From a virus: a stretch of 64,000 bases of DNA. The notes beneath the pieces are model-generated. The model saw only the letters and a program-made list of their open reading frames with translations, had not been told where the DNA came from and did no database searches. The position numbers were made by a program, and so were the translations under genes. Positions 1-64,000 of the stretch are shown piece after piece. The DNA is taken from IMG/VR virus record IMGVR_UViG_3300046167_000873, positions 32,001 to 96,000 of that record. One strand, given 5' to 3'. Each line of letters opens with the position of its first letter. The first letter of the stretch is position 1.

Positions 1-617
1 ACTTCGACATGATCCAATTCGGAATATGAGTTGTAATCATCGGTCAGTCGAATCAGTACTTCTTCTTGCCAAGCATAATCATTTTTATAGCCGAAGACTA
101 CGTCGTTAGAACGCATTTGCACGACACAGTGTAATTTATTGTCTCTGACGTAATAGGTGACTGCGTTTGTACAGATGAAATCGTTCTTTCCATTTTCGAC
201 AGCTTCCACCCAGATAGATGGTCGAGTATATATGGCCGTTGCTCGTCTTGTGTTACTATCTCCCAACAGACAGTCGAGTACGTTATTGTATTGATCATAG
301 TATTGCTCTCCATGTAGAAGTAATCCATAATTCGAGTTGATTTCACCGTACTTGTTTGCTGAGAGCTCCCATGCTTTAGGCGCTGGACGATCCCCACCAT
401 ATATATCATTAATATTAGTACTATGAGAATCGTACCACCGTAGCTCTCTAAAGATATATTCATCGTTTACTTCTCCAAAGATTGTTGGGCGGTCAGCTAA
501 AAATGAAGCGCCTAACATTTCAATTGTTTTGCAACCAGTACGATCGGTGACAAAATCCTTTCGTAACAGTGCTGTTTTAAAAAACTCTCGTATATCATTA
601 GTGCGAATATGCATCAT
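1..617 (-). CDS. gp42: dCMP hydroxymethylase (T4 gp42-like, thymidylate synthase fold); runs off the left end of the window
   Basis: Not in the ORF track; translated by hand from the ATG at 617 (TAATG overlap with the upstream stop): MMHIRTNDIREFFKTALLRKDFVTDRTGCKTIEMLGASFLAD...GEINSNYG...RRATAIYTRPS...DFICTNAV...MRSNDVVFGYKNDYAWQ. Co-linear with T4 gp42, including the catalytic Cys and the cytosine-specifying Asp (KND). Confidence 0.93.
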   Translation of the reverse strand, partial: MMHIRTNDIREFFKTALLRKDFVTDRTGCKTIEMLGASFLADRPTIFGEVNDEYIFRELRWYDSHSTNINDIYGGDRPAPKAWELSANKYGEINSNYGLLLHGEQYYDQYNNVLDCLLGDSNTRRATAIYTRPSIWVEAVENGKNDFICTNAVTYYVRDNKLHCVVQMRSNDVVFGYKNDYAWQEEVLIRLTDDYNSYSELDHVE

Positions 618-928
618 TAATCTTTCCACCTATCATCTATTTTAGAAGTATCTTGTTGATCCATTGCTATCATCATGATCATAATCTGAGTAGCAGCATG
701 GGCTAAATGGCTTAATCCTGATTCAGGGTCGATGTCTTCACCTGACCAAAATGAATTAAGATGACGTTGAATCGATGAATAGCTACGAGACAATTCTGTG
801 CAGTCTATATCTTCACGCCAATTATTCGCGCCATACTTGTCAGCACCGAAACCGAACACCTTAGAAATTTCTATTAGTGTTTCAGGTGGTATAAGAGCGA
901 GGGGCGGTTTGCCCCTATCATATTTCAT
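617..928 (-). CDS. DUF5664-family dNTP diphosphohydrolase-like protein
   Basis: Family pattern KYD.GK..L.LIP...V..FGA.KYG.NNW...RHL..FW.GED.DPESGL.HLAHA. Confidence 0.85.
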   Translation of the reverse strand: MKYDRGKPPLALIPPETLIEISKVFGFGADKYGANNWREDIDCTELSRSYSSIQRHLNSFWSGEDIDPESGLSHLAHAATQIMIMMIAMDQQDTSKIDDRWKD

Positions 929-931
929 TAT

Positions 932-994
932 TCATACTCCTACGATAGATAGAGCAATGAACATTAGTGTACCTGCAACAAAGATGGTTTTCAT
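932..994 (-). CDS. 20-aa hydrophobic micropeptide MKTIFVAGTLMFIALSIVGV
   Basis: Hand-translated; GGAG RBS upstream and TAATG overlap with the preceding ORF. Confidence 0.5.
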   Translation of the reverse strand: MKTIFVAGTLMFIALSIVGV

Positions 995-1164
995 TATTCA
1001 TACTCCCGTATTTCTTGCTCAAGATCATTTTGAAGACGGTGTAAGTAATCGTATGCATTCTGCATATCAAACCTTGCGGCCTTTGCCTTTTCATCAAGAA
1101 CTTTATTGAGGCGGCGTTGTAGTCTAGCAACTAATTGATCACGCATTTCTAAATCATAATTCAT
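994..1164 (-). CDS. 56-aa hypothetical helical protein (MNYDLEMRDQLVARLQRRL...EQEIREYE)
   Basis: Hand-translated; directly downstream of the promoter at 1199-1228 and fills the gap. Confidence 0.65.
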   Translation of the reverse strand: MNYDLEMRDQLVARLQRRLNKVLDEKAKAARFDMQNAYDYLHRLQNDLEQEIREYE

Positions 1165-1198
1165 AACTTTTTCTCACTTGTCATTAGATAACACAGGC

Positions 1199-1228
1199 AT
1201 TGTACTATAGCTTTTATCAGAAGTAAAC
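1199..1228 (-). promoter_or_regulatory. T4-early-type sigma70 promoter
   Basis: gTTTACT-N17-TACAAT on the minus strand. Confidence 0.7.
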
Positions 1229-1876
1229 TTATATTACTTGTTTTTGTTTACGTCGTTCACGTAACATCGCAACACGTTCTACACCTTTGATCCATGTTTC
1301 TGGAGACTGTGGCTTTGAGTGTGACAACTTCAACTTGTTTTCTTTAAACTCTGTCTTAAGGATGTTTGCAGCATCTCGACCCATAAAAGATGATACCAAC
1401 TTAATAAGGTTTGAGCGAAACTCAATTGAATGGTTAAAACAGTTTGGAAGTTGGTGGCAAAGCTCGTGCAATAATGTGTACTCATTCATACCCGTGGATT
1501 CTGCCAGCTCTATCTTGTTGTTAGAGAATGCTCGACCAGCAGTCCGCCTTCCCATCCTTGTATTAATTTCAAGAGTAACAAAAGGGCCGCAGAGATTATA
1601 CCACCTTGATGAATCTAAGATTTGATCCATGCGCCGTTGAACTTGTTTAATGTTATCGAACTTACGAATTTTCACTTGTTTCTGAAAAGCCCATTCTGAT
1701 CGATAAACCCTATGGGTATCTGAATCTCTATTTGTAAGACCCTTTATGCCACCATTCTGGATGGCTTGCTCTTTGCGCTGGACATAACTTAAGTATGCTT
1801 GTGTTTCAGAGTTGGTAAACCCAAGAGATTTGCAATGATCTACTACGTCTTTTTTACATGATTGATATATAAGCAT
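1229..1876 (-). CDS. HExxH zinc metalloprotease-like protein (SprT-like)
   Basis: YTLLHELCH...H motif preceded by RTAGRA. Confidence 0.65.
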   Translation of the reverse strand: MLIYQSCKKDVVDHCKSLGFTNSETQAYLSYVQRKEQAIQNGGIKGLTNRDSDTHRVYRSEWAFQKQVKIRKFDNIKQVQRRMDQILDSSRWYNLCGPFVTLEINTRMGRRTAGRAFSNNKIELAESTGMNEYTLLHELCHQLPNCFNHSIEFRSNLIKLVSSFMGRDAANILKTEFKENKLKLSHSKPQSPETWIKGVERVAMLRERRKQKQVI

Positions 1877-1909
1877 AATATAAAAACCTATTCAATGATC
1901 TACATAAAG

Positions 1910-1940
1910 ATTATACAACAGAAAGTGGGGCGTTGTACAC
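1910..1940 (-). promoter_or_regulatory. sigma70-type promoter
   Basis: gTGTACA-N18-TATAAT, intergenic. Confidence 0.6.
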
Positions 1941-1943
1941 CCC

Positions 1944-2291
1944 TTATAGTTTTACAACTTTAAGACAATCCATCATGTTGCTGTTTAAGTAGTGGCCTTT
2001 GCCGTATCCGTCAACTACATAATAGTAGTCAGCGGTTTTGATTGGATCAGCCGTAGGTATGTCGCGATCGATATGCGTAACCCGTCCAGCGTGACTGCCA
2101 CCAGCCGAGGTCCACTGAATAAGTTCACCTACTTCAGCGTGATTAGAACAATGAGTATATTCTTCTTCGGTGATATGTAGGGCTTTAGGGTTTGGGTAGC
2201 TCATCATTTTATCATGGGCTTCAGCAAAGCTGTTGAAAGGACCAGATCGACGGCCGAGTTTGTTTAGCTTTAAAAAGTAACCAGTTTCCAT
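1944..2291 (-). CDS. hypothetical early protein
   Basis: ORF with a GAGG RBS downstream of an early promoter. Confidence 0.7.
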   Translation of the reverse strand: METGYFLKLNKLGRRSGPFNSFAEAHDKMMSYPNPKALHITEEEYTHCSNHAEVGELIQWTSAGGSHAGRVTHIDRDIPTADPIKTADYYYVVDGYGKGHYLNSNMMDCLKVVKL

Positions 2292-2333
2292 AATGTTTCC
2301 CTCAAGTTCAGAATAACTTCATTTGATGGAACC

Positions 2334-2363
2334 ATTATAGAATAGTTTTTTTGAAAAGTAAAC
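2334..2363 (-). promoter_or_regulatory. T4-early-type promoter with A-tract UP element
   Basis: AAAAAAAgtgTTTACT-N17-TATAAT on the minus strand. Confidence 0.8.
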
Positions 2364-2387
2364 ACTTTTTTTGAAAAGAATTATTCT

Positions 2388-2789
2388 CTAGACATTTTCA
2401 AAAAGACCGTGGTTGCCTGAATGATCAGGCGCCTTCCATCCACTTGGCTTTACAAGATCAGGCAGACCAAGTGGGTTTGGACGGCTTTCTTTTTGTCCTA
2501 CTTGTTTTGCCATATTAGCTTCTGCTACACGATCCCAAGCTTCATATGCATCTACATTAAAAGCATCTAATGTACCAATAGCAACAACACACAGATCAAT
2601 AAGACCATCAACGATTTCTTCAGGATCACGTGCATCAACTGCAAGAGCAGTTTCATTGAGTTCTTCATAAAGAAACTTAAGACGAAAGTCCAAATACTCC
2701 TTTAACTTGTCTGGGTTATTCTTTACCCATTCACCAACACCGTATTGCTTGTGCATACGTTCAATATCATAAACCCAGTCATTCGACAT
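2388..2789 (-). CDS. MazG-like/PRA-PH all-alpha NTP pyrophosphohydrolase
   Basis: R.KFL.EELNE...EEIVDGLIDL...AW..V..ANMAK...KP.GW..PD pattern. Confidence 0.8.
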   Translation of the reverse strand: MSNDWVYDIERMHKQYGVGEWVKNNPDKLKEYLDFRLKFLYEELNETALAVDARDPEEIVDGLIDLCVVAIGTLDAFNVDAYEAWDRVAEANMAKQVGQKESRPNPLGLPDLVKPSGWKAPDHSGNHGLFENV

Positions 2790-3298
2790 TATACTGCTCC
2801 TTTAAAAGCTCTTAAAAATTTCTTCTTTAAATTATCTCTACGCTTCCGTGCTTTTTTGAGGTTAATCTCAGAAACACGTTGCGTAAAATAGATACCATCT
2901 AGATGATCAATCTCGTGTTGTATTACTCGTGATACCATACCGGTAAATGTATGTGCCTTTTGTTCACCTTGTGGCGTATGCCACCGTACTCGGCAAGATT
3001 TTGGTCTTCGTACCTTGGCTAGCATAAACTCATCACTCAAGCAACCTTCAGTTTTTACACTATAATCATCACTATAAAATACTATGCGAGGATTGTACAT
3101 AGCTAGCTTGCCTTCATCTTGAGTATTGATGATGCACAACCTATGGTTAAGTCCAACTTGATTGGCTGCTATACCTAGTCCGCCCTTTTCTACCATAAAG
3201 TTAGATAGTTCATTTACTAGCTCTATAGCATCACATGGAGGATTCTCAAAATCAAATGGTTCGATTTTATCATGCAGATATGTAGGATCTATTTTCAT
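2789..3298 (-). CDS. def: peptide deformylase
   Basis: All three PDF motifs: GLGIAANQVG, EGCLS, QHEIDHLDG. Start taken at ATG 3298 (track uses 3319). Confidence 0.95.
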   Translation of the reverse strand: MKIDPTYLHDKIEPFDFENPPCDAIELVNELSNFMVEKGGLGIAANQVGLNHRLCIINTQDEGKLAMYNPRIVFYSDDYSVKTEGCLSDEFMLAKVRRPKSCRVRWHTPQGEQKAHTFTGMVSRVIQHEIDHLDGIYFTQRVSEINLKKARKRRDNLKKKFLRAFKGAV

Positions 3299-3299
3299 T

Positions 3300-3491
3300 T
3301 TATTCACTGTCAAAATCAACTATTCTTACAAGGTTTTCATTTGTAATTTTAAGTTTGTTGTCAATGTAATGTTGTGCCTCAGCCTCATTCATAAAAACCA
3401 TATCGACTTTCGTAATCCGGCTTTTGGCTGTATCAATAACATTATACCACTTACCATCTTCTTTTATTTTAGCTTGAATTTTATATGCCAT
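3300..3491 (-). CDS. hypothetical protein
   Basis: AGGAG RBS; fills the gap between gp46 and def. Confidence 0.65.
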   Translation of the reverse strand: MAYKIQAKIKEDGKWYNVIDTAKSRITKVDMVFMNEAEAQHYIDNKLKITNENLVRIVDFDSE

Positions 3492-3502
3492 TATATTTCT
3501 CC

Positions 3503-5203
3503 TTAAGATGCAATATGTGAAAAGTTCTTAATCTTCTCAAACTTTATATTGCTATGAAATTTATCGTAAAGCTGATCACCTTTATGGCTAATCACAAAGA
3601 CATTACTATCAGATGTAAGCGATGTAATAAGCTTGAGGAATTCATCTGTTCCTGTATTATCAAGTGAGCTGTCAAATACTTCATCCATGATCAATAGGTT
3701 TGTTGTAATTGAATTGCGTAGCTTAGCAACTGCTCTCCACGTAAATAGTAGTGATAAATCAATTCTCATTTTCTCACCTTCAGAAAACGAATCGTATGTA
3801 AATTCATCACGGTGTCTTGATTTAATAACTTCATTGAAGTTTTCATCAAGTTCGAACTGCACAAAAAACTCCATGGCAGCGAGGTACTTATTCATGAGCT
3901 TATTGATCACTGGTATGTATTGCTTTACAATCTTTGCTTTAATTCCAGTGTCCTTGAGTAGACTCAGTCCAATATCATTGATCTCTTTCTGTTCTAAAAG
4001 TACTTTATAGTTGGCTTGCTTATCTTTAACAAAAGCTTCAAGCTCAACAATATCGTCATCAATCGAATCAGGAACAATCTCTTTCTGCTCTTTCATCAGC
4101 TTAGTTACGTCTTGCTTAATAGATGAAAGCAAAGCAGTTGATACTGATTGTTGATTGGTTACTTTTGCTATCTTACCTTTAACTTCGTTCCATTCATCAC
4201 GTACTTTGTCAATCTTGTCAAATTGTGCTGTAAGTTTTTCATAAGCATCATTGAGTTCTGTTTGCTTACTTACAGATTCCGCTATCTTTTTCTTCTTCAT
4301 AGCTTCGTTAATGGTTTGCTTACAGGTAGGACAGTCATCGTGTTTCTCATAGAACTTATTGTCTTCGACTGCCTGTTTAAGTTCGAACTCCATATTGGCT
4401 TTAATCTTGTTTAGCTTTGTTTCTTTATTCTTGGCAGTCTCAATATCAGGTAGTTTGCTTTCTAGTTTCTCGATATCTTTATCGTATGCTCGAATAGTTT
4501 TAACCGTATCCTCATATTTTTTCTTATGGATCTGTATCTCTTTTTCTTTATCTTCTTTGTTCTTCAAAACCATCGAAGTAATCTTTGCTGCATGTTGGCG
4601 TGTGAGTTCAATCTTCTGTTCACACTTTTCAATCTCGTGCTTGTGTTCAGTCAATTGTGCCTTAACATCGTTTGCTCTTTCTTTTAGGATTGTATTCATC
4701 TTAGTAAAGATTTCTATATCAAGAAGATCTTCTATGACACTCCTGCGATCACCTGGCTTCATTTGCATGAATGGCATATAGTTTGCAGAGCCAATCACAA
4801 CAATTTGCGTGAAGGACTTGTGGTTGAGCTTGAGGATAGTCTTCTCAAGCATTTCTTGGTATTCCTTTATGCTGGCATTTTGATCTATCAAAGTATCATC
4901 CGCATATATTTCAAACACGGCTGGCTTGATGCCTCTACGAACTTTATAGTGTTTGCCTTTGGTCGTAAATTCTATTTCGACAGCACAATCTTTATTTGTA
5001 ATTGAATTAACGAGTTGCGGCTTATTAATATTGCGATAAGGCTTACCATACAATGCAAACATGATTGCATCAAGTATTGTAGATTTACCCGCACCGTTTT
5101 CACCTACAATAAGAGTAGATGCTGAACGATTTAATTGGAGTTCAGTCCATTGATTACCGGTCGATAAGAAATTTTGCCAACGCACTTTCTGAAAGTTTAT
5201 GAT
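3503..5203 (-). CDS. gp46: recombination endonuclease ATPase subunit (SbcC/Rad50-like)
   Basis: Walker A GENGAGKST, zinc hook CPTC, signature FSEGEKMRIDL, Walker B LLIMDE. Start is GTG 5185 or possibly ATC 5203. Confidence 0.96.
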   Translation of the reverse strand: MINFQKVRWQNFLSTGNQWTELQLNRSASTLIVGENGAGKSTILDAIMFALYGKPYRNINKPQLVNSITNKDCAVEIEFTTKGKHYKVRRGIKPAVFEIYADDTLIDQNASIKEYQEMLEKTILKLNHKSFTQIVVIGSANYMPFMQMKPGDRRSVIEDLLDIEIFTKMNTILKERANDVKAQLTEHKHEIEKCEQKIELTRQHAAKITSMVLKNKEDKEKEIQIHKKKYEDTVKTIRAYDKDIEKLESKLPDIETAKNKETKLNKIKANMEFELKQAVEDNKFYEKHDDCPTCKQTINEAMKKKKIAESVSKQTELNDAYEKLTAQFDKIDKVRDEWNEVKGKIAKVTNQQSVSTALLSSIKQDVTKLMKEQKEIVPDSIDDDIVELEAFVKDKQANYKVLLEQKEINDIGLSLLKDTGIKAKIVKQYIPVINKLMNKYLAAMEFFVQFELDENFNEVIKSRHRDEFTYDSFSEGEKMRIDLSLLFTWRAVAKLRNSITTNLLIMDEVFDSSLDNTGTDEFLKLITSLTSDSNVFVISHKGDQLYDKFHSNIKFEKIKNFSHIAS

Positions 5204-5616
5204 AACGTATTTCCTCTAAGTAAAAGCTCACCATTATACTGTGTATTCACTTGAACAGAACCCTCATTCTGTGATACTGCCCACCAAATAGCCCAAACAA
5301 GTTGTACCTGATCAACCTCTTCATATTTAGTCTGTCTAATAAAAAGGTGCTTACCTTCTTCGTCTTCGTTTTGGTATGTTATGAATCCACATTTATTTGG
5401 CTTTAAAGATTCAGGAAGTCCTTCATCTTCTAACCAAGAACATCTAAATGATCTGCACGTAATTGGTCTATCTGGATAAATTGTACAACCTGATTCATAT
5501 TTTGAACACACAGGCATATTAGATGATGCTATAACATCTTCACCAGTCATTGACTTATCATTAAACCATAAAATACCGGTGCAGCATGCATAGCAATCAC
5601 CGCATTCCCTACTCAT
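5197..5616 (-). CDS. YkgJ/FliB-like CxxCxxCC cysteine-cluster protein
   Basis: CGDCYACC...C...GCTIYPDRPITCRSFRC. Confidence 0.8.
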   Translation of the reverse strand: MSRECGDCYACCTGILWFNDKSMTGEDVIASSNMPVCSKYESGCTIYPDRPITCRSFRCSWLEDEGLPESLKPNKCGFITYQNEDEEGKHLFIRQTKYEEVDQVQLVWAIWWAVSQNEGSVQVNTQYNGELLLRGNTLS

Positions 5617-6718
5617 TAGATATTGCCTCAGAATATAAGTCGTAAAATAAATCGTGCACTGGCTTCGGTGCTGGAAGATTCAAACTATCAATGTACTTGT
5701 TCACGATTGTAGCTGTGTCTTCTGCTTCATTAATAATGTCGTCTGCGTTTTCCATATCAAGACGTAGATTATCTTCTACGATTTGAACGTGACATGGATT
5801 AGCTTGATTGATGCTATCGACAAATAAATCGAAGAGGTATGGATTGTCTTTATTCTTTACGACAATCTTTATGAAGGTATCTTTGAGGTGGCCATGATCT
5901 TCTTTTATAGATGCATGGATATTATCTTCGTTGCTATCATCATAAAATACTTTGTGGAACATAGAGTAAGGATTCTTAATGTATTCTAACTCTCTTGTTT
6001 TAGTATCAAAAATATGAAACCCACGATCATCATCATAATCAGACCATGTCATTTCATATGGTGCGCCTAGATAATGTATATTGTCTTTCGAGGACTTATG
6101 GTGGAAGTGACCAGACATCACCATATCAAACTTGCCAAACGTCGCGTGGCTCATTCCTGAGTCTATCTTTGTACCTTTATACATTTCAAAACCACTGAGC
6201 TCAAGGTGACCCATACATACGTCAGCATTGCTGTTTTTGATTGTATGCATTGCATAATCATAATTCGAACTATTGATCCAAGGCATAAACATTATTTTAC
6301 AGCCATCAAAATCAAAGTCATTAGATGGGTGTGCGTGTACCCACATCTCTGATGTATTGAGTATGTAATCGTTTTTTGGACAGGGCCATTTATCCTTCAT
6401 CCATCCAAGGAGTAGATACGGTGCGTTTACGGCGTTAGTGTTCTTAAAGTATGTATCATGATTACCAACGATACAATGGAGATTGATACCCTTACCATAA
6501 ATTGGACCAAAAAAATAATCATTACAACGCTTAAGACTATCGAAATTGATGTACTTACGTCGATCAAAAATGTCTCCCAATTCAATGATATCTTTGATAC
6601 CACGCTCTTCCAAGGTTGGGAAAAATACTTCGCTATAAAACTTTTCATAATAATTATGAAACTGTGTACTGTCATTTCGAACCCCGAAATGCTGGTCTGT
6701 AATTAAAGCGATCTTCAT
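5609..6718 (-). CDS. gp47: recombination endonuclease nuclease subunit (SbcD/Mre11-like)
   Basis: Metallophosphoesterase motifs TDQHFG, LGDIFD, GNHD, GHFH. Confidence 0.96.
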   Translation of the reverse strand: MKIALITDQHFGVRNDSTQFHNYYEKFYSEVFFPTLEERGIKDIIELGDIFDRRKYINFDSLKRCNDYFFGPIYGKGINLHCIVGNHDTYFKNTNAVNAPYLLLGWMKDKWPCPKNDYILNTSEMWVHAHPSNDFDFDGCKIMFMPWINSSNYDYAMHTIKNSNADVCMGHLELSGFEMYKGTKIDSGMSHATFGKFDMVMSGHFHHKSSKDNIHYLGAPYEMTWSDYDDDRGFHIFDTKTRELEYIKNPYSMFHKVFYDDSNEDNIHASIKEDHGHLKDTFIKIVVKNKDNPYLFDLFVDSINQANPCHVQIVEDNLRLDMENADDIINEAEDTATIVNKYIDSLNLPAPKPVHDLFYDLYSEAISNE

Positions 6719-7845
6719 TTACTTATCCTTTCGATCTCTTGACGTATTTCCATAGCGCCTGATTTCGTACCAAATTTATGACCATGTACTGCACCACCAG
6801 CATTAGCAAGATAATCATTACCAATTCTATTCGTAATCGGTTCGATGAGTCCTGCATGCATACCACAACTAAGTATTGGTATTGTATTACATTCTCGTAG
6901 CGCGTGTACACAGTTCATTGTTTCAGAATCGTCGTGGTTACTATAACCACCAAGCATTCCTACTTGAATAGAATCAACACCGCAGAGTGTTGCGAGACGA
7001 CACATGACTGGCCATGATATACTATATCGGTGTGATTTATCGCACATGACTTTTGAGCCACTGCTTTGATAATGCATAAACAGGGGTAAATCCATACGAC
7101 GGATACTATGGTATGCACCTAATCCGCTAAAGACATTAACATGCACACCACGACCACCTAATTCGCTCACCATCAAAGCTCTCTCACTAATCACATGAGG
7201 ATCACCATTTATGGTATGGCAAAACATTATATTAGAATTAATTCGTTCTAAATAATTTGCGACTGCATCGACACGTTCATATAAAGGAGCTATTGCTGGG
7301 TTAGACATGATTTCATCTTCTTTGATAAAATCAACACCACCATCAACCAGCATTGATACCATGTCGATCAACGTCTTTGTAGTAATCCCAATCTTTGGTT
7401 TGATAATACTACCAAATAACGGTTTATCATATTGCCCAGTTTTTTCTCTTAGACCAGATAACCCAATCTTTGGCTTATAAAAAAGCTTTTCAATTCTATC
7501 AGGGAAGGATATATCAATGAGTCGGCATTTTTCAACAATTTCAATGTCAGTATGACCGCCCATCAATTGACAAAGCAAATGGCTAATGCCGTCGTTTTTC
7601 CAATCTGTATTACAAACAGGATATGCAATACAAATAACGTCGTCACGATTCAAGTCCACAATTTTACATGCGAACTTCTCTATCATTTCCTGCGTTTCCC
7701 AGTCATTACGAATATCAGGATTACCGATACTCTGACCAATTGCTATTGCGTAAGCTGCTTCTTCAATTGTTGTCTTAGATTCGATTTCATAGCAAGCAAG
7801 GACATAGTCATTCCTTAACTCTTCCATCTTCCGATATAAGTTCAT
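6715..7845 (-). CDS. RuBisCO-like protein (form IV RLP)
   Basis: GSIIKPKIG (K175/K177), GGVDFIKEDE (K201/D203/E204), LSCG, AGGAVHGH; lacks H294, R295, H327 and K334 equivalents. Confidence 0.9.
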   Translation of the reverse strand: MNLYRKMEELRNDYVLACYEIESKTTIEEAAYAIAIGQSIGNPDIRNDWETQEMIEKFACKIVDLNRDDVICIAYPVCNTDWKNDGISHLLCQLMGGHTDIEIVEKCRLIDISFPDRIEKLFYKPKIGLSGLREKTGQYDKPLFGSIIKPKIGITTKTLIDMVSMLVDGGVDFIKEDEIMSNPAIAPLYERVDAVANYLERINSNIMFCHTINGDPHVISERALMVSELGGRGVHVNVFSGLGAYHSIRRMDLPLFMHYQSSGSKVMCDKSHRYSISWPVMCRLATLCGVDSIQVGMLGGYSNHDDSETMNCVHALRECNTIPILSCGMHAGLIEPITNRIGNDYLANAGGAVHGHKFGTKSGAMEIRQEIERISK

Positions 7846-8233
7846 CTAATTGTTCTCCACGGTATTCTGTTATCTTATCTCCTGGGATACTAGGAGCTTT
7901 CACGCATACTATCACACAATCTTCTAAAAATACAGGTTTAACGATAGATTTTTTAGGAACAACAAATACAGATTCAGGTTCAATAATCGTACCATAAATT
8001 GACATCTTGCCTGTCACGAGTACATTGTATTCATCATGAGATCGATGGTAGTGTGCTGGCCAATCTTCCCCCTTGCTGTGTTTAAAAACACCAACTTCAA
8101 ATTTAGAAGTCTTTAAAACGGATGGTTCGAAATTACCGATAAACCAACCTCTTGTAAATTCAGAAAGTGGTATTACCCTCATTTGTCGGTTACCAAATTT
8201 TAAACCGAAAATTCTTTTAATCAACTTAATCAT
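7808..8233 (-). CDS. cupin-fold protein
   Basis: GWFIGNFEPS...AHYH....EYNVLVTGKM cupin metal motif; start at 8233 or 8182. Confidence 0.8.
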   Translation of the reverse strand: MIKLIKRIFGLKFGNRQMRVIPLSEFTRGWFIGNFEPSVLKTSKFEVGVFKHSKGEDWPAHYHRSHDEYNVLVTGKMSIYGTIIEPESVFVVPKKSIVKPVFLEDCVIVCVKAPSIPGDKITEYRGEQLDELISEDGRVKE

Positions 8234-10001
8234 TTTTACGTACCACATAATTGCCCATGAATAAAATATCAATATCCATTTTCATAAACGCATTTAATGC
8301 ATCAGTAGGAGTTTCAACTATAGGTTCGCCATTATCATTGAATGAAGTATTAAGTACAATCGGCACACCAGTTTTCTCATTAACAGCACGAAGCAGTTTT
8401 GTTACTGTATGATTTTGTTCTTCGTTAACTGTTTGAATACGGCAGCTACGATCAAGATGTGAGATTGCTGGTATCTCAGAAACTTTATCTTCTTTTACTG
8501 TAAACGCATAAAGCATATACGGAGATTCAAAATCTTCTTCAAAGTAATCTGTAAGATACTCATCAAGAATAATACCGGCAAACGGCCTCCACTCTTCTCT
8601 ATGCTTCACCCTTTGATTAAGTATATCTTTATTTTCGGCTAATTTTGGGCTCATTAAAATAGACCGTGAACCAAGTGCTCTTGGACCAAACTCAGATCTA
8701 CCTTGAAACCATCCTACTATTTTATTATCGTTAATACATTCTGCTGCGATGTTATCAATATCAAATGGTCTATGTTCATAAAACAAACTATTTTCTGTTG
8801 ATCTATTAAATTCTTTGATCGCCTCTTCTATTTCATTACTATTATAATGCTTACCTAATAATGCAATATTATCAGGCATAGTAGGATGCTTACAACCTTG
8901 GCTAACAAGACCTAGAAACGCAGCACCTAAATGTAATCCTGTATCTGTAGTATACGGCGGAATGTGTACTCCTTTCATCATCGGCGTCTGTTTTAGCCAA
9001 GTGTTTGCTTTTACATTTAAAAATATACCACCTGAAAAACATACGTTATCTTCTAAGTATCCTTCCTTATAATATAAGGTCATCATTTTCTGAAGTGCGT
9101 CTTCGTGGTTACGCTGTAGAACGTATGCTTTTTCTGCATGTGACAGAGTAGTGCATTCTTCTGATGACCAATGCGGGTGATGCTCTCCAATGTATGGTCT
9201 GCCGTTATAACCAATCTCTTCATTTGTTATGGTGTAAATATATTTTTTTTCAAAATCTGGGTCTTTACCTAAATCTGAACCGTATGCACAAAGTCCCATA
9301 ATTTTTCCGTGCATAGAATCCATTTCACCACGGTAATGTTTTCCTGTATTATGCTCTATATCAATAATACTGCAAAAAATGCTTTCTGAACCTATTGCCC
9401 AATGTGAGCCTAAACAATTTGTATGTGGCAAATCGTGGAATATTCTAAACATGGATTTGTTTTTATTAAAATATCCTAACGCACCTCTTTCTGTAATAGA
9501 GGTTGGAAAAACAAATCTGCCTTCATCGTCTCGGGCTACGTGTGACGGAATACTCTCGCCTGAACCATCATTTGTAATAAACGCACCTTCTTCATACGGG
9601 CTTGTATAGATAGACACTGCTGCGTGGCAACTATGATGGGGATAAAATTCTATTTTTGCTTTTGGAAATAATCCCTCAAGCCGTTTTTGTAATTGATGTT
9701 CAAACCTTGATATTTTAAAAAGAGGTGATCCTGGAGTAGCGACACAAACCATATCGATCATATCTACAGTTAGTTTACCTGCTTCAAGGCAATACATAAT
9801 ACTTTGTTGCGGCTCTGATCCATCATATTTTACGCGAGAAAGCCTTTCTTCTTGGATACTACAGATGTGTTCTCCATCTATAAACAGGCTCGCTCCAGCA
9901 TCATGCACCCATTCTACCAGATGTTGTTCGATATCATTTTTAATATGGTCTTCATTTCTAGGATTCCAACCCCACGCACCATACACGCCGAGAATATTCA
10001 T
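8226..10001 (-). CDS. NodU/CmcH/TobZ-family O-carbamoyltransferase
   Basis: HDAGA, EERLSRVK, HHSCHAA, DGSGE, GKIMGL, SGGIFLN, GRSEFGPRALGSRS, KHRE.WRPFA, LNTSFN. Confidence 0.95.
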   Translation of the reverse strand: MNILGVYGAWGWNPRNEDHIKNDIEQHLVEWVHDAGASLFIDGEHICSIQEERLSRVKYDGSEPQQSIMYCLEAGKLTVDMIDMVCVATPGSPLFKISRFEHQLQKRLEGLFPKAKIEFYPHHSCHAAVSIYTSPYEEGAFITNDGSGESIPSHVARDDEGRFVFPTSITERGALGYFNKNKSMFRIFHDLPHTNCLGSHWAIGSESIFCSIIDIEHNTGKHYRGEMDSMHGKIMGLCAYGSDLGKDPDFEKKYIYTITNEEIGYNGRPYIGEHHPHWSSEECTTLSHAEKAYVLQRNHEDALQKMMTLYYKEGYLEDNVCFSGGIFLNVKANTWLKQTPMMKGVHIPPYTTDTGLHLGAAFLGLVSQGCKHPTMPDNIALLGKHYNSNEIEEAIKEFNRSTENSLFYEHRPFDIDNIAAECINDNKIVGWFQGRSEFGPRALGSRSILMSPKLAENKDILNQRVKHREEWRPFAGIILDEYLTDYFEEDFESPYMLYAFTVKEDKVSEIPAISHLDRSCRIQTVNEEQNHTVTKLLRAVNEKTGVPIVLNTSFNDNGEPIVETPTDALNAFMKMDIDILFMGNYVVRKND

Positions 10002-10516
10002 TCTTCAGTAAACCTCTCAACGCCTTTAAGTGTTTTTTTGTTGTTGTCTGTTTTTTTCTTGGATTCAAATTTATCAATAATAGGTTTCATTTTTTCATTT
10101 TGAATATTAAAGTCTTTGTATCCATTGCTACTTTCAGCTTCAAAAAAGTCAGCGTCGATAACAAGTTCTTCGAGAGATTTATATTTGACGTAGGTTTGCT
10201 TTTGCTCCTTTTCTATGCGCCGCAAAAAGGCAAACCAAATAATTCGAGTAAAATATCCAAACGGGTTTTTAGATTTTTCTGGATCAAAACTATGAACTGC
10301 AACAATACAGTTTTCTAGTGAATCGTTGATCATTTCATCTTTGTAAGTATAACCGACAAAATTACCACGGTTGGCAGTACGGGTGGCTATAAGGTAAAAA
10401 GCTTCACCAATCTTTTCTGGTATTCTTGGCACTTCACCGTCAAGTGCTTCATTACATGATTTACGATAATCGACTAGCAGTTGATAAAATTCTTTGTTGT
10501 CTATATAGTTTGCCAT
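9998..10516 (-). CDS. gp55: late-transcription sigma factor
   Basis: NYIDNKEF...NFVGYTYKDEMI.D...FDPEKSKNPFGYFT.I...AFLRRI.KE. Confidence 0.95.
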   Translation of the reverse strand: MANYIDNKEFYQLLVDYRKSCNEALDGEVPRIPEKIGEAFYLIATRTANRGNFVGYTYKDEMINDSLENCIVAVHSFDPEKSKNPFGYFTRIIWFAFLRRIEKEQKQTYVKYKSLEELVIDADFFEAESSNGYKDFNIQNEKMKPIIDKFESKKKTDNNKKTLKGVERFTEE

Positions 10517-10866
10517 CAGTGTAATTCCTTTTGACTGGTTTTTTTGGCAAACAAGTTTTCAACATCATAATCTCGATTAAAATATTTGTTTGCATAGGAT
10601 TTATAATACTCAATTATTTCTGGTTGTAAATCTTTATGTATATGTAGGATATCTTCATTGTAAAAAAGTGCATCAGCACCAGTCGTTAAGGGTTGGTACT
10701 TAGTAAACTCCAAACCAGTTGAAACCTTTCCTTCAGTCTCATATTCAGAATCATATGTTTTAACCTTTAGTCGCAATGCATCTAAAATATCAATAGACGT
10801 ATCCGAAGATATCTCTAGCTTACCTAACACATTGGTTTCATTTTTTAAAACAACGAGTACAATCAT
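10516..10866 (-). CDS. hypothetical protein between uvsW and gp55
   Basis: ORF abutting both neighbours. Confidence 0.7.
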   Translation of the reverse strand: MIVLVVLKNETNVLGKLEISSDTSIDILDALRLKVKTYDSEYETEGKVSTGLEFTKYQPLTTGADALFYNEDILHIHKDLQPEIIEYYKSYANKYFNRDYDVENLFAKKTSQKELH

Positions 10867-12333
10867 TTACACATCCTTTATTTCTACTTTTCTTACAGTA
10901 TATTCGTGTTGCTCAAGATCATACTGCTTCACACGTTCCATCAAATGATTTAGTGTGTAATTTGTTTTTGATCCCCAACTTAAATCATCAGCAATGTCAT
11001 ATAATGTTGCACTATCTTTTGTGCTAGATGTTCTTAGTCCACGGCCAATAGATTGAAGATTCCGTATCTTTGTTTTAAAAGGTGATGCGTAAATAATATT
11101 ATGCAAGTTCTTAATGTTGATACCAGTAGAGAAAGTGCCGTAGCTAGCTATAACAATGGCATCACTTTCATTTTCAACAATTGCTCTAATTTCATTACGT
11201 GTTTCACCTTTAACCTTACCATGCACGAAATAAACTTTCCTATCTTCGCTCACCATTTTTTTAATACTTTCATGCAATATTTTACCATGCTTCTCAACAT
11301 ATTGAAACAAAAGAAGGGTATTACCATTCAAAGATAACGTCAAGTCCCGTATGAATTTATTTCTTATTTCATGAGAACAAAGAAAATCCATCTCTTCTTG
11401 ATACTTATTTTTACTATTTTTCTTTCGTGTTAACTCGGAATATTTTAACGTTATAATTTTTATTTGTAGTTTTGCAAGATAGTTCATATCCTGTAGTTCG
11501 CGCGTGGTGATCACTTTATTAACAGGCCCAAATAGACCTTCAAGAACCAATTGATGCGTCTGAGAATCATCTAGGGAGCCTGTGAAGCCATATCTGTATG
11601 GTGTGTTAACAAGTTTTGTCATTAACGTAGTACATGATTTAGCTTTAAATAAATGGGCTTCATCACCAATAACCACACTAAACTTATCAAACCATTCTTT
11701 CTTTAACTTATAGACAGATTGCCATGTGGTAATAACAATTGGTTTATCGGTTTCTTTAGATTGCCCAGTATATATTTTATGACAATACTTTTCTGATTTA
11801 AAACCGTAATCTTCAAAATCAGAATATATCTGGTGTACAAGTGTTACTGTAGGAACAATGAGAAGTGTTGGCTTAAGATGCCAACGCATAATCATATAAA
11901 TAATAAATGACTTACCGGAACCAGTGGGAGAAAGGAATAGAGAACGACTATTACATATAGCGTCCTTAAAAGCCTCAATCTGATATTCTCTTTGGTCGAA
12001 GTTAGGAGGAAGACTAACGAGCTGTTCATCAATAAACTTTTTAGCTGCTTCAATTGTAAAATCAATTGGTCTACTATCATAAGTGTAACTGACATGGTAG
12101 CCTCTTTCTTCTGCGAATTGCTCTATATATTTATTGAGACCAGAATAGAGAAATCCAGTAGCAGTATTTAAAAGACGTATTTTCCCATCCCACATTCGAT
12201 TTCGGTAACTAGGCATGAATTCTGCACCAGGTACTTTGAATGTAAAGTGTTCACTGAGTTGATTAAAGACGCCTCTATCATCGATTTGAATTTGGTTATA
12301 AACTTCATCAACTTTGTTGATTTTAATTTCCAT
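10867..12333 (-). CDS. uvsW: UvsW DNA helicase
   Basis: SPTGSGKS, GDEAH, FTGS, QSIGRGLR, and N-terminal WDGKIRL. Confidence 0.96.
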   Translation of the reverse strand: MEIKINKVDEVYNQIQIDDRGVFNQLSEHFTFKVPGAEFMPSYRNRMWDGKIRLLNTATGFLYSGLNKYIEQFAEERGYHVSYTYDSRPIDFTIEAAKKFIDEQLVSLPPNFDQREYQIEAFKDAICNSRSLFLSPTGSGKSFIIYMIMRWHLKPTLLIVPTVTLVHQIYSDFEDYGFKSEKYCHKIYTGQSKETDKPIVITTWQSVYKLKKEWFDKFSVVIGDEAHLFKAKSCTTLMTKLVNTPYRYGFTGSLDDSQTHQLVLEGLFGPVNKVITTRELQDMNYLAKLQIKIITLKYSELTRKKNSKNKYQEEMDFLCSHEIRNKFIRDLTLSLNGNTLLLFQYVEKHGKILHESIKKMVSEDRKVYFVHGKVKGETRNEIRAIVENESDAIVIASYGTFSTGINIKNLHNIIYASPFKTKIRNLQSIGRGLRTSSTKDSATLYDIADDLSWGSKTNYTLNHLMERVKQYDLEQHEYTVRKVEIKDV

Positions 12334-12334
12334 A

Positions 12335-12769
12335 TTACGCGCCTGTTTGGAAGCGTGCCCAATCTATTGCAGATTTAATATGAAAACCACGATTTGATAT
12401 CGTCTTAATAATATCTGTAAGAAGTTCAACCTTTTCACCTTGATATGCAACTTTAAGATTCATTCTAATAATATCATTATCAGCATCAATATAGTTGTTC
12501 ACATCAGATTTTAAGATTCGTCCTTTAGAAGGAAGTTTCCAGCCCTTTTCAACTTGCTCTGGAGTAGGTCCATCTAGATAAAATTCTTGTTTTTCTAATC
12601 TGAGTTTTTTGAGCTCGCCTTGTATTTTCTTATGATTAATGCGCTCAAACGAAAGGATTTTATAATATTTTTGGTGGAGTTTTGCAAGCTCAAGAGCAGC
12701 ATTACCTAACTCACCTGGATTAATCTCACAATCTATTTGCCAAGCACTAAATATTTCTTCTAAAGTCAT
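12335..12769 (-). CDS. uvsY: recombination mediator UvsY
   Basis: W..D..I...LHQKY...NRGFHIKSAIDW.RF..G; position before uvsW. Confidence 0.9.
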   Translation of the reverse strand: MTLEEIFSAWQIDCEINPGELGNAALELAKLHQKYYKILSFERINHKKIQGELKKLRLEKQEFYLDGPTPEQVEKGWKLPSKGRILKSDVNNYIDADNDIIRMNLKVAYQGEKVELLTDIIKTISNRGFHIKSAIDWARFQTGA

Positions 12770-12794
12770 AGCCAATTTTCACGATTAAAACTTC

Positions 12795-12823
12795 ATTATA
12801 TTATACTTATAAGCGTCTGTACA
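12795..12823 (-). promoter_or_regulatory. sigma70-type promoter upstream of uvsY
   Basis: TGTACA-N17-TATAAT; same -35 hexamer as the promoter at 1910-1940. Confidence 0.6.
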
Positions 12824-12828
12824 ATTGT

Positions 12829-13332
12829 TTACAGATAAGACCAAGTATACTTTTTAAATTTAAATCCAACTTGTGCCTCTACATATTCTATTGTAGAATC
12901 TTTTGTGTCGAATGTTATATCGGTTAATGATACAGGAAACATATCTTCGAAATCTATCCTTATAATAGGATTCATAGCACTCGAAAGTATATTAATGTGA
13001 CCATCAGATTCAACACCTTCACCTATAAGAGTTTTATCCGTCTCAGCGATCTTTTTGAATTGCTCGAATGTATCAGGAAATGCAATGCTTTGTAACCATT
13101 CATAGATAGAAATATAATTGCCTAAATCTTCGTTGATTTTAAATGAAACAATTAACTCACCATTATATTCCCAATGATCTCCATAGACTGGAAGCTTCTT
13201 GAATGGGTTTGGCTGTTCAGTATACCCAAGATTGACACCTGGAATACTAACTGATTGTACAAAGAAATTTAACTCAGGAAGCTTTCTAATATGAAAATTA
13301 AAGCCAACCGGGGATAACATATTTTTATTCAT
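12829..13332 (-). CDS. gp3: tail completion/sheath stabiliser
   Basis: NMLSPVGF.F.I.KLP...FF.QS..IPG...FPVSL; synteny. Confidence 0.9.
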   Translation of the reverse strand: MNKNMLSPVGFNFHIRKLPELNFFVQSVSIPGVNLGYTEQPNPFKKLPVYGDHWEYNGELIVSFKINEDLGNYISIYEWLQSIAFPDTFEQFKKIAETDKTLIGEGVESDGHINILSSAMNPIIRIDFEDMFPVSLTDITFDTKDSTIEYVEAQVGFKFKKYTWSYL

Positions 13333-13574
13333 AGTTTGTATACTCCGTTTACCGTGATTTCAAAATCACCTTGACCTGTCATATAAGAATACAATACTTC
13401 TGGTTTACAGTAATGAACCATGCTTTTTTCATTTGTCATCTTATTTATCTTTATATAAGCACTACATTCCTTAATAGGAATTGTACTAAAGATTTCATAG
13501 TTTGTATACTGCTTTGTTGTATACATGTTAGGTGCAGTTGTGATTATCAAGTAGAGTATAACGGTATGTATCAT
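13329..13574 (-). CDS. hypothetical protein
   Basis: ORF overlapping both neighbours. Confidence 0.55.
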   Translation of the reverse strand: MIHTVILYLIITTAPNMYTTKQYTNYEIFSTIPIKECSAYIKINKMTNEKSMVHYCKPEVLYSYMTGQGDFEITVNGVYKL

Positions 13575-13819
13575 CTTGGTGGCAAATGTCCTCTATTTTC
13601 TTCTACTAAAAAACTCATATAGCAGTGATCAGGGTCCCAAAAGAATATCTTATCTATTACTGCCCTTGCTATAGCGGCTGACTTATAACCTTTTTGCTGG
13701 TATCTCCACATAGCACTACTAATAGTTTCATCTGGATAACCACCGCCTAATGTAAATACAGTCCAAAGAAGTTGATCAATAGCAATGAGTATGTTTTTAA
13801 TTCTAATTGTAATACTCAT
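13571..13819 (-). CDS. conserved phage hypothetical protein
   Basis: NILIAIDQL...GG.PDETISS...ID..FFW.PDHC pattern. Confidence 0.7.
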   Translation of the reverse strand: MSITIRIKNILIAIDQLLWTVFTLGGGYPDETISSAMWRYQQKGYKSAAIARAVIDKIFFWDPDHCYMSFLVEENRGHLPPR

Positions 13820-13843
13820 AAATTTACTTCCCGTTTTTTGATG

Positions 13844-13870
13844 AAAAAAAAGGGAGTCCGAAGACCCCCC
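13844..13870 (-). terminator. rho-independent terminator after gp23
   Basis: GGGGGTC-TTCG-GACTCCC plus T8 on the minus strand (UUCG tetraloop). Confidence 0.9.
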
Positions 13871-13900
13871 ATAAAACGTCCTTTATAAAGGATCTTTTTA

Positions 13901-15232
13901 TTACATCAAGTTGGCAATAGTGCTCGCACGGTAGTAGACGTTGGAGTTAGCATCGATGCCAGATCCAGTTGCCCAATCACCTGACTTAGTAGCACCCTGT
14001 GAGAATGGGTTAGCAACCATGCCGTAGCGAGTCTTGAAGCCAATCTTAGGCTGGAAGGTATCTTGATCAACCGCACGTACCATTTGCAGAGGTACATATG
14101 GGCAGTAGAAGATACCAGCGTCGAATGCACCAGCACCCTTGTAGCCAATGTTCATATACTGAGTAGTAGCATATGGATCAATGTATACACGGAAACGACC
14201 ATTCAGAACACCAGCGAAAGTGTTACCAGTATCGTCAACAGCAAGGTTGTTGCTGTTAAGAGCAGGCGTGTAATCAAGAACACCAGCCATCTGAAGAGCA
14301 GAAGCTACGTCAGAAGAACAGATGATGATGTTAGCCTTACCACGACGAGTGTCTTTAGCAACCTTGTTAGCTTCACGTTCAATGTGGAACATAAGACCCT
14401 TGAACTTCTCAACAGACCAGCGACCAGAAGCATCAACGTCAAGGTTGAATGTACCAGCAACAGCAGTTGTAGAATCTTGTGAACCAGGAACAGCAACACG
14501 GTTAACAGTACGCACGACTTCACGGTTGATTTCAGCAAGAATCTCAGCAGCAAGAATGTTGCTCAGTTCAGCTTCAGCGTCAAGACCATGTACAGCTTTC
14601 AAGTCTTGAGCAAGTTCAAGCGAGTAATCAGCTTTAAGTGCACGAGTGTTAGCAGTAACAGTTACTTTGTCAATGGTGAATGCCATCTCGCCGAAAGCGT
14701 TACCGTCAGCTCCACCAAGCTTCTCAGCATCAGCAGTAGCCATACCAGTACCTGAAGCTCCAGCTTGTGAGTCACCAGTGTGAGCACCAGTACCAGAGAA
14801 GTCAGTATCAGCTTCGTTGTAGAATGCTTCTTCGAAAGAATCACGATCAGCAGGGTTAGCAGTGTTAGCTGCATATTGTGAACGCATTGCGAAGATAAGA
14901 CCAGTAGGACCAGACATGGGCTGAACGCCACAGATGTCATAAGCCATCAGGTTTGGCATAGCACGACGAACAAGGCTGATCAGAATTGGATCAAAACCTT
15001 GGATAGGACCTGCTGAACCAGAACCCATACCTTGGCTTGTTACAGCGTTGGTTGGCTCTTCGTTCAACATGGATTGATTAGCACCGATAGCAGCATTCTC
15101 GCGAAGTGCCTTTTCAGTGTTCTCAAGAACCATAGCCGTTACAGAACGACGATGTGAGTCAGTAATTTCTGGAAGATCCGGATGCGAAATCACTGGGGCC
15201 CACTTAGATTGAATTTCTTCTTTTAAATTCAT
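13901..15232 (-). CDS. gp23: major capsid protein
   Basis: DPILISLVRR..P.L.AYDICGVQPM.GPTGLIFAMR, FYCPYVPLQM, FQPKIGFKTRYG; probable maturation site LNE58. Confidence 0.98.
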   Translation of the reverse strand: MNLKEEIQSKWAPVISHPDLPEITDSHRRSVTAMVLENTEKALRENAAIGANQSMLNEEPTNAVTSQGMGSGSAGPIQGFDPILISLVRRAMPNLMAYDICGVQPMSGPTGLIFAMRSQYAANTANPADRDSFEEAFYNEADTDFSGTGAHTGDSQAGASGTGMATADAEKLGGADGNAFGEMAFTIDKVTVTANTRALKADYSLELAQDLKAVHGLDAEAELSNILAAEILAEINREVVRTVNRVAVPGSQDSTTAVAGTFNLDVDASGRWSVEKFKGLMFHIEREANKVAKDTRRGKANIIICSSDVASALQMAGVLDYTPALNSNNLAVDDTGNTFAGVLNGRFRVYIDPYATTQYMNIGYKGAGAFDAGIFYCPYVPLQMVRAVDQDTFQPKIGFKTRYGMVANPFSQGATKSGDWATGSGIDANSNVYYRASTIANLM

Positions 15233-15268
15233 TTGTTGCTCCTATTTTTATTTGGATATACTTATCTA

Positions 15269-15276
15269 TATTTATA
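15269..15276 (-). promoter_or_regulatory. T4 late promoter (gp23)
   Basis: TATAAATA on the minus strand. Confidence 0.85.
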
Positions 15277-15282
15277 AAAAAG

Positions 15283-16341
15283 TTATTTTCGGTTAGTTTT
15301 AGATATAGCCTGGACATAATGTCGAACATCTTCAGAGACATAAGACGGACTATCTTCAGCTTGATCATTAGAACCAACTGAAACTTCTTCATTAATTAGA
15401 CCAGTATGTCCTTCCTCTTTTGCAGACTCAGTGAAATACTGTTCTTTAATGATCTTCAATTTTTCAACATATTCATCAATGCTTCCATACTCAATTCCTT
15501 CAGACAATTGACGCAGTTTTTCAGATTGTGTTTGTACCAATCCTTCAGAAACTTCATCAAATGCAAGTTCTTGGGTTGCTTCAGCCATAACGTTATTTAG
15601 TTGAACGTTTTCAGCTTCAACTGCTTCAAGTGCTTCTTCAAGAGAGTTAACTACAGCTACTAGATCTTCAACCAGGTCACTCTTTTCTTCAGGAACATCT
15701 ACGTAAGATTCTGAGAAAAGATTTTTTAGACCGTCGATGAAGTTCTCTGTAACATCAACTTTAATGTTATTTCGAAGTGCTACTTCGTTGGCTTCAAGCC
15801 ACTTCTCAGTAACGTAGTCCATATACTGTTCTACTTGCTCATGAAGTGTAGAAACAGAAGCAGCTACTTGCTCTTCAAGTTCAGCAGCAAAGGCCTCTTC
15901 GAGTTCAGCTTCAATGAGGGTAGCGCGATTATTGATAGTTGCTTCAAAAATCGTAAGTACACGAGTTTGAGCTTCTTCTGAAAGCTCACTACCAGAAAAC
16001 AGTTCTTGCATGTCTTCTTTCATAGCTTTCGCAGGGGTAGCAACACGAGGTGATGGAACACCAGCTCCTGAGTTACTAACTGATGATGCGTTCTTACCTG
16101 ACGTATCAGGTACAGTATCAGCTTCTTTACCAACTTGAGCAAGAGTCTTGTCAAGGAAAGATGATAGATCTTGCTTTGTCATACCTGCAACCTTAGACAT
16201 AAGGTCGCTTAACATTGCTGATTTAGATGCTGTTGGCTTTAACGATGCAGCTGCGGCAGAAGCCTCAGTAACGTCTTCAGCAGACTCAACAACTTCAACA
16301 TCAACCTGATCGGTTACCTCAACGGTATTTTCTTCAGACAT
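15283..16341 (-). CDS. gp22: prohead core scaffold protein
   Basis: Acidic coiled coil with LSEE...IFEA and Y..YV.E.W...N..A; ATG at 16341 with AGGAG RBS; synteny. Confidence 0.92.
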   Translation of the reverse strand: MSEENTVEVTDQVDVEVVESAEDVTEASAAAASLKPTASKSAMLSDLMSKVAGMTKQDLSSFLDKTLAQVGKEADTVPDTSGKNASSVSNSGAGVPSPRVATPAKAMKEDMQELFSGSELSEEAQTRVLTIFEATINNRATLIEAELEEAFAAELEEQVAASVSTLHEQVEQYMDYVTEKWLEANEVALRNNIKVDVTENFIDGLKNLFSESYVDVPEEKSDLVEDLVAVVNSLEEALEAVEAENVQLNNVMAEATQELAFDEVSEGLVQTQSEKLRQLSEGIEYGSIDEYVEKLKIIKEQYFTESAKEEGHTGLINEEVSVGSNDQAEDSPSYVSEDVRHYVQAISKTNRK

Positions 16342-16377
16342 TAGATGCACTCCTAATTTTTTACGTTATTAATATAG

Positions 16378-16385
16378 TATTTATA
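16378..16385 (-). promoter_or_regulatory. T4 late promoter (gp22)
   Basis: TATAAATA. Confidence 0.8.
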
Positions 16386-16389
16386 TAAA

Positions 16390-17052
16390 TTAATTTCTAG
16401 AGATTTTATTCAAAAAATTCTCGAATATTTCAATCTTCTTTTGCTCTGATAATTGATTACGGCGAACAGAAGCTTCGATCTCTTCTTCAATATCCTCTAT
16501 AGATTTTGAATTAAGTTTACCATTATCCCAGACCCATTCCACTCCTTCCATAATCCCGTTAACAAAAGCATCTGGCGCTGAAGGATCCGCAACGATATCA
16601 GCAGCAGTCGCCAAATGGAAATCATCTTGTACTTCCATGATTCCATCTTTACCTTCTTTAATAGAACCCATACCACGGCTTGAAACACCGAGTTGTGCTC
16701 CGTCTTCTATTAAGCCCCTTGCAATTTGACCCATAGGAGTAGAAGATATTTTGGCTTTACCAATAAAGTTATCTCCTTCACGCTTAAGTTCTGTAATGAT
16801 ATGAGATACACGATCTAAATTGACACCTGGTCCATCAGGGTGACCGAGCTCGCCATATGCGCGACCTTTTTCAACAGATTCTTTTACATAACGATTTACT
16901 TCTCTATCAAGTATGTTAGTATTGTAGAGTCGGCCATTTCGGTTTTTGATATTTCCTTGAAGAAAAATACCTTCGATAAAAAGGTTTTTCTTACCATCTT
17001 TTTCTTCAGTAAGAATTTTAACTGCTTCTGTAACTTCTGTAATAAGTTTCAT
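16390..17052 (-). CDS. gp21: prohead protease
   Basis: NRNGRLY, GELGHP, GVSSRGMG, DIVADPSAPDAFV. Confidence 0.97.
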   Translation of the reverse strand: MKLITEVTEAVKILTEEKDGKKNLFIEGIFLQGNIKNRNGRLYNTNILDREVNRYVKESVEKGRAYGELGHPDGPGVNLDRVSHIITELKREGDNFIGKAKISSTPMGQIARGLIEDGAQLGVSSRGMGSIKEGKDGIMEVQDDFHLATAADIVADPSAPDAFVNGIMEGVEWVWDNGKLNSKSIEDIEEEIEASVRRNQLSEQKKIEIFENFLNKISRN

Positions 17053-17062
17053 TGTTGTGTCC

Positions 17063-17296
17063 TTACGATATGGTGTATGCTACACTAACAGCTTCAATAG
17101 TGCCAGTAGCATTGATCGTATCTGCTGGTGATTTTTCTAGAAAAACAATAGAACCAGTTGGCATTGAAAAAGATCCGCCAGTAGCAATATTAGTAACAAC
17201 ACCTGCAGCGGTTGCATATAACCTTACGACAACAGCATTAGCGACAGTTGTTGGTCCGCTAATGGTCGCTTCTGCATTTAATGGTTTAACTATCAT
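17063..17296 (-). CDS. small hypothetical protein (probable start MIVKPL)
   Basis: ATGA overlap with the upstream gene at 17293-17296. Confidence 0.7.
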   Translation of the reverse strand: MIVKPLNAEATISGPTTVANAVVVRLYATAAGVVTNIATGGSFSMPTGSIVFLEKSPADTINATGTIEAVSVAYTIS

Positions 17297-18015
17297 GATC
17301 CTAACCCGTCCTCTATTAATAAAGCGCAAAACGCTGTTGTGATTCTGGCATTACCAGACCCTACTTTACTTGCCGCGCGAAGATCTATGTCAGCGGTTGC
17401 CCCTATCTCGAGTGGAAACTGAAAATCGTAGTCATAGACTCCACTAAACAATTCCCCTGTGTGTGCAATTCTAAATGCATCCTCACCAGGAAATTTCTTA
17501 TATACGAATAGCGAAGCTGATGCATCAGATGAGGCTGATAACTTTGTCATATACAACTTTGAGTTAGCAGGTACTGTATAAACAGACATCAACGTTTGAG
17601 CTTGTTCAGCAAGTATAAGTGCTACGATATCTCCATTAACAGTTATGTCTATATCGTCAGTATTTTCACTGCCAGTACTTATAAAAGCTCTATTAATCCT
17701 TTTAAATTCTACTGTTCCAGTAGTGCCTGCATTAGAAACTACAATATCTTCTTGTACAAATTCATAATTATCATCCAATCCTTGGACGGTAACTATTTTT
17801 CCATCATCAGCTGTAGAAGCAGCAGCAGTTACTGTCGCAGTATTAGCAGTATCAAAAGCACTCCACGGATAAAGTGTTCCTTCATCCCAAACAGTAGAAG
17901 TAACACCATTACCTAAAGATGGAACAGCACCAAACTTATGCACATGAGAGGTGCCTTTTACGACACCTCTTGAAACGTTTAAACCAAAATCATCTGGATA
18001 ATACGATTGCGACAT
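17293..18015 (-). CDS. hypothetical beta-rich, probably virion-associated protein
   Basis: 240-aa ORF in the late head cluster. Confidence 0.7.
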   Translation of the reverse strand: MSQSYYPDDFGLNVSRGVVKGTSHVHKFGAVPSLGNGVTSTVWDEGTLYPWSAFDTANTATVTAAASTADDGKIVTVQGLDDNYEFVQEDIVVSNAGTTGTVEFKRINRAFISTGSENTDDIDITVNGDIVALILAEQAQTLMSVYTVPANSKLYMTKLSASSDASASLFVYKKFPGEDAFRIAHTGELFSGVYDYDFQFPLEIGATADIDLRAASKVGSGNARITTAFCALLIEDGLGS

Positions 18016-18755
18016 TAGTCAGTCTTCTTGCTTACTTCAGTTTCTGGCCTGTTCCTTTTCCAGATAACTTTACCTTCAGGTGTTTTTGTCTTAATCATTT
18101 TAAAATCAGAGTGGCGTTCTATATCTTCTTTGCGATATTTTTTCTTTGCTTTAGAATCACCGCTTGAACAACTAGCCTCGTCTACTTCTTTTTTTGTAAT
18201 TTTAGGGTTAGTATCAACGTTGCCATCTTTTGTTTCAACATTGCATTTACAATCTTTTTTACCACAAGCTTCACAGCAATCTTCGTCTTCTTCGTCTTCT
18301 TCGAAAATCCAATTGATAAATTCTTGACAACCTTCTTCTGTTGACAGCATCTCTTCTAAAAGTGCGGTCTCTTCAAGTGAAGCTTCTGTCTGTAAGAACT
18401 CGTCAATTGTTTCGTTTATAAATGCTGTTAGATCTTCTTCGCTACCATTACTAATAACGTTTTCTAGAATTTGAGATAAGTCTGAATTTTCAAAATCGCT
18501 TTCATAAACCTCTGCATCTTCTCCTGGCTCGTAGCCTTTACGATGCTTTTTACGAGGAGCCATTTTAGCTTTACTGCCTGCATCATGAGGATGGCCTTTT
18601 TGAGCTTTAACCGCTGGCGCATCTGTAACATCGACATTATCAACATGCTTGTCAATAAAGTCTTGTTCGCCTTGACCCTTCTCATCTTGGTCTAGATATC
18701 CGCCTTCGACTTTTTTCATCTTTTCTAAGATATCTTGTAATAGATCTTTACTCAT
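18015..18755 (-). CDS. acidic prohead-core-like protein (gp68 position)
   Basis: Highly acidic, several I/LxE sites, CCEACGKKDCKC cluster; lies between gp67-like and gp21. Confidence 0.55.
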   Translation of the reverse strand: MSKDLLQDILEKMKKVEGGYLDQDEKGQGEQDFIDKHVDNVDVTDAPAVKAQKGHPHDAGSKAKMAPRKKHRKGYEPGEDAEVYESDFENSDLSQILENVISNGSEEDLTAFINETIDEFLQTEASLEETALLEEMLSTEEGCQEFINWIFEEDEEDEDCCEACGKKDCKCNVETKDGNVDTNPKITKKEVDEASCSSGDSKAKKKYRKEDIERHSDFKMIKTKTPEGKVIWKRNRPETEVSKKTD

Positions 18756-18981
18756 TGGAATATTCCGTATCTTGTATTTGTTCTTCTGATTCTAATTCTA
18801 TGTACTCGTTATCATCTTCTGTTACATTAGAATCAGGATTAAAAACGTTTGAAGCTATACTATGATATTGTTGTGCGACTACTGCGTCTAGCCTATCTGC
18901 CATAGCATTGTCGAAAGCTTGTTGCGCAGCTAACGGTTTATCGTCTAGAGCAGCCGAAATAAAATCTGTAATATCACTCAT
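18748..18981 (-). CDS. gp67: prohead core protein gp67-like
   Basis: DFISAALDDKPLAAQQAFDNAMADR...IASNVF resembles the T4 gp67 helix pattern; acidic tail. Confidence 0.7.
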   Translation of the reverse strand: MSDITDFISAALDDKPLAAQQAFDNAMADRLDAVVAQQYHSIASNVFNPDSNVTEDDNEYIELESEEQIQDTEYSNE

Positions 18982-19000
18982 AGTTTATTCTCCTTTCCAT

Positions 19001-19008
19001 TATTTATA
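19001..19008 (-). promoter_or_regulatory. T4 late promoter (gp67-like)
   Basis: TATAAATA. Confidence 0.8.
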
Positions 19009-19022
19009 TAAAAAATACTTTA

Positions 19023-19628
19023 CTATCTTAATGCAATATCCTGCACTTTCGTTGCAATCCTTCCAAGCTTTTTGCCTGTAGTACCTGTGTCTCTATGATC
19101 AGCTAATTGCTCATCCCATACAGAATCAACAATTGCATCAATATCTGCCTGTGTAATCGCTACAGACGCTGCTTCAATCGTAATTAAATCTACGATGTTA
19201 GATCTTACAAGAGAAGTAGAAACACCTTCAGCAAATAAAAATGGGTTTTCTCCAGTTTCTCTTGTATATAAATTGCCGACTACTGTTAATGTATACGCGT
19301 CACCAGAAGCTGCTGGTTGAATTCTCCATCCGTTCTCTAAGAACAATGTAGTACCAACGTTTTGAACATCTGTAACTGGGTCTCCACCTAACACACTTAA
19401 AGCTTTAGGCCATGTCATTCCAGTGCCTTGTTCAGGTGACGCAAGTACCCATTCTTTCCAGGCTTCATAAATGTCTTCTTTAGCATTTATATCGGTGACG
19501 CCTGATGCAATATAAATTATTCTTGAGTAACCATCAAACGCAACTTTTTGATTACCAAACTGAAGCGTTGCCGCGTTCTCGTCTGTCCAGTTGTTAAACG
19601 TTTGATGGTAGTGAAGTCCCATTCCCAT
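19023..19628 (-). CDS. hypothetical structural protein
   Basis: IYEAWKEW...FLENGWRI motif shared with 22363 and 24486. Confidence 0.7.
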   Translation of the reverse strand: MGMGLHYHQTFNNWTDENAATLQFGNQKVAFDGYSRIIYIASGVTDINAKEDIYEAWKEWVLASPEQGTGMTWPKALSVLGGDPVTDVQNVGTTLFLENGWRIQPAASGDAYTLTVVGNLYTRETGENPFLFAEGVSTSLVRSNIVDLITIEAASVAITQADIDAIVDSVWDEQLADHRDTGTTGKKLGRIATKVQDIALR

Positions 19629-21724
19629 TATTGATTAATCTCAGACCATCCAAGATTGAAGTGTGCTGTTATATCTCCAATAGATGTATTCGATGTTTTA
19701 AAATCAATTGCTGGTTGCAATGGCTTAACTACTACAGTAAAGTAAATCTGATTACCATAGTCTCCACGCATACGACCGTTGCTTGTAATTGTTAACCCTT
19801 GAGTATTTACAGCAGTCGTAAACTCAATGTCTTCATAAAGTTCTGCTGTATTAATGCCAGTTACTTTAATATAAAAATCTTGACCGCCATTTTCGTCAAA
19901 GTTCAATACAGTACTAGCCGAACCAACTATGTCATAAAGTCGAATTGGATACCCTTCTCTGTGCCGCAACACAGCTGGCATACTATACGAGGTAGTTGTT
20001 CCGGTTGTCCAAGAAAATACTCCGTGATCTTCAGTACTACCATTCTCTGAATAGTTTTTAAATGCACCATCTTGGAAATTATTGAATGTTTGGTTTACAT
20101 CAACAAACCCTTTACTACGTACATACGTTGATAACATATGAGCGCCACCACCCCAAAACTTTGGGCGATCTGCAAGAACATAATTATTTGGCTTATACAC
20201 TTCTACGGCGTTATTAGGTAATTGACTTACTGGTACCATCCAAGGAGTGGAACCAGGATTTACCACAAACTCATCGCTGTTGATTGAATATGATGCGTCA
20301 CCACCCCCTAATACAGGATCTAAATAAACTTCAAACTCTACTAGTGCTTCTGAGCCGTCTTGATGATACGCCATAACTTCCATGTAGTTAGGCATATACA
20401 ATGTTCTATTAATGTTACCGCCGGAACCCGCCTCTAAAGTTTTGACTGGACTTAATACACCAATAAGTTCGTAATCCTGACCATTCTCTAACGATGTCGG
20501 ATCAAATGTTTTAGTAATAGTTTCTAGTCTATTACTTCCGATAGTATTAAGATCAATCTCATGCTCTGTTTGCACAGTTGCACACCAAGCAAATATTTTA
20601 GCATCATTTAAATTATTACCAGTATTTTTCATTGCAAAACAAATAGGCAATGAACCGGTTTGAGATGTAGGTTTACCGAAATTATCCGTACCTTCATGAT
20701 AATACTCGTGTATTACGATACGTTGTCCGCGGTGATATGTACCAAACCGAACTCGGCCTGCACCTAACCATTGGACATCAATCCAATAGATATTATCATC
20801 TTGAATCCTTAAATTCATTTGCGATAAACCTGTACCGTCGACAGGGTCGCCGTTGAATTCATCAGATTCAATTATTTTTTCTTGTACACTACCTGTTGCA
20901 GAAGACCTAATAACCAATTTTAATTTATTTGTATTATCGTTAACTCGGAACATATATCCGTTACTAAAGTCGAAATATCCCCAATTTCTAGTAACATTAG
21001 TTCCATAATCATCAGCAGTCAAAGCTACTGTCATCATTGCTGTCTGTGAGAATCCTGGAAAGTAGTGATGATATGTATTAGTAGTATGCGCCACTTGATC
21101 GAAGGATGAATCATTCTCAAAAGTAGTGCCAGGTGCACCTGAAGGGCAAGTCAATTCTAAAGCACGAAGATCACCCGAATGACCAATCGTTCCATTTCCT
21201 ACTCTAAGAGTGGAGAAATCATTTGGCAGTTGGTCATAAGCAAATACATATTCTCCTAAAGCGGTACCAGAAGATACTCTTAGTCTTCCAAATGCATCTA
21301 GTTGTGGGCGGCCTTCGTCAAACCGCATACTCATAGATCCAGTACTATCTACGTCTACTGTATTTTGTGGAGAATTTCCGCCACTGATATTCATATAAGG
21401 AACGTGAAGAATCTCATCACCTTGTATTGTAGCTACGATTGAGCCGTTATACCATAACTCATCCCCTAATACAAGACTTACATTGTTAAAATCTTGTCCA
21501 CTTGGGAATTTCATACCTACATAGCCGGAATCGCTATCTGGCCCTGTAAATATTACAACAGTAAATAATGGAGCGGACGCTCTATAGATTTGATAATCTT
21601 GTTGTAACTGCCAAATATGATTACCGACTCGAGCTGCGTATTGCACACGATGAAACGGCTCATGGCGAATCTTTTTGCCTGTGCTATCTATTGGTACCTG
21701 TACAAAACTTCTTTCGCCCGTCAT
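19628..21724 (-). CDS. large hypothetical virion-type protein
   Basis: 698-aa beta-rich ORF with DAFGRLRVS and QWLGAGRVRFG motifs. Confidence 0.7.
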   Translation of the reverse strand: MTGERSFVQVPIDSTGKKIRHEPFHRVQYAARVGNHIWQLQQDYQIYRASAPLFTVVIFTGPDSDSGYVGMKFPSGQDFNNVSLVLGDELWYNGSIVATIQGDEILHVPYMNISGGNSPQNTVDVDSTGSMSMRFDEGRPQLDAFGRLRVSSGTALGEYVFAYDQLPNDFSTLRVGNGTIGHSGDLRALELTCPSGAPGTTFENDSSFDQVAHTTNTYHHYFPGFSQTAMMTVALTADDYGTNVTRNWGYFDFSNGYMFRVNDNTNKLKLVIRSSATGSVQEKIIESDEFNGDPVDGTGLSQMNLRIQDDNIYWIDVQWLGAGRVRFGTYHRGQRIVIHEYYHEGTDNFGKPTSQTGSLPICFAMKNTGNNLNDAKIFAWCATVQTEHEIDLNTIGSNRLETITKTFDPTSLENGQDYELIGVLSPVKTLEAGSGGNINRTLYMPNYMEVMAYHQDGSEALVEFEVYLDPVLGGGDASYSINSDEFVVNPGSTPWMVPVSQLPNNAVEVYKPNNYVLADRPKFWGGGAHMLSTYVRSKGFVDVNQTFNNFQDGAFKNYSENGSTEDHGVFSWTTGTTTSYSMPAVLRHREGYPIRLYDIVGSASTVLNFDENGGQDFYIKVTGINTAELYEDIEFTTAVNTQGLTITSNGRMRGDYGNQIYFTVVVKPLQPAIDFKTSNTSIGDITAHFNLGWSEINQ

Positions 21725-21752
21725 CGGTGTTTTCCTTTAGAATTCGTTATCA

Positions 21753-22310
21753 TTATTTATCTTCGCCGAGAGTGAGTTTGGTTTGAACTGTGTTAATCTC
21801 GTCTCTGGCTTCTTCAGCAGTATTTGAAGATTGCAATTCTTTTAATTTTTGTATTTTTTGATCGACTAATGCTTGAGCATCTTCAAATTTCTGATCTGCT
21901 TTTCTTTTAAGAAGATGTGTTTCAATTCGATCTGTATCGGAATTTTTTCGTAAAGCCCATTCGTCTCTATAATTTTGCCAAGTCATAATACCGTCTAAAA
22001 ATTGAGCTTCAACTAATGCAATTACTGAAGTCTCTTGGTCACTCCATTCTTTATCTGCACCTATTTCTGAAACAATTTTCATTTGTGAACAAACGTTTTC
22101 AGCAACAGGCAAGTCTTTTACACAAGGAACAACTACAATTCCTTTTATAGGATGAATAACAATATCCCAATAACTACCAAAACTATGCCAGCCATAATTC
22201 TTTTCAATCATCATTGGTTCGATGATATCAATTATTTCTGGTATAAAAGGCTGTAGTCCTTTCTTTTTTCTATTGCAAGCATTTCTTACTTCATATCTTG
22301 TATAATTCAT
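21753..22310 (-). CDS. hypothetical protein
   Basis: ORF with GAGG RBS. Confidence 0.7.
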   Translation of the reverse strand: MNYTRYEVRNACNRKKKGLQPFIPEIIDIIEPMMIEKNYGWHSFGSYWDIVIHPIKGIVVVPCVKDLPVAENVCSQMKIVSEIGADKEWSDQETSVIALVEAQFLDGIMTWQNYRDEWALRKNSDTDRIETHLLKRKADQKFEDAQALVDQKIQKLKELQSSNTAEEARDEINTVQTKLTLGEDK

Positions 22311-22323
22311 ATGTCCTCACTAT

Positions 22324-22350
22324 AAAAACTGGGGGCCTATAAGACCCCCC
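22324..22350 (-). terminator. rho-independent terminator
   Basis: GGGGGTC-TTATA-GGCCCCC followed by agTTTTT on the minus strand. Confidence 0.75.
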
Positions 22351-22362
22351 TCTATACTATAC

Positions 22363-24429
22363 TTATGCAGGATTATCGTAGTTTCTTTCAAGTGGCGCAA
22401 TCAGTGTTATACTGTTTGAAATAGATCGCTGAATTGTTGCCTCAGCAGAAATATATTGAGCAGTATTTAATCCAATCGCTACAGCAGTAATTGGTGCATC
22501 TTCACCAGCTGATGCAGCACCTCGCTGTACGTTCTCATCATATGCATATGACTTCTGCAAAGTTAGAGCTACGATCGAACCAGCCATATCAACGTTAGAA
22601 GCGTCATCAACAATAATTGCAGATGCAGTACCATAATCTGCGCCAGCATTATCACCAGCATCATCGTTTGTAAAGAATACCCTGAAGATTGCATCAGTAT
22701 CATCTACAAGTGTCTGACTAAAGTTCAATGTCAGAATTGCCACAAACGGGAATGTCAAGTTAACGAACTGCGCAGGTGCTACAATCGAAGAACCATCAAC
22801 AGTACCAGATTCATCAGCACCAGTCTGTGCATATGTAAATGTTGTTGTGTTTGTCACAGTAACTTGGAAAGTTCCGTTAAACGAATCCGTCGTAGTGCCT
22901 GTTCCAGAGATTGTAATGTAGTCGTTACTGGTCAATCCATGCGTTCCAGACGTTACAACAGTTACAACGTTTGATGCTCTACTAATCGATGAGATAACAG
23001 CAGCGGCATTAACCTCAGAACCATAACCCCAGAAGTGTAACCTGTTCTGATCGGCTGTAGCAAAGTTGTTAATGTACACACCTTCGTAATCTTCAACTCC
23101 GGGTACATCTGGCTGACCAAGTGTGAATAGATCGTCTCCAACGAAGTTTAATTTCAGTGGAGTAATATCACCACGACGGACACCAGTAACACCAGTATTA
23201 TCATTGATATCAGTTGTCTTACGAAGTTGCGCTTGTATCCACTGATATATGATTTCAGCAGTAGGATTGGTTGTGTGTAATGAACCGGAGTCAGCATCAA
23301 TTTCAACCGTAAAGAATGCAGTTGGAACAGATGTTGGTGGGTTATTATTAAATCCTGTCTGCGAAGTAACATCACCAGAAGCAGCCCACGATATTGTCAT
23401 ATTGTTATAATATGTACCAGAGGCAACAGCAGGAGAAGTATTCTCAGTGGCGTTAGTAGCATTTAAATATGTAAATTCAGTTGCACTTGTTACAGTAATA
23501 GTTGCACCGCCAACACCAGTATTAAATCCGGTTTCAGTTGCACCTGAAATAGTAATCAAATCATTGCTTTCAAGTCCGTGTGCAGCTGAGGCTGTAACAG
23601 TAACAGTTGTACCGTTACCTGTAAGAGTATCGATTGCAATATCATCGCCTGCCGCTGCAGCTTCTGAGTCAGTTACTTTAACGTCAGTAGAGTTAACAAG
23701 CGGGAAACGATATGCTTGATATGTGGTACCAGCTTCAGCACCGATATCTGTTAGGTTAGCAGTATCATATGTTTTAGACCATGTTCGAAGGAATGCTTCA
23801 AAGAATAGACTATAGTTAAAACCATCAGCAGTTGAACCATCAGCGTTTGGATCGCTATAGAACTCAATCGCTTGGTTTGCAGCTCCAGTCAAAACGATAT
23901 CTACTGGTGCGCTTGTTGTGTCATTGATTTGACGATAGTAAATTTGGTCGTTAGAATCCAAACTACCCAACGAAATAAATGAGAACCAACGTTCCGTATC
24001 GTTAGTACCTGGACCAGCGTTAACCGCCCATCCACCTGTTCGAATAAGGTCTACCGTGTATGCACCACGTGAACCAGTATCTGCAACAGCAGCACCACCT
24101 TTAGCACCAGTATCGTCTACTTGGTCGAGGTTCCAACCGTTCGTAAACTCAAACTGCTCATCTGTAATAGGTGTCATTGGGAATGGGAATTTAATCAAAG
24201 TTGTATCATTCTTCCATCGTTCTTTGAGGAAAGAGTAAAGGCACTTTAGTGTTACACCAGAAACAGTCATACCGTTATTGCCTGGATCAACGGCCACATA
24301 GATCAACAAATTGGCTGTGTCAATATGAATCTCAGAAGCAGCTGCCCTAGAACCAGCACCGGTCGTATCGACGGTTGCTGCTAGATCATCTGGATCTGTA
24401 ATGACATCAGCGGCAATAAATTCTGCCAT
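22363..24429 (-). CDS. structural protein with two FCCH-like beta-barrel repeats
   Basis: Two VTV...HGL.SND.ITISG...FTY repeats; own late promoter and AAGGAG RBS. Confidence 0.75.
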   Translation of the reverse strand: MAEFIAADVITDPDDLAATVDTTGAGSRAAASEIHIDTANLLIYVAVDPGNNGMTVSGVTLKCLYSFLKERWKNDTTLIKFPFPMTPITDEQFEFTNGWNLDQVDDTGAKGGAAVADTGSRGAYTVDLIRTGGWAVNAGPGTNDTERWFSFISLGSLDSNDQIYYRQINDTTSAPVDIVLTGAANQAIEFYSDPNADGSTADGFNYSLFFEAFLRTWSKTYDTANLTDIGAEAGTTYQAYRFPLVNSTDVKVTDSEAAAAGDDIAIDTLTGNGTTVTVTASAAHGLESNDLITISGATETGFNTGVGGATITVTSATEFTYLNATNATENTSPAVASGTYYNNMTISWAASGDVTSQTGFNNNPPTSVPTAFFTVEIDADSGSLHTTNPTAEIIYQWIQAQLRKTTDINDNTGVTGVRRGDITPLKLNFVGDDLFTLGQPDVPGVEDYEGVYINNFATADQNRLHFWGYGSEVNAAAVISSISRASNVVTVVTSGTHGLTSNDYITISGTGTTTDSFNGTFQVTVTNTTTFTYAQTGADESGTVDGSSIVAPAQFVNLTFPFVAILTLNFSQTLVDDTDAIFRVFFTNDDAGDNAGADYGTASAIIVDDASNVDMAGSIVALTLQKSYAYDENVQRGAASAGEDAPITAVAIGLNTAQYISAEATIQRSISNSITLIAPLERNYDNPA

Positions 24430-24473
24430 CTTTATTCTCCTTTAAAGAGTTTTATTGTTATTATACTTCTGAA

Positions 24474-24481
24474 TATTTATA
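24474..24481 (-). promoter_or_regulatory. T4 late promoter
   Basis: TATAAATA. Confidence 0.8.
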
Positions 24482-24485
24482 CGTT

Positions 24486-27386
24486 TTAAGGATTAAGATA
24501 TTGTCTATCGATTACCTGAGCAATCGGTATAGACTGGTTAGTATTAGTCAAAGTCAAACCTTCAAGATATATGTTTTGAAAATTCAAATTCACAACCACT
24601 ACAATAATGTTAATATCAGCACTGTAAATATACTGATAAGCAAATGTACTATTATCGGTTGTACCTGTAATGGTGACACCAGCTGTTGCTCCTGTTCCAG
24701 AACCAGCAGTAATAGTTTCGACACCCGCAACATCTGAAGTGTCTGATGCATCATATATTCTTACTTCTGTTCCATCTTTCAGACCAGTCAATTCGAATGT
24801 AACTGTTAATGGTGGAAATCTTAATACGCCATTTGAATCGATTAGTTGAAAGTTTGTACTATCAGCGCCTGCCATGTTAGTAAGGAATACGCCCTGAGCA
24901 CCGAAGAATCTGCCACCAGCAAACGTACCGAAAGGCGCCTGTTTATTATCTACGTTACTAAAGTTTGCCTCATCAGCATTTCGATATTCATAACCATCAT
25001 CACCATTTACTGTTTGTGAAAAGTCAAATGATGTAATATATTTTAAATATTCATAAACTTCATCAAGTGGTCTACCATTACAATCGACTTCTGCAGCATA
25101 AGGTTGTAGTCCATTACCATCGCCAATATCTCTTGTTAATGAACCAAATGTGAGTGTAATATCAGTATACGTAGCGACAGTACCAGAAGCAGTTGTATTG
25201 TTTAAATCTTCGTTTGTTGAAAGTGCAACAATACTTTGACCGCCACCAGAAAGATCAGAGAAAAAGTGGTCATATAAATCACCATATTCTCTTGCAAATA
25301 ACCAAACAGCGCCATTAACATTTGTAGCAGTATCATCTGTTGACTGTATAAAAGTACCGTCTTGCACTTTGATTAAGATATCAACGTTACCATCTGGCCA
25401 CCAAGATGTCAGCGCAGCATCAGACGCTTCAACGCCTTGAACAACATAAATACCTGTACCTGTTTCTACGGTACCAATTGTTTTAACGTTTGACCACAAA
25501 AGATTATTAGCGGCGTCTGTAAATGATCCAGAGTATAAGAATTTGTAATCGTTGTCTTTTGCTCCAAACGTATAACCATTTAAAAAGTTGTATTGGACAT
25601 CTGTAATTGATTCAAGCGGAACCTCAAACTGCATAAAAGCGGTCGCAGCAAATGTATTCATTACAAATTCATATAAATTCTGCGACGTATCAATTGCGCT
25701 ATAAGCACTGAAAGGTAACGTAGGACCAGAAGTCATTGTAATAGTTTCTAATGATGTATTAATAGTCCAAGTATTATTTAACGTTGGTACTGCAATCTGC
25801 TGTCTGTCGTTAATAAGTGTAACTAGTTGTGATACTGATCCCGATGCAGTACCGAGAGTTGTTTCAAATGGTTTGTCACCAAATTTTCGTACTCGAAGTG
25901 TAGAGTTATTAGTTCCACTATAACTTTGTTGTGGAATATTACCACTAGCATCAGTAGTACCATTAAAGATCGTGGTAACACCGTCATTAATATAAACAAA
26001 GGCACCAGATACATTAACACCATCTTCGTCTTTTACGTTAACATCAATTGTTTTTGCTTGGACTTGTACGGTAATTTGTCCGGTGTAACTTGCACCTCGA
26101 CGAATACTTGGTGTTGTTATGCCAGCCGGAATTGTAATAACAATATCTTGAGCAGATGTTGCATTAATATATAATGTTTCGTTACCAGTAGATCCAGCAG
26201 TAAAGTCAGTTCCTTCAATACCAAGAGCGCCTGTAGCATAACCAGTCGCTGTGTGCGGAAAAGTATATGTCGCAGGAACAGTCGTTAGCTCAATTGCATG
26301 GTTTGATCCATCACTTACAAAAGTACACGTTCCAATTGCCGTGATATCACTTACAAGTAAACTTGTTGCGCCAATAGACTCGTTGAATGTACAAGTGTCA
26401 ATTGATGCACCACCTTGCGTTACCTGATCACACTGGTTAAACGATGTACTCCCTAAAGTAGAATTACTAAGGAATATGAATGTTCCCATTGCATTGAAGT
26501 TACAGCTTTCTAAATCAACAGTCGCATTATCAACTACTTCAAAATTACCTCTAGAAACAGTACTAATAGAAGAAAATGAAATAGATGTCCATTCAACGTT
26601 TGAAGCAGCGTTGTTTATTTCAATCTTATTGAAATTAGATGTGACAAATTCTGTATTGTCGATTGTAATACTTTTGTTTGAATCTCTAAAATCTACAGAA
26701 GTTGCCGTTACCCCAAAAGTAAGAAGACCTTTATAAAGATATGATCCTCCAGCATCTTGAAATAACCCCCATCTGCCTAACGTTGGGTTATCATTTTCTG
26801 TAGCAATACCATCGAAGTCTGCGTATCCGTTTGCAAGATCGCCATCGGTAATAATAACTTCACCTCGGCCGTAACGCATGATATCGATGTTGAAAGAGTT
26901 ACCTTTTGAAATGCCGACACTTAGATCAACACCAATCCCAGCTGTATTATACGTCGTATTAGGCGAACCGGTGGTAGCTGACTCGGTTGTTGTTGGGTTT
27001 ACTGCATAATTTACCCAACCGCCATATGGATACGTATCTCGGCCATTTACATAGTATTGTCTAAAATTTGCACTGGTGTTACCAATAAAAACCTGTATTC
27101 CACCGAGTGATTTATTAATAGTTGCGTTAGGAGCAAACCATTTAAACCATATGAAAAAAGCACCATCAGTTGGAATTGTCCGACTTGTACCGGATGTGAA
27201 GACTAGAGAACCCTTACCATCTTTACGTTGTGATTCTGTAATACAACGATCACCATAAATCGCCAAGTCAGTATCAACCACGCCGGCGCCGTCTGTTCGG
27301 GTAAATCCGGTTGCCTCAGCAAATCCCGTAGTTGACGTCGCGTCGGTGTGAATTGATAAGTCTGTCGTATAGCTTGCAGCTGCCAT
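24486..27386 (-). CDS. large multi-domain structural protein (beta-helix-like and Ig-like segments)
   Basis: 966 aa, Thr/Gly/Asn-rich; VKDEDG..VSGA.V...GTTDASG Ig-like segment. Confidence 0.7.
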   Translation of the reverse strand: MAAASYTTDLSIHTDATSTTGFAEATGFTRTDGAGVVDTDLAIYGDRCITESQRKDGKGSLVFTSGTSRTIPTDGAFFIWFKWFAPNATINKSLGGIQVFIGNTSANFRQYYVNGRDTYPYGGWVNYAVNPTTTESATTGSPNTTYNTAGIGVDLSVGISKGNSFNIDIMRYGRGEVIITDGDLANGYADFDGIATENDNPTLGRWGLFQDAGGSYLYKGLLTFGVTATSVDFRDSNKSITIDNTEFVTSNFNKIEINNAASNVEWTSISFSSISTVSRGNFEVVDNATVDLESCNFNAMGTFIFLSNSTLGSTSFNQCDQVTQGGASIDTCTFNESIGATSLLVSDITAIGTCTFVSDGSNHAIELTTVPATYTFPHTATGYATGALGIEGTDFTAGSTGNETLYINATSAQDIVITIPAGITTPSIRRGASYTGQITVQVQAKTIDVNVKDEDGVNVSGAFVYINDGVTTIFNGTTDASGNIPQQSYSGTNNSTLRVRKFGDKPFETTLGTASGSVSQLVTLINDRQQIAVPTLNNTWTINTSLETITMTSGPTLPFSAYSAIDTSQNLYEFVMNTFAATAFMQFEVPLESITDVQYNFLNGYTFGAKDNDYKFLYSGSFTDAANNLLWSNVKTIGTVETGTGIYVVQGVEASDAALTSWWPDGNVDILIKVQDGTFIQSTDDTATNVNGAVWLFAREYGDLYDHFFSDLSGGGQSIVALSTNEDLNNTTASGTVATYTDITLTFGSLTRDIGDGNGLQPYAAEVDCNGRPLDEVYEYLKYITSFDFSQTVNGDDGYEYRNADEANFSNVDNKQAPFGTFAGGRFFGAQGVFLTNMAGADSTNFQLIDSNGVLRFPPLTVTFELTGLKDGTEVRIYDASDTSDVAGVETITAGSGTGATAGVTITGTTDNSTFAYQYIYSADINIIVVVVNLNFQNIYLEGLTLTNTNQSIPIAQVIDRQYLNP

Positions 27387-27810
27387 TAGTTATTTGACTC
27401 CAATGCAATTTGCAAAACTTTTTCAAGCGTATGTTCTTTTGCGCACAGTGCAGTAATAATGCCAGTAGAAAATGCAGATACAACAACAGATATCCCTTGA
27501 TCGTTAAGAGATTTTATGTATTGTTTCATCTGTATTGTCTCCCATGTGTCTACGTAATCGTTACTAACTAATGCATGATATACTTTTGTTCTTATTTTAT
27601 CGAAAATTACTCCAGTTTTATCTGGTCGTAAACTTTCATCATACCCATCAGTAATATATAAACAATTGAAGTTGACACACGAAGGAGGTCTATCTTCGTA
27701 AATAGCGCAACCTCTATCACAGAACTTACATACAGTATTATCTTCTTTTACAATGATACCATCGTCAATAGGCGGTGTTATGCAACACGCCATACACCCA
27801 TCACATTCCA

Positions 27811-27814
<4 letters not shown>
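27386..27814 (-). CDS. YkgJ/FliB-like CxxCxxCC cysteine-cluster protein (second copy)
   Basis: CDGCMACC...C...GCAIYEDRPPSCVNFNC. Confidence 0.8.
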
Positions 27815-28948
<1,134 letters not shown>

Positions 28949-28956
<8 letters not shown>

Positions 28957-30643
28957 CAGATAATGCCTGTGTTACAGTCTCCACCAATTTCATGTGGGCC
29001 AAATGCGCCTCTTCTTTTTTAACCTCAGCATCTTTATCTGTCTTTGCAGTAGGTTCACCTACAGGTCTAATCGGCGGTTCTGGTTCTTGATCTTCAGGTT
29101 CTTCTTGAGGCTCTTGCTCTTCGGCATACTTTGGATCTTTCATTTCTTCTTCTATCTGTTTATCAATATCTTCAATATCTTCTTCAGATTGTTGTAAAAC
29201 CCAACGACGAATATATTCGTGTGAGTAATATTTTCCAACGTATTCGTCCATATCTCGAAGAAGACCAAGACGATCACGATTCATTTCCATATTCTTTAAT
29301 TCATCGTAATAGTTATCAACGGCAAATTTAAAATCAATTTTATCGTGCCATTCTTTCCAATCTTCTGGAGTACAAATACCTTTTAGCAGCAACTGCCTTT
29401 CTAACATCTTCAAGAACAATTCACTAAACTTATTGCGAAGTCGTGTAATGAATTTTGAGAACTTAACTTCTTCTCTTGAGATTTCTGTTGCTCGACCAAG
29501 AGTATATGTTGCTTCTGGATTAAGTCGGCTAAGCGGTACGTTTAATGACTGGTAAAGTTTATTTTGGAAATACACTACGTCATCAATTTCACCAAGGTTT
29601 TGTCCACCTGGTAAAGTAGTAATTTCAGTACCTTTTCCACCTTCTCGCCGTGGTAACCAAAAATCTTCAAGCATAGTCATAAATTTGCGATCGTCACGAA
29701 TCTCACCAGAAGATGAATCGTAGACAATTTTGTTTTTAAACTTTGTCATCATATCAGAAACATATTGTTCTGCTTTAGGTTTTGGTAAACCACCAACATC
29801 AACGTAGAATATTCGCCTTTCAGGTGCTCGTGAAATACGATAGATAACCAACGAATCTTCCATCGACCTGAGTTGGTTTAAAGGCCTAATTGCTTTTTGT
29901 AAGTAAGAAAGAATTAGTTTATTATCAATGTTCTGATATCCACTCGTTGCATATACAATAGAGTCTTTTGCAATCTTAATGCCTTCAGCTTGCTGAGACG
30001 AACTAGAAAATGAATTGGTGACACTACCAGTTACAGAATTTGTTTTCTTTAAGAAACCCATTGGGTTAAACATGTAGTATTCGTTGATTAGCTTTTCTAA
30101 AGGAGCTCCAGTCTTTGGATCTTTTTCCTTTTTAACTTCACGAATCTTTTTAATATTTCTTGGATCGATATATCGGACTTCTACAATACCGTTTTTTGGT
30201 TTTTTCTCGTCGATTACAACGTGATAATATAAGCGGCCGTCAATATACCACCTTTTAAAAATTTCATAACTCATTCGGTTAAATTCAAGTAAACGCAATA
30301 CAGTAGTAAATTCTTCTTGTATTGTTTTCTTAATTGAATCTGTTTGTTCTATATCATCAAGGACGACGCTTACTGTAGTTTCATCAGAATCTTCGACAAT
30401 TGCTTCGTTACATATATCTTGTATAGCTAAATCAATAGTAGGATCCATTGATATCGCTCGATACTTATTAACGAGTTCTGCTTCTGTGCGTACAGACCCA
30501 TCTAAATCTACATATGTTCCATAAACACCACCAGCCTGAATTGTTAAAGCACCATCTTCATTGGTTGGCGGCACAAAAGATTGAAGAGTTTCTTGTTCGC
30601 GCTCTTCTTTCTTTCGATTAATTGAAAAACCAAAAAGTTCCAT
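28949..30643 (-). CDS. gp20: portal protein
   Basis: WYIDGRLYY, IYRISRAPERRIFY.DVG, EDFWLPRREGGKGTEI.TLPGG. Confidence 0.98.
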
Positions 30644-30657
30644 TACATACTCCTGTG

Positions 30658-30697
30658 AAAAAAAAGGGGACTATAGGTTTATTTATAGTCCCCTTTT
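30658..30697 (-). terminator. terminator after gp19 containing a late promoter (TATAAATA at 30680-30687)
   Basis: AAAAGGGGACTATA-aataaacc-TATAGTCCCCTTTT with a T-run. Confidence 0.85.
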
Positions 30698-30734
30698 AGG
30701 CCGATTATACGTTGAGTGGTATCAGCTTATTAGC

Positions 30735-31241
30735 TTATTGACCAGGCTCGAAGAAATCGAATGACCAAGAAACAGAATACAAACCAATAGTATCGGTCGT
30801 GTTCCAATCTAATTCAATCGTTCCAATGTCACTTGGCCAACAACCTTGAAGAGTATAAGTCTGAGCTGGAGCACCTTGCTTAGTATAAAGAGTGACTGTT
30901 GCATCTTCTTTATAATCTTCAGGTGAACCATACGAACGTGTATTACCAACAGCAGAGTTGATCTTTTCAGCCCACTCTTCTAATACACGACGCTGACTGA
31001 AATCTTCTTCAATCATAACTGTCGTAGTCCATGCATCGAATGTACGATCACCAGCAACTTTAATCTTACGACCAAAATAAGGAACTTCAATAATTCCAGT
31101 GGTATAAGAAGGAACCTGCGATGACATACACAACCAATTGAACTCTTCGCCAAGGGTATTAACCTGCACTTCGAAGAGTGCGGGCCGGAACCCGCCTCTT
31201 GCTAGTGCATCATTCTTAAATGTGTTAATATTGAAAGGCAT
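30735..31241 (-). CDS. gp19: tail tube protein
   Basis: RP.LFEV, VPYFGR.IKVAGDRTF..W..T, GCWP..IG.I.L.W. Confidence 0.95.
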   Translation of the reverse strand: MPFNINTFKNDALARGGFRPALFEVQVNTLGEEFNWLCMSSQVPSYTTGIIEVPYFGRKIKVAGDRTFDAWTTTVMIEEDFSQRRVLEEWAEKINSAVGNTRSYGSPEDYKEDATVTLYTKQGAPAQTYTLQGCWPSDIGTIELDWNTTDTIGLYSVSWSFDFFEPGQ

Positions 31242-31283
31242 TTAATTATTCTCCTATTATTATTTTCTATTTATCCGTATTTA

Positions 31284-33830
31284 TTAGAAATTTCCAATAA
31301 CTTCGGAGAATTCTACACCTGATCTAACTGCAACAAAGTTGAGTTGGATGAAGTTAATGCTTCGAGCGGGCTTGATGTATATATCACCAACAAACTCGTT
31401 CTTATCAATTACTTCACCAGTATTATTGGTTTCATCACATATAACGATGAAGTCAGTAATACCTCGGCGTGCTTGTACCTCTCGAAGGAAAGGGGTTACT
31501 ACATTCACAAAGCTAGATCGTGTAAACTCGTCGTTGAATTCAAAGAGCGAGAATTGTGATGCTGCAGCAACTGCTTTTTCAAGGACGATGAACAAGCGTC
31601 GAACATTGATTCGATCAAAAGCAGAAGGCTTAGCAAGTAGCGTTTTATCTCCGTAAAGAACAACACCTTGACCTTGGAAATTAACAACTGGGTTAACACC
31701 ATTGGCATAAAGCACGTCGCGTTCAGCTTTTTCAGGACTCCAAGAAAGCTTAATAACATTCTTAACGTTACCACGGTTGAAGCCAGCAGGCGACCACCAA
31801 GGGTCACGCGTGTCATCAGTTCGTGCACACAATCCAGCGATATCACCATTGAGAGGTACCCATCGGTAAACATCATTGTGCTTATCGTATTGATACTTGT
31901 ATCCGCTATCAAGTACTGAGTAAGAAGTTGACCGTAAGCTATTTCGGAAGGTAATAACATCTTCAGAAATATCAGCAAAGTTATTTACAACATCTTCTTT
32001 AGCAGGTGAACAGAAAGATACACAATCTCGACGACGCTCACACAGGTTATCAACAATGTAGTTGGCTGTTTGAGTACCGTTAGCACCACCACGCGACTTA
32101 CCAGTTAGTACAAGAGAGATATCATAGTCTTCAGCAGACTTAAATACGTCGTAAGCCCTGAATACCTGACCTAAAGTACATGCGGATTCACCACCATTTA
32201 CATCAGATCCAAGTTGGAACGAATGATTTACTGGGGTTGTTGCGCTTGATGATACAACCAAAGCAGCAGTTGTAGTAGGTGCAGCGGTTTCATCTGATCC
32301 AGCCCAAACATATCGTGAACCTTGGTTCAAGACTTCTTTGTAGTAGATAGTTTCGCCATCAATTCCTTTAGCATCAGTTGCTCGTGACAGACCTTGATAT
32401 ACTTCTAATACAGTATTAGGTACACCAGAAATTTTACCATCTTCATCGACAACAACAACATGCAGCTCATCATTTGCAGCAGTGTTACCTTGCTCAGTTA
32501 CATATTGAGACTGACCAGGCGCCTTCTGAACGAGATTGTAATGCTTCCAGTATCGGTTGAGTGAATCACCGCTAACTAATTCAACATTCTCAGAAAGAGC
32601 AAGGTTGTCAGTAAACGTAATAGAACCTTCAGTTGAGGAAGAAGGGCCGATTGATTCAACTTCGAGGAACTGATAACCGATAGTAGTATTACCGAATCGT
32701 AAAAGATCACCAACAACAAACTGATTTGTGATTGAGACGATATCAGCAGCGTCACCAGAATCGGTAGTAATAGCAGCAACACGCTCACCAACTTCAAGAT
32801 CAACAGTACTGTTAATAACGATAGATGCGTTAGCTGCCGCTTGCTGTGCGATGCTAATGGTTGATTGGAAAGCAGAAGCACTATCACATACAGATATTGC
32901 TAATGAATTACCAAGCTCACCAGGATACTTTGCAACATATTTAACTGCTGCATCAAAGTTCAGAGCAGCATCAGCATATGCATCGTCATTCTTAACAATG
33001 TGATTTGCAAGAACTGAATCTGTTCCAAGAGTTGTGGTATTTGCAATAGCGCTGAACGTGTAATCTTCGTCGTGGATTTCTACAATTTTGTTGCCGTCGG
33101 CAGTTAAAATGTTACTTGATAAAGTAATACGAGTATCACCGTTTCGAACAACATCAAAGTTAGTATCGCCAGTATCACCAATAGTTATTGGAGCAATACC
33201 AAGCTGTTCATCAGTGACTTGGAAATCTGTAGCAGTAGCATTAAGGACATAGTAGTCAGTAGATTCAGCCAAAGGTGATGGCAATGTACCTGTACCGCCA
33301 TCGCGCTCGAATTGAATACGTTCGCCGTTAACAAGAGTAGTTCCAAGAGCTACGTCAATGGTGTTATTACCGACATCAACTTCAGTCGTATAATCAACAG
33401 CAACACGAACTTCAGCAGTATCAACAGATGATACAGTAGTACCAGCTGCAACATCAGATGATGCTACAACACCAAAACCCTGAAGAACAGTAGTTTCAGT
33501 ATTACCAGCAACAACAAGATAGTTATAACCAAGTGCACCATAAGCGCTAACATTTACGTCGACGCCAGTAGTGTATCCTGCCCTAGAAACATAAAGGCGA
33601 TTTGCATACGCCAAAAAGTTAGATGCAGTAAACCAGGTTTCAAAGTTATCATTATCAGGCCGTCCATATTCCCTAAGCAGTTCATCCTCTGAAACAACCA
33701 GAGTTGCTTTACCGACGGGACCCCACTTAAAAACTCCTGCGGTGGCTGCGTCTGTGGTTGCAACTGCAGGGATGACGGTCGTTAAATCAATCTCTGATAC
33801 ATTAACGCCCGGACTTAATTGAAAAGGCAT
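31284..33830 (-). CDS. gp18: tail sheath protein with inserted domain(s)
   Basis: SPGV.V.EIDLT, PWWSPAGFNRG, FDRINVRRLF, FEFNDEFTR, IKPARSINFI.LNF. Confidence 0.97.
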   Translation of the reverse strand: MPFQLSPGVNVSEIDLTTVIPAVATTDAATAGVFKWGPVGKATLVVSEDELLREYGRPDNDNFETWFTASNFLAYANRLYVSRAGYTTGVDVNVSAYGALGYNYLVVAGNTETTVLQGFGVVASSDVAAGTTVSSVDTAEVRVAVDYTTEVDVGNNTIDVALGTTLVNGERIQFERDGGTGTLPSPLAESTDYYVLNATATDFQVTDEQLGIAPITIGDTGDTNFDVVRNGDTRITLSSNILTADGNKIVEIHDEDYTFSAIANTTTLGTDSVLANHIVKNDDAYADAALNFDAAVKYVAKYPGELGNSLAISVCDSASAFQSTISIAQQAAANASIVINSTVDLEVGERVAAITTDSGDAADIVSITNQFVVGDLLRFGNTTIGYQFLEVESIGPSSSTEGSITFTDNLALSENVELVSGDSLNRYWKHYNLVQKAPGQSQYVTEQGNTAANDELHVVVVDEDGKISGVPNTVLEVYQGLSRATDAKGIDGETIYYKEVLNQGSRYVWAGSDETAAPTTTAALVVSSSATTPVNHSFQLGSDVNGGESACTLGQVFRAYDVFKSAEDYDISLVLTGKSRGGANGTQTANYIVDNLCERRRDCVSFCSPAKEDVVNNFADISEDVITFRNSLRSTSYSVLDSGYKYQYDKHNDVYRWVPLNGDIAGLCARTDDTRDPWWSPAGFNRGNVKNVIKLSWSPEKAERDVLYANGVNPVVNFQGQGVVLYGDKTLLAKPSAFDRINVRRLFIVLEKAVAAASQFSLFEFNDEFTRSSFVNVVTPFLREVQARRGITDFIVICDETNNTGEVIDKNEFVGDIYIKPARSINFIQLNFVAVRSGVEFSEVIGNF

Positions 33831-33870
33831 ATTATTCTCCCTATGAGTTATATTTTTTTTCTTAATATAT

Positions 33871-33878
33871 TATTTATA
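33871..33878 (-). promoter_or_regulatory. T4 late promoter (gp18)
   Basis: TATAAATA. Confidence 0.85.
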
Positions 33879-33890
33879 ACATAGCGTATT

Positions 33891-35543
33891 TTAGAGAAGC
33901 CAACGATCATCAGAAACTGCCATCATCGGTTGTTCTTCATGCGAATCATGACCCGTTTCTATAAAACCAAACGGAACTAAGTCACGGAATATTTTTTCTT
34001 CATTTATCTCTTTAAGGTTTATCACAGTATTTATATCCGTTAATTCCTTAAAGAATTTTTGGTTAGTTAACCACCCAAACAAAACTAGACACATTACAAG
34101 ATCATCGTGGTTACCTGGTTCTGCTTCGTAAGATACTCCCTTTTTACTAAATACAGATAATTCTTGTATCGTATCAAAGTCATTAATAATTAATTGTTCT
34201 TGTTCTATAAGAAGCTTGAGCATAGAACAACCTAAAGATTTTACTGTTTTGGTCGTTCTTATACCCTTATCTGACTTACCACCAAATCCAGCCATACCAG
34301 ATATAAGTCGTTTTCCTTCACGACCATTATTCTCGGTCAGCAACATGTTCTCATATTCATATTCCTCAAATAATATACTGGCAACCTGATCGCCGATATC
34401 ATTAACTTCTACTAATATAAAGGCTTCGTTATAATACTTGCAACCATTCAATACTGCACCAGCATAATCAATAGGAGTAATCATATTATTTTTATATGTA
34501 CAGACTTGACGATATGGCATTTGAGTCGTATCTATAATGACGAATGCAGAGTAGTCTAAACCTTTACCGCGGCTTACGTCTACGATACCAATATAATTGT
34601 GACCTTGTTTAGGTTCTTCGTAGATAGTAACACCACCTACTTCTTTAATAGGTTGCTGGTAAACAAGCTGTTTAAGTTTTGCACCGGAGATTAATGTGCC
34701 TGAACTGCCCAAAAATTCACACTCCATTTCCTGTGCAAATTTCTCAGTATCGAAGTCCATAGATTCGAGAGCGTCTTGCTTCCATGCTTCATCTCTTCCA
34801 GGTACGTCGTACCACATTACCTTAACGAATTCGTATCCATTCTTACTAGTTCTAGCACCCTCACATGTTTTATAAAAATGGTTTAATCCATTAGGTGTAG
34901 ATGTTAAAAGGATTTTGGTAGTTTTACCTGACGAAATCGTTGGATAAACAGAAGCAAAAAATACGTCCCAGTTTTCGACGAATGCAGTCTCATCAATATA
35001 TAGAAAAGATACAGACTTACCACGAATTGCAGAAGATGATGTTGCTGCTGCCAATACTTTACAGCCGTTTTCAAACTCTACTGATCCTTTGTTCCATTCG
35101 ACGACACCTTGTTGCAACCACTTTGGAAGGGCTTCATAAGCCACTTTAATACGATCGAGAATTTCTCTCGCAGCATCCCCTTTGTTCGCAAGAAGAGCAA
35201 CAAGCTTATGATCATTAAACAATACGTAATGAAGGATAAGGCATACAGCAGTCGTTGTCTTACCAGCTTGGCGGGACGTAACAACACAGGTTCTTCTGCT
35301 GCTTGTTGTTTTGTCGATGATGTCTTTTTGGTAGTCATATAATTCTATCGGGATGAGTCCATGATCTACATGTACAATCTGTATATATTTTTCTGCAAAA
35401 TATATTGGATCGGCTGCACACTTCACATACTCTTGGACCATTTCTTCGGTCCACTCGATTTGTACTCCCTTTCTTTTAAGGTTTACATTACCTAAATATG
35501 ATCTATACTCTTCTATATCTTTTATATCTTCTTTATCAGTCAT
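33891..35543 (-). CDS. gp17: terminase large subunit
   Basis: SRQAGKTT, LYIDE, STPNGLNHF, DVSRG.G.DYS, HDDLVM. Confidence 0.98.
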   Translation of the reverse strand: MTDKEDIKDIEEYRSYLGNVNLKRKGVQIEWTEEMVQEYVKCAADPIYFAEKYIQIVHVDHGLIPIELYDYQKDIIDKTTSSRRTCVVTSRQAGKTTTAVCLILHYVLFNDHKLVALLANKGDAAREILDRIKVAYEALPKWLQQGVVEWNKGSVEFENGCKVLAAATSSSAIRGKSVSFLYIDETAFVENWDVFFASVYPTISSGKTTKILLTSTPNGLNHFYKTCEGARTSKNGYEFVKVMWYDVPGRDEAWKQDALESMDFDTEKFAQEMECEFLGSSGTLISGAKLKQLVYQQPIKEVGGVTIYEEPKQGHNYIGIVDVSRGKGLDYSAFVIIDTTQMPYRQVCTYKNNMITPIDYAGAVLNGCKYYNEAFILVEVNDIGDQVASILFEEYEYENMLLTENNGREGKRLISGMAGFGGKSDKGIRTTKTVKSLGCSMLKLLIEQEQLIINDFDTIQELSVFSKKGVSYEAEPGNHDDLVMCLVLFGWLTNQKFFKELTDINTVINLKEINEEKIFRDLVPFGFIETGHDSHEEQPMMAVSDDRWLL

Positions 35544-35973
35544 CTTTTTTCTTATCGTTTATAATTTTAAGCAAATCGCTGGTTGTGCCCACATGAAGAT
35601 GATTGTTAGTTATTTCTTTGGGGCCTTCAGGTGCCTCGCCAGTTAATTTCTGTTTTTTCTGGTGGGAATCTAAAAGGTCTTTATTCAAATCACCCATTGT
35701 CTTAAGCATGTTAGCTAGTACTTCATATGCTCGAGGGTGTTGCGATTGATCGGCTACATTTAAAAGTTCATCAATAGATCGATGTCCCTTTTCAATTAAG
35801 TCATACATATTTTGCCGAACATATGCTGCATCCGTTTCAATTTCGTTGCCTGGATTTTGGTGAAGGCTAGGACGATATGTTGTAGGTAAAGGTGCATTAT
35901 CATCTTCTATATCAATGATTGTCGTTTCCTTTACTGTTTTCATACCAAGACTATCACTTATTTTATCATTCAT
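35536..35973 (-). CDS. gp16: terminase small subunit
   Basis: D..YVR.N...A.QSQHPRAYEV...VGTT.DL. Confidence 0.92.
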   Translation of the reverse strand: MNDKISDSLGMKTVKETTIIDIEDDNAPLPTTYRPSLHQNPGNEIETDAAYVRQNMYDLIEKGHRSIDELLNVADQSQHPRAYEVLANMLKTMGDLNKDLLDSHQKKQKLTGEAPEGPKEITNNHLHVGTTSDLLKIINDKKKDD

Positions 35974-35988
35974 TCAATTGTGCCCTTG

Positions 35989-37086
35989 TTATGCGGGTGG
36001 ATATGGTGATTGCGATGTTTGTGCAATACCAAAATTATCTTCGCTTGCAATTTCATTCTTATCAAGTGATTGTAAATCTGGAATAGATATTGTGACGGTT
36101 GGCGTAGAAGTATAACCGCTCCCACCATTTGTAACTATAATTTCTTCTACGTCATCTGTAGATCCAATTGTTGCTGTTGCAACCGAGTTAGCTCCACCAC
36201 CACCAGTAATAGTAACAGTAGCAGCAGAATATCCATAACCAGGTTCTGTAACTATAATATTGGTTACTTCACCATCTGCTATAACTGCAACCGCCGTAGC
36301 TTGTTTTGAATTTAATGACGTATAAACTGTAGGTTGATTGTTAGCAAGCAATCCAGGTTGTAAAATCAATTTCGCAGCTGGATCAAGTTCTCCAATACTT
36401 TCAAAGATATCATCAAACGTAGAAGAATCAAATATTTGTGTGTTTGCTAGTTTAATAACTTTTTGTTGGTATATTGGTCCAAACATTTGACATTTCATGG
36501 TAAAATCAAGATTCCATATTTGAATCCTACGCTCTTCGTATCCGCCTTCATATGATTCATCAAGACTAACAGCATTTAAAGTTAAAGGAACATCTAATGT
36601 AATATCAGGTGTTTCTATTAACTGTACAGTGCTTGTCCATTCTGGTGTAAAGTAAGGAACAATTTGTTCTACAATTCTAGTGCCATCTACTGAATTCTTT
36701 ACGAATACAGATAAATTAAATGTTATATCATAAGGTACAGGCATATATTGATAATATCTTTTATCTTTATTATTGTCTATATCTTCAATTGTATATTTGT
36801 TAATTGTTGATAGTTTTCTTTCTGGGGCATAATTAAACCCGGTTATTTCAAAACCCATTCTTGGAACAACCATTGCAAACTGTTGCCCTTGAGGATCATA
36901 ACCATCAGTTAAACCTTGAATCCTTGCTAGCTGCTTATCTCTAGGTCCATATGTTAATGGTATTTTAAGGACGTCTTTTACGTTACCAGAAGAATCTTCT
37001 CGGTTGATCCATACGTCATTAAATAACGTACCAAATAAAATAACATACTTACGTAAAGTGTCGTGAAAATATGTACGGCCGAACAT
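35989..37086 (-). CDS. gp15: tail sheath stabiliser/terminator with C-terminal GxGY repeats
   Basis: YFH...RKY...FGTLFN, PVPY, EQI.PYF.P. Confidence 0.92.
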   Translation of the reverse strand: MFGRTYFHDTLRKYVILFGTLFNDVWINREDSSGNVKDVLKIPLTYGPRDKQLARIQGLTDGYDPQGQQFAMVVPRMGFEITGFNYAPERKLSTINKYTIEDIDNNKDKRYYQYMPVPYDITFNLSVFVKNSVDGTRIVEQIVPYFTPEWTSTVQLIETPDITLDVPLTLNAVSLDESYEGGYEERRIQIWNLDFTMKCQMFGPIYQQKVIKLANTQIFDSSTFDDIFESIGELDPAAKLILQPGLLANNQPTVYTSLNSKQATAVAVIADGEVTNIIVTEPGYGYSAATVTITGGGGANSVATATIGSTDDVEEIIVTNGGSGYTSTPTVTISIPDLQSLDKNEIASEDNFGIAQTSQSPYPPA

Positions 37087-37815
37087 TTAGTATTCTCCCC
37101 CTTCACTGAAAGGATCTTGTTCAGACCAATCAATAAAATCAGACATTAATTGCAGTGATGCATTATCACTAAACGGATCATCTGGATTCCAATCACTTGA
37201 AACTCCAACAGGTCTTCCCGTATTAGCATCTATAATGACATTGTTGTTTGCATCTCTCATTAATCCATCTAGCTCATCAGGTGCTTGACTATACTTCGCT
37301 TGAAGTGCGTCAATTTCAGGAACACCTGTACTTAATTTTTCGCTTGAATATTCAAACATCTCACAGCGTAAATCGTGAACTTGCAAAGAACCCATTTGAT
37401 AGAATACAGATTCATGCTCTGCAAATTTAATAACATAGACTTTACCAGTTAAAGGCATAAAAATAAGATCGCCTTCACGTGGTCGTGGTGCATCTATATA
37501 ATCGCCAATAGTTTCTTGGTAAACTCGATTTGCAATAGTGAATGTAATTTCATCACGGATTTGGATATTGAATCGACTTAAGAAATGCCCTTCTCCTTCA
37601 AATCCTTCAACATTCTTGATATACATCTCAACGAAATAAGAACTTTCATACGATGATGTAGCATCTTCATTATAAGGAGTATCATAGTCATTAATTTTTC
37701 TTGGGCAATACCAAACATCGTGGCCATATATTTTAATAGACTCGATGACCAGATCTTCGATAAGACTCTGTTCTGCCGTGTTTTGAAAATTGTCAAAATA
37801 AACTGACGTGGCCAT
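37087..37815 (-). CDS. gp14: neck protein
   Basis: EQ.L.EDL..ESIK.YG, RPREGDLI, FYQ.G, FEYSSE. Confidence 0.93.
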   Translation of the reverse strand: MATSVYFDNFQNTAEQSLIEDLVIESIKIYGHDVWYCPRKINDYDTPYNEDATSSYESSYFVEMYIKNVEGFEGEGHFLSRFNIQIRDEITFTIANRVYQETIGDYIDAPRPREGDLIFMPLTGKVYVIKFAEHESVFYQMGSLQVHDLRCEMFEYSSEKLSTGVPEIDALQAKYSQAPDELDGLMRDANNNVIIDANTGRPVGVSSDWNPDDPFSDNASLQLMSDFIDWSEQDPFSEGGEY

Positions 37816-37893
37816 GTACATTCCCTATGTTCTATAGTACAATTCTTTTGTAGAGCAAAATGTTATTATTAAAGAGATTATAAAAGTGTATTT

Positions 37894-38637
37894 TCAACCG
37901 ATCATATCACTGACGGGTAAGCTGTAACTATTAATCATCTCATCTTCCAAGCGTTTAATCTCTTGATCGGCATCTTCATACAATTGTCGACCATTGAACT
38001 GAACACCACCAGGTAATTGCATACCTTCAAACTTAGATAGGTTGCTTCCCCATTGTCGTTTGATCTGTTGTGAAACATAATGCTGTAACCAACGATCTGC
38101 CCATACATCCGTATAAACAGCTGGATCAACAAGCTCGTAACATTCGAAGACTAAATATTCACCTTCTGTCAAGTCTCCTCTTCCTTCATCAATATGTAAG
38201 CGATTACGATGACGGTTATATCTTATTTGTGGTTTACCAACAAGCATCTCCTGAACAAAAGCAAGATGTTCCATTGTCATATAATAATCAATTAATGCTA
38301 CATTGGTTAATGTATATAAATCATTGAGAGCAATTTGATAACGGATATTAAAAATATCACCTGAAGATGTACTTGGATCGCCAACAGGAAACATCTTAAC
38401 AACGCCAATAATATTTTCTGGCAAATCTATATATGAATTGGCAACAGTGTCTGCCGTTACTAGGTGCTTAAAGTATATTTTCTCTGTACCGTCAAAGTGA
38501 TAGTCCCAATAAAAACGCAACGATTGGTCTATTCGATCTTCGACTTGCATATCATCAACGTTAATTTCAATAACTGGTTTTCCTAGAGAACGTAAACAAA
38601 ACTCTTTAAATTCGTCTCTATTTTGTGGAACTGCCAT
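37894..38637 (-). CDS. gp13: neck protein
   Basis: LR.LG.PVIEINV...Q.EDRID, YHFDG, QWG.NL.KF.G.QLPGGV. Confidence 0.95.
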   Translation of the reverse strand: MAVPQNRDEFKEFCLRSLGKPVIEINVDDMQVEDRIDQSLRFYWDYHFDGTEKIYFKHLVTADTVANSYIDLPENIIGVVKMFPVGDPSTSSGDIFNIRYQIALNDLYTLTNVALIDYYMTMEHLAFVQEMLVGKPQIRYNRHRNRLHIDEGRGDLTEGEYLVFECYELVDPAVYTDVWADRWLQHYVSQQIKRQWGSNLSKFEGMQLPGGVQFNGRQLYEDADQEIKRLEDEMINSYSLPVSDMIG

Positions 38638-38649
38638 TTAAATTACCCC

Positions 38650-39003
38650 TTAAACTGAAGTGACGCCGGCTTTTACGAATATTTTTCCTTCCAATACCCT
38701 TTCGACGAAAGTAGTATTTGCTGATGTTGTTGAAATAACGACGTCATAGACGTATCTATCATTCCAATCTAATGCAGCTGTTTGTTCATTTGTCAAAGAT
38801 ATAGTAATAAGGCCATTATTTGCTGGAGCAACAATTTCTGTGTCAAAGCTCACACTCGTTGTAGAGTTATATCTTTTCTTTAATTCAGCATTGACAGTAT
38901 AAGATTCTAAATCTTTGTATGTGACACCATCAGTATCATAAACATAAAATGAATGTGACAAATCAGCGTTCTGCTCAACTGTCAAATCTTCGTTCCTGGC
39001 CAT
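38650..39003 (-). CDS. small Ig-like virion protein
   Basis: G.ITISLT..QTA.L...RYVYDV...RVLEG...V..GVT; late promoter upstream. Confidence 0.7.
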   Translation of the reverse strand: MARNEDLTVEQNADLSHSFYVYDTDGVTYKDLESYTVNAELKKRYNSTTSVSFDTEIVAPANNGLITISLTNEQTAALDWNDRYVYDVVISTTSANTTFVERVLEGKIFVKAGVTSV

Positions 39004-39035
39004 GTGATTTCCTAGCAATAAAATTCTTATGATTT

Positions 39036-39043
39036 TATTTATA
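39036..39043 (-). promoter_or_regulatory. T4 late promoter
   Basis: TATAAATA. Confidence 0.8.
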
Positions 39044-39054
39044 TAGGCTTGGTT

Positions 39055-39666
39055 TTAGATATTATAGGGATCGGCAAAGTTCATAGCTATATTCAACCTT
39101 TCTTCTTCACTTTTATTGGTTTCAACGCTATGTGATAACCACGCAGGAAATACAATCAATTCGTATTCTTTAGGCACATACACCATTGAACTTTTAAATT
39201 GATTATGAAGGTAAGGCGTTTCCATATAATTAGGAAGCATCGAATGTACACCAAACGAAAAGTTTTCGTGGCGACTAAACCTAATTCCACCTTGATCTGG
39301 TTTTTGTTTTAAATAATATACCGCAGCAAGAACTGCACCAGGGTGAGTATGGTCACAATTGTAATCGCCGTTCATATTCGAATTAAACCAGCCATAAGAC
39401 ATCATAAGATTCTCATTCATGAGAAAATATCTACGGCACAATTCGTTAATGTGTTTTTCTGCAACTTGGTACATATTATCAAGTGCAGGATTTATTTTTC
39501 TATCCGCACCTCTTTGCCAACCGCCTACATTAGAACGAATGATACCATCAGGATCTTCTTTACGAACTTGTTTGCAATGTTCAATGATAGCAAGGTTATC
39601 AACCTCTTCTGATAAATCAAAAGTATGAATTGCATCGTGCCATAGTTCGATTTTATTGCCTGACAT
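39055..39666 (-). CDS. 2OG-Fe(II) oxygenase-like protein (TIGR02466-type)
   Basis: SNVGGWQ, W.N...N..HTHP...AVYY, L.VFP.WL.H.V, R.NIA.N. Confidence 0.85.
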   Translation of the reverse strand: MSGNKIELWHDAIHTFDLSEEVDNLAIIEHCKQVRKEDPDGIIRSNVGGWQRGADRKINPALDNMYQVAEKHINELCRRYFLMNENLMMSYGWFNSNMNGDYNCDHTHPGAVLAAVYYLKQKPDQGGIRFSRHENFSFGVHSMLPNYMETPYLHNQFKSSMVYVPKEYELIVFPAWLSHSVETNKSEEERLNIAMNFADPYNI

Positions 39667-40318
39667 ATCTATGCCCTAATACTAAGTCAGTAGGAGCAAA
39701 TGGCACACTTAAACTAATTCGATCAGTTAATGATTCGATACAATGGTATTGTTTATACGGAATATACAGACAATCACCAGGATGCAACTCGTCTTCTATT
39801 AAGATGTTTTGTGACAAATCAAAGTCCCGCTTCATATTAAATTCTTCTGGGTGTATACTTAACTCTTCTGTGTGTATAAAATGACCTGCTTTATTGCCAT
39901 ATACTATAACTTTACTTACACCATCTAATTGAAATATGAGGTTAGTACAATTATCAAAATGTGGTGCAAAACCACCACCCTGAGCCTTAGAAATATATAG
40001 GTGACTACCTACAATTGGCTGTTCATCTTGTGCAGAAAAAATATCTCTAATCAATTCAATTAATTGATATGATTGGGAGTCTTTGATATCAATTTCCCAA
40101 TTAGTAATTACGAGCGAATGATTTTCTTCGTCAAAAGCTTTTCGTGCTTCTTCTCCAAATAGTCTATTTGATGACTGCATACCTGGATGTAATTTATCTA
40201 TCGCATCCATAACAACTGAAGGATCTATGTGCATATTATGCATTTTTCTAATAATTGCAGGATGATCGTTATACTCCATTTCAGCTCTTAATGCATATAA
40301 AAAAGAAGTTTCAATCAT
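39653..40318 (-). CDS. JmjC-domain oxygenase (YcfD/RoxA/NO66-like)
   Basis: LYIS...GF.PHFD....IFQL.G.SK...L.PGDCLYIP...YH. Confidence 0.85.
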   Translation of the reverse strand: MIETSFLYALRAEMEYNDHPAIIRKMHNMHIDPSVVMDAIDKLHPGMQSSNRLFGEEARKAFDEENHSLVITNWEIDIKDSQSYQLIELIRDIFSAQDEQPIVGSHLYISKAQGGGFAPHFDNCTNLIFQLDGVSKVIVYGNKAGHFIHTEELSIHPEEFNMKRDFDLSQNILIEDELHPGDCLYIPYKQYHCIESLTDRISLSVPFAPTDLVLGHRYVRQ

Positions 40319-41058
40319 AATATTGTGTGCTCATTTTTACTTGGTCGCATAAACATTTTTCGATACCATTGTTTAGCTGTAGATGGTGTACTTCTTTCTT
40401 TGTGAAGATCAATTTTATCAGCAATTCTACATGTAGATGTTATATTACCTTTTTGTAAAGGTATTATATGAAATAACGGTGTTCCAGCTTTAATCATAAA
40501 CCGCCCTTTTACAATAGGTGCAGCAATCATATTCATAGTATTAAATCCTTTGCTAGTATCAATAATGCCAGGATAGATATGAATCTTTCTTGCAATGTTG
40601 CCGTGATAATATGCTGGCATTAATGCAAATGAAAGATCAGTTGACTCAACCGCCCAGGGTGTTGTAAAATGCATTGCTTTTGGTCTTATGAGTTCAGAAT
40701 ATATAGGTAGCCTTGCAGGTATATCTGGGGATAATCCGTTACCTGCTGCTACAATTGGACAATGTTTTTTTAACGCTTCGTCTACAGGTGTAGACCTCTG
40801 ATTAACAGGGTCTGGATCACCATAATAAACCATGGTGCTTTTATCTGATGCGAATACATGTATATCCGTCCATGCTGGCATTATCCAACCGGTGTCTCTA
40901 TAGTCGGCCATTCCTGGACAAACAGTAAAACTGTCTTTTCCGTCTTTTTCTTTTTGAACATTTGATATGTTTTCAGTTTTTGAAGCAAGAGTAATAGGAT
41001 ACCAATGGATAACACCCATGTCTGATTTATCAATAAACTGAACATTAAAATCTGTCAT
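40315..41058 (-). CDS. conserved phage hypothetical protein within the oxygenase operon
   Basis: CPGM.DY..TGW.MP.W.D...PW...PGIID...I.AGTPL..IIP pattern. Confidence 0.7.
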   Translation of the reverse strand: MTDFNVQFIDKSDMGVIHWYPITLASKTENISNVQKEKDGKDSFTVCPGMADYRDTGWIMPAWTDIHVFASDKSTMVYYGDPDPVNQRSTPVDEALKKHCPIVAAGNGLSPDIPARLPIYSELIRPKAMHFTTPWAVESTDLSFALMPAYYHGNIARKIHIYPGIIDTSKGFNTMNMIAAPIVKGRFMIKAGTPLFHIIPLQKGNITSTCRIADKIDLHKERSTPSTAKQWYRKMFMRPSKNEHTIL

Positions 41059-41666
41059 TGTATTTGCCCTTTACCACGCACCCAAAAAACAAGAGTTTTT
41101 CTTATACCCTCACTGACAGGAGTAACACAATGGTGCATTGACGAATCAAATAAAATAACATCACCTTTATTCAAGGTAATATCTGTTGCCCTATTTTGAT
41201 CACCACCCGAAAGATCGATTTTAAGATCACCACCTTTATAGTCACTAGGATCTGATAACATCAAAACGCCTGATATCATACGATCCATTGGAACATAACC
41301 ATGCAAAGAACTATCACGATGCCAACCGTAATATGCATCATCTGAACCGTGGTATATAGTATATTGAAGATTTTCTATATGATCGATATTATACAAGAAT
41401 AAGTCGTAATTAGCTTGACTTACAATGCTAGCAAGTTTTTCAAAAATGAAACCGGTGTTTTCATCTATTGGAAGCCACCCGGTTTTTGTGATGCGTGTGT
41501 TAGGGTCTACTGAGCCTTCTTGCCCATCACCAACCTTAGCATCATCGAATTCTATAATCTTTTCGAAAAAAGTAATTCTATCAATTTCTTCTGCGTCGAA
41601 AGCGCCTTGAATCGTACCGTGCCGCTGCAACGGTACAGTAGGCAAAAGTTTTTGCACTGGGAACAT
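41055..41666 (-). CDS. 2OG-Fe(II) oxygenase (PKHD/prolyl-hydroxylase-like)
   Basis: YGWHRD (HxD), Y.GGDL, GD..LF.S..HH.V.PV..G.RK.LV.W. Confidence 0.92.
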   Translation of the reverse strand: MFPVQKLLPTVPLQRHGTIQGAFDAEEIDRITFFEKIIEFDDAKVGDGQEGSVDPNTRITKTGWLPIDENTGFIFEKLASIVSQANYDLFLYNIDHIENLQYTIYHGSDDAYYGWHRDSSLHGYVPMDRMISGVLMLSDPSDYKGGDLKIDLSGGDQNRATDITLNKGDVILFDSSMHHCVTPVSEGIRKTLVFWVRGKGQIQ

Positions 41667-41709
41667 AATAATCCACCTTAAAAATTAACATTATAACATA
41701 CGATAAAAT

Positions 41710-43653
41710 CTATGTGTACTTTATATTTATAAACCCACCAGAGCCGACTGTTGCAGTTGCCTGTTTAGTTGCAGTACTTCCAGTTGATGGAATACCTCTT
41801 GGATCCCAAACAGTTGTTTGAGATGATGGGCCTGTTATAGGACCAAATCCACTTGCATTGGCGCCGGGTGCAGTAATAACCCCTGCGGTTCCTAAATTAA
41901 CGGTAGTTGGTGTTCCAGGTTGCCCTGATGTAAATCCTGACGAAAAGCTGTATGGTTGTACTGTAAACGCAGGAGTTACATTAAATCCACTTGTTGGCTT
42001 TTGACCAGTAACTCCATAAGAATAAGGCTGATTATAAGAATATTGCTGAGGCTTTTGCCCAGTTGTAGCAAACGTGTAAGGTTGTGTATAAGAATACGGC
42101 TGTGGCTTTGATCCAGTTGTAGCAAACGAATATGGCTGTACCAGAAAACCACTTGCAGGTTTTTGACCAGTTGTTGCAAATGGATACGGCGTTAATCTAA
42201 AGACACTTGTTACAGGTTTTGTTCCAGTCGTACCATACGAATATGGTTGCGAAAAGAATACACTTGTTACAGGTTTTGTTCCAGTTGTTGCAAACGAATA
42301 TGGTTGCACTCTAGTACCGCTTACTGGTTTAGTACCACCAGCTTGAAACGGATACGGTTGATTATATGAATATTGTACTTGCTTAGTACCGCCTGCTTGA
42401 AACGGATAAGGCTGTGAAAAGTATCCAGAAGCAGGAAAAGTACCAACAGCTTGAAAAGGATATGGCGCAATCCGAAAACCAGCGTTTGGTGTTTGCCCTT
42501 GAGTTGGTGTAATACCAGCAGCGGTATAATTATATGGCTGTTGATTGTCAACTGGCTTTTGGCCAGTCAAGACTCTCCATCCAGATCTTGCTGTTCCATA
42601 TGGGAATGGCTTCGCTCCCCACTTACTACCTTGAGCCGTATATGTATAAGGCGACGATGATGGTTGATTTGGGCCAGAGGGGTTTCCCTGCAGCGAGGCA
42701 CACTGCGGGATTGGTCTTCGGTTCGTTGAAAAAACACCGTCGGCGTTGATTGTGCATTGAGTTTGCGCAGTCCTTACTTTGAAACCACTTCCTGGGACCG
42801 GATATTGATATTTGTACGAAGTAAAACTAAAAGTACTGAAATCCGTATAAGAATATGGCTGACCATAAGGATAGGATGAAAATGTTGTAAATGGCTTTTG
42901 GCCAGTAGTTTGATACGCATAACCTACATTATATGGATATGGTGATTGAAAACCATAAGATTGCGGTGTAGAACCGAATGTACCGTATGTATAAAACCCA
43001 GTATATGAATATAAAGCCTGTTTAGAGCCGGTTGTTGCAAATGAATATGGCTGCGAACTGAATACACCAGTAACTGGCTTTGTTCCAGTCGTACCATATG
43101 TATATGGTTGATTGTAACCATATGGTTGTTGCTTAGTACCACCTGCCTGAAAAGGATATGGTTGATTATATGAATATTGTACTTGTTTAGTACCAGGCGC
43201 CTGAAAAGGATATGGTTGATTATATGAATATTGCTGTGGTGTTTGCCCTTGAGTAGTATATGGATATGGTGCTTGAAAACCATAAGGTTGTTGCTTAGTA
43301 CCACCTGCTTGAAACGGATAAGGCGTTAACCTAAAAACTCCAGTTACAGGTTTTGTACCAGGTGCTTGAAAAGGATATGGAGTTAACCTAAAAACATTAG
43401 TTACAGGTTTAGTACCACTGACAGTAAATGGATAAGGTGATTGATAACCGTATGGCTGATTATAAGAATACGGTTGTTGTTTAGTACCAGATGAATAGGT
43501 ATTAAAACCGCCAGTAGAAGATCCTCCTTGCAAAGAAACTTCTAATAATTTTCTTCCATAGGGTAAAGATATTTGACCAGGAGTTGTGCGGGTTACATCA
43601 AATGTATCAGCCCATGTCCTATTTAAAAAACCCTTTCCACCGCCAGCTGGCAT
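41710..43653 (-). CDS. Tyr/Pro/Gln/Thr-rich repeat protein; probable fibre/adhesin with mirror-complementary arms
   Basis: About 20 units of 18-19 aa in two arms around a two-Cys central segment; lies after the tail fibre genes. Confidence 0.8.
   Translation of the reverse strand: MPAGGGKGFLNRTWADTFDVTRTTPGQISLPYGRKLLEVSLQGGSSTGGFNTYSSGTKQQPYSYNQPYGYQSPYPFTVSGTKPVTNVFRLTPYPFQAPGTKPVTGVFRLTPYPFQAGGTKQQPYGFQAPYPYTTQGQTPQQYSYNQPYPFQAPGTKQVQYSYNQPYPFQAGGTKQQPYGYNQPYTYGTTGTKPVTGVFSSQPYSFATTGSKQALYSYTGFYTYGTFGSTPQSYGFQSPYPYNVGYAYQTTGQKPFTTFSSYPYGQPYSYTDFSTFSFTSYKYQYPVPGSGFKVRTAQTQCTINADGVFSTNRRPIPQCASLQGNPSGPNQPSSSPYTYTAQGSKWGAKPFPYGTARSGWRVLTGQKPVDNQQPYNYTAAGITPTQGQTPNAGFRIAPYPFQAVGTFPASGYFSQPYPFQAGGTKQVQYSYNQPYPFQAGGTKPVSGTRVQPYSFATTGTKPVTSVFFSQPYSYGTTGTKPVTSVFRLTPYPFATTGQKPASGFLVQPYSFATTGSKPQPYSYTQPYTFATTGQKPQQYSYNQPYSYGVTGQKPTSGFNVTPAFTVQPYSFSSGFTSGQPGTPTTVNLGTAGVITAPGANASGFGPITGPSSQTTVWDPRGIPSTGSTATKQATATVGSGGFINIKYT
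41724..41731 (-). promoter_or_regulatory. T4 late promoter for the oxygenase operon, inside the 3' end of the repeat gene
   Basis: TATAAATA about 60 nt upstream of the ATG at 41666; a TGnTATAAT extended -10 also lies at 41690-41698. Confidence 0.65.
41935..43479 (-). repeat. 54/57-bp coding tandem repeats in two arrays (42895-43479 and 41935-42489)
   Basis: Units end in GTK/GQK/GSK; exact 35-bp copies at 43145 and 43199. Confidence 0.9.
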
Positions 43654-43662
43654 ACTTACTCC

Positions 43663-45007
43663 TTATTGTGCAAATCCAGCATTACGGAAACTCAAGCTAC
43701 CGTATATCTGTCCACTTATATTTATAAAGCTATATATGTCTATTCCAGAACTAGGAGGTGGTTCAATACCATCTGACCAAAAAACTTTATCTGCTTCACC
43801 TGATCCTGGCCACGTGCAAGATCTAGCAGTTCCATTATTGTTAATGACTAATGTAAACGTTGTAGATCCGCCGGCTGCGGTTGCAGCATAATTAGAAAAG
43901 TCAATCGAGTATGAAGCGGTTGGTGTAAATGTGTGTACTGACCCACTATTAACATCAAGTGTGTACGCAGTACCAGAACCGCCTGCAACAACCTTTTCTT
44001 GAAAACAATCATTAGCTGTAATTCTTGCTGCATTAACACCATTGTTATTAACTTCAATTCTTTCTGTTCCACCAGTTACAACTCTAAATTGATCTGCTGC
44101 ATGAAATTGCGCGTAAGTATTAGTATCACCAATGTGAACAATAGCATTACCAAGATTAACATTAGCTGTTGCTGTAACATTAGGAGCAGTAATGAGACCA
44201 GAGCCTGATACAGTAATATTAGAAGTCGTTGCTAAAGTAGACGTAAGAGTTAATCCTCGGCCTGTAATATCACCAGAAGTATTAACATCAAATACTTGTG
44301 ACATTGTAACGTCACCGTCAATTGCAACTGTAGCCGCTGCACCTGAAAAATAACGTAAACCAGATGAGTCAAGAATAAGTGCTTGTTTATTGAAATCTGA
44401 GTTACCAGCTGAAGAAACAAATGCGTCGGCAACACCTGATTTTGGCCTAACTGCATATCCAAGTGCAATACCACCTGATGATGCCATTGATCCAACAGTC
44501 GCTATTTTATTAGCACCAGTATAATTGCCTGCTAGCATTAATGCGCCAGAGGTTGATGTTGCATCACCTGCGGTAATTACACCTGAGGATGATCCAGTCG
44601 CAACAGTAATATCAGTATTAAATGTTGTTGTTGACGTAGATTCATCAATGAACATTACATTTACATTGGAACTAGGTGTCACCAAGATTAATAATAAAAT
44701 CTTTAGATGTACCGTTATCTGTAATAGTAACTCCGCTAGGAGTAAAACCAAACTTTGCACGATCATTAGACAAAAAGCTTGATGTGCCGCTAGTGGTATT
44801 ACCATCATCAATTCTAATTACAGATTGAGCAGAAGTTGCAGCAGTAACATCAAGTGCGTACGCAGGATTTGATCTGTTAATACCAACCCTATCGGTAGAA
44901 GAATTGACAAATAAAGTGTCTGTATCAACTGCTACGTTTCCACCAACATCTAAGCCGCCAGTGATTTTTAAACCATCAAGCGCATCGAATTTTTGTGAAG
45001 TTGCCAT
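43663..45007 (-). CDS. tail fibre protein, frameshifted near 44675 (track ORFs 44672..45007 and 43663..44811)
   Basis: VDTDTLFV....DRVGIN...P..ALDV, then H.GDTNT...F...D.F..VTGG.ER and a C-terminal WP..V.W..G..P....ID.Y.F fibre domain. Confidence 0.8.
43719..43726 (-). promoter_or_regulatory. T4 late promoter for the repeat-protein gene
   Basis: TATAAATA about 65 nt upstream of the ATG at 43653. Confidence 0.65.
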
Positions 45008-45019
45008 ATCTCTCTCTTG

Positions 45020-45436
45020 TTATAACTTAAAGATTCCAGAAGAACTCCATATGATGTCGACATTGCTGCCGTCTGGAGTAATTGGTAAACCATTAATATT
45101 TGTATCCATCCATGCAACTAATCTTGATGTGTTAGCATCAGCAGTATCAATCCATAATAATAGAGCTTCTGCATCAATCGATGTATTTGCTACGTCAGTA
45201 AATAAAACATCATCAGCATCTAAAACACCGTTTATACACGTAACATTTGTTAAATCAGCAGTTTCTAAAATACCTAAATCTGTATTTGATAAATCAGAAT
45301 AAAATTCATCAGTAGATCTAAATTCTGTTGTACCAGAATCTACGAGCGTAACTTTTACGCTTCCTGCAGTAAGAGAACTATCGGTAGCGCTTGTTAATAC
45401 AGCTTCTTTGTATTTATCATATATTACGTTTGCCAT
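45020..45436 (-). CDS. conserved phage tail-associated protein
   Basis: MAN..Y...KE..L...GVLDADD..F...LP.TP.G....I.W...GIFKL. Confidence 0.7.
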   Translation of the reverse strand: MANVIYDKYKEAVLTSATDSSLTAGSVKVTLVDSGTTEFRSTDEFYSDLSNTDLGILETADLTNVTCINGVLDADDVLFTDVANTSIDAEALLLWIDTADANTSRLVAWMDTNINGLPITPDGSNVDIIWSSSGIFKL

Positions 45437-45437
45437 A

Positions 45438-48400
45438 TTATACTCTCGTCTCTATCTTCAGGACCTTAAATCGGTGAACATCCGTAACTGATGCAGCGGA
45501 ACAAGTTGCTTGTAAATCAATATGCGTTGTGTTAGCAGCAAGAACAGGTACAATACTAACTGTGCCTATATTCGAATCAACTTCACCGTATCGTGTATAG
45601 TATATATCTTTGTTATCAGTCACGATAATATTAACTTCTACAGCATAACCAGAATCCGCATCGTTAAGGTTTTCGCCGTGAACAAAATACTTAAATCCTT
45701 GTGTTTGACCAACTTCGAAGCTATCAATTACTGTAGCAGCAGTCGTTGTAACATCACCACCTGTACCTGTAAATGCAACACCATTTGCTTCAAGAGATGA
45801 TACCTCAAGATTTAAGATGACTGCTGTATTAGATACAAATAAGTTTTCAAATATAGTATTACCAGAGAGTGTCAATCCATCAGGTAAAGATGCACTATCA
45901 TCAACAACAAGATTATCTACTGTCAGCGTATTTGTACTTGGGTTGAATGTAAAGGTAGTGTCACCTCTAGCATCTTGATAACCAGATGTTGCTCCAGCAA
46001 AAACGACTGGTTGGTTAGCGTTAGTCGTTGAGGTATGCATCTGAATAGTATTTGATTGAGCAGCAGTACCTGAAATATTAGAGCTAATTTCAGCAGGCAA
46101 TCGAGCATCGTTAACTGTTCCAGTTGTAAGAGCAGTTGCATTTAGATTCGTTAGAGATGCACCATTACCTGTGAACGTAGTTGCACCAACATCACCAGTA
46201 ACTGTAATACCAGTAGATATTGTTTCTAGTTTAGTAGTTCCGTAATGACTTAACAATACAGAACCAGTACTACCATCAGCTCTAACATAATCTGTTACAC
46301 CGCCAGTAGAATCGTCTGACTGTATTGCAACATCTTGATCATTGCCAAACTGTCGAATCAATAAACTGCTTTGTAAAGCATCGATGTTGTTGCCGGTTCC
46401 AGAAGCTTTTATCGATAGATCAACTGTAGTACCAAACGTTAATATTTGACCATCATCAAATCGCAATGCGTCTGCTGATTTGTCCCACTCAACATTCCCA
46501 AGAGTACCTAAAATCGTAATATCGTTTTCAAACTGTGATGTACTAGAAACAAGTAACGTATCAGTATCTGTTTCGCCAGTTACATTAATACCGGTTGCAG
46601 TAGTTTCTATTTTAATATTACCTGCGTGAGTAACTTCAACTGCGCCAGCTGCAACACCTCGAATATAATTAGTTCCTGCAGTATCTTCAAGTACGATGTT
46701 GTTACCTTGGAGAACTAATGATCCAGAACCGCTTTCAGTTATAACACTAGCAGAACCGTCGTTATACAACTGCATCGTTGTGCCGAGTTGTATAATTTCA
46801 TTATCGCCAACAGTAACGCCATCAGCAACGAGTGTTCCTGTGACTGTAGCACCTGTTGCAGATGTTTCGAATTTAACATTTCCTGCATGAGTTACAGCAA
46901 CTGAAGCTCCCGCTGTACCTAAGATATAATCATTACCTGCAGTATCTTCTAAGACAAGATTGTTAGCTTGAAGACGAAGGCTACCAGGACCATTTTCTTT
47001 GATGATTGAATCGCCAGCTACTTCATGGAAGATTTGTAAATCATTTGAAGTTCCGAATGTGGCTTTTATGTCATCATTAAAGTTTAGTAGATCTTCTGAT
47101 GAATCCCAATGTAATGCATCAACAGTAGTACCATCGAAGAATGCATCATCTTCAAACAACGCAGTTGATCGTACTCTTAATGTATTTGTATTGGCATCAT
47201 TTACAATCTGAAGACCAGCATCGTTGATAGTCATTTCAACTGTGTTGGCATTCGGTGAATAGTATTCAACCCGATCACCATCAATTGCTGAAATATATCG
47301 AGTGTCATCGGATGCAGTCAACAGTAGATTAGTTGATCTAACAATTAAGCTACCAGTACCTTGCTCATCAACGTAAGAAGCAGAACCGGTGTGGTAGATT
47401 CTTAAATCTTCATCAGTACCAAATGCTGCATAAACATCATCTTCAAAACTTAGTGTATTATTTGAAGATTCCCAAACAAGGCTATCTGCATCTAGTCCAG
47501 CTGATCCATCAAAGTAAGCATCTTCTTGAACTCGTAAAGTAACAGTATTTGCTTCACCGTATACTTCGATACCAGCAGTGTTTGTTTGTAGCTTAGATAT
47601 ATTGTTGTGGTAAAGAGTAACTTCACCTGATGTATTAGCAACGATTAAACTAGTTGTTCCTGTATCGTCAGTGACTCTGAAGTTGTCCTCAACGCGCATG
47701 AATAAATCGTTGGTGGTTTCTGTTACAAAACTATCTGTTCCATCAGTGACGATTGTGAAGTTGTGAGCCGCAGCATAATCTGCTCCACCCATTTCAATAG
47801 GTTGGTTATTGTATGTAACAATACCACCATTTGCAACCAACTCACCAGTGACTTCAACACCATGTGTATTTGTTTGTAGCCGTTCAACACCTTCGTAGTA
47901 AAGACGTACCGTACTATTATCTGCTACATTAGCAGTCATATACAGTTCTGAACCAGATTCTGATTTAATTTCTACAGTATCAGTAATAACATTAAGATCA
48001 GTTCTTGCCCGAATGTCTTGGTTGTCGGTATTAGAATATGCTCTACCAGCTGCTGTATAGAACATCTCCCAGTCATCGCTATCACCGAATGTGGCTTTGA
48101 CTGAATCACGATAATTCCATACTTCGCTTGTTGCATCCCAATGAACACTGTTTGAGTTTAAAGTATCATTGTCAAAGTTTGCATCTTGACGTACGCGCAG
48201 TGTAGTTGTATTTGCTTCGCCAAAGACTTCAACACCAGGTACTTCGCCTGCTTGAGTGCCAGTCGTTTCGAGACGTGCATCGCCGTTGTTATAAAGAACA
48301 ACTTCGCTTGATCCGTCGTTATTAGCAGTAATAAAATTTGTTGTACCTGGTTCGTCAGTAAGATTAAAACCTTCATGAACAAAGATATTTAAATCTCTAT

Positions 48401-49349
48401 CGCCAGATATAATAATACCGTCTGTGCCGTCAGTGTAAAGTTGGAAATTGTATGTTGCTATATCCTCACCACCATTATAGGGGTATGTGCCACCCATAAG
48501 GATTTTATTATTATCAAAGATAACAGCATCATCTTGTATAATGGTGTCACCATGTACAACTACACCATATGTATTAGTTGACAGTCGTACATCACCTTCG
48601 TAGTAAAGCTTAACAGTACTATTATCAGCAACATCGGCAGTAATATAAAGTTCTGCACCTGTCTCTGATTTAACTTCTATATTGTCAGTAATAAAATTAG
48701 TATCTGTTACAGCTCGAATATCTAAGTTATCTGTATTAGCATACATTCTACCAGTATCGTAGAACATTTCAAGTTGTCCAGTACCACCAAATATTTCCGT
48801 GCCAGTTGCACCACCAAATGTAGCGCGCACGTTATCATTAAAGTTTAGTTGGTTATTGGAACTTTGCCAATGCATTTGAGGGTTTGTATTTGTTCCTGCA
48901 GGACCATCGCCTACAAACAAGACATCGTATCGTGCCTCAATGTTATTCTCTACGATCAATCCGTATGTTGAATCAACATAAACTTCTACAGTTTCGTCTG
49001 TAAACGTTGTGTTAGTTGTTACATAAAGCGTATCAGATACAAAATCATTAGAAGAAAAATCAAAAGTACCACCACGCAATCCACCATACAAACCATTTGC
49101 ATAAGCGTTTATTGAAGGATCACGACCATCGTTAAACACAACAACTGCGTTAGCTGCAAACTGACCAAAAAGTGTCGCATTACCATAAGTTAAAGAACCG
49201 CCTGGAAGACCGTTCGCAGTCATCATAGAGGTCTGAGCACCAGTAGTATCACCGCGGGTAATCAGTATAAGCTCGTTTGTTTTGTTTAACCAATCGCTAA
49301 ATGTCTGCGTGCTTGGTTGTATCTCGTTAAATCCGGAGAGAAGTGCCAT
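45438..49349 (-). CDS. long fibre protein with ~8 internal repeats
   Basis: N-terminal TF.DWL.KTNE; repeated V.LY....KL.T...G..V.G modules. Confidence 0.8.
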   Translation of the reverse strand: MALLSGFNEIQPSTQTFSDWLNKTNELILITRGDTTGAQTSMMTANGLPGGSLTYGNATLFGQFAANAVVVFNDGRDPSINAYANGLYGGLRGGTFDFSSNDFVSDTLYVTTNTTFTDETVEVYVDSTYGLIVENNIEARYDVLFVGDGPAGTNTNPQMHWQSSNNQLNFNDNVRATFGGATGTEIFGGTGQLEMFYDTGRMYANTDNLDIRAVTDTNFITDNIEVKSETGAELYITADVADNSTVKLYYEGDVRLSTNTYGVVVHGDTIIQDDAVIFDNNKILMGGTYPYNGGEDIATYNFQLYTDGTDGIIISGDRDLNIFVHEGFNLTDEPGTTNFITANNDGSSEVVLYNNGDARLETTGTQAGEVPGVEVFGEANTTTLRVRQDANFDNDTLNSNSVHWDATSEVWNYRDSVKATFGDSDDWEMFYTAAGRAYSNTDNQDIRARTDLNVITDTVEIKSESGSELYMTANVADNSTVRLYYEGVERLQTNTHGVEVTGELVANGGIVTYNNQPIEMGGADYAAAHNFTIVTDGTDSFVTETTNDLFMRVEDNFRVTDDTGTTSLIVANTSGEVTLYHNNISKLQTNTAGIEVYGEANTVTLRVQEDAYFDGSAGLDADSLVWESSNNTLSFEDDVYAAFGTDEDLRIYHTGSASYVDEQGTGSLIVRSTNLLLTASDDTRYISAIDGDRVEYYSPNANTVEMTINDAGLQIVNDANTNTLRVRSTALFEDDAFFDGTTVDALHWDSSEDLLNFNDDIKATFGTSNDLQIFHEVAGDSIIKENGPGSLRLQANNLVLEDTAGNDYILGTAGASVAVTHAGNVKFETSATGATVTGTLVADGVTVGDNEIIQLGTTMQLYNDGSASVITESGSGSLVLQGNNIVLEDTAGTNYIRGVAAGAVEVTHAGNIKIETTATGINVTGETDTDTLLVSSTSQFENDITILGTLGNVEWDKSADALRFDDGQILTFGTTVDLSIKASGTGNNIDALQSSLLIRQFGNDQDVAIQSDDSTGGVTDYVRADGSTGSVLLSHYGTTKLETISTGITVTGDVGATTFTGNGASLTNLNATALTTGTVNDARLPAEISSNISGTAAQSNTIQMHTSTTNANQPVVFAGATSGYQDARGDTTFTFNPSTNTLTVDNLVVDDSASLPDGLTLSGNTIFENLFVSNTAVILNLEVSSLEANGVAFTGTGGDVTTTAATVIDSFEVGQTQGFKYFVHGENLNDADSGYAVEVNIIVTDNKDIYYTRYGEVDSNIGTVSIVPVLAANTTHIDLQATCSAASVTDVHRFKVLKIETRV

Positions 49350-49559
49350 TTAACTTATCCTGCTATTAAGTTCTAGGAGTAGATCTTTGATTGCTGTTAC
49401 ATCATTCTTTACACTAGCAAATTCTTTTTCTAGTGTAACCACTTGCGATTCTAATTTCTTTTGATTTTCAGCGGAGCGTCTAGCTGACTTATATCTTTCA
49501 AGTGCAGCTATATCTTTATTTATAACAGCTCCATCGTTCTGCTTCACGAAGTTATCCAT
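49350..49559 (-). CDS. small coiled-coil protein
   Basis: GAVIN.D...Y...R followed by a heptad pattern. Confidence 0.7.
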   Translation of the reverse strand: MDNFVKQNDGAVINKDIAALERYKSARRSAENQKKLESQVVTLEKEFASVKNDVTAIKDLLLELNSRIS

Positions 49560-52339
49560 TAAGCTGAAACTCCAATTACTCTATAATCATTTACTTTTGG
49601 CACAACGTTTGCTTTGTCTGAGAGCAACACGATCTTAATCGCTGCCTTATCAAACGTATCATATATTTGGCCGGAATATCCAAAGTATCGAGTGACTTCA
49701 AAATTCTGAGGATTTCTAAAACCTGTGTTTTCATCTTCTAAAACGTCTAACCTAAATCCTTCACCAATCATATTAGTATTAGAAATTGGTTGCTGTAACA
49801 CAATTTCACCAGAAGCCGAATTAGCAGACTCAATACTATATAACTGATAGTTTGTTGGGAACAATGTGCTCCACAATTTAATTACTTGATTTTGTGATAG
49901 GTCATCAATTTGAGATGTATTTGCGCTTGCTGTATCAATTGTAATCGTCGCACTATTTTCAACTGTTGTTATTTCGCCATCAGTAGTATATTCTGTCTGA
50001 GGGAAGAACGGCATTTGATACTCAACTTCATGGTAAGAAGTTCGTATATCTTTATCGTCAAATATACCTTCGCCACCGATTTGCAACATCTTAGTCCATT
50101 GCTTATCATCAAAAGAATCTTCATCAATTGAATTATAAACACGTGCATAGAACTCAATAGCAGTTCCAGGCGGTGTATGAACATTTGCAATAACCCTAAG
50201 ATCTTCTGCTCGGTTTTCTTCGTCAAACTGAAGTGGCTTACCAATCATCTTAGATTCAGCATTACCAGATTCACCGTCACGCGTTAATGACTTGTATTCA
50301 CCTCTATTGTCAGCGTTAACATTAAATCGGTGCATTGTAAGTTGAAGAGTATCTGTCCTAAACTCAGGAGCACAGAATGACTTAATGTCATCTCCTTGGT
50401 AAGTATAATTTAGCTGGAATGTTGCAGACTTATTAGAGTTGTTTGCAAGACCAACTTCTTTTACTTCTAATGACCTCGATAAAACTTCACTCGCATATCC
50501 TCTTACGTGGTTAGGAGCATTCAAGAACATTAAATTGTCGTCTGTCTGCAAAGAAAACGTATTTGAAGAGTCTACAAAAACTGAGAAGTTATAAGCAGTA
50601 TCAACATCAAACATAGGTGGAATGTTACCGTTAAAGTTACACCTAAAGGTTGATACAGGCAAAGAACCAACACCTACAATTTCAGCTGAGTTAAACGATT
50701 CAATACCGATAATAGTATCACCCGCTTCAAATGCAAATGAATTATCAACAGCATATTGAGTTGGATTAACCGATGAATTGTTTAACCGCAATATATTGCT
50801 AATCACATTATAGTCATCACATTCAGCAACGACCGTATGTTGTACTGAACCAGTCATGTTAAATAGCGCTGGTTCTTCAACAACAACTGTTGTTGCTGTA
50901 GGTGTGAATATTGTTGTATCAACAGTAAATACCTGCGTATTCTCTTCGTTAGTCGAATCAATAACAACTAGCTTGTCGCCGTTAATTAAACTAGCATATG
51001 ATACTGAACCGTCATTTGTTAGAGTATTTTTAGATCTTACAATTGAAGCACTTCCTGCAAATGCAGTAACTTGCTTATAGACGATTTCACCTGGAGCCCA
51101 ACGAGATGTTGTATTTGTTACACTTAAAAACTCGTAGTCTTCAAGACACATATCAACAGTCTGATCTTCAAGATCGTATTGATTAATATGTACATCAAAC
51201 TTTAAATCTTTATTTTTGTCAGGTGCCCACTCAAGCTCTCCAAGAGGACCAGTACTTAATGGGTTTTTAGTAAATGAGCGTGGTGGATATACGTCGCCAA
51301 TATGCTCTTTTGTTGAACCACTAGAACGCGTCTCTGTCTTATCGCCATCAACAAGAAGTAAATCACCTTTTGTATTTGACCATAAGACATAATCAGCATC
51401 TTGAATTGTAACGCAGAATGCATAGAATCTATCAGTTGCTACACGAATAGGGTTTTCAAAAGTAAATATTGTTTCTACCTGAGCAACAGGTGATGCTTGT
51501 ATTTCTGACCATGACTTTGAACTTACTCCACCTAAAAGAATTTCAGTGGTATTTGGAGTTCCATCGTCTTTACAAGTCATAAGCTTAACAGAGACTTTTG
51601 GATTCTTAATACCTGAAGTATTAATGTCTCGTCGTGGTTTTTTCCTAAAGTATAAAGTGACGTCTGTAATGTCAACACAGTCAGAGTTTTTTACGACCTT
51701 AGAATCGATAAAGAATGTTTGATATTCATTACCAGTACCTACAGCAGGTAGTGTCGGCTTATCTTTACCTGGTTCAGGAATATCTCCAGGGACAAGTGGT
51801 GGTTGGACAGTAACAGTCTTAACGGTGTCATCAGAATCAGGACTAATAAAGGCTGAGTATTCAACAATTCTGATTCGTTCACGGTTCTTATCGTCCTCAC
51901 GTGATCGTGCCCCAAGGTTATCCCAATATTCGCTGTAATCAGGTAACCTAGCGTTAATAGGAGAACCGAGATGAGGTGGTGTAAACGTATTGATAGCTGA
52001 GTAGCTCGCAGCATCTGAACCAAAGGCTCTTACTTCAAATTGAAGATCGCCCTTATAATCAGTTTTTAAATACTTCCTATTTCTAACTTCATCGTTAGGC
52101 AATAAGTTACATAGAACACACTCATTTATAGGGCGCGTCCACTGTGTAATATCTTCAAACTGCTGCCCAGGATTATTATCAAGCATCACCTTATATCGAG
52201 TATTTGGCTTTAAATTACCAAAATTATATTTGATATATCCTGGTGACCTACGTAATACATAATCTTTAGGTTGATAGAAAAAATTATCATCAGGCTTCTT
52301 TAACCTATTTGAACTAAATGGTATAATTTTCTTTGACAT
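49559..52339 (-). CDS. large baseplate-associated structural protein
   Basis: QTFF.D...IT.V.LYF..KP and C-terminal IKIVL.S.....VP...DYR.I, resembling the C-terminal part of VrlC-like proteins. Confidence 0.7.
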   Translation of the reverse strand: MSKKIIPFSSNRLKKPDDNFFYQPKDYVLRRSPGYIKYNFGNLKPNTRYKVMLDNNPGQQFEDITQWTRPINECVLCNLLPNDEVRNRKYLKTDYKGDLQFEVRAFGSDAASYSAINTFTPPHLGSPINARLPDYSEYWDNLGARSREDDKNRERIRIVEYSAFISPDSDDTVKTVTVQPPLVPGDIPEPGKDKPTLPAVGTGNEYQTFFIDSKVVKNSDCVDITDVTLYFRKKPRRDINTSGIKNPKVSVKLMTCKDDGTPNTTEILLGGVSSKSWSEIQASPVAQVETIFTFENPIRVATDRFYAFCVTIQDADYVLWSNTKGDLLLVDGDKTETRSSGSTKEHIGDVYPPRSFTKNPLSTGPLGELEWAPDKNKDLKFDVHINQYDLEDQTVDMCLEDYEFLSVTNTTSRWAPGEIVYKQVTAFAGSASIVRSKNTLTNDGSVSYASLINGDKLVVIDSTNEENTQVFTVDTTIFTPTATTVVVEEPALFNMTGSVQHTVVAECDDYNVISNILRLNNSSVNPTQYAVDNSFAFEAGDTIIGIESFNSAEIVGVGSLPVSTFRCNFNGNIPPMFDVDTAYNFSVFVDSSNTFSLQTDDNLMFLNAPNHVRGYASEVLSRSLEVKEVGLANNSNKSATFQLNYTYQGDDIKSFCAPEFRTDTLQLTMHRFNVNADNRGEYKSLTRDGESGNAESKMIGKPLQFDEENRAEDLRVIANVHTPPGTAIEFYARVYNSIDEDSFDDKQWTKMLQIGGEGIFDDKDIRTSYHEVEYQMPFFPQTEYTTDGEITTVENSATITIDTASANTSQIDDLSQNQVIKLWSTLFPTNYQLYSIESANSASGEIVLQQPISNTNMIGEGFRLDVLEDENTGFRNPQNFEVTRYFGYSGQIYDTFDKAAIKIVLLSDKANVVPKVNDYRVIGVSA

Positions 52340-52354
52340 TATTCTATCAATCCT

Positions 52355-55300
52355 TTATCGAAGTTTTAGAGCGCGGTCATATTTCTTAAACCTTGTTCCG
52401 CCGGTTGTTGGCTTCTTAACTGGTTCTGGCTCTTTGAACACAGTAGGTACAGAAGGTACTGGGATATTTATTCTTGTTGGTATCCGCGTCCTGACCGGTT
52501 GAATAACTACCTGCTCTATTGGTGGTGGAGGAGGTGGCGGAGACTTAATCGGTACTGGCGGACTAGCCGGTTGTGTTGTTACCCGATCAGGTACTTTTAC
52601 CCTAATAGGATTCTTAATAATAGTATTAAGAAGATTAAAGGTTACCTGAGGCCCACGAACTGGTGTTGGCAGTAATAACAGGTGGTGGCGTTGGAACCTT
52701 AATAACCTTACGTACACCGCCAGTTGCTGCCGGAGAGAATGCTAACTCATCTTGCTCGATTTCACATTCAGGATCTACACCAATAACACAACCATCATCA
52801 CCGATTACGATAGGTGGTTCTGGTTCACATACCTCAATCTCTGGTTCAGGTTCCACAACTTTAACTGGGCACCGATCAGGGTTAGCTTTAGCAGAAGCTA
52901 GTTTGATCGAACAATTACCTCTAGAATCCTGTTTACCTGTGTACTGATAAACATATAGCAATCCATCTTTGCAGTAGTCTTTATTAAATGTACCAGCAGA
53001 AGGACATGGATTAACTGGATCTGGTTCAGGCGCTGGAGGAATAATAATACATCGACTACTATTTGTCTGTCGTGATCCAACTACTGTTTTACAGTTACCA
53101 TCTTCAACATATGTTACATAGTCGTTACCAACACATCGTGCGTACAAGAACTTACCTTTAGGTGGGCAAGGAGGAGTTGTGTTGATTGTCGTAGAACCTG
53201 CATCATAAACAGGATCAACGATGCTTGTAGCAGGATAGCAAACTTCATAATTAAATACTTTGCCCCACTTCAATGCTCGGACTGTAATGTAACGGCCTTT
53301 TGACTCATCGTATGGAATCGTTATCTTACCAGCACCTCGATAAGCTTTATAAGTCTTATTAGGTAAACCTGGTATATTCGTCATAATCTTCGAACTATTA
53401 GATAACGAAGTAAACCATGGATTTGTTTGAAAAGGAATTGCAGAATTGCTACCATTTCTCACGTCGTAAAACTTCTGATAAATCTTAAATGCTTCAGCAC
53501 CACCTAAACTTTCAGCAGTTTCAACTGAACTTGACCAAATCACGTTACCCTTTTCTATGACAGAGCCAGATCTGGGTGGTGTGCTTGTTTGAAGAACTTC
53601 AAATCCAATACCTGCGACACCGGAACTTGGAATATAGAATTTTATATCAATATTCCGTGCTGTACCATCATTTCTATCTGTTCCAGTAAATGTAGTCTCT
53701 TCCCACACACCTTGAGCCTTTATAAATGTCCCAATATTTTCTGAAGAAAATCGAGTATTTTGGCTTCTTACAAACTGGCAAACAGTTTGAATTTCAGGTT
53801 CAGGTGGTTGTTCAATATATGGACCATATGTTGCATTCTTTTGACTTAACAACCTGAATCGCTGAGCAGGATAAACAATCTTACCACCAGTTACTTGGTC
53901 GGGATTGCAAGGTTCTAGGCTTAGAACAGATGTTGTCTTTTGTGGATACAAATTATATTCATAAATTGATGCAGCAAACTCTTGATTCTGAGTATCAGAT
54001 CGATTAAAGTTTTCAAAGTTATCAGCATAGAATCCGTACTTGAATTTTTCAAGAGTTGAATCAATTGAACTCGGAAAACTTAAGGTTCTTGTTTCGTTTT
54101 CCAATTCAGATAGGTTTTGGTTATATTCTAAAGATATAATCCTACGCTCAAGCTCAGCAATCTGAGCCATCGTATAACCTTGTGTTTGGTCATCGAGCTT
54201 TTCAATTGAACAAGTATACTTTGTCAGTTTTGTTCGTGATGCTCTTGTTGATATAACACCATTTAATGTTATCTCTCGAAGCTCATTTGATAGAACAAGA
54301 GGTAAACTAGGATACGGTGCAACATCAATCTTATATAGCTGTAAGCGGTTTGCATTGCTCTTAATATTGAGGTCACGAGTACCGATATTGAAAACAAACT
54401 CACCTTCGTTTGTAAGAGCGATCACGTCAGTGCGGCCGTCATACGACGTTAAATCATATGTAAGATCACCTTGTGGTATTGGGAAAGCGTAACCAGCGAT
54501 CGCTGAGAAGCTCTCAACATCACTTGGATCAGTACTTGCAGCTGCAGGTGTTGTTGCACTCGTTGCAGTAGGATCGCAATAAGGTCTAAAGTCTAAACAA
54601 TCCCTCAACAGAACTTCATAGTTTTCAGAAGTTCTAATATGGTAAGGAATCTCTAATGTATTGACATTAGTTGTTAGCCCTGATAAAGGAACCTCGTCGT
54701 TGATTGTATATGAGTCAACAGTTTTAACACCTTTAGAATCAGAAGGCACAAAGTGATCGAGCTCAACCAATATTGTTGCAGCTAAAGTTGATGGAGTTCC
54801 TTCTTCACGATACAGCTTACTTAAACCCCAGAATCCATCTTTTTGACCATCTTCAACATAAAATTCTTGAGTAATTTTAGCAGCTGTTGTATCTGTTCCG
54901 TTATAAACTTCTCTTAACCTAAAGACACCTGGTAAACCAAGCGACTTTGGAAATGCACCGGTCGTTGATATTTTCACAAAACGATTACGGTTTGCAGTAA
55001 TTGGTGTTGATGAAACATTCTTTGCTTTGACGTTATAGGTAACAGCCAGAGTAACAGATGTCGTAGTTATAGGTTGACCTGCACCGAGGTTAATTGTCAT
55101 CGACGTGCGATCACTATTAACTGTAGCATTTGCTGTTGTTCGAGAACCTAAGTTGATTGGAATATTCTTTGGGAATACCCTTCGCATTGGTTCAGCACTA
55201 AATGCAAATGAACCCGAAGGCTTTCGAATTGTAATTCTGTCTTGAGAATCTACACTTAAGACTTGTACAACATCGCCAGAGTTATTCTTGATCCAATCAC

Positions 55301-57764
55301 CAGAAACTAAGTTATCTGAGAATAGAGGAGTACCTACTGTTGCATCTAATACTTCAACTGAACTATTGCTTTGTCCGGCGTCTTGAACTAAAGTAATACC
55401 AGTTGCAAAATCACCGACCGTTATTTCATCCTCTGGAACAATGATTAAAGTGCCTTCTTCGCTATCAGTAAGTTCACCGATATAATTAAAGATATTACCA
55501 GCTGGCAATCCTGATATTGAAATATCACCACCTGAACTTACTGATTGGTTGACACTCGTTGTGCCATAGACATAGTTAATGCTGTCGCCTGAACCTGTCG
55601 TATTTGCAAATGCTTCACCGGTTGTAACTGGTGAACGCCCAGTGGGTACAACAAGGCTCGTTGTTTGAGATTGAAACAACTCAGCAAACCGAGTATATGT
55701 TGAAGGTGAATATTGGTCTTCTTCACCGGTTTCAGTAATTTTTCGAAGTACATCACTACCACTTGTTAATACAATATCAGCGATGCCATCTTCTGAACCA
55801 CCAGAGCTTGGGACGTAGATAGAACGAATATCTCTAAAGGATGCACGGTCTAATTGGATATCAAAAATGTATACACGATAAACTGCATCATTTGTACCGT
55901 GATTGCCTGATTCAAGAAATACCGATCTTATCTTTGCAGTACCAATCTGATCGCCACTAATTCTTGCTGCACTTACTGCAGTATTGGTCGCGTAGTTATC
56001 GTAATACTTAACACCTTCATCTGTTCCAGTCTGTGCTTTATATAAGTTAATTGTCTGGCCAGATTTAAATACGTGTGTACCTGCTAATTGGTTAACACGA
56101 ATATAAGAACCGTAAATCAAGTCTTGTTCTTGGTTTATTTTGATTGATATATTCTTTGACTTTTCAACTTTCTTTGCATAGTTGCGTTCAGTCTTGACAC
56201 GATAACCATTAATGTATGCGTGACCAGGATCTATAACATAAACGAAGTGAGTATCTGAATTTGCAATATCGCTTGTAGATCGTATAGTCAATTTAAATTG
56301 ATCTAGTGCATAGTTACCACTCTCTTCAAATGTACGTCTTGCAATCATGTCATTGATTTTATTGTACTGAGTAGTTTTAAACTGTGCGTATGGTCGACCT
56401 TCACTAAACTTAACTAAACTGAAGAACTCAGCGTCAGCTTCTTGTTCAGCAATTGTTTTTACAGAGAGCTGAGGAGTAAGCTGTAAACGGTTTGCACCAG
56501 GAGCTGAGAAGTTTGTAAAGTCATTTGAATTATCATAAAGAGTAGCATCTGTAAATACGTTAACGACCCCTTCTAATGTTGTAAATCCAACAGCAACATC
56601 ACTCGGCGTATTTGAATACTTGTCAACAAAAGCAAATTGGGCATCAACGTTTAAGAAGTATCCTTTCTGATATATTTTTCCTTCAGAAACTTGGATACCA
56701 TAACCAACACCAACTGGGTTAACATAACCGTCAGCAGTAGACGCAACAGTTAATTGCGTAAGGAAGGTTTGTGCTTCTAAATCTAAACTGTTGAGATTCA
56801 GTGTTGAGGCTGTTGTTGATCCAACAGTAACATACGGTATAGTTGTATAACCAGAACCACCCCTTGTTATTTCAGCACTCGATATTGAACCGCCTCGTGT
56901 TGTTTGAATAAGGCCCGTTGCACCTGAACCAATAATCTGAGTAACACTTACTTCTTCGTTGTTACCAGATGTCTGGTTAATAAGAACTGTGTTTTCTTCG
57001 ATATCATCCCATTTGCTTGAATCAGGAGCAGGAACCAAGTCACTGTTGACTGGTTTAACTGGTACAATAAGTGTTCCAGTATCTTCATCGACTGTGGGAG
57101 TATCATAAATCTGTACGCGCAACGTTGGAGTAATAAGATCATCTACAAGAATATCGTTAATAGTAAATGATTCAATGTCAGATGTATTTCCTGAAACGAC
57201 GTTGGCAATCTTAAGTGCACTAACAACATAAACGATATCAGCGTTTGAGAAACCAGCAGATGCGCCACCTGGCACAACATTAATATCGTAGACAATATCT
57301 TGGTTACTAAATATTTTAACAGATTCGCCTTCAGCAAACTTTGAATATTGATCATCAATGCCATTATCTTGGTATTCAACATATAATGTGTTTAAGTTGA
57401 TACCGTCACCTTGGAAACCAGCAGTTCCTCGGGAAACCCTAGCAGTTATTCCAGTACTTTGACCCCTTGCAAACAGACCAATATACTCATTAACATCAAC
57501 TGCTCCACCAGTACTTGACCTATCAAGTACTTTAATAAAAGGCATTTCATCCTTAAAGGTGAACTGACAGCCTGATAATATAGTGCCAGCTTTTAATATG
57601 TTATCGCCAAATTCTTCAATTTGATTTTGCAGCATCGTCTGCAGCTGGTTCATCTCTCTTACTTGAACCGCAGTTGATGGCTTGAAAAGAACTTTATAAT
57701 AATTCTTATCAGAATCGTAATCGTCGAAATATGGAGATACGGAAAAATTAGTTGTTAACGGCAT
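52355..57764 (-). CDS. VrlC/DUF4815-like baseplate structural protein, frameshifted near 52670
   Basis: N.SPYFDDY...KN.YKVLF.P..AVQ.RE..QLQ, APGA.RL, ARRTFEESG.Y, G.AY..GY, DFRP, K.GF..DNF. Confidence 0.85.
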
Positions 57765-57768
57765 CGAT

Positions 57769-60011
57769 TTAGAACTCCAAAATTACTCTTATTTCTTCTG
57801 TTTGATCTTGCTGGCGTGAAATAGGTACGTCATTTTGTATATATATGACGGCTCCTTCGTTAGGATCTAAATCACCGTATGATAAATCTAAAATATCTGC
57901 ATTTACTCCGGAGACCACACTCGCGAATGTTGCGCCAGATGATCGGCCAGTAATAATTGCTGATTGTCCTGCAGATGCTGTTACAAAATCGCCTACAACA
58001 CGAGTAAGGTTTAACTGATCATCATTCCAAGAGTGAATGTATCCAGTTGTTTCTTCGCCTGTTGCAGCATCTACTTGAAAAACCTGTTCATCAAGTTGAA
58101 ATACACCTTGAGTCACATTACCTTGTATCTTAAACAGCTGATTAAAATCTTCAAATTGGAACTGTGCACTGAATGTTCCTATTCTACTATTTATATCAAT
58201 TGACTGAACGTTTCCTGTGGCTCTTGAAGTCAAACCATAAATGAGCTCACCAGTCTTAAACTTAGGAACTACTTTGTTACCAAGAAATGATGTATAGTTT
58301 GTTGGTGTTCCAACTGGTTTAGGTGGTGCATTATTATCAACAACACATGTAGCCAATTCTTTTGTTTGATATGCAATGATGCTGTAATCACCACCGGGTT
58401 CTAAGAATGGAATAGTATCTTGTAAAATGATTGCTGTTGTATTACTGCCAGCACCAACCGTACCTAGATATTTACCAGTACCAGTCACGGATTGCATATA
58501 GATATTTTCACCAGGAGTTAAGAATGTATCGAAGGATGAATCTCCTGATTGCAATACTAAAGACTTACCATCATCTTGTACTGTATTTGCAGTAAATGTA
58601 CCTTCTATTTTTATTTTCTTAAACTGAACAACATCTTCGCCTTCAATAAATTCAGTTGTTGCTTCAGTAAAATAGAATTGTGTGTTTGAGAAAACAGGAT
58701 CACGAATAACACCAAACTGCGAGAATGTATTTTCTGGAGAGACTAAGTCAGATTCTGAACTGTTGAAGTTAGCAACAATGCTCATCTTAGATGCACCTAA
58801 CTCAACAATGTTGTTTGCCCCATGGCCTCCCTGTGGAGGTATGATGGCTCTTAAATCAGAAGGTATAATAGTAACTGGTTCGCCATTAATTTCATCAGAA
58901 ATCAATGGAGGAATCTTGGCGGTAGCAAACTTATAATCTGCACCAGTATCAAACATTTCAACACGAATAATACTATTAGATGCATTACTATCTACGATTG
59001 CTCGAGCAAATGCTTTTTCGTTTCTGTACCATCGCCGATAATTCTTACTTCTGGGAAAATATCATATGATGATGTATTGTCAAGCGGCGTAGTAAATTGA
59101 TCTTCAACATAGATAACTACGCCAACACCTGTTACAACATCAGACCTTAATATCCGTCTATATTGACCGGCACCTACTCCTGATGTAATATAGATGATGC
59201 AGTTCTTGTAGAAATCAATAATTTGTCGTCCACCAACAACTCTATACCATTGGTTAACATTTGCTTCACCAGCAACACTAGTCAGTGTTTGACCTGATGC
59301 AATTAATGCACCGTTCTCAGCAATATCTGGTGTAATTCTATTAAAGTCATTATCTGAAAAATCAGCTGAGATATAGTTGTTATGGTTTTTGCCTTCATCA
59401 AGAACGCGAATAACATCAATAGCACCAGGTTTTGAGTTGCTTTGAATTGTAGTATTAGCAGTAATTGGAATGAGCTTTTGTGTAGCAAACTTATTGAAGG
59501 TTGTAGAATCTATGCTGTACAGGTATTTCCACTGATAACCATCGTTTGTTTCGTAGTAATCATCACCTGATACAAAAAGATTCTCATCATATCGTGCATC
59601 TTGGAATAAAGGCTTAACAGTTGATGGAGCGCCATTGTTGTTATACAAACACTTATAAACGTGTTTAAACGCATCTTCATCAACAACAGTATAGAAGTTC
59701 TTTTCAAAAAGATTAACTTCAGTATCATCGTACATCGTGAATATCGTACCAGCTTCCCAATCATTGCGATTAACAACAAAGTTAAAATCCCTTTCGTCAA
59801 GTTTCTTGCCTATGATCATATTTCGAAACGCACCGATATTCATTTTTTGAGTGGTTTCAATAGGCGCTGAAATTTCATCAAGCGTAGAACCATCAGTGAC
59901 ATGATCACCAATAAATGAATAATAAACAGTATTAGCCGGTTCAGTAATCGATTCTATAAACTGATCGATCATGTGAGTTTTAAATTCAGCTGGTACTAGT
60001 GACTTAGCCAT
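57769..60011 (-). CDS. gp8: baseplate wedge subunit, frameshifted near 59015
   Basis: VYKCL.NN....ST..P, DGY.WKYLY in the first part; IIPP.GGHG...ELGA and C-terminal I.R...Q.E.I..ILEF in the second. Confidence 0.85.
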
Positions 60012-60029
60012 TATTGTCTCTTATATTAT

Positions 60030-62846
60030 TTACGATATTGTGATTGGATAGAAAGTGTTTTCATTTACAAACAATCCAAATTGCTTAATGTTATATTCTG
60101 TACTTGTTCCGGTAGCCGTAATATTAACATTTTCTTCTTGTGTTCCAACATAACCACCGAATGGTTTGCTGCCGGCAACGTGTAGTATTTCAATAAGCGT
60201 CTGCTTATACTTATCGAATGGTAAAGCAGTCAATACCTGATAAGAATATTCTTGATAAAAATTGTTATCTTGAAGATACTTATCTGTTGATAAAAACGAC
60301 TTTTTACTTGGCCAACTACCTTCACCAATTCCTTGCTTACCAAGATAGCCATATGCACTTACTGATCTATTTGAATCTTCACTTGATATAAGAGTAAGTA
60401 CTTCTCCATCTGTAACAACACCGTTGACAAAGCGCTTACCAAAATATCCAAATCCAGAATTAAGAATTCTAAGATCGGTAACGAATCCTTCACCTGAGAA
60501 TGCTTCAGATAGAATATCAGAATTAAGACCAACACGATTCATCATTCGTGTTTCATCAACAACATATACAGATGCAGATACACCTGAGTTTTCACCGGTG
60601 ATTATGTCGTTCCTTCTAAAATCGCGCTCAGTATAAATGTGGCTGTTATCTGTAATATCAGATGATACATTTAATCTTACTGCCCATATCTCACCAGTAA
60701 GAGGCTTATGTTTTAATATCCTTGCTCTTGCAAGAGGATCACCGGTTGGTGTTGTGATAATCTCATTAATACGGAATGCTTTTAATTGAGGTTCTCTTCG
60801 GTATCTAAAATATAGGTCGTATCTTTCCATATGATAATCACGTGGTTCAAATACAACATAATAAGGTGACCGTGAATAGCCTTGACCTGGATCAGTAACA
60901 ACAATAGATTTTAATGAACCTATTTCAACAGCTTCATCTGATATATTTAAAAAGTCGCTAAGTAATGTATTTGCAAATTCTGTAGGTCCAGTTCCTTCTG
61001 AAATATATTGAATCTCAGAATTAGCTGTGTCCCATATAGATGTATTTGCAAGAGTATCAAAGTCGTCGATAACCATCTCTGCTCCACCAGGAAATACCTT
61101 TGGCAAATCATCAATGATTTCTACTGAATCCCAATCTCTTAAAGATTGTTCTTCTTCATATTCAAATACATCGAACTTAGCAACCGTATTAAAACCAAAC
61201 TGGTCAATTGAGCCAGATGTCATTCCAGTATTAGCGTTATATGTATTCGCGTTATTAAATATGTAGTTGTCAGCCTGAAGCTCACCTTCGACACCTACGA
61301 CACCTGCATACGCGTTAGAGACATTGGTTAATGTGAATGCAGTTCTAGATATTGTTTCTTGTCTAAACAATGGTTGATCGTTACGAGGCCAACCAACATT
61401 GCGCACTACGTTAGCATACTTAAGACCATTGACTGTACTAACGTATGTGTTTGAGACTTCAATTTCAGTATACCTTAAAAAGTTTTTTGGATCTTCTTGA
61501 TAAAGTATGTCGCCAGCTACAAGACTAAATTGGTCTTCATTTGAATATTCAATTGTAAATTTATCGTCCCATGCAATAACGTTAGCTTCTGCTTTTGCAT
61601 CAATGACTGCTGAAGTAGTTTCTTGATTTACAGGAATTTCAATTGAATTATTAGAGGCATAAAATGTTGGAATACTATTTCCAAAGAGTGATCTTCCGTC
61701 GACAATGATTTCTCCATTTGAATTTCGTGGATAATCAGTGCCATTGTAGTTTAATGTAATGACGTTATTCTCAGAACTACTATAAACAATATGACCTTCA
61801 AATTCTACGTTTCCAGCAGGATCATCGTTTGTTCGTACTTCAACAATTTCATTTAAATTAAGTGAAAATGCAACATCTGATACATCGGTGTTCGTAATAT
61901 CTACTTTAATTGTCACAAGATCCTGTTCGATCTTGTCAAAAACATATGATGGATCGTGGTTATAGAAATACTTGTCGTCATTAAAAACAATATCATTTAA
62001 TTGTATGACTTTATCTGAACCAATAATCTCTGCTTGGTTTGTATAACCCCAACCACCATCAATAAGAGTAAAGTTAACAACGCCAATATAGTCTGCTGTT
62101 TTACTAACGACTGCTTTTGCTTTTTTACCTTTTCCATCCGAAACATAAACTTGCTCTCCTGATGAAAAGTTAGGAGAACTAAATGTAATTTCAAATGCTG
62201 ATAAAGACCCATCAATTCTTGCTGAGTAGTTATCCGTCAATAATTGTGTAGATATTCTTTCACCGGTTTTAAAGTTACCAGTAACATCTGTAATATATAG
62301 AACTTCAATATATTGATTATCTTTCTTAACACGAACTAGCCGTTCTGCAAATGCACTTGTTGTAGAAACACTACCAAAGACTTGTTCGCCTACAAAATTA
62401 ATGTTATTCTTATTAGGCTTAAGCTCAAGGTATTGTGTGTCTAACCAAGTGTTATCACTAAGTTTAAATAAGTCATCAGCAGGATAATAAACACGAGCTT
62501 CTAGACCGTAAATAAGTTTAAAGAAAAGGTCAACAGCTCTTTCTGTTCCTTTAGCACGATAGAAGTCTAACGCGTTTTTAATGAATAGCTGTTTATTCGT
62601 TGCTGTATTAAATTGAACGTTAGGCAAATACTTGTTTTTAAAATCAATAATAAATTCATCGATTGTTTTATCGATGTCACGATACTCAGGCAAATTACGT
62701 GTATGGTATGCTACTTGATTTTGTTGTTCCATCCACTCATAATACGCCTGTATGAAGGCAATAAACTTATCACCTTCTTCGCGATAGAGCTCTGGAAACT
62801 GTGACTCCAGTAAAGCACTAATATTCTTTTCAATTTCTATAGCCAT
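60030..62846 (-). CDS. gp7: baseplate wedge initiator-like protein
   Basis: QFP...RE....F..F..AYYEW.E, FYRAKGT, LQDN.FYQEYSY; lies between gp6 and gp8. Confidence 0.7.
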   Translation of the reverse strand: MAIEIEKNISALLESQFPELYREEGDKFIAFIQAYYEWMEQQNQVAYHTRNLPEYRDIDKTIDEFIIDFKNKYLPNVQFNTATNKQLFIKNALDFYRAKGTERAVDLFFKLIYGLEARVYYPADDLFKLSDNTWLDTQYLELKPNKNNINFVGEQVFGSVSTTSAFAERLVRVKKDNQYIEVLYITDVTGNFKTGERISTQLLTDNYSARIDGSLSAFEITFSSPNFSSGEQVYVSDGKGKKAKAVVSKTADYIGVVNFTLIDGGWGYTNQAEIIGSDKVIQLNDIVFNDDKYFYNHDPSYVFDKIEQDLVTIKVDITNTDVSDVAFSLNLNEIVEVRTNDDPAGNVEFEGHIVYSSSENNVITLNYNGTDYPRNSNGEIIVDGRSLFGNSIPTFYASNNSIEIPVNQETTSAVIDAKAEANVIAWDDKFTIEYSNEDQFSLVAGDILYQEDPKNFLRYTEIEVSNTYVSTVNGLKYANVVRNVGWPRNDQPLFRQETISRTAFTLTNVSNAYAGVVGVEGELQADNYIFNNANTYNANTGMTSGSIDQFGFNTVAKFDVFEYEEEQSLRDWDSVEIIDDLPKVFPGGAEMVIDDFDTLANTSIWDTANSEIQYISEGTGPTEFANTLLSDFLNISDEAVEIGSLKSIVVTDPGQGYSRSPYYVVFEPRDYHMERYDLYFRYRREPQLKAFRINEIITTPTGDPLARARILKHKPLTGEIWAVRLNVSSDITDNSHIYTERDFRRNDIITGENSGVSASVYVVDETRMMNRVGLNSDILSEAFSGEGFVTDLRILNSGFGYFGKRFVNGVVTDGEVLTLISSEDSNRSVSAYGYLGKQGIGEGSWPSKKSFLSTDKYLQDNNFYQEYSYQVLTALPFDKYKQTLIEILHVAGSKPFGGYVGTQEENVNITATGTSTEYNIKQFGLFVNENTFYPITIS

Positions 62847-64000
62847 TAGATTCTTACTTGTTGTACGTTAATTTGAACATCCGAATCAAGTACTCTTAAT
62901 ATGCTCGTCTGTTGCGACTCAATATCTCTATCTTCTGGTGTAATTGAGAATGTAAGGACACCACCTTCAACTGCTTGGAATGATACATTAGAAAGAATAA
63001 TCACGCCAGTAGCATAATTAACTTCACCGGCTTGTGCAATTGCTACGTGACGATCACCTTCTTCTCTAACTATAACCATGTTGCCTTCGCCGTCATCCTC
63101 AAAGAAACATTCACTATCTTGGAATGTAAACGGAGAACTTGAAACGGCAGCTATGTCGTAAGAAAAATGTGATTTTCTTCCTTGACCAATATCACGTCTA
63201 ATAGGAATATTAAATGCAATCCTATAGTTATTTGATCCGTTAATATCAACAGTTAAAAACTTAGTAGCAAGTACATCAGTATCATTACTCACAATTGATT
63301 GTTGAGAATTATCGATTGCTGAAACGAGTTTACTGTAACGAAGTGTTTTGCCAAAGCCATTAATTTCAGATTCGTTATAACTTTGAATAGAAGATAAAAC
63401 CAAGCTTCGTATATCATCGATATTTAATGATGTTTGGTTAATGTTATATTTAACTGTTGTTCGTATACTAACGTATGTATAGTCAGGTTTAACGAAGACT
63501 GGATCAATAGACAAAGGACTTCTTGGTTTAATAAAAGAATTGTACTTTGTTTTAAATGAAGCTGGTAAGTCATCACTGTTCTTTAAATCAACCGCAACAA
63601 TAACCTTACCATAAAGAGGTGGATCAAATAGTTCTCCACCATATGCAACAACATCGTTAATTTCTGAGAAGTTTGCTTTCAATAAAGTACTATAGTCACT
63701 TGAGGTTACAACACGTTCTTGAGTTGTAAAGGCTCTTGGTGCATTTAACTTAATTGAATTTAAAGATTCTGGTAAAGATCCACCAGACGCAGCAGTATGA
63801 GTTTCAACACTTAAAACAGTTGCTGTATCAATTGAATCGTTTGGAGTAAATCTCTTGATTCCATTTGGCAACTCACCATTACACGTTCTATATTCTATAT
63901 TGACGATTGAATTATCTTTTGGTGGTCTTCCAATGACTCCATCACCAAAGAATATCTCGTAAGTATCCCCTTCAGATGGTTGAATAAAGAAGACCTGTGA
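62846..64000 (-). CDS. gp6: baseplate wedge subunit; begins beyond the right end of the window
   Basis: Frame open to 64000 (YEIFFGDGVIG); ES..SIK.NAP....Q.R.VT..DY, PP.YGKV. Confidence 0.93.
   Translation of the reverse strand, partial: SQVFFIQPSEGDTYEIFFGDGVIGRPPKDNSIVNIEYRTCNGELPNGIKRFTPNDSIDTATVLSVETHTAASGGSLPESLNSIKLNAPRAFTTQERVVTSSDYSTLLKANFSEINDVVAYGGELFDPPLYGKVIVAVDLKNSDDLPASFKTKYNSFIKPRSPLSIDPVFVKPDYTYVSIRTTVKYNINQTSLNIDDIRSLVLSSIQSYNESEINGFGKTLRYSKLVSAIDNSQQSIVSNDTDVLATKFLTVDINGSNNYRIAFNIPIRRDIGQGRKSHFSYDIAAVSSSPFTFQDSECFFEDDGEGNMVIVREEGDRHVAIAQAGEVNYATGVIILSNVSFQAVEGGVLTFSITPEDRDIESQQTSILRVLDSDVQINVQQVRI

Follow-up and report, generated by a model that had tools for sequence, protein, structure and literature searches.

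A carbamoyltransferase, cupin and RuBisCO-like gene trio at the gp55/gp47 junction of a marine T4-like phage points to a probable sugar-related pathway

In an uncultured marine T4-like phage, genes for an O-carbamoyltransferase (CT), a small cupin and a RuBisCO-like protein (RLP) lie between the genes for the late sigma factor gp55 and the recombination nuclease subunit gp47, and the ORF table of the window (the whole stretch of 64,000 nt that was analysed) places gp55-CT-cupin-RLP-gp47 entirely on the minus strand. The trio seems to be a lineage-specific insertion where gp55 meets gp47 in a marine T4-like phage similar to Melnitz. It would take part in a pathway that turns a phosphosugar into an activated sugar, with O-carbamoylation of the product or of a related glycan, the acceptor probably being a glycan or small molecule and not 5hmC (a probability of about 0.6 for this explanation as a whole). 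The features of the locus and of its hmC-related context are as follows.

9998-10516, minus strand: gp55 late sigma factor, upstream flank (phrog_234, E 7.7e-52)
8226-10001, minus strand: NodU/TobZ-type O-carbamoyltransferase (CT), 591 aa (PF16861, 229 bits; PF02543, 79 bits; phrog_1601, E 8.5e-118)
7808-8182, minus strand: small single-domain cupin, 124 aa (cupin motif, family alignment, AF2 model)
6715-7845, minus strand: RuBisCO-like protein (RLP), 376 aa, phage 'form IV-like' clade (PF00016, 116 bits; PF02788, 30 bits)
5609-6718, minus strand: gp47 SbcD-like recombination nuclease subunit, downstream flank (phrog_100, E 2.8e-98)
1-629 (cut by the window edge; whole gene G000:C1:31934-32629), minus strand: gp42 dCMP hydroxymethylase, context gene outside the cassette (E 7.6e-67 to T4 1B49/1B5D)
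617-928, minus strand: all-alpha NTP pyrophosphohydrolase (dGTP_diPhyd_N) abutting gp42, context of the hmC route (PF18909, 104.6 bits; phrog_801)
2388-2789, minus strand: MazG-like (PRA-PH) pyrophosphohydrolase, companion of gp42 (PF01503)

The identities that the initial annotation had given to the three genes between gp55 and gp47 were upheld by Pfam, phrog and motif matches. The end of gp55 and the beginning of the CT gene share 4 nt, the cupin overlaps the RLP by 38 nt, and the RLP overlaps gp47 by 4 nt. The cupin ORF spans 7808-8272, but its start was reset to the ATG at 8182 by the family alignment, which leaves a gap of 43 nt between the CT and the cupin (5 nt in the relative L086); of the three overlapping genes reported before, the cupin/RLP overlap stands and the CT/cupin overlap does not. 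The same gene order, together with gp42, is repeated in relatives with RLPs 96% and 80% identical and is therefore a real, inherited arrangement, the full trio with gp42 being confined to this narrow lineage. No T4-type late promoter was found on the trio strand between positions 3000 and 13000, which, together with the tight packing, indicates co-expression with early/middle genes. In Melnitz, the closest isolate, gp55 directly overlaps gp47, and in the gp42 phages L158 and L186 the gap between the two genes is about 670 bp. The alpha-glucosyltransferase of T4 occupies an equal map position, between genes 55 and 47, also in a gp42-encoding T4-like genome, and the analogy drawn earlier with that slot holds; nevertheless, the trio has no sequence relationship to alpha-gt, and the gp55/gp47 slot is simply a site tolerant of insertions.

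The RLP matches PF00016 and PF02788 over cut-off, yet falls under every NCBIfam cut-off, and at least 175 viral IMG/VR contigs are related to it (46-62% identity; 1407 proteins). The residue set tested for carboxylating RuBisCO, with numbering transferred through alignment to PDB 8dht, comprised E60, T65, W66, N123, K175, K177, K201, D203, E204, H294, R295, H327, K334, S379, G381, G403 and G404. Equivalents of K175, K177, K201, D203, E204, S379, G381, G403 and G404 are kept and are invariant across the family; E60 is replaced by G, T65 by N, W66 by P, N123 by G, H327 by Q and R295 by a non-Arg residue, and the loop-6 Lys is missing. The RLP does not hold the full catalytic and RuBP-binding set of carboxylating RuBisCO (forms I-III), scores 166 bits with rubisco_III against a cut-off of 497 bits and is predicted to be non-carboxylating. 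Its assignment as an MtnW/YkrW 2,3-diketo-5-methylthiopentyl-1-phosphate enolase was rejected (NF007095, 145 vs. 409 bits; TIGR03332, 112 vs. 514 bits).

MTA and methionine salvage routes provide known examples of an RLP paired with a cupin. In MtnW (YkrW) with MtnD, and in the R. rubrum RLP with a cupin methylsulfurylase (MTA salvage), an RLP is likewise paired with a cupin, and the phage protein shares with them the Mg2+/carbamyl-Lys centre and a single phosphate site, which fits the enolisation of a keto-sugar monophosphate. However, the phage pair differs from these systems by scores far under the family cut-offs, by a small cupin (only about 105 aa in this comparison) with generic small-cupin structural matches, and by the company of a nucleotidyltransferase and glycan-tailoring enzymes in place of salvage enzymes. 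The phage and viral passages of Jaffe, Castelle, Dupont and Banfield (Mol Biol Evol 2019, PMC6389311) present 'form IV-like' phage RLPs, with function unassigned, as divergent proteins of uncultured myoviruses from many environments that keep part of the RuBisCO catalytic set; those passages do not describe cupin, nucleotidyltransferase or mini-GDPD partners or a CT, and the present cassette differs in being split in two and lodged within core blocks of DNA-metabolism genes in an hmC phage.

A cassette of nucleotidyltransferase, cupin, RLP and mini-phosphodiesterase, set amid sugar-tailoring genes, is widespread in phages. In counts that rest on 10-kb flanks and fragmentary records, 76 of 80 other RLP loci have the nucleotidyltransferase family and 69 of 80 the family of miniature GDPD-like phosphodiesterases (mini-GDPD), both adjacent to the RLP, and 53 of 80 have a cupin, whose gene in most of these loci immediately precedes that of the RLP; other neighbours encode FkbM and CmcI-like methyltransferases, GDP-mannose 4,6-dehydratase and radical-SAM proteins. 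The cupin studied here is of this RLP-adjacent GWFIGNFEP...HYH...E type and is 39-60% identical to 31 family members. It contains the exact cupin motif 1, G-x5-H-x-H-x4-E-x6-G (HYH), and H44, H46 and E51 are invariant in the 32-sequence family alignment, in which a 21-aa C-terminal tail overlapping the RLP start is unique to it. Its AlphaFold (AF2) model has a mean pLDDT of 92, with KdgF and the Thermococcus mini phosphomannose isomerase among the small-cupin PDB matches.

The other half of the cassette is present in the same genome, but about 30 kb from the RLP, between gp43 and uvsX: G000 8377-9617 encodes a MobA/IspD-like nucleotidyltransferase (43% identical to its family) and a mini-GDPD (45%), and next comes a GT-A-like ORF whose likeness to GT-A is only TM about 0.5. 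This genome also contains a glycan island, which encodes a GT25-like protein along with two FkbM methyltransferases and two sulfotransferases. Large RLP-bearing viral records do not contain gp42 (0/17, three of them complete). The split layout of the cassette, the CT in the place of the nucleotidyltransferase and the hmC-phage host are new.

In the CT, a Kae1-like N domain is followed by a YrdC-like C domain, both Pfam domains scoring over cut-off. The CT alignment shows no variation at H122, H123, H126, D145, D353 or in the R441-S447 block, all of which align to TobZ; the metal site (HH..H, Asp), the YrdC-like carbamoyl-adenylate site and the EFGPRALG.RS motif are conserved, as expected for a NodU/TobZ-type enzyme, and with the NodU equivalog model the CT scores 151 (cut-off 1000). 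Both domains and both the metal and EFGPRALG.RS motifs are shared with TobZ, NodU and the cyanophage 'Nol-like' O-carbamoyltransferases, from which the CT differs by its place after gp55 and its close spacing to the cupin-RLP pair. It matches the solved bacterial enzymes TobZ and 7xb6 with 209 and 225 bits, and by blastp TS-linked clade members with only 41-78 bits; its scores against the CTs of S-SSM7 and AG-345-L05 are 406-450 bits.

The characterised 5hmC carbamoyltransferase (Yang et al., eLife 2021, PMC8670742) has an equal two-domain NodU/TobZ architecture, a PRA-PH pyrophosphatase and a dCMP hydroxymethylase of the TS family accompany the CT in the present phage too, and CT, TS-family and PRA-PH form the domain set of the MetaGPA modified contigs in that work. 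Nevertheless, the CT belongs to another clade, has different signature residues and has relatives without TS linkage. It reads GWFQGRSEFGPRALGSRS, that is, W/G/R at TobZ positions W408/G421/R423, which is TobZ-like and recurs in 51 of 54 readable marine T4-like CTs, whereas the characterised enzyme reads I, C and T around MEFGPRALCNT, and [ILVT]/C/T is found in 43 motif-sharing viral loci and in the 26 motif-clade members (one C/R). In a FastTree phylogeny, where the clade of the characterised enzyme is represented through its MEFGPRALCNT motif and not by its own sequence, the CT is nested inside marine T4-like phage CTs (99% support) and the motif clade lies across a 100%-supported long branch. 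The CT thus lacks the clade-specific residues of the 5hmC enzyme and is placed outside the TS-linked clade, against the initial annotation, which had it carbamoylate hmC. A TS homologue is nearby in 31 of 43 motif-clade loci, and neither a TS homologue nor gp42 occurs within 10 kb of any of the 80 nearest relatives of the CT; gp42 is nowhere in the S-SSM7 and AG-345-L05 records, and the linkage of CT and TS (gp42) holds within its own lineage only.

The gp42 homologue about 6 kb from the trio (7.6 kb from the CT), already recognised in the initial annotation, is a true dCMP hydroxymethylase with a TS fold, in which DFICTN retains the catalytic Cys and KNDYAWQ the Asp that specifies cytosine, aligned to T4 Cys148 and Asp179 respectively, the Asp standing in place of TS Asn177; on this basis the phage is predicted to make hmC. 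A MazG-like pyrophosphohydrolase is located 2-4 kb from gp42 in 57 of 80 gp42-centred loci, and none of these 80 contains a CT or an RLP. Each part of the trio is thus found mainly in gp42-free phages, an outcome set in advance as counting against an hmC role, and the proposal that the RLP and cupin supply a moiety for hmC modification fails with it. No alpha- or beta-glucosyltransferase exceeds the cut-off in the record, and PF11440 gives no match; a PF09198 (beta-GT) hit of 18.8 bits, under cut-off, was discarded, the model of that ORF being SGNH-fold with a TM of 0.30 to T4 beta-GT. Just beyond the window, genes linked to gp42 encode an SGNH-fold protein, a PLP enzyme and a third protein whose Atlas look-alikes partly have HMUDK/amino-acid:DNA-transferase domains. 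This gp42-linked module, absent from RLP loci, is a better candidate for hmC modification than the RLP cassette.

A scheme consistent with the gene identities, conserved residues, co-occurrence and phylogenetic placement would have the following substrates, step order and final acceptor. The cupin could isomerise a sugar phosphate in a metal-dependent manner, and the RLP could enolise or isomerise a keto-sugar monophosphate by its retained carbamylated-Lys/Mg2+ centre and single phosphate site. The nucleotidyltransferase would activate the product as an NDP- or CDP-derivative, to be used then by a transferase. The CT, in the usual position of the nucleotidyltransferase, would use carbamoyl phosphate and ATP to form carbamoyl-AMP, leading to O-carbamoylation of a hydroxyl on the cassette sugar or on a related phage-directed glycan. 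Glycan modification, offered earlier as the alternative, agrees with the sugar-tailoring company of the cassette and its gp42-free relatives; of the overall earlier reading, the gene identities, the map analogy and this alternative survive, and the hmC headline does not. DNA keeps some small chance as acceptor, because hmC production is predicted for this phage and no homologue of an alpha- or beta-glucosyltransferase scores over cut-off in it.

It is rather unlikely that the three genes are neighbours by accident at an insertion hot spot, the CT having an unrelated role on a small molecule or host metabolite, as in cyanophages, and the cupin and RLP acting in salvage of a methylthio-sugar or acireductone-like compound, with no glycan involved. 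The CT gene of S-SSM7 also lies in the UvsW-gp55-gp47 region, and the UvsW-gp55 region holds CTs in about 15 phages without an RLP, so the coupling of CT and RLP may be purely positional; outside this lineage a CT adjoins the RLP in 1 of 80 RLP loci, and the CT has diverged much faster between relatives (50% identity vs. 80% for the RLP). RLP-cupin pairs in known salvage routes also speak for it. However, the RLP is far under the MtnW cut-off (145 vs. 409 bits), the cassette is constantly accompanied by a nucleotidyltransferase and sugar-tailoring enzymes rather than by salvage enzymes, and the CT and cupin are separated by just 43 nt, or 5 nt in L086.

Two further readings keep hmC as the acceptor. 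Carbamoylation of 5hmC by the CT, in DNA or as hmdCTP and convergent with the characterised enzyme, with the cupin and RLP as bystanders, would agree with the true gp42 and its MazG-like and all-alpha NTP pyrophosphohydrolases, with the MetaGPA domain set, with the alpha-gt slot in a phage with no alpha-/beta-GT homologue, and with the joint retention of CT and gp42 in relatives with 80-96% identical RLPs. This is nevertheless improbable, given the W/G/R residues, the long branch between the two CT clades, the gp42-free phages that carry the nearest CTs, the lack of CTs in gp42 loci, and the short gp55-gp47 gap of the gp42 phages L158 and L186. Alternatively, the split cassette and CT could have been recruited into the DNA-metabolism blocks to put a carbamoylated rare sugar on 5hmC in DNA, by analogy with the glucosylation of T4 and the arabinosylation of RB69, which are sugar hypermodifications of hmC. 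The placement of both halves within the gp43/uvsX and gp55/gp47 blocks without a late promoter, the predicted hmC with no recognisable alpha-/beta-GT, and the GT-A-like ORF after the nucleotidyltransferase and mini-GDPD would fit. However, the overwhelming occurrence of the cassette in gp42-free phages, the better candidacy of the gp42-linked module and the low GT-A likeness make it highly improbable; if true, the T4 alpha-gt slot would house a new sugar-type cytosine hypermodification, and a RuBisCO-fold enzyme would for the first time have a biosynthetic role in DNA modification.

A NodU-type CT encoded alongside gp42 does not on its own indicate that a phage has 5-carbamoyloxymethylcytosine; the two kinds of CT can be told apart by clade membership and three signature residues, and the search for hmC hypermodification in these marine phages is redirected to the gp42-linked module. 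The constant partners of the phage RLP, namely cupin, nucleotidyltransferase, mini-phosphodiesterase and sugar-tailoring enzymes, point to a biosynthetic, glycan-related role for the RuBisCO fold, and the variant in which an O-carbamoyltransferase replaces the nucleotidyltransferase in position is a compact three-gene unit that could be expressed to find its substrate.

In the IMG/VR record of this uncultured marine T4-like phage (150,920 bp, estimated completeness 83%, with the window covering bases 32001-96000), a NodU/TobZ-type O-carbamoyltransferase (CT), a cupin and a RuBisCO-like protein (RLP) lie between gp55 and gp47, as the initial annotation had observed. The ORF table places all genes of the region on the minus strand; in reading order, with positions in the window, they are the following.

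Before gp55, minus strand: UvsY, UvsW and a 116-aa ORF
9998-10516, minus strand: gp55
8226-10001, minus strand: CT, 591 aa
7808-8182, minus strand: cupin
6715-7845, minus strand: RLP, 376 aa
5609-6718, minus strand: gp47, followed by a 139-aa ORF and gp46
2789-3319, minus strand: peptide deformylase (PF01327, 121 bits), after gp46
2388-2789, minus strand: MazG-like PRA-PH pyrophosphohydrolase, after the peptide deformylase
Between the MazG-like PRA-PH gene and the dGTP_diPhyd_N gene, minus strand: SprT-like protein
617-928, minus strand: dGTP_diPhyd_N NTP pyrophosphohydrolase, preceding gp42
Crossing the window edge, minus strand: gp42, a thymidylate-synthase-fold gene, last in reading order

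The three genes had been described as overlapping, which holds for the cupin and the RLP (38 nt) and not for the CT and the cupin, since the 32-member family alignment (members of 100-124 aa) and the sequence itself place the cupin start at the ATG at 8182 and, thus, leave a spacing of 43 nt. The cupin tail that overlaps the RLP start is absent from all other sequences in that alignment. There is a 4-nt overlap between gp55 and the CT, and another of the same length between the RLP and gp47. The arrangement gp55-CT-cupin-RLP-gp47, together with gp42, is kept in relatives with 96% and 80% identical RLPs. Several other viral loci also have a peptide deformylase gene close to a CT.

Assignment to the cyanophages was ruled out by the absence of psbA and by the nearest gp23 matches, which are those of Stenotrophomonas phage DLP_6, the OM43 phage Melnitz and Sinorhizobium phages. 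In Melnitz, gp55 directly overlaps gp47, whereas here the trio sits between them and, thus, represents an insertion; in the gp42-bearing comparison loci with the whole region visible (L158 and L186), the gp55-gp47 gap is about 670 bp. T4-type late promoter motifs (TATAAATA) were found ahead of structural genes, and a motif search detected none on the strand of the trio between 3000 and 13,000, which points to expression of the trio along with the early/middle DNA-metabolism block. A sigma-70 promoter scan was discarded as evidence, with 65 sites against 48 ± 6 in shuffled sequences.

The gene at the window edge is, judging from its sequence, a true gp42, as had been suspected: its match to the T4 dCMP hydroxymethylase has an E-value of 7.6e-67, with both the catalytic Cys and the Asp that specifies cytosine in alignment. 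In 57 of 80 gp42-centred loci (58-65% identity), the MazG-like gene lies at a distance of 2-4 kb from gp42 and, thus, probably supplies the dCTPase function of gp56 in T4. No alpha- or beta-glucosyltransferase homologue scored above the cut-off. It had been proposed that the phage carbamoylates 5-hydroxymethylcytosine (hmC), and the co-occurrence data argue against it. Of 17 large viral records with an RLP, three of them complete genomes of 187-190 kb, none carries gp42; neither gp42 nor an RLP was found in the 80 nearest CT loci, which were gathered with an alignment query, a single-protein query having yielded only 2 loci; and neither a CT of either clade nor an RLP was found in the 80 gp42-centred loci. 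A trio occurring mainly in phages without gp42 was the outcome that the initial annotation had itself named as refuting; by this standard, and by the clade placement of the CT, hmC carbamoylation is unlikely. Outside this lineage, the only overlap of the two gene sets is a cupin of the RLP-cassette type lying 2 kb downstream of gp42 in another viral locus (L213:11732-12025), with no RLP match in the stretch examined. In the relative with the 80% identical RLP (L086:15713-17148), a PsiE-like gene comes after gp42, together with an ICL/PEP-mutase-family gene possibly connected with phosphonate or C-P chemistry; this phage has no equivalent at the corresponding position.

In the CT itself, both domains are present and the metal and adenylate motifs are conserved; the affinities of the enzyme lie elsewhere than with the 5hmC carbamoyltransferase demonstrated by Yang et al. 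(eLife 2021, PMC8670742). The same study identified TobZ positions W408, G421 and R423 as discriminating CTs on modified contigs; the published 5hmC enzyme (...MEFGPRALCNT...) has I, C and T at these positions, whereas both TobZ and the CT described here have W, G and R. The 5hmC-CT clade was reached through a short-motif search (MEFGPRALCN), the published enzyme sequence itself standing outside the comparison, so that the residue signature in that set is partly circular. The pattern search recovered 43 viral loci, 31 of them with a homologue of thymidylate synthase (TS) or gp42 in the short stretch examined, and this TS linkage is free of the circularity. The bit scores of the CT are only 41-78 with the motif clade, 209-225 with TobZ/7xb6 and 406-450 with the CTs from cyanophage S-SSM7 and the marine virus AG-345-L05; the records of these two viruses lack gp42 throughout. 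In a FastTree phylogeny of 44 rows, the motif clade is set apart by a long branch with 100% support, and the CT lies on its opposite side, nested among marine T4-like phage CTs with 99% support. About 15 of the 80 nearest CT loci carry the CT between UvsW and gp55. Cyanophage CTs and LPS-like islands have already been published (Sullivan et al. 2010).

If the phage hypermodifies hmC, a stronger candidate for this role is a module of four ORFs between gp42 and gp45, just to the left of the window (L216:6224-10717 in a stretch of the same record, G000:C1:26224-30717).

gp42-gp45 interval: PLP fold-II enzyme, 321 aa (PHROG 'threonine dehydratase', E 2e-58)
gp42-gp45 interval: 386-aa ORF, with Atlas neighbours partly HMUDK_hel/ADDT
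gp42-gp45 interval: 373-aa ORF, two-domain SGNH fold (model)
gp42-gp45 interval: 324-aa GT-like ORF

HMUDK_hel and ADDT domains are known in thymidine hypermodification. The Atlas clusters nearest to the 386-aa protein are viral families with such domains in 11-36% of their members, a resemblance to be taken as a lead only, since no Pfam match was obtained at E-values up to 10. The model of the 373-aa protein (pLDDT 87.5) matches SGNH esterases, and its GDSH and DxxHH motifs are invariant; a beta-glucosyltransferase reading of this ORF (PF09198, E 0.0016) was rejected given the SGNH/GDSL fold and a TM-score of just 0.30 to the T4 beta-glucosyltransferase. Among the 52 loci whose sequence extends 5 kb or more beyond gp42, three of the module families follow this gene in 20, 11 and 11, the 373-aa gene beginning 9-15 nt past gp42 in four loci, and all three are absent from every RLP-centred and CT-centred locus.

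The cupin and the RLP, in turn, belong to a recurrent cassette, whose composition was obtained by ORF clustering over 80 RLP-related loci. A 242-aa family, assigned by Pfam to MobA/IspD-like nucleotidyltransferases, is present in 76 of them; a 148-aa family with an N-terminal HRG...E.D motif of the GDPD type, and with no match in the Pfam search, in 69; and the cupin, mostly directly upstream of the RLP, in 53. Frequent neighbours include FkbM and CmcI-like methyltransferases, GDP-mannose 4,6-dehydratase and radical-SAM/SPASM proteins, and a CT occurs in only one locus. In other loci the gene that immediately precedes the cupin is usually the nucleotidyltransferase; in this phage the CT takes that place, and the nucleotidyltransferase and the mini-GDPD overlap each other between gp43 and uvsX (G000 8377-9617). 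The next ORF, of 296 aa, may be GT-A-glycosyltransferase-like according to its Atlas model; at a TM of about 0.5 this is no more than a lead. This missing half-cassette of three overlapping genes (L214:7490-9617, G000:C1:7490-9617) is located 30 kb from the cupin-RLP pair. Beside uvsX are a radical-SAM/SPASM protein (L214:5515-6393) and a short SDR-like ORF (L214:4938-5525); radical-SAM/SPASM genes recur in RLP neighbourhoods of other phages too. The family-B DNA polymerase (L214:10754-13277) is read as two overlapping ORFs, of 192 aa (the exonuclease part) and 726 aa, which may reflect a natural split, a frameshift or an intein-like feature; Melnitz likewise lists two 'DNA polymerase' ORFs. 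A glycan-tailoring island (L215:8579-15796, G000:C1:139578-146795) contains genes for a GT25-like protein, for two FkbM methyltransferases and for two members of the sulfotransferase family, along with several unknown ORFs.

At least 175 relatives of the RLP are present in IMG/VR, and related proteins number about 1400 in all, with no tblastn match in 50,697 isolate phage records, the family being so far metagenomic only. In RuBisCO numbering, transferred by us via alignment to PDB 8dht, the KPK motif (K175, K177), K-E-D-E (K201, D203, E204), S-C-G (S379, G381) and GG (G403, G404) are invariant in 28 family members, and E60, T65, W66, N123, R295, H327 and the loop-6 lysine are replaced. Thus, the protein has the metal/carbamate centre, the lysine for enolisation and a single phosphate site, and lacks the second phosphate site and the residues for CO2 addition, a pattern that fits a reaction enolising or isomerising a keto-sugar monophosphate. 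A reading of RLP and cupin as a methionine-salvage pair (MtnW/MtnD) was rejected on the neighbourhood and on family scores, the RLP scoring far under every curated cut-off for carboxylases, MtnW and OiaX. In the cupin, H44, H46 and E51 are invariant across the 32-member alignment, and its confident model (pLDDT 92) resembles small cupins of a generic kind, among them KdgF and the Thermococcus phosphomannose isomerases of about 105 aa, similarities that are compatible with a sugar isomerase and do not discriminate.

The RLP itself already figures in Jaffe et al. 2019 (PMC6389311), and the present locus adds only its layout, the association with a CT and the context of an hmC phage. The best-supported reading, with a probability of roughly 0.6, would make the trio part of a CT-bearing variant of the phage RLP sugar-activation cassette, split in two and serving a phage-directed glycan or small molecule.

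What the first reader, a model, noticed from the sequence alone, without database searches (positions are those of the whole stretch)
6715..7845. Phage-encoded RuBisCO-like protein with an atypical active site
Seen: K175/K177 (IIKPK) and the Mg-binding K201/D203/E204 (KEDE) are retained. The H294/R295 region reads MHYQSSG, the H327 position is Q (DSIQVG), loop-6 K334 is absent (GMLGGY), and SGG is SCG. At 376 aa it is compact. Inference: not a carboxylase but an enolase, isomerase or decarboxylase of unknown substrate. RuBisCO-superfamily genes are unusual in tailed phages.
Basis: partly seen in the sequence, partly recalled or inferred. Interest (0 to 1): 0.72.

Follow-up and report, generated by a model that had tools for sequence, protein, structure and literature searches.

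The report
Phage RuBisCO-like enzyme, sugar-activation cassette
A T4-like phage carries a RuBisCO relative that cannot fix CO2; it belongs to a phage clade first reported in 2019, and its constant partners point to an untested job: preparing a sugar phosphate for surface-sugar synthesis.

Summary
Window 6715-7845 (- strand) encodes a 376-aa RuBisCO large-chain homologue. It keeps K175/K177 and the K201/D203/E204 metal site. It has lost E60, N123, H294, R295, H327 and K334, so it is not a carboxylase.

It is not new as a kind. It falls in the 'form IV-like' phage and Beckwithbacteria clade of Jaffe et al. 2019, whose function is unknown. At least 175 IMG/VR contigs carry relatives. None of 50,697 deposited phage genomes does.

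It scores far below every curated cut-off (forms I-III, MtnW, OiaX) and branches apart from the MtnW and OiaX clades.

The clade travels with three partners: a sugar-1-phosphate nucleotidyltransferase (85 of 89 loci, and fused to the RLP in P0122), a small cupin (57 of 89) and a GDPD-like protein (71 of 89). These sit in islands of glycosyl- and methyltransferase genes.

In this phage the cassette is split. Cupin and RLP sit with a carbamoyltransferase between gp55 and gp47. The nucleotidyltransferase and GDPD-like genes lie about 30 kb away.

Best reading (about 0.55): a Mg-dependent enolising isomerase that makes a keto-sugar monophosphate for nucleotide activation and glycan building. Other agents of this scan reached the same reading on other genomes.

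The parts
6715..7845 (-). RuBisCO-like protein (376 aa) of the phage 'form IV-like' clade. The Mg/enolisation core is kept; the carboxylation residues and the distal phosphate-site residues are replaced.
   Evidence: ORF; Pfam; PDB matches; clade alignment A2; tree; AF2 model and Foldseek; residue mapping.
7808..8182 (-). Small monocupin of about 124 aa. The likely start is the internal ATG at 8182; the open frame runs up to 8272. It has the metal motif G-x5-HxH-x4-E-x6-G. Its 3' end overlaps the RLP start by 38 nt.
   Evidence: Matches phrog_24762 (7e-23). It is 50-60% identical to the cupins that sit directly upstream of the RLP in other loci. AF2 pLDDT is 91.5, and the nearest solved folds are small sugar-acting cupins such as archaeal mini phosphomannose isomerases and KdgF.
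8226..10001 (-). NodU/CmcH-type O-carbamoyltransferase (591 aa). It is a lineage-specific neighbour of the cupin-RLP pair and is not part of the clade-wide cassette.
   Evidence: Pfam Carbam_trans_C 2.7e-68 and Carbam_trans_N 4.4e-22; phrog_1601. The trio is conserved in the contigs carrying P0001 and P0002. The family is absent from five other RLP-bearing phage records.
5609..6718 (-). gp47-like recombination nuclease subunit (context). Its ATG overlaps the RLP stop codon (ATGA).
9998..10516 (-). gp55-like late sigma factor (context). It forms the upstream border of the carbamoyltransferase-cupin-RLP trio.
   Evidence: Weak Sigma70_r2 match; same position in related contigs.

Best explanation
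The gene encodes a working Mg2+-dependent enzyme of the RuBisCO fold that does not fix CO2. It most likely enolises a keto-sugar monophosphate and so isomerises or epimerises it, or otherwise rearranges it. The substrate would carry the -CH2-OPO3-C(=O)-CHOH- unit common to all known RLP substrates.

The small cupin encoded just upstream probably carries out the neighbouring step. The resulting sugar phosphate is then activated by the phage's sugar-1-phosphate-type nucleotidyltransferase, which lies about 30 kb away in this genome beside a GDPD-like protein. The activated sugar feeds the phage's glycosyltransferases. In this lineage the carbamoyl-, methyl- and sulfotransferases would tailor the glycan.

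Shown here: the fold, the retained metal and enolisation residues, the lost carboxylation residues, clade membership, and the synteny and fusions.

Inferred: the reaction type, the order of steps, the substrate, and whether the glycan ends up on the host envelope, the virion or elsewhere.
For: (1) Core residues are invariant across the clade: IxKPK, FIKEDEIM, SCG, NxGGxxH, and also GQSxGNP, MGGxxDI and GMxGGY. In total 184 of 213 unique sequences carry the full signature. That level of constraint indicates an enzyme.

(2) The proximal phosphate-site glycines (G381, G403/404) are kept. The distal site drifts R/H to K/H to K/Q to S/Q, which fits a monophosphate substrate.

(3) By tblastn in 89 related loci, a nucleotidyltransferase is present in 85, the GDPD-like protein in 71 and the cupin in 57. 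The usual order is NT-cupin-RLP.

(4) Fusions link the parts: RLP with NTP_transferase (P0122, 667 aa, 46% identical, inside the clade), NT with cupin (L087), and beta-phosphoglucomutase-type HAD with NT (L080, L089).

(5) The NT resembles GlmU, RmlA and HddC sugar-1-phosphate transferases.

(6) The neighbours are GT2, GT25, WavE and GT1-like transferases, FkbM methyltransferases and NAD epimerases.

(7) Deeper cellular relatives P0127, P0132 and P0135 also sit next to an NT and glycosyltransferases. The RLP-NT-cupin set also lies in a Verrucomicrobiae chromosome among ordinary cellular genes.

(8) This phage's own record encodes the NT and the GDPD-like protein (G000 8844-9617 and 8377-8850). 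It also has FkbM methyltransferases, a GT25-like gene and two sulfotransferases at 141-146 kb.
Against: No biochemical data exist for any member of the clade.

A sugar-1-phosphate NT needs an anomeric phosphate, which an RLP-type rearrangement of a ketose phosphate does not obviously supply. The beta-PGM-like HAD that could bridge this gap is present in only a few loci.

The cupin and the GDPD-like protein also occur in cultured cyanophages that lack the RLP, next to phosphoheptose isomerase, kinase and phosphatase genes. They are therefore not RLP-specific partners.

The nearest outgroup, P0139, sits in a catabolic operon with a kinase, a split transketolase and an aldolase. The ancestral role may therefore have been degradative.

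In this window the RLP is not adjacent to the NT.
Confidence: 0.55

Rival explanations
1. The cupin-RLP pair (with the carbamoyltransferase in this lineage) feeds a DNA hypermodification pathway. The trio sits where T4 carries alpha-glucosyltransferase, so the activated sugar would end up on phage DNA bases rather than on a glycan.
For: The trio lies between gp55 and gp47. The statement that this is the T4 alpha-gt position rests on my own knowledge of the T4 map. A ThyA-family gene, a dATP/dGTP-pyrophosphohydrolase-like gene and a MazG-like gene lie within 6 kb. Another first-stage note raised the same idea.
Against: Across the clade the context is LPS- or capsule-type glycosyltransferases, FkbM O-methyltransferases and sulfotransferases. 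The cassette also occurs in bacterial chromosomes with no phage genes nearby. The carbamoyltransferase is absent from five other RLP phage records, three of them complete. The ThyA-like protein matches ordinary thymidylate synthase families. This rival concerns the final acceptor, not the RLP chemistry.
Confidence: 0.1
2. The pair works like the DeepYkr RLP plus cupin of the MTA-isoprenoid shunt. The RLP would be a 5-methylthioribulose-1-phosphate 1,3-isomerase and the cupin a methylsulfurylase, recycling MTA.
For: An adjacent RLP and cupin perform exactly these steps in R. rubrum and R. palustris (PMC5893883). The proximal phosphate site is kept and the distal one lost, as expected for a ketose 1-phosphate with an uncharged tail.
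Against: The clade profile shows no special affinity to DeepYkr; no R. rubrum RLP chain is among the 60 best PDB matches. The clade branches apart from the other RLP groups. It is fused and linked to nucleotidyltransferases and sits in glycan islands. The phage cupin is only generically cupin-like. I did not look for mtnP or mtnA partners.
Confidence: 0.07
3. It is a catabolic sugar-phosphate enzyme that redirects host carbon flow during infection, as in the P0139-type operon, with no link to glycan synthesis.
For: The nearest outgroup, P0139, lies beside a GPI-type cupin, a split transketolase, an FGGY kinase, a class II aldolase and sugar transporters. Cyanophage-like phages are known to carry pentose-phosphate genes (own knowledge).
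Against: Neither a kinase, transketolase or aldolase accompanies the phage-type clade. The NT linkage and fusions argue for biosynthesis.
Confidence: 0.08
4. It is a catalytically dead or purely structural/regulatory RuBisCO-fold protein, or a true carboxylase with an unorthodox active site.
For: Several canonical catalytic residues are missing.
Against: The metal ligands and the KPK motif are invariant, and a new set of invariant residues lines the site. That pattern indicates selection on catalysis. Carboxylation lacks K334, H294, N123 and E60, and the protein scores 166 bits against a 497-bit form III cut-off.
Confidence: 0.04

Closest known systems
'Form IV-like' RuBisCO-related proteins of phages (Myoviridae) and Beckwithbacteria (Jaffe, Castelle, Dupont & Banfield 2019, Mol Biol Evol; PMC6389311)
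   Same: Carried on T4-like/myovirus contigs from IMG/VR. Highly divergent from other RLPs. Groups with Beckwithbacteria and Patescibacteria sequences. Key residues are only partly conserved. Function is unknown.
   Different: Nothing essential; this is a member. The paper did not report the linkage to nucleotidyltransferase, cupin and GDPD-like genes. This lineage also differs in detail: the cassette is split, a carbamoyltransferase is its neighbour, and the C-terminal tail is missing.
DeepYkr RLP plus cupin methylsulfurylase (MTA-isoprenoid shunt, R. rubrum / R. palustris)
   Same: An RLP gene adjacent to a small cupin gene. The enzyme enolises a ketose 1-phosphate without carboxylation (PMC5893883).
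   Different: No specific sequence affinity. The genomic setting differs: NT fusions and glycan islands rather than methionine salvage.
MtnW/YkrW 2,3-diketo-5-methylthiopentyl-1-phosphate enolase
   Same: Same fold, a carbamylatable Lys with the Asp/Glu metal site, and a monophosphate substrate. PDB 2oek matches the clade profile at 4e-49.
   Different: Scores 145 and 112 bits against cut-offs of 409 and 514. It has Gly where the Bacillus MtnW-like reference in my alignment has Lys, at the N123 position; I recall that Lys as MtnW's catalytic base. It lies in a separate clade.
OiaX/OiaC RLPs of D-apionate catabolism and the RLPs linked to DUF1537 kinases (PDB 3nwr)
   Same: RLPs that act on a 3-oxo sugar-acid 4-phosphate. 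3nwr is the best profile match (1e-49).
   Different: Scores 121 bits against a cut-off of 700. It lies in a separate clade. No four-carbon acid-sugar kinase gene is nearby.
Form III RuBisCO (archaeal AMP pathway)
   Same: The closest solved fold (TM 0.89) and the best single-sequence PDB match (8dht, 6e-37).
   Different: Lacks E60, N123, H294, R295, H327 and K334. Scores 166 bits against a cut-off of 497.

Membership tests
RuBisCO large-chain superfamily (Pfam PF00016 / PF02788) | N-terminal alpha+beta domain followed by a C-terminal TIM barrel, scoring above the Pfam gathering thresholds | tested here: met
   PF00016 scores 116.3 bits (cut-off 30.1) and PF02788 scores 30.4 bits (cut-off 20.7). 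AF2 pLDDT is 92.5, and TM is 0.88-0.90 to form III structures.
Bona fide RuBisCO (forms I-III) | Activation and metal site K201/D203/E204 together with K175/K177 | tested here: met
   KEDE and IIKPK align to KDDE and KPK of a form I reference.
Bona fide RuBisCO (forms I-III) | Carboxylation and RuBP-binding residues E60, N123, H294, R295, H327 and K334 | tested here: not met
   The aligned residues are G, G, Q, S, Q and Y. NCBIfam scores are 166/497 (form III), 158/438 (form I) and 93/489 (form II).
MtnW (DK-MTP-1-P enolase) | Reaches the equivalog score and carries the Lys at the N123 position (which I recall as the catalytic base) | tested here: not met
   Scores are 145/409 and 112/514 bits. 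The position is Gly, where the Bacillus MtnW-like reference has Lys. The two lie in separate clades.
OiaX / DUF1537-linked RLPs | Reaches the equivalog score, groups with OiaX, and has an adjacent four-carbon acid-sugar kinase gene | tested here: not met
   Scores 121/700 bits. OiaX and the DUF1537-linked references form another clade. No such kinase gene lies in the window or in the related loci.
DeepYkr RLP (MTRu-1-P 1,3-isomerase) | Adjacent cupin gene | tested here: met
   The cupin gene lies directly upstream and overlaps the RLP start.
DeepYkr RLP (MTRu-1-P 1,3-isomerase) | Specific sequence kinship with the R. rubrum / R. palustris RLP1 group, and an mtnP/mtnA context | tested here: inconclusive
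   No DeepYkr chain appears among the 60 best PDB matches to the clade profile. No named DeepYkr sequence was available for the tree. I did not search for mtnP or mtnA.
Phage/Beckwithbacteria 'form IV-like' clade (Jaffe et al. 2019) | Encoded on myovirus-type phage contigs | tested here: met
   gp46, gp47, gp55, gp23, UvsW and UvsY homologues surround the gene. The record is an IMG/VR virus of 150,920 bp.
Phage/Beckwithbacteria 'form IV-like' clade (Jaffe et al. 2019) | Forms one clade with the IMG/VR phage RLPs and the Beckwithbacteria sequences, apart from other RLPs | tested here: met
   In the IQ-TREE tree the clade has SH-aLRT 98. It holds the window protein, the IMG/VR sequences, L005 (Beckwithbacteria) and L003 (Patescibacteria). 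I did not have the paper's own sequences, so identity with their clade is inferred from these shared properties.

The most novel reading that the evidence does not exclude
The phage-type RLP would be the first RuBisCO-fold enzyme with a biosynthetic role. It would make an unusual sugar phosphate, perhaps keto, epimerised or branched-chain, which a dedicated nucleotidyltransferase activates for glycan assembly. The S/Q and K/H variants of the distal site would specify different sugars. That would define a new nucleotide-sugar pathway, widespread in aquatic phages and scattered among bacteria.
Probability: 0.4. Interest if true: 0.75.

Novelty: new member of a known kind. Interest (0 to 1): 0.45.

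Why it matters
All characterised RuBisCO-like proteins work in salvage or catabolism: methionine salvage, the MTA-isoprenoid shunt and apionate breakdown. A clade that is wired to nucleotide activation and glycosyltransferases, and is sometimes fused to the nucleotidyltransferase, would extend the RuBisCO fold into glycan biosynthesis. It would also reveal an unknown activated sugar made by abundant uncultured aquatic phages.

The cassette is small: RLP, cupin, NT and a GDPD-like protein. That makes the hypothesis directly testable in vitro. For this particular window the added value is modest. It is one more member of the clade, with a split cassette and a carbamoyltransferase neighbour.

Tried and rejected
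- Carboxylase: rejected on residues and family scores.
- Membership in MtnW, OiaX or forms I-III: rejected by the NCBIfam cut-offs and the tree.
- Chimeric or contaminant insert: rejected. The same gene order is found in independent samples, and the GC content matches the genome.
- Cyanophage photosynthesis link: there is no psbA in the 83%-complete record, so no argument can rest on host RuBP supply.
- Specific kinship between the phage cupin and the GPI-type cupin next to P0139: hhalign probability 0.5%, not supported.
- Cupin function from structure: only generic monocupin matches.
- GDPD-like protein ('c2'): Pfam and NCBIfam gave nothing. A profile search matched only the N-terminal catalytic half of glycerophosphodiester phosphodiesterases (8e-05). 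Its role remains open.
- T4-type late promoter upstream of the trio: none between 6.7 and 10.6 kb. The motif count in the window is not clearly above chance, at 13 against 7.7 expected.
- PEP mutase, seen in a relative's contig: absent from this genome.
- Carter et al. 2018, the apiose pathway paper, could not be read.
Full report
**The observation**

Window 6715-7845 (- strand) is an intact 376-aa ORF. It matches both Pfam RuBisCO large-chain domains and 99 distinct PDB RuBisCO or RLP sequences. The best match is a form III enzyme, 8dht (6e-37), followed by the Burkholderia RLP 3nwr and the MtnW enolases. An AlphaFold model built on a 31-sequence alignment is confident (pLDDT 92.5). It superposes on form III RuBisCO with TM 0.89 at 22-27% identity.

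Alignment to a form I reference fixes the residue equivalences:
- Retained: K175, K177, K201, D203, E204, S379, G381 and G403/404.
- Replaced: E60 to G, T65 to N, W66 to P, N123 to G, H294 to Q, R295 to S, H327 to Q, K334 to Y and G380 to C.

The protein is about 20 residues shorter than most of its relatives because it lacks their C-terminal EY..AI.KWG tail. Its stop codon overlaps the start of the gp47-like gene (ATGA), and the cupin gene overlaps its own start.

**Context**

The surrounding genes are those of a T4-like myovirus: gp46/gp47 nuclease, a gp55-like sigma factor, UvsW, UvsY and gp23. The major capsid gene is 75% identical in DNA to that of cyanophage S-CAM7.

The window is bases 32001-96000 of an IMG/VR virus record of 150,920 bp, estimated 83% complete. 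No psbA was found in it.

GC content around the gene (0.377) equals that of the genome. The order gp55, carbamoyltransferase, cupin, RLP, gp47 recurs on independent metagenome contigs from other samples, whose RLPs are 96% and 80% identical. The gene is therefore a resident phage gene and not an assembly chimera.

**Which family it belongs to**

It reaches none of NCBI's curated equivalog cut-offs:

| Family | Score (bits) | Cut-off (bits) |
|---|---|---|
| Form III | 166 | 497 |
| Form I | 158 | 438 |
| MtnW | 145 / 112 | 409 / 514 |
| OiaX | 121 | 700 |
| Form II | 93 | 489 |

A profile of the clade is equally distant (about 1e-49) from 3nwr, form III and MtnW.

The word-indexed protein search found 1407 relatives. 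The best 120 have E-values below 1e-149. Apart from two close relatives at 96% and 80% identity, they are 56-61% identical and mostly 395-399 aa long.

IMG/VR holds at least 175 viral contigs with a relative, on contigs up to 190 kb. By contrast, 50,697 deposited phage genomes and the PHROGs library hold none.

A maximum-likelihood tree (IQ-TREE, LG+C20 PMSF, 73 rows) gave these results:
- The window protein falls in a clade with SH-aLRT support 98.
- That clade also holds the IMG/VR sequences, Beckwithbacteria and Patescibacteria MAG sequences, and sequences from a Verrucomicrobiae chromosome and a Planctomycetales MAG contig.
- Deeper relatives branch below it: P0127, then the group P0132 to P0149, then P0139.
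- The whole group is separate from the OiaX/DUF1537-linked clade and from the MtnW clade.

This matches the 'form IV-like' clade of about 80 phage sequences plus Beckwithbacteria that Jaffe et al. described in 2019 and left without a function (PMC6389311). The finding is therefore a new member of a known kind.

**What the clade conserves**

Across 213 unique sequences, 184 carry the full signature: IIKPK, FIKEDE, GQSxGNP, MGGxxDI, SCG, His at the position aligned to 292 (two before H294), and Tyr at the K334 position.

The two residues that bind the distal phosphate in RuBisCO vary in a nested way:

| Residues at the R295 / H327 positions | Sequences |
|---|---|
| R / H | 6 |
| K / H | 42 |
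| K / Q | 27 |
| S / Q | 125 |
| S / H | 0 |

The window has S/Q, the commonest state among its close relatives. The proximal phosphate-site glycines are kept.

From established knowledge of RLP mechanisms (MtnW, DeepYkr, OiaC/X), this pattern fits a Mg-dependent enolisation of a keto-sugar monophosphate. The phosphate would sit next to the carbonyl. The pattern excludes carboxylation.

**Neighbourhood evidence**

I called ORFs in 89 related loci plus the window and clustered the proteins. By tblastn:
- A nucleotidyltransferase of about 240 aa is present in 85 of 89 loci.
- A GDPD-like protein of about 148 aa is present in 71.
- A cupin of about 107 aa is present in 57.

The usual order is NT-cupin-RLP. 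What each partner looks like:
- **Nucleotidyltransferase.** It resembles GlmU, RmlA, AglF and HddC sugar-1-phosphate transferases.
- **GDPD-like protein.** It keeps the HRG, EN, ExD and H catalytic motifs of the N-terminal half of glycerophosphodiester phosphodiesterases.
- **Cupin.** It has a canonical HxH...E metal site but only generic structural neighbours, such as small phosphomannose isomerases and KdgF.

Fusions tie the parts together:
- A clade RLP fused to an NTP_transferase domain (P0122).
- NT fused to cupin (L087).
- A beta-phosphoglucomutase-family HAD fused to NT (L080, L089).

The surrounding genes are GT2, GT25, WavE and GT1-like glycosyltransferases, FkbM and other methyltransferases, and NAD-dependent epimerases/dehydratases.

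The linkage is older than the phage clade:
- P0127, P0132 and P0135 also lie beside an NT and glycosyltransferases.
- In a 2.28-Mb Verrucomicrobiae chromosome, RLP-NT-cupin sits among ordinary cellular genes.
- The next outgroup, P0139, lies in a catabolic operon with a GPI-type cupin, a split transketolase, an FGGY kinase and a class II aldolase.

**This genome in particular**

The cassette is split. The cupin and RLP sit with a NodU/CmcH-type O-carbamoyltransferase between gp55 and gp47. The NT (G000 8844-9617) and the GDPD-like gene (G000 8377-8850) lie side by side between uvsX and the DNA polymerase gene, about 30 kb upstream of the RLP and outside the window.

Two FkbM methyltransferases, a GT25-like gene and two sulfotransferases lie at 141-146 kb.

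The carbamoyltransferase is specific to this lineage. It is conserved with P0001 and P0002 but absent from five other RLP-bearing phage records, three of them complete.

**Interpretation**

The best-supported reading is that the RLP, probably with the cupin, converts a common keto-sugar phosphate into the sugar phosphate that the phage NT activates. The activated sugar would then be used by the phage's glycosyltransferases. In this lineage it would be tailored by carbamoylation, methylation and sulfation. I give this a confidence of about 0.55.

The weak points are these:
- No clade member has been assayed.
- It is unclear how the anomeric phosphate that the NT needs would arise. A mutase-like HAD is present in only a few loci.
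- The cupin and GDPD-like genes also occur in cultured cyanophages that have no RLP (Bellamy, SynMITS9220M01, S-SM2, S-CAM9). There they sit next to phosphoheptose isomerase, kinase and phosphatase genes.

Rivals, with my confidence in each:
- A DNA-hypermodification role for the trio (0.1).
- A DeepYkr-like MTA shunt, suggested by the RLP-cupin adjacency in R. rubrum and R. palustris (PMC5893883) but not by sequence affinity (0.07).
- A purely catabolic role (0.08).
- A dead protein or a hidden carboxylase (0.04).

**Relation to earlier notes of this scan**

After I had formed this reading, a look-up showed that other agents had reached the same NT-cupin-RLP cassette interpretation. They also cited the same closest-known clade, working on other genomes. 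The scan has therefore found this before on other DNA. Those notes are not independent evidence; the tests above were run here.

Noticed in passing
P0178 (583 aa): An N-terminal TIR domain is fused to a full RuBisCO-like protein. It groups with P0190 and P0162, away from the phage clade. It may be a defence-type fusion.
   Followed up: no
P0155 (726 aa) and P0165 (742 aa): An eIF-2B-family domain (the family I recall as including ribose-1,5-bisphosphate and MTR-1-P isomerases) is fused to a RuBisCO with strong N- and C-domain scores. If so, two steps of the archaeal AMP pathway would sit in one polypeptide.
   Followed up: no
L101:1-9287 (cellular contig carrying P0139): The nearest outgroup RLP sits in a sugar-catabolic operon. 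The operon has an aldo-keto reductase, a class II aldolase, a GntR regulator, an FGGY kinase, a split transketolase, a GPI-type cupin and the RLP. An ABC sugar transporter and glycoside hydrolases flank it. This may be an uncharacterised RLP-dependent sugar degradation route.
   Followed up: partly
window 3-928 and 2388-2789 (- strand): A 231-aa ThyA-family protein starts just outside the window. Beside it lie a 103-aa dATP/dGTP-pyrophosphohydrolase-like protein and a MazG-like pyrophosphatase. This may be a nucleotide-pool or base-modification module.
   Followed up: partly
G000 141130-146109 (outside the window; L094:2131-7110): Two FkbM methyltransferases, a GT25-like glycosyltransferase and two sulfotransferase-family genes lie in a row. 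They suggest a methylated and sulfated glycan.
   Followed up: partly
L103:16128-17148 (phage contig carrying P0002): An isocitrate-lyase/PEP-mutase-family gene sits at the contig end in a close relative, which could indicate phosphonate synthesis. The family is absent from this genome.
   Followed up: partly
window 5197-5616 (- strand): A 139-aa Cys-rich ORF is wedged between the gp47- and gp46-like genes. It is conserved in the related contigs and matches phrog_9155, which has no known function.
   Followed up: no
whole record G000: The capsid gene is 75% identical in DNA to cyanophage S-CAM7, yet no psbA is present in the 83%-complete record. The host is uncertain.
   Followed up: partly

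Follow-up and report, generated by a model that had tools for sequence, protein, structure and literature searches.

Repeat order suggesting a self-pairing, fold-back stalk in a fibre-block protein of an uncultured marine T4-like phage

Introduction

Known tandem-repeat folds, to our knowledge, rest on contacts between neighbouring repeats or on parallel oligomers. A gene in the tail-fibre block of an uncultured marine phage raises the question of whether a repeat protein can also be held together by units that lie far apart in the chain. A preliminary description of this DNA had noticed that the two arms of the predicted protein read as opposite unit types in reverse order, and had proposed that one chain folds into a very long antiparallel stalk with a tip domain made from its two ends. 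Here we ask how far the mirrored order holds within the protein and across its relatives, which parts of the chain might serve as base and tip, and whether such a design has precedents.

The locus

The window, that is, the whole 64,000-nucleotide stretch that we analysed, comes from a 150,920-bp record of an uncultured marine phage whose gene order is T4-like. The capsid protein of this T4-like phage is 60–64% identical to those of T4-like phages of several different hosts, and DNA near-identical to the window is present in seawater and estuary metagenomes, with no RNA data set among the holders listed. The fold-back gene lies between VrlC-like genes and neck genes, inside the tail-fibre block; three genes of that block immediately precede it, and four oxygenase-type genes follow. 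In pelagimyophages the region between the VrlC-like and neck genes has been named the host-recognition cluster (PMC7029224). The 647-aa product had no match in Pfam, PHROG or PDB by sequence or profile search, and a clear homologue was found in no cultured phage. The features discussed below are:

45020-49349, minus strand: 138-aa phrog_644 gene and 1303-aa fibre-like structural gene, a conserved upstream block
43663-45007, minus strand: upstream fibre-like gene, 447 aa after discounting a one-base assembly error; directly upstream in every homologous locus with flanking sequence
43719-43726, minus strand: match to the consensus of T4-type late promoters, TATAAATA, lying 66 nt ahead of the start
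41710-43653, minus strand: whole gene of the fold-back repeat protein, 647 aa; open reading frame with an AAGGAG ribosome site at 43659-43664
43483-43653, minus strand: N-terminal half of the split end domain, aa 1-57, with jelly-roll strands predicted by the model; the family's most conserved part
42898-43482, minus strand: outgoing arm, aa 58-252, ten units, from the unit parse and mirror statistics
42493-42897, minus strand: turn region, aa 253-387, where less strict mirror segments flank a small knob with cysteines (about aa 289-330); the most variable part and proposed distal tip
41956-42492, minus strand: returning arm, aa 388-566, ten units that, taken in reverse, complement those of the outgoing arm, from the mirror statistics
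41713-41955, minus strand: predicted C-terminal half of the split end domain, aa 567-647, from the model and family conservation
41724-41731, minus strand: match to the T4-type late promoter consensus within the last codons of the fold-back gene
39055-41666, minus strand: four downstream genes with annotation matches to a 2OG-Fe(II) oxygenase, phrog_7084, JmjC and a 2OG-Fe(II) oxygenase

Gene order around the fold-back gene is fixed in homologous loci, and the first downstream 2OG-Fe(II) oxygenase adjoins it in all nine loci with flanking sequence. The late promoter consensus upstream of the start occurs in only one of nine homologous loci with flanking sequence. The one at the gene end was present in 10/10 homologous loci, within the last codons in nine and just past the stop codon in the remaining one; some of the conservation of the C-terminal motif is thus a constraint on the DNA, which encodes this promoter. 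Its position means that the downstream oxygenases would be late genes, and it is possible that they modify the Pro/Tyr-rich fibre. Given the location between VrlC-like and neck genes, the fixed gene order and the late promoter, we infer that the 647-aa protein is a late, virion-associated fibre or adhesin of the host-recognition block, with a putative role in receptor binding. Gene order likewise makes the product of the upstream fibre-like gene a candidate attachment partner for the end domain.

Several other observations concern the neighbourhood. The upstream fibre-like gene appears frameshifted in the window near 44676-44680; because all four sequencing runs lack one base there, we rejected a genuine frameshift and attribute it to an assembly error. 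In all homologous loci with flanking sequence, the fold-back gene is followed by a 2OG-Fe(II) oxygenase, phrog_7084 as a single or double copy, JmjC and another oxygenase. In L008, L010, L011, L013 and L015, the oxygenase genes are interrupted, downstream of the first, by a block of small genes; one gene of this block has an EF-hand-like motif, and another, lipoprotein-like, is one that we take to be spanin-like. The L015 genome has two further proteins ending in the C-terminal domain of the upstream fibre (L026:3918-7133), one of them with a long Ile/Ser/Thr pentapeptide-like repeat, and neither is then followed by a fold-back gene. Elsewhere in the window (19628-27386), three large genes of 698, 688 and 966 aa lie between the portal and head genes, and one of them matches a virion structural family.

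Pairing within the protein

The repeat units are 18-19 aa long and parse cleanly. By the type of their first halves, the units of the N arm (aa 58-252) read Y,V,V,Y,Y,Y,Y,V,Y,Y, and those of the C arm (aa 388-578) read backwards are V,Y,Y,V,V,V,V,Y,V,V. The preliminary description had put opposite types at all ten positions, at odds of 1 in 120; we obtained the same 10/10 in the antiparallel register, with a permutation p of 0.0084. Shifting the register by one to three units lowered the proportion to between 3/8 and 5/9. The parallel register still gave 8/10 opposite types from composition alone, so the binary count is by itself only modest. The reported alternation of the second halves was also reproduced, with opposite types at 8/9 positions (p=0.048) and one pair breaking the rule. 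Each of the three partner-specific rules that had been proposed (PQQYSYNQ facing PVTxVFRLT, QVQYSYNQ facing PVTxVFxSQ, and YGFQ units facing xxGF units) holds in 2/2 cases.

We also used a class-free test, which asks whether similar segments have similar partners without recourse to hand-made classes. For the first halves, the correlation was r=0.77 in the antiparallel register, a value reached by 0/5000 permutations, compared to 0.28 in the parallel register and values near 0 in shifted ones. For the second halves it was r=0.47 (1/5000 permutations). Paired first halves share i+j = 625-626, and for paired units the sum of start and end is 633-636 throughout. The symmetry axis thus falls at about aa 313, close to C300 and C318, the only cysteines of the protein, as had been noted before. 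Across the first halves of this protein and two relatives introduced below, L004 and L006, the partner signal is confined to the antiparallel register, with parallel r values of 0.02–0.28. The repeats therefore lack the parallel register of a solenoid or triple beta-spiral, where packing is between successive repeats or between equivalent repeats of different chains.

No long inverted repeat in the DNA accounts for the mirrored order, and both arms are encoded on one strand. In a contig from an independent estuary run, the two arms are covered gaplessly, with 72 substitutions, which rules out assembly as the origin of the unit order. Among the substitutions listed for this estuary strain, a cluster lies near the turn (window 42524-42580), with four amino-acid changes in aa 363-377.

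Pairing in relatives

Searches with the whole protein gave almost nothing, and homologues were reached only through the two terminal, end-domain halves. The resulting family has about 20 sequences, with full-length members of 461-973 aa. L002 (669 aa) uses the same alphabet as the 647-aa protein and has 10/10 opposite types (r=0.91). Its types at positions 6, 7, 8 and 10 differ from those of the 647-aa protein, and all four partners in the other arm are flipped too. Read on its own, the L002 unit order happens to be a direct repeat too, and only the comparison with the 647-aa protein makes it evidence of compensation.

Relatives with other alphabets show the same logic. L004 (973 aa) is built on a 15-aa unit. 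Its first halves use four or more letters, which form two-by-two pairs across 21 positions, and its class-free correlations are 0.79 and 0.50 (0/3000). In its second halves an aromatic residue faces a non-aromatic one at 18/18 positions (4/200000), and there is no Asp-Asp pair. In L006 (782 aa), pairing holds at 17/18 (84/200000) and 19/19 positions (55/200000), the one exception being a first-half pair.

Changes in length are mirrored as well. L010 and L011 differ by +32 aa in each arm, at residues 115 and 415, positions that sum to the register. Segment borders in L011, L015 and L010 hold a single i+j over 150-190 residues, and in these three and P0018 segments of unequal length face partners of matching length, which keeps i+j constant over as many as 190 residues. 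Of 13 further homologues, 11 did better than token shuffles in a gapless mirror test (0-6 of 300), several of them being close relatives of one another. L006 and L012 failed, which reflects the drift of their unit lengths. Module pairs occur in both orientations, and half-units are common to both arms at up to 96% DNA identity.

The short forms P0015, P0023 and L003 break at exact 32–42-nt repeats, and we therefore took them to be probable assembly collapses and gave them no weight as evidence. In L003, four units (74 aa) are absent from the C arm only and the break lies inside a 40-nt exact repeat, so that a collapsed assembly is likely, if not proven. Two other short sequences may be mentioned: P0025 (267 aa) joins the family end domain to a brief insert of another alphabet, and P0013, a 69-aa fragment in which the family's N-terminal half runs into a collagen-like Gly-Pro stretch, may be frameshifted or represent another stalk type.

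The earlier description had suggested looking in homologues for changes in one arm that are mirrored in the other. The four flips in L002 and the paired 32-aa difference between L010 and L011 are such changes, and they support the antiparallel pairing of the arms by a modular code, as first proposed. Because the mirror code is kept while relatives change the order, number and alphabet of their units, the chain most likely folds back on itself. From these sequence comparisons we are highly confident that the arms pair antiparallel.

The ends and the turn of the chain

AlphaFold run on the single 647-aa sequence gave a pLDDT of 34, rising to 50–66 at aa 271-320. No AlphaFold model folded the stalk (pLDDT <35), and cross-strand contacts were not seen; the hairpin is accordingly deduced from the sequence. 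With a 21-row alignment on the short relative P0023, both termini came together in one all-beta domain (pLDDT 57-76). This relative is itself a probable product of assembly collapse at a 32-nt repeat, and the resulting shortening of the insert may help the ends to meet in the model. Residues 9-251 of this model align to jelly-roll beta-sandwiches at Z 6-7 over 80-100 residues (best Z 6.8-7.0, 85-98 residues; rmsd about 3 Å), a level that is common among beta-sandwiches and names a fold class, not a family. Weaker matches include several TNF-like trimeric jelly-rolls (Z 4.5-5.4). Among the VIA matches listed, where jelly-rolls including TNF-like chains score Z 5–7, gp38, gp24 and ALK structures do not appear, which has no bearing on membership. 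Foldseek gave no match at E<=0.001.

With moderate confidence, then, the termini are predicted to form a single split jelly-roll domain. Since both ends would be needed to complete it, the chain would have to return to its start, in agreement with the mirror code. Together, the P0023 model and the mirror statistics describe a split base domain with an out-and-back insert. The suggestion that the termini are two halves of one Gly-rich domain stands only in part: the P0023 model does place them in one domain, but its Gly-rich character did not find support. The end domain has no profile match to PF21722, hhalign gave Pam3 gp24 a probability of 0.1%, and the lattice of several glycine-rich motifs is absent, there being no polyglycine runs beyond GG/GGG. 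BFVD gave a weak Gly-rich-domain lead and Atlas one of 0.82, where all matches were below 0.9 and discordant between the two queries.

Conservation points to the polarity of the stalk. In the comparison with L002, identity is 81% and 80% in the two end halves, 43–49% in the arms and 35% in the turn. Most pairs of relatives show the same dip toward the middle (L008/P0016 is an exception), and subfamilies have entirely different turns. Only the protein's own subgroup has the cysteines at the axis; the idea of conserved cysteines for the whole family was rejected, as four other homologues have none. The end domain, being the most conserved part, is probably the base, and the turn, the most variable, probably the distal tip. 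The original placement of the end domain at the fibre tip is thus probably wrong. T4 gp37 (PMC6957217) and Pam3 gp24 (PMC9608196) are arranged likewise: their conserved domain lies proximally, and it is the variable far end that contacts the host.

Discussion

Our preferred reading, to which we give a probability of roughly 0.6, is a single-chain ribbon with a base and a tip, docked by its base on the upstream fibre protein. The chain would start in the small jelly-roll domain, run out for about 195 residues, turn at the variable knob and return alongside itself, its last 80 residues completing the starting domain. The stalk would be a long antiparallel two-stranded ribbon, about 60 nm at 3.3 Å per residue, although the 12% Pro and frequent Gly of the 647-aa protein are unusual for a regular beta ribbon. 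Half-unit modules would each fit only certain cross-strand partners (aromatic against small or aliphatic, Asp modules against Arg modules, with lengths matched), which would favour one register. The end domain would probably dock on the upstream fibre protein, and the turn would be the distal, host-facing end. A module pair may work in either orientation, as the pairs found both ways round suggest; together with the near-identical half-units common to both arms, this would let recombination shuffle modules between arms while selection retains only rearrangements that are mirrored in both.

Sequence complementarity alone is compatible with more than one architecture. Most phage fibres are trimers, and three fold-back chains might intertwine into a six-stranded needle like that of T4 gp37, with the code read within and between chains and the jelly-roll as a trimeric collar. 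This would fit all of the mirror statistics equally well; it would also suit the weak TNF-like matches of the end domain, and by itself a two-stranded ribbon of 60 nm may be floppy. Pam3 gp24 (PMC9608196) and gp37 (PMC6957217) are themselves trimeric. We nevertheless consider such a needle less likely than the single-chain ribbon, as the 647-aa protein has neither His nor an HxH metal motif, no trimerising helix or C-terminal chaperone domain was seen, and the free flipping of module pairs would be simplest with the local two-fold of a two-stranded ribbon. Complementarity is equally blind to whether pairing is intra- or intermolecular, so two extended chains could lie head to tail, the N arm of one against the C arm of the other, in a double-length rod with a swapped end domain at each end. 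The centre of the protein argues against this, since it is a non-repetitive, partly folded knob rather than a self-complementary continuation. Closure of a hairpin is local and therefore kinetically favoured, and we regard the head-to-tail dimer as very improbable.

The arms could also pair as we propose with the polarity reversed, the end domain being a receptor-binding tip and the turn an anchor, or they could be polyproline-II-like rather than beta strands. Jelly-roll domains often bind receptors, the Gly-rich leads from Atlas and BFVD hint in that direction, and Pro makes up 12-16% of residues in the protein's own subgroup. We think either variant improbable: ends that are about 80% identical to those of L002 beside a turn at 35%, and a turn that is wholly different between subfamilies, are hard to square with a conserved anchor, and L004 follows the same pairing logic with only 5% Pro. 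In Pam3 gp24, too, the beta-sandwich is proximal and the loops are distal and variable (PMC9608196). That the mirrored order reflects no pairing at all, arising instead by chance, from assembly or as a by-product of DNA duplication or inversion, can draw on the binary count in the 647-aa protein alone (p=0.008, with 8/10 in the parallel register), on the direct repeat in L002 and on the way repeats mislead assemblers, as in L003, P0015 and P0023. It is largely refuted by the class-free tests, the mirrored indel and the gapless mirror test, and we give it hardly any credence. Independent proteins in three alphabets give p values of 1e-3 to 1e-5 each, in the antiparallel register only; the arms share a strand without a long inverted repeat, the independent strain covers the gene gaplessly, and no duplication process makes a different partner unit in reverse order.

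We lean, somewhat more than evenly, toward seeing in the single-chain ribbon one member of a class of repeat proteins whose repeats do not pair with their neighbours but, in nested order, with complementary repeats far along the chain. Such a protein would be a stem-loop with a pairing alphabet that can be read and transferred, and marine T4-like phages would use it to make single-chain stalks of adjustable length that present a variable receptor-binding knob tens of nanometres beyond the end of the fibre. A reverse-complement code lies in the order of the repeats itself; it is legible from the sequence, and it evolves through mirrored changes, much as an RNA stem does. If structure bears the code out, this would be a new way of building a protein fibre. 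It would offer natural orthogonal peptide pairs for protein design, pose for molecular evolution the question of how two distant arms gain or swap modules together, and point to an unrecognised component of host recognition in abundant marine phages, one missed by family libraries and AlphaFold alike.

Relation to known systems

Intramolecular fold-back over long distances is familiar from SMC/Rad50 proteins, whose antiparallel coiled coils bring the N and C termini into one domain and extend about 50 nm. The likeness lies in the long fold-back and the single domain formed by the termini; the difference is that those arms are helical heptads without discrete, exchangeable partner modules. As an analogy only, the bovine ultralong CDR H3 has a beta-sandwich base, a two-stranded stalk and a variable, Cys-containing far knob (PMC10523490). 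It is unrelated, with at most 70 residues in all and no repeats or code (PMC10523490).

Among phage adhesins, Pam3 gp24 (PMC9608196), the Straboviridae gp38 adhesin, which is monomeric (PMC12032242), and PF21722 resemble the fold-back protein in the small beta-sandwich with distal projections that is predicted for it and in a gene that follows a fibre gene. The Gly-rich adhesins also share a Gly-Gly motif at the exit from the first strands. The fold-back protein differs from them in lacking a polyglycine lattice and in carrying one enormous insert in place of several short loops.

The closest topological precedent is the tip of the T4 long tail fibre protein gp37, in which the collar D10 (residues 811-881 and 1010-1026) carries the inserted needle D11 (PMC6957217). 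As predicted for the fold-back protein, gp37 has a two-piece domain with an out-and-back extension between its pieces, and both proteins are encoded in a tail-fibre gene block. The far end of the gp37 extension binds receptors (PMC6957217), as the turn of the fold-back protein is proposed to do. Sequence and profile searches (PDB, Pfam, PHROG) showed no homology to the gp37 collar or needle, and iron-binding His motifs are missing: the 647-aa protein has 0 His, and none of the six members checked has an HxH. The gp37 insert has about 130 residues, is trimeric and holds seven iron ions (PMC6957217), whereas the fold-back insert, four to six times as long at about 510 residues and up to about 830 in relatives, has no His and is built, unlike gp37, from interchangeable modules with a pairing code. 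Our literature search, which was short on subscription papers, found no description of such an amino-acid pairing code. The view that no described phage appendage is built this way needs qualifying. The out-and-back topology alone is not new, as the gp37 collar and needle have it (PMC6957217); the modular code and the scale are.
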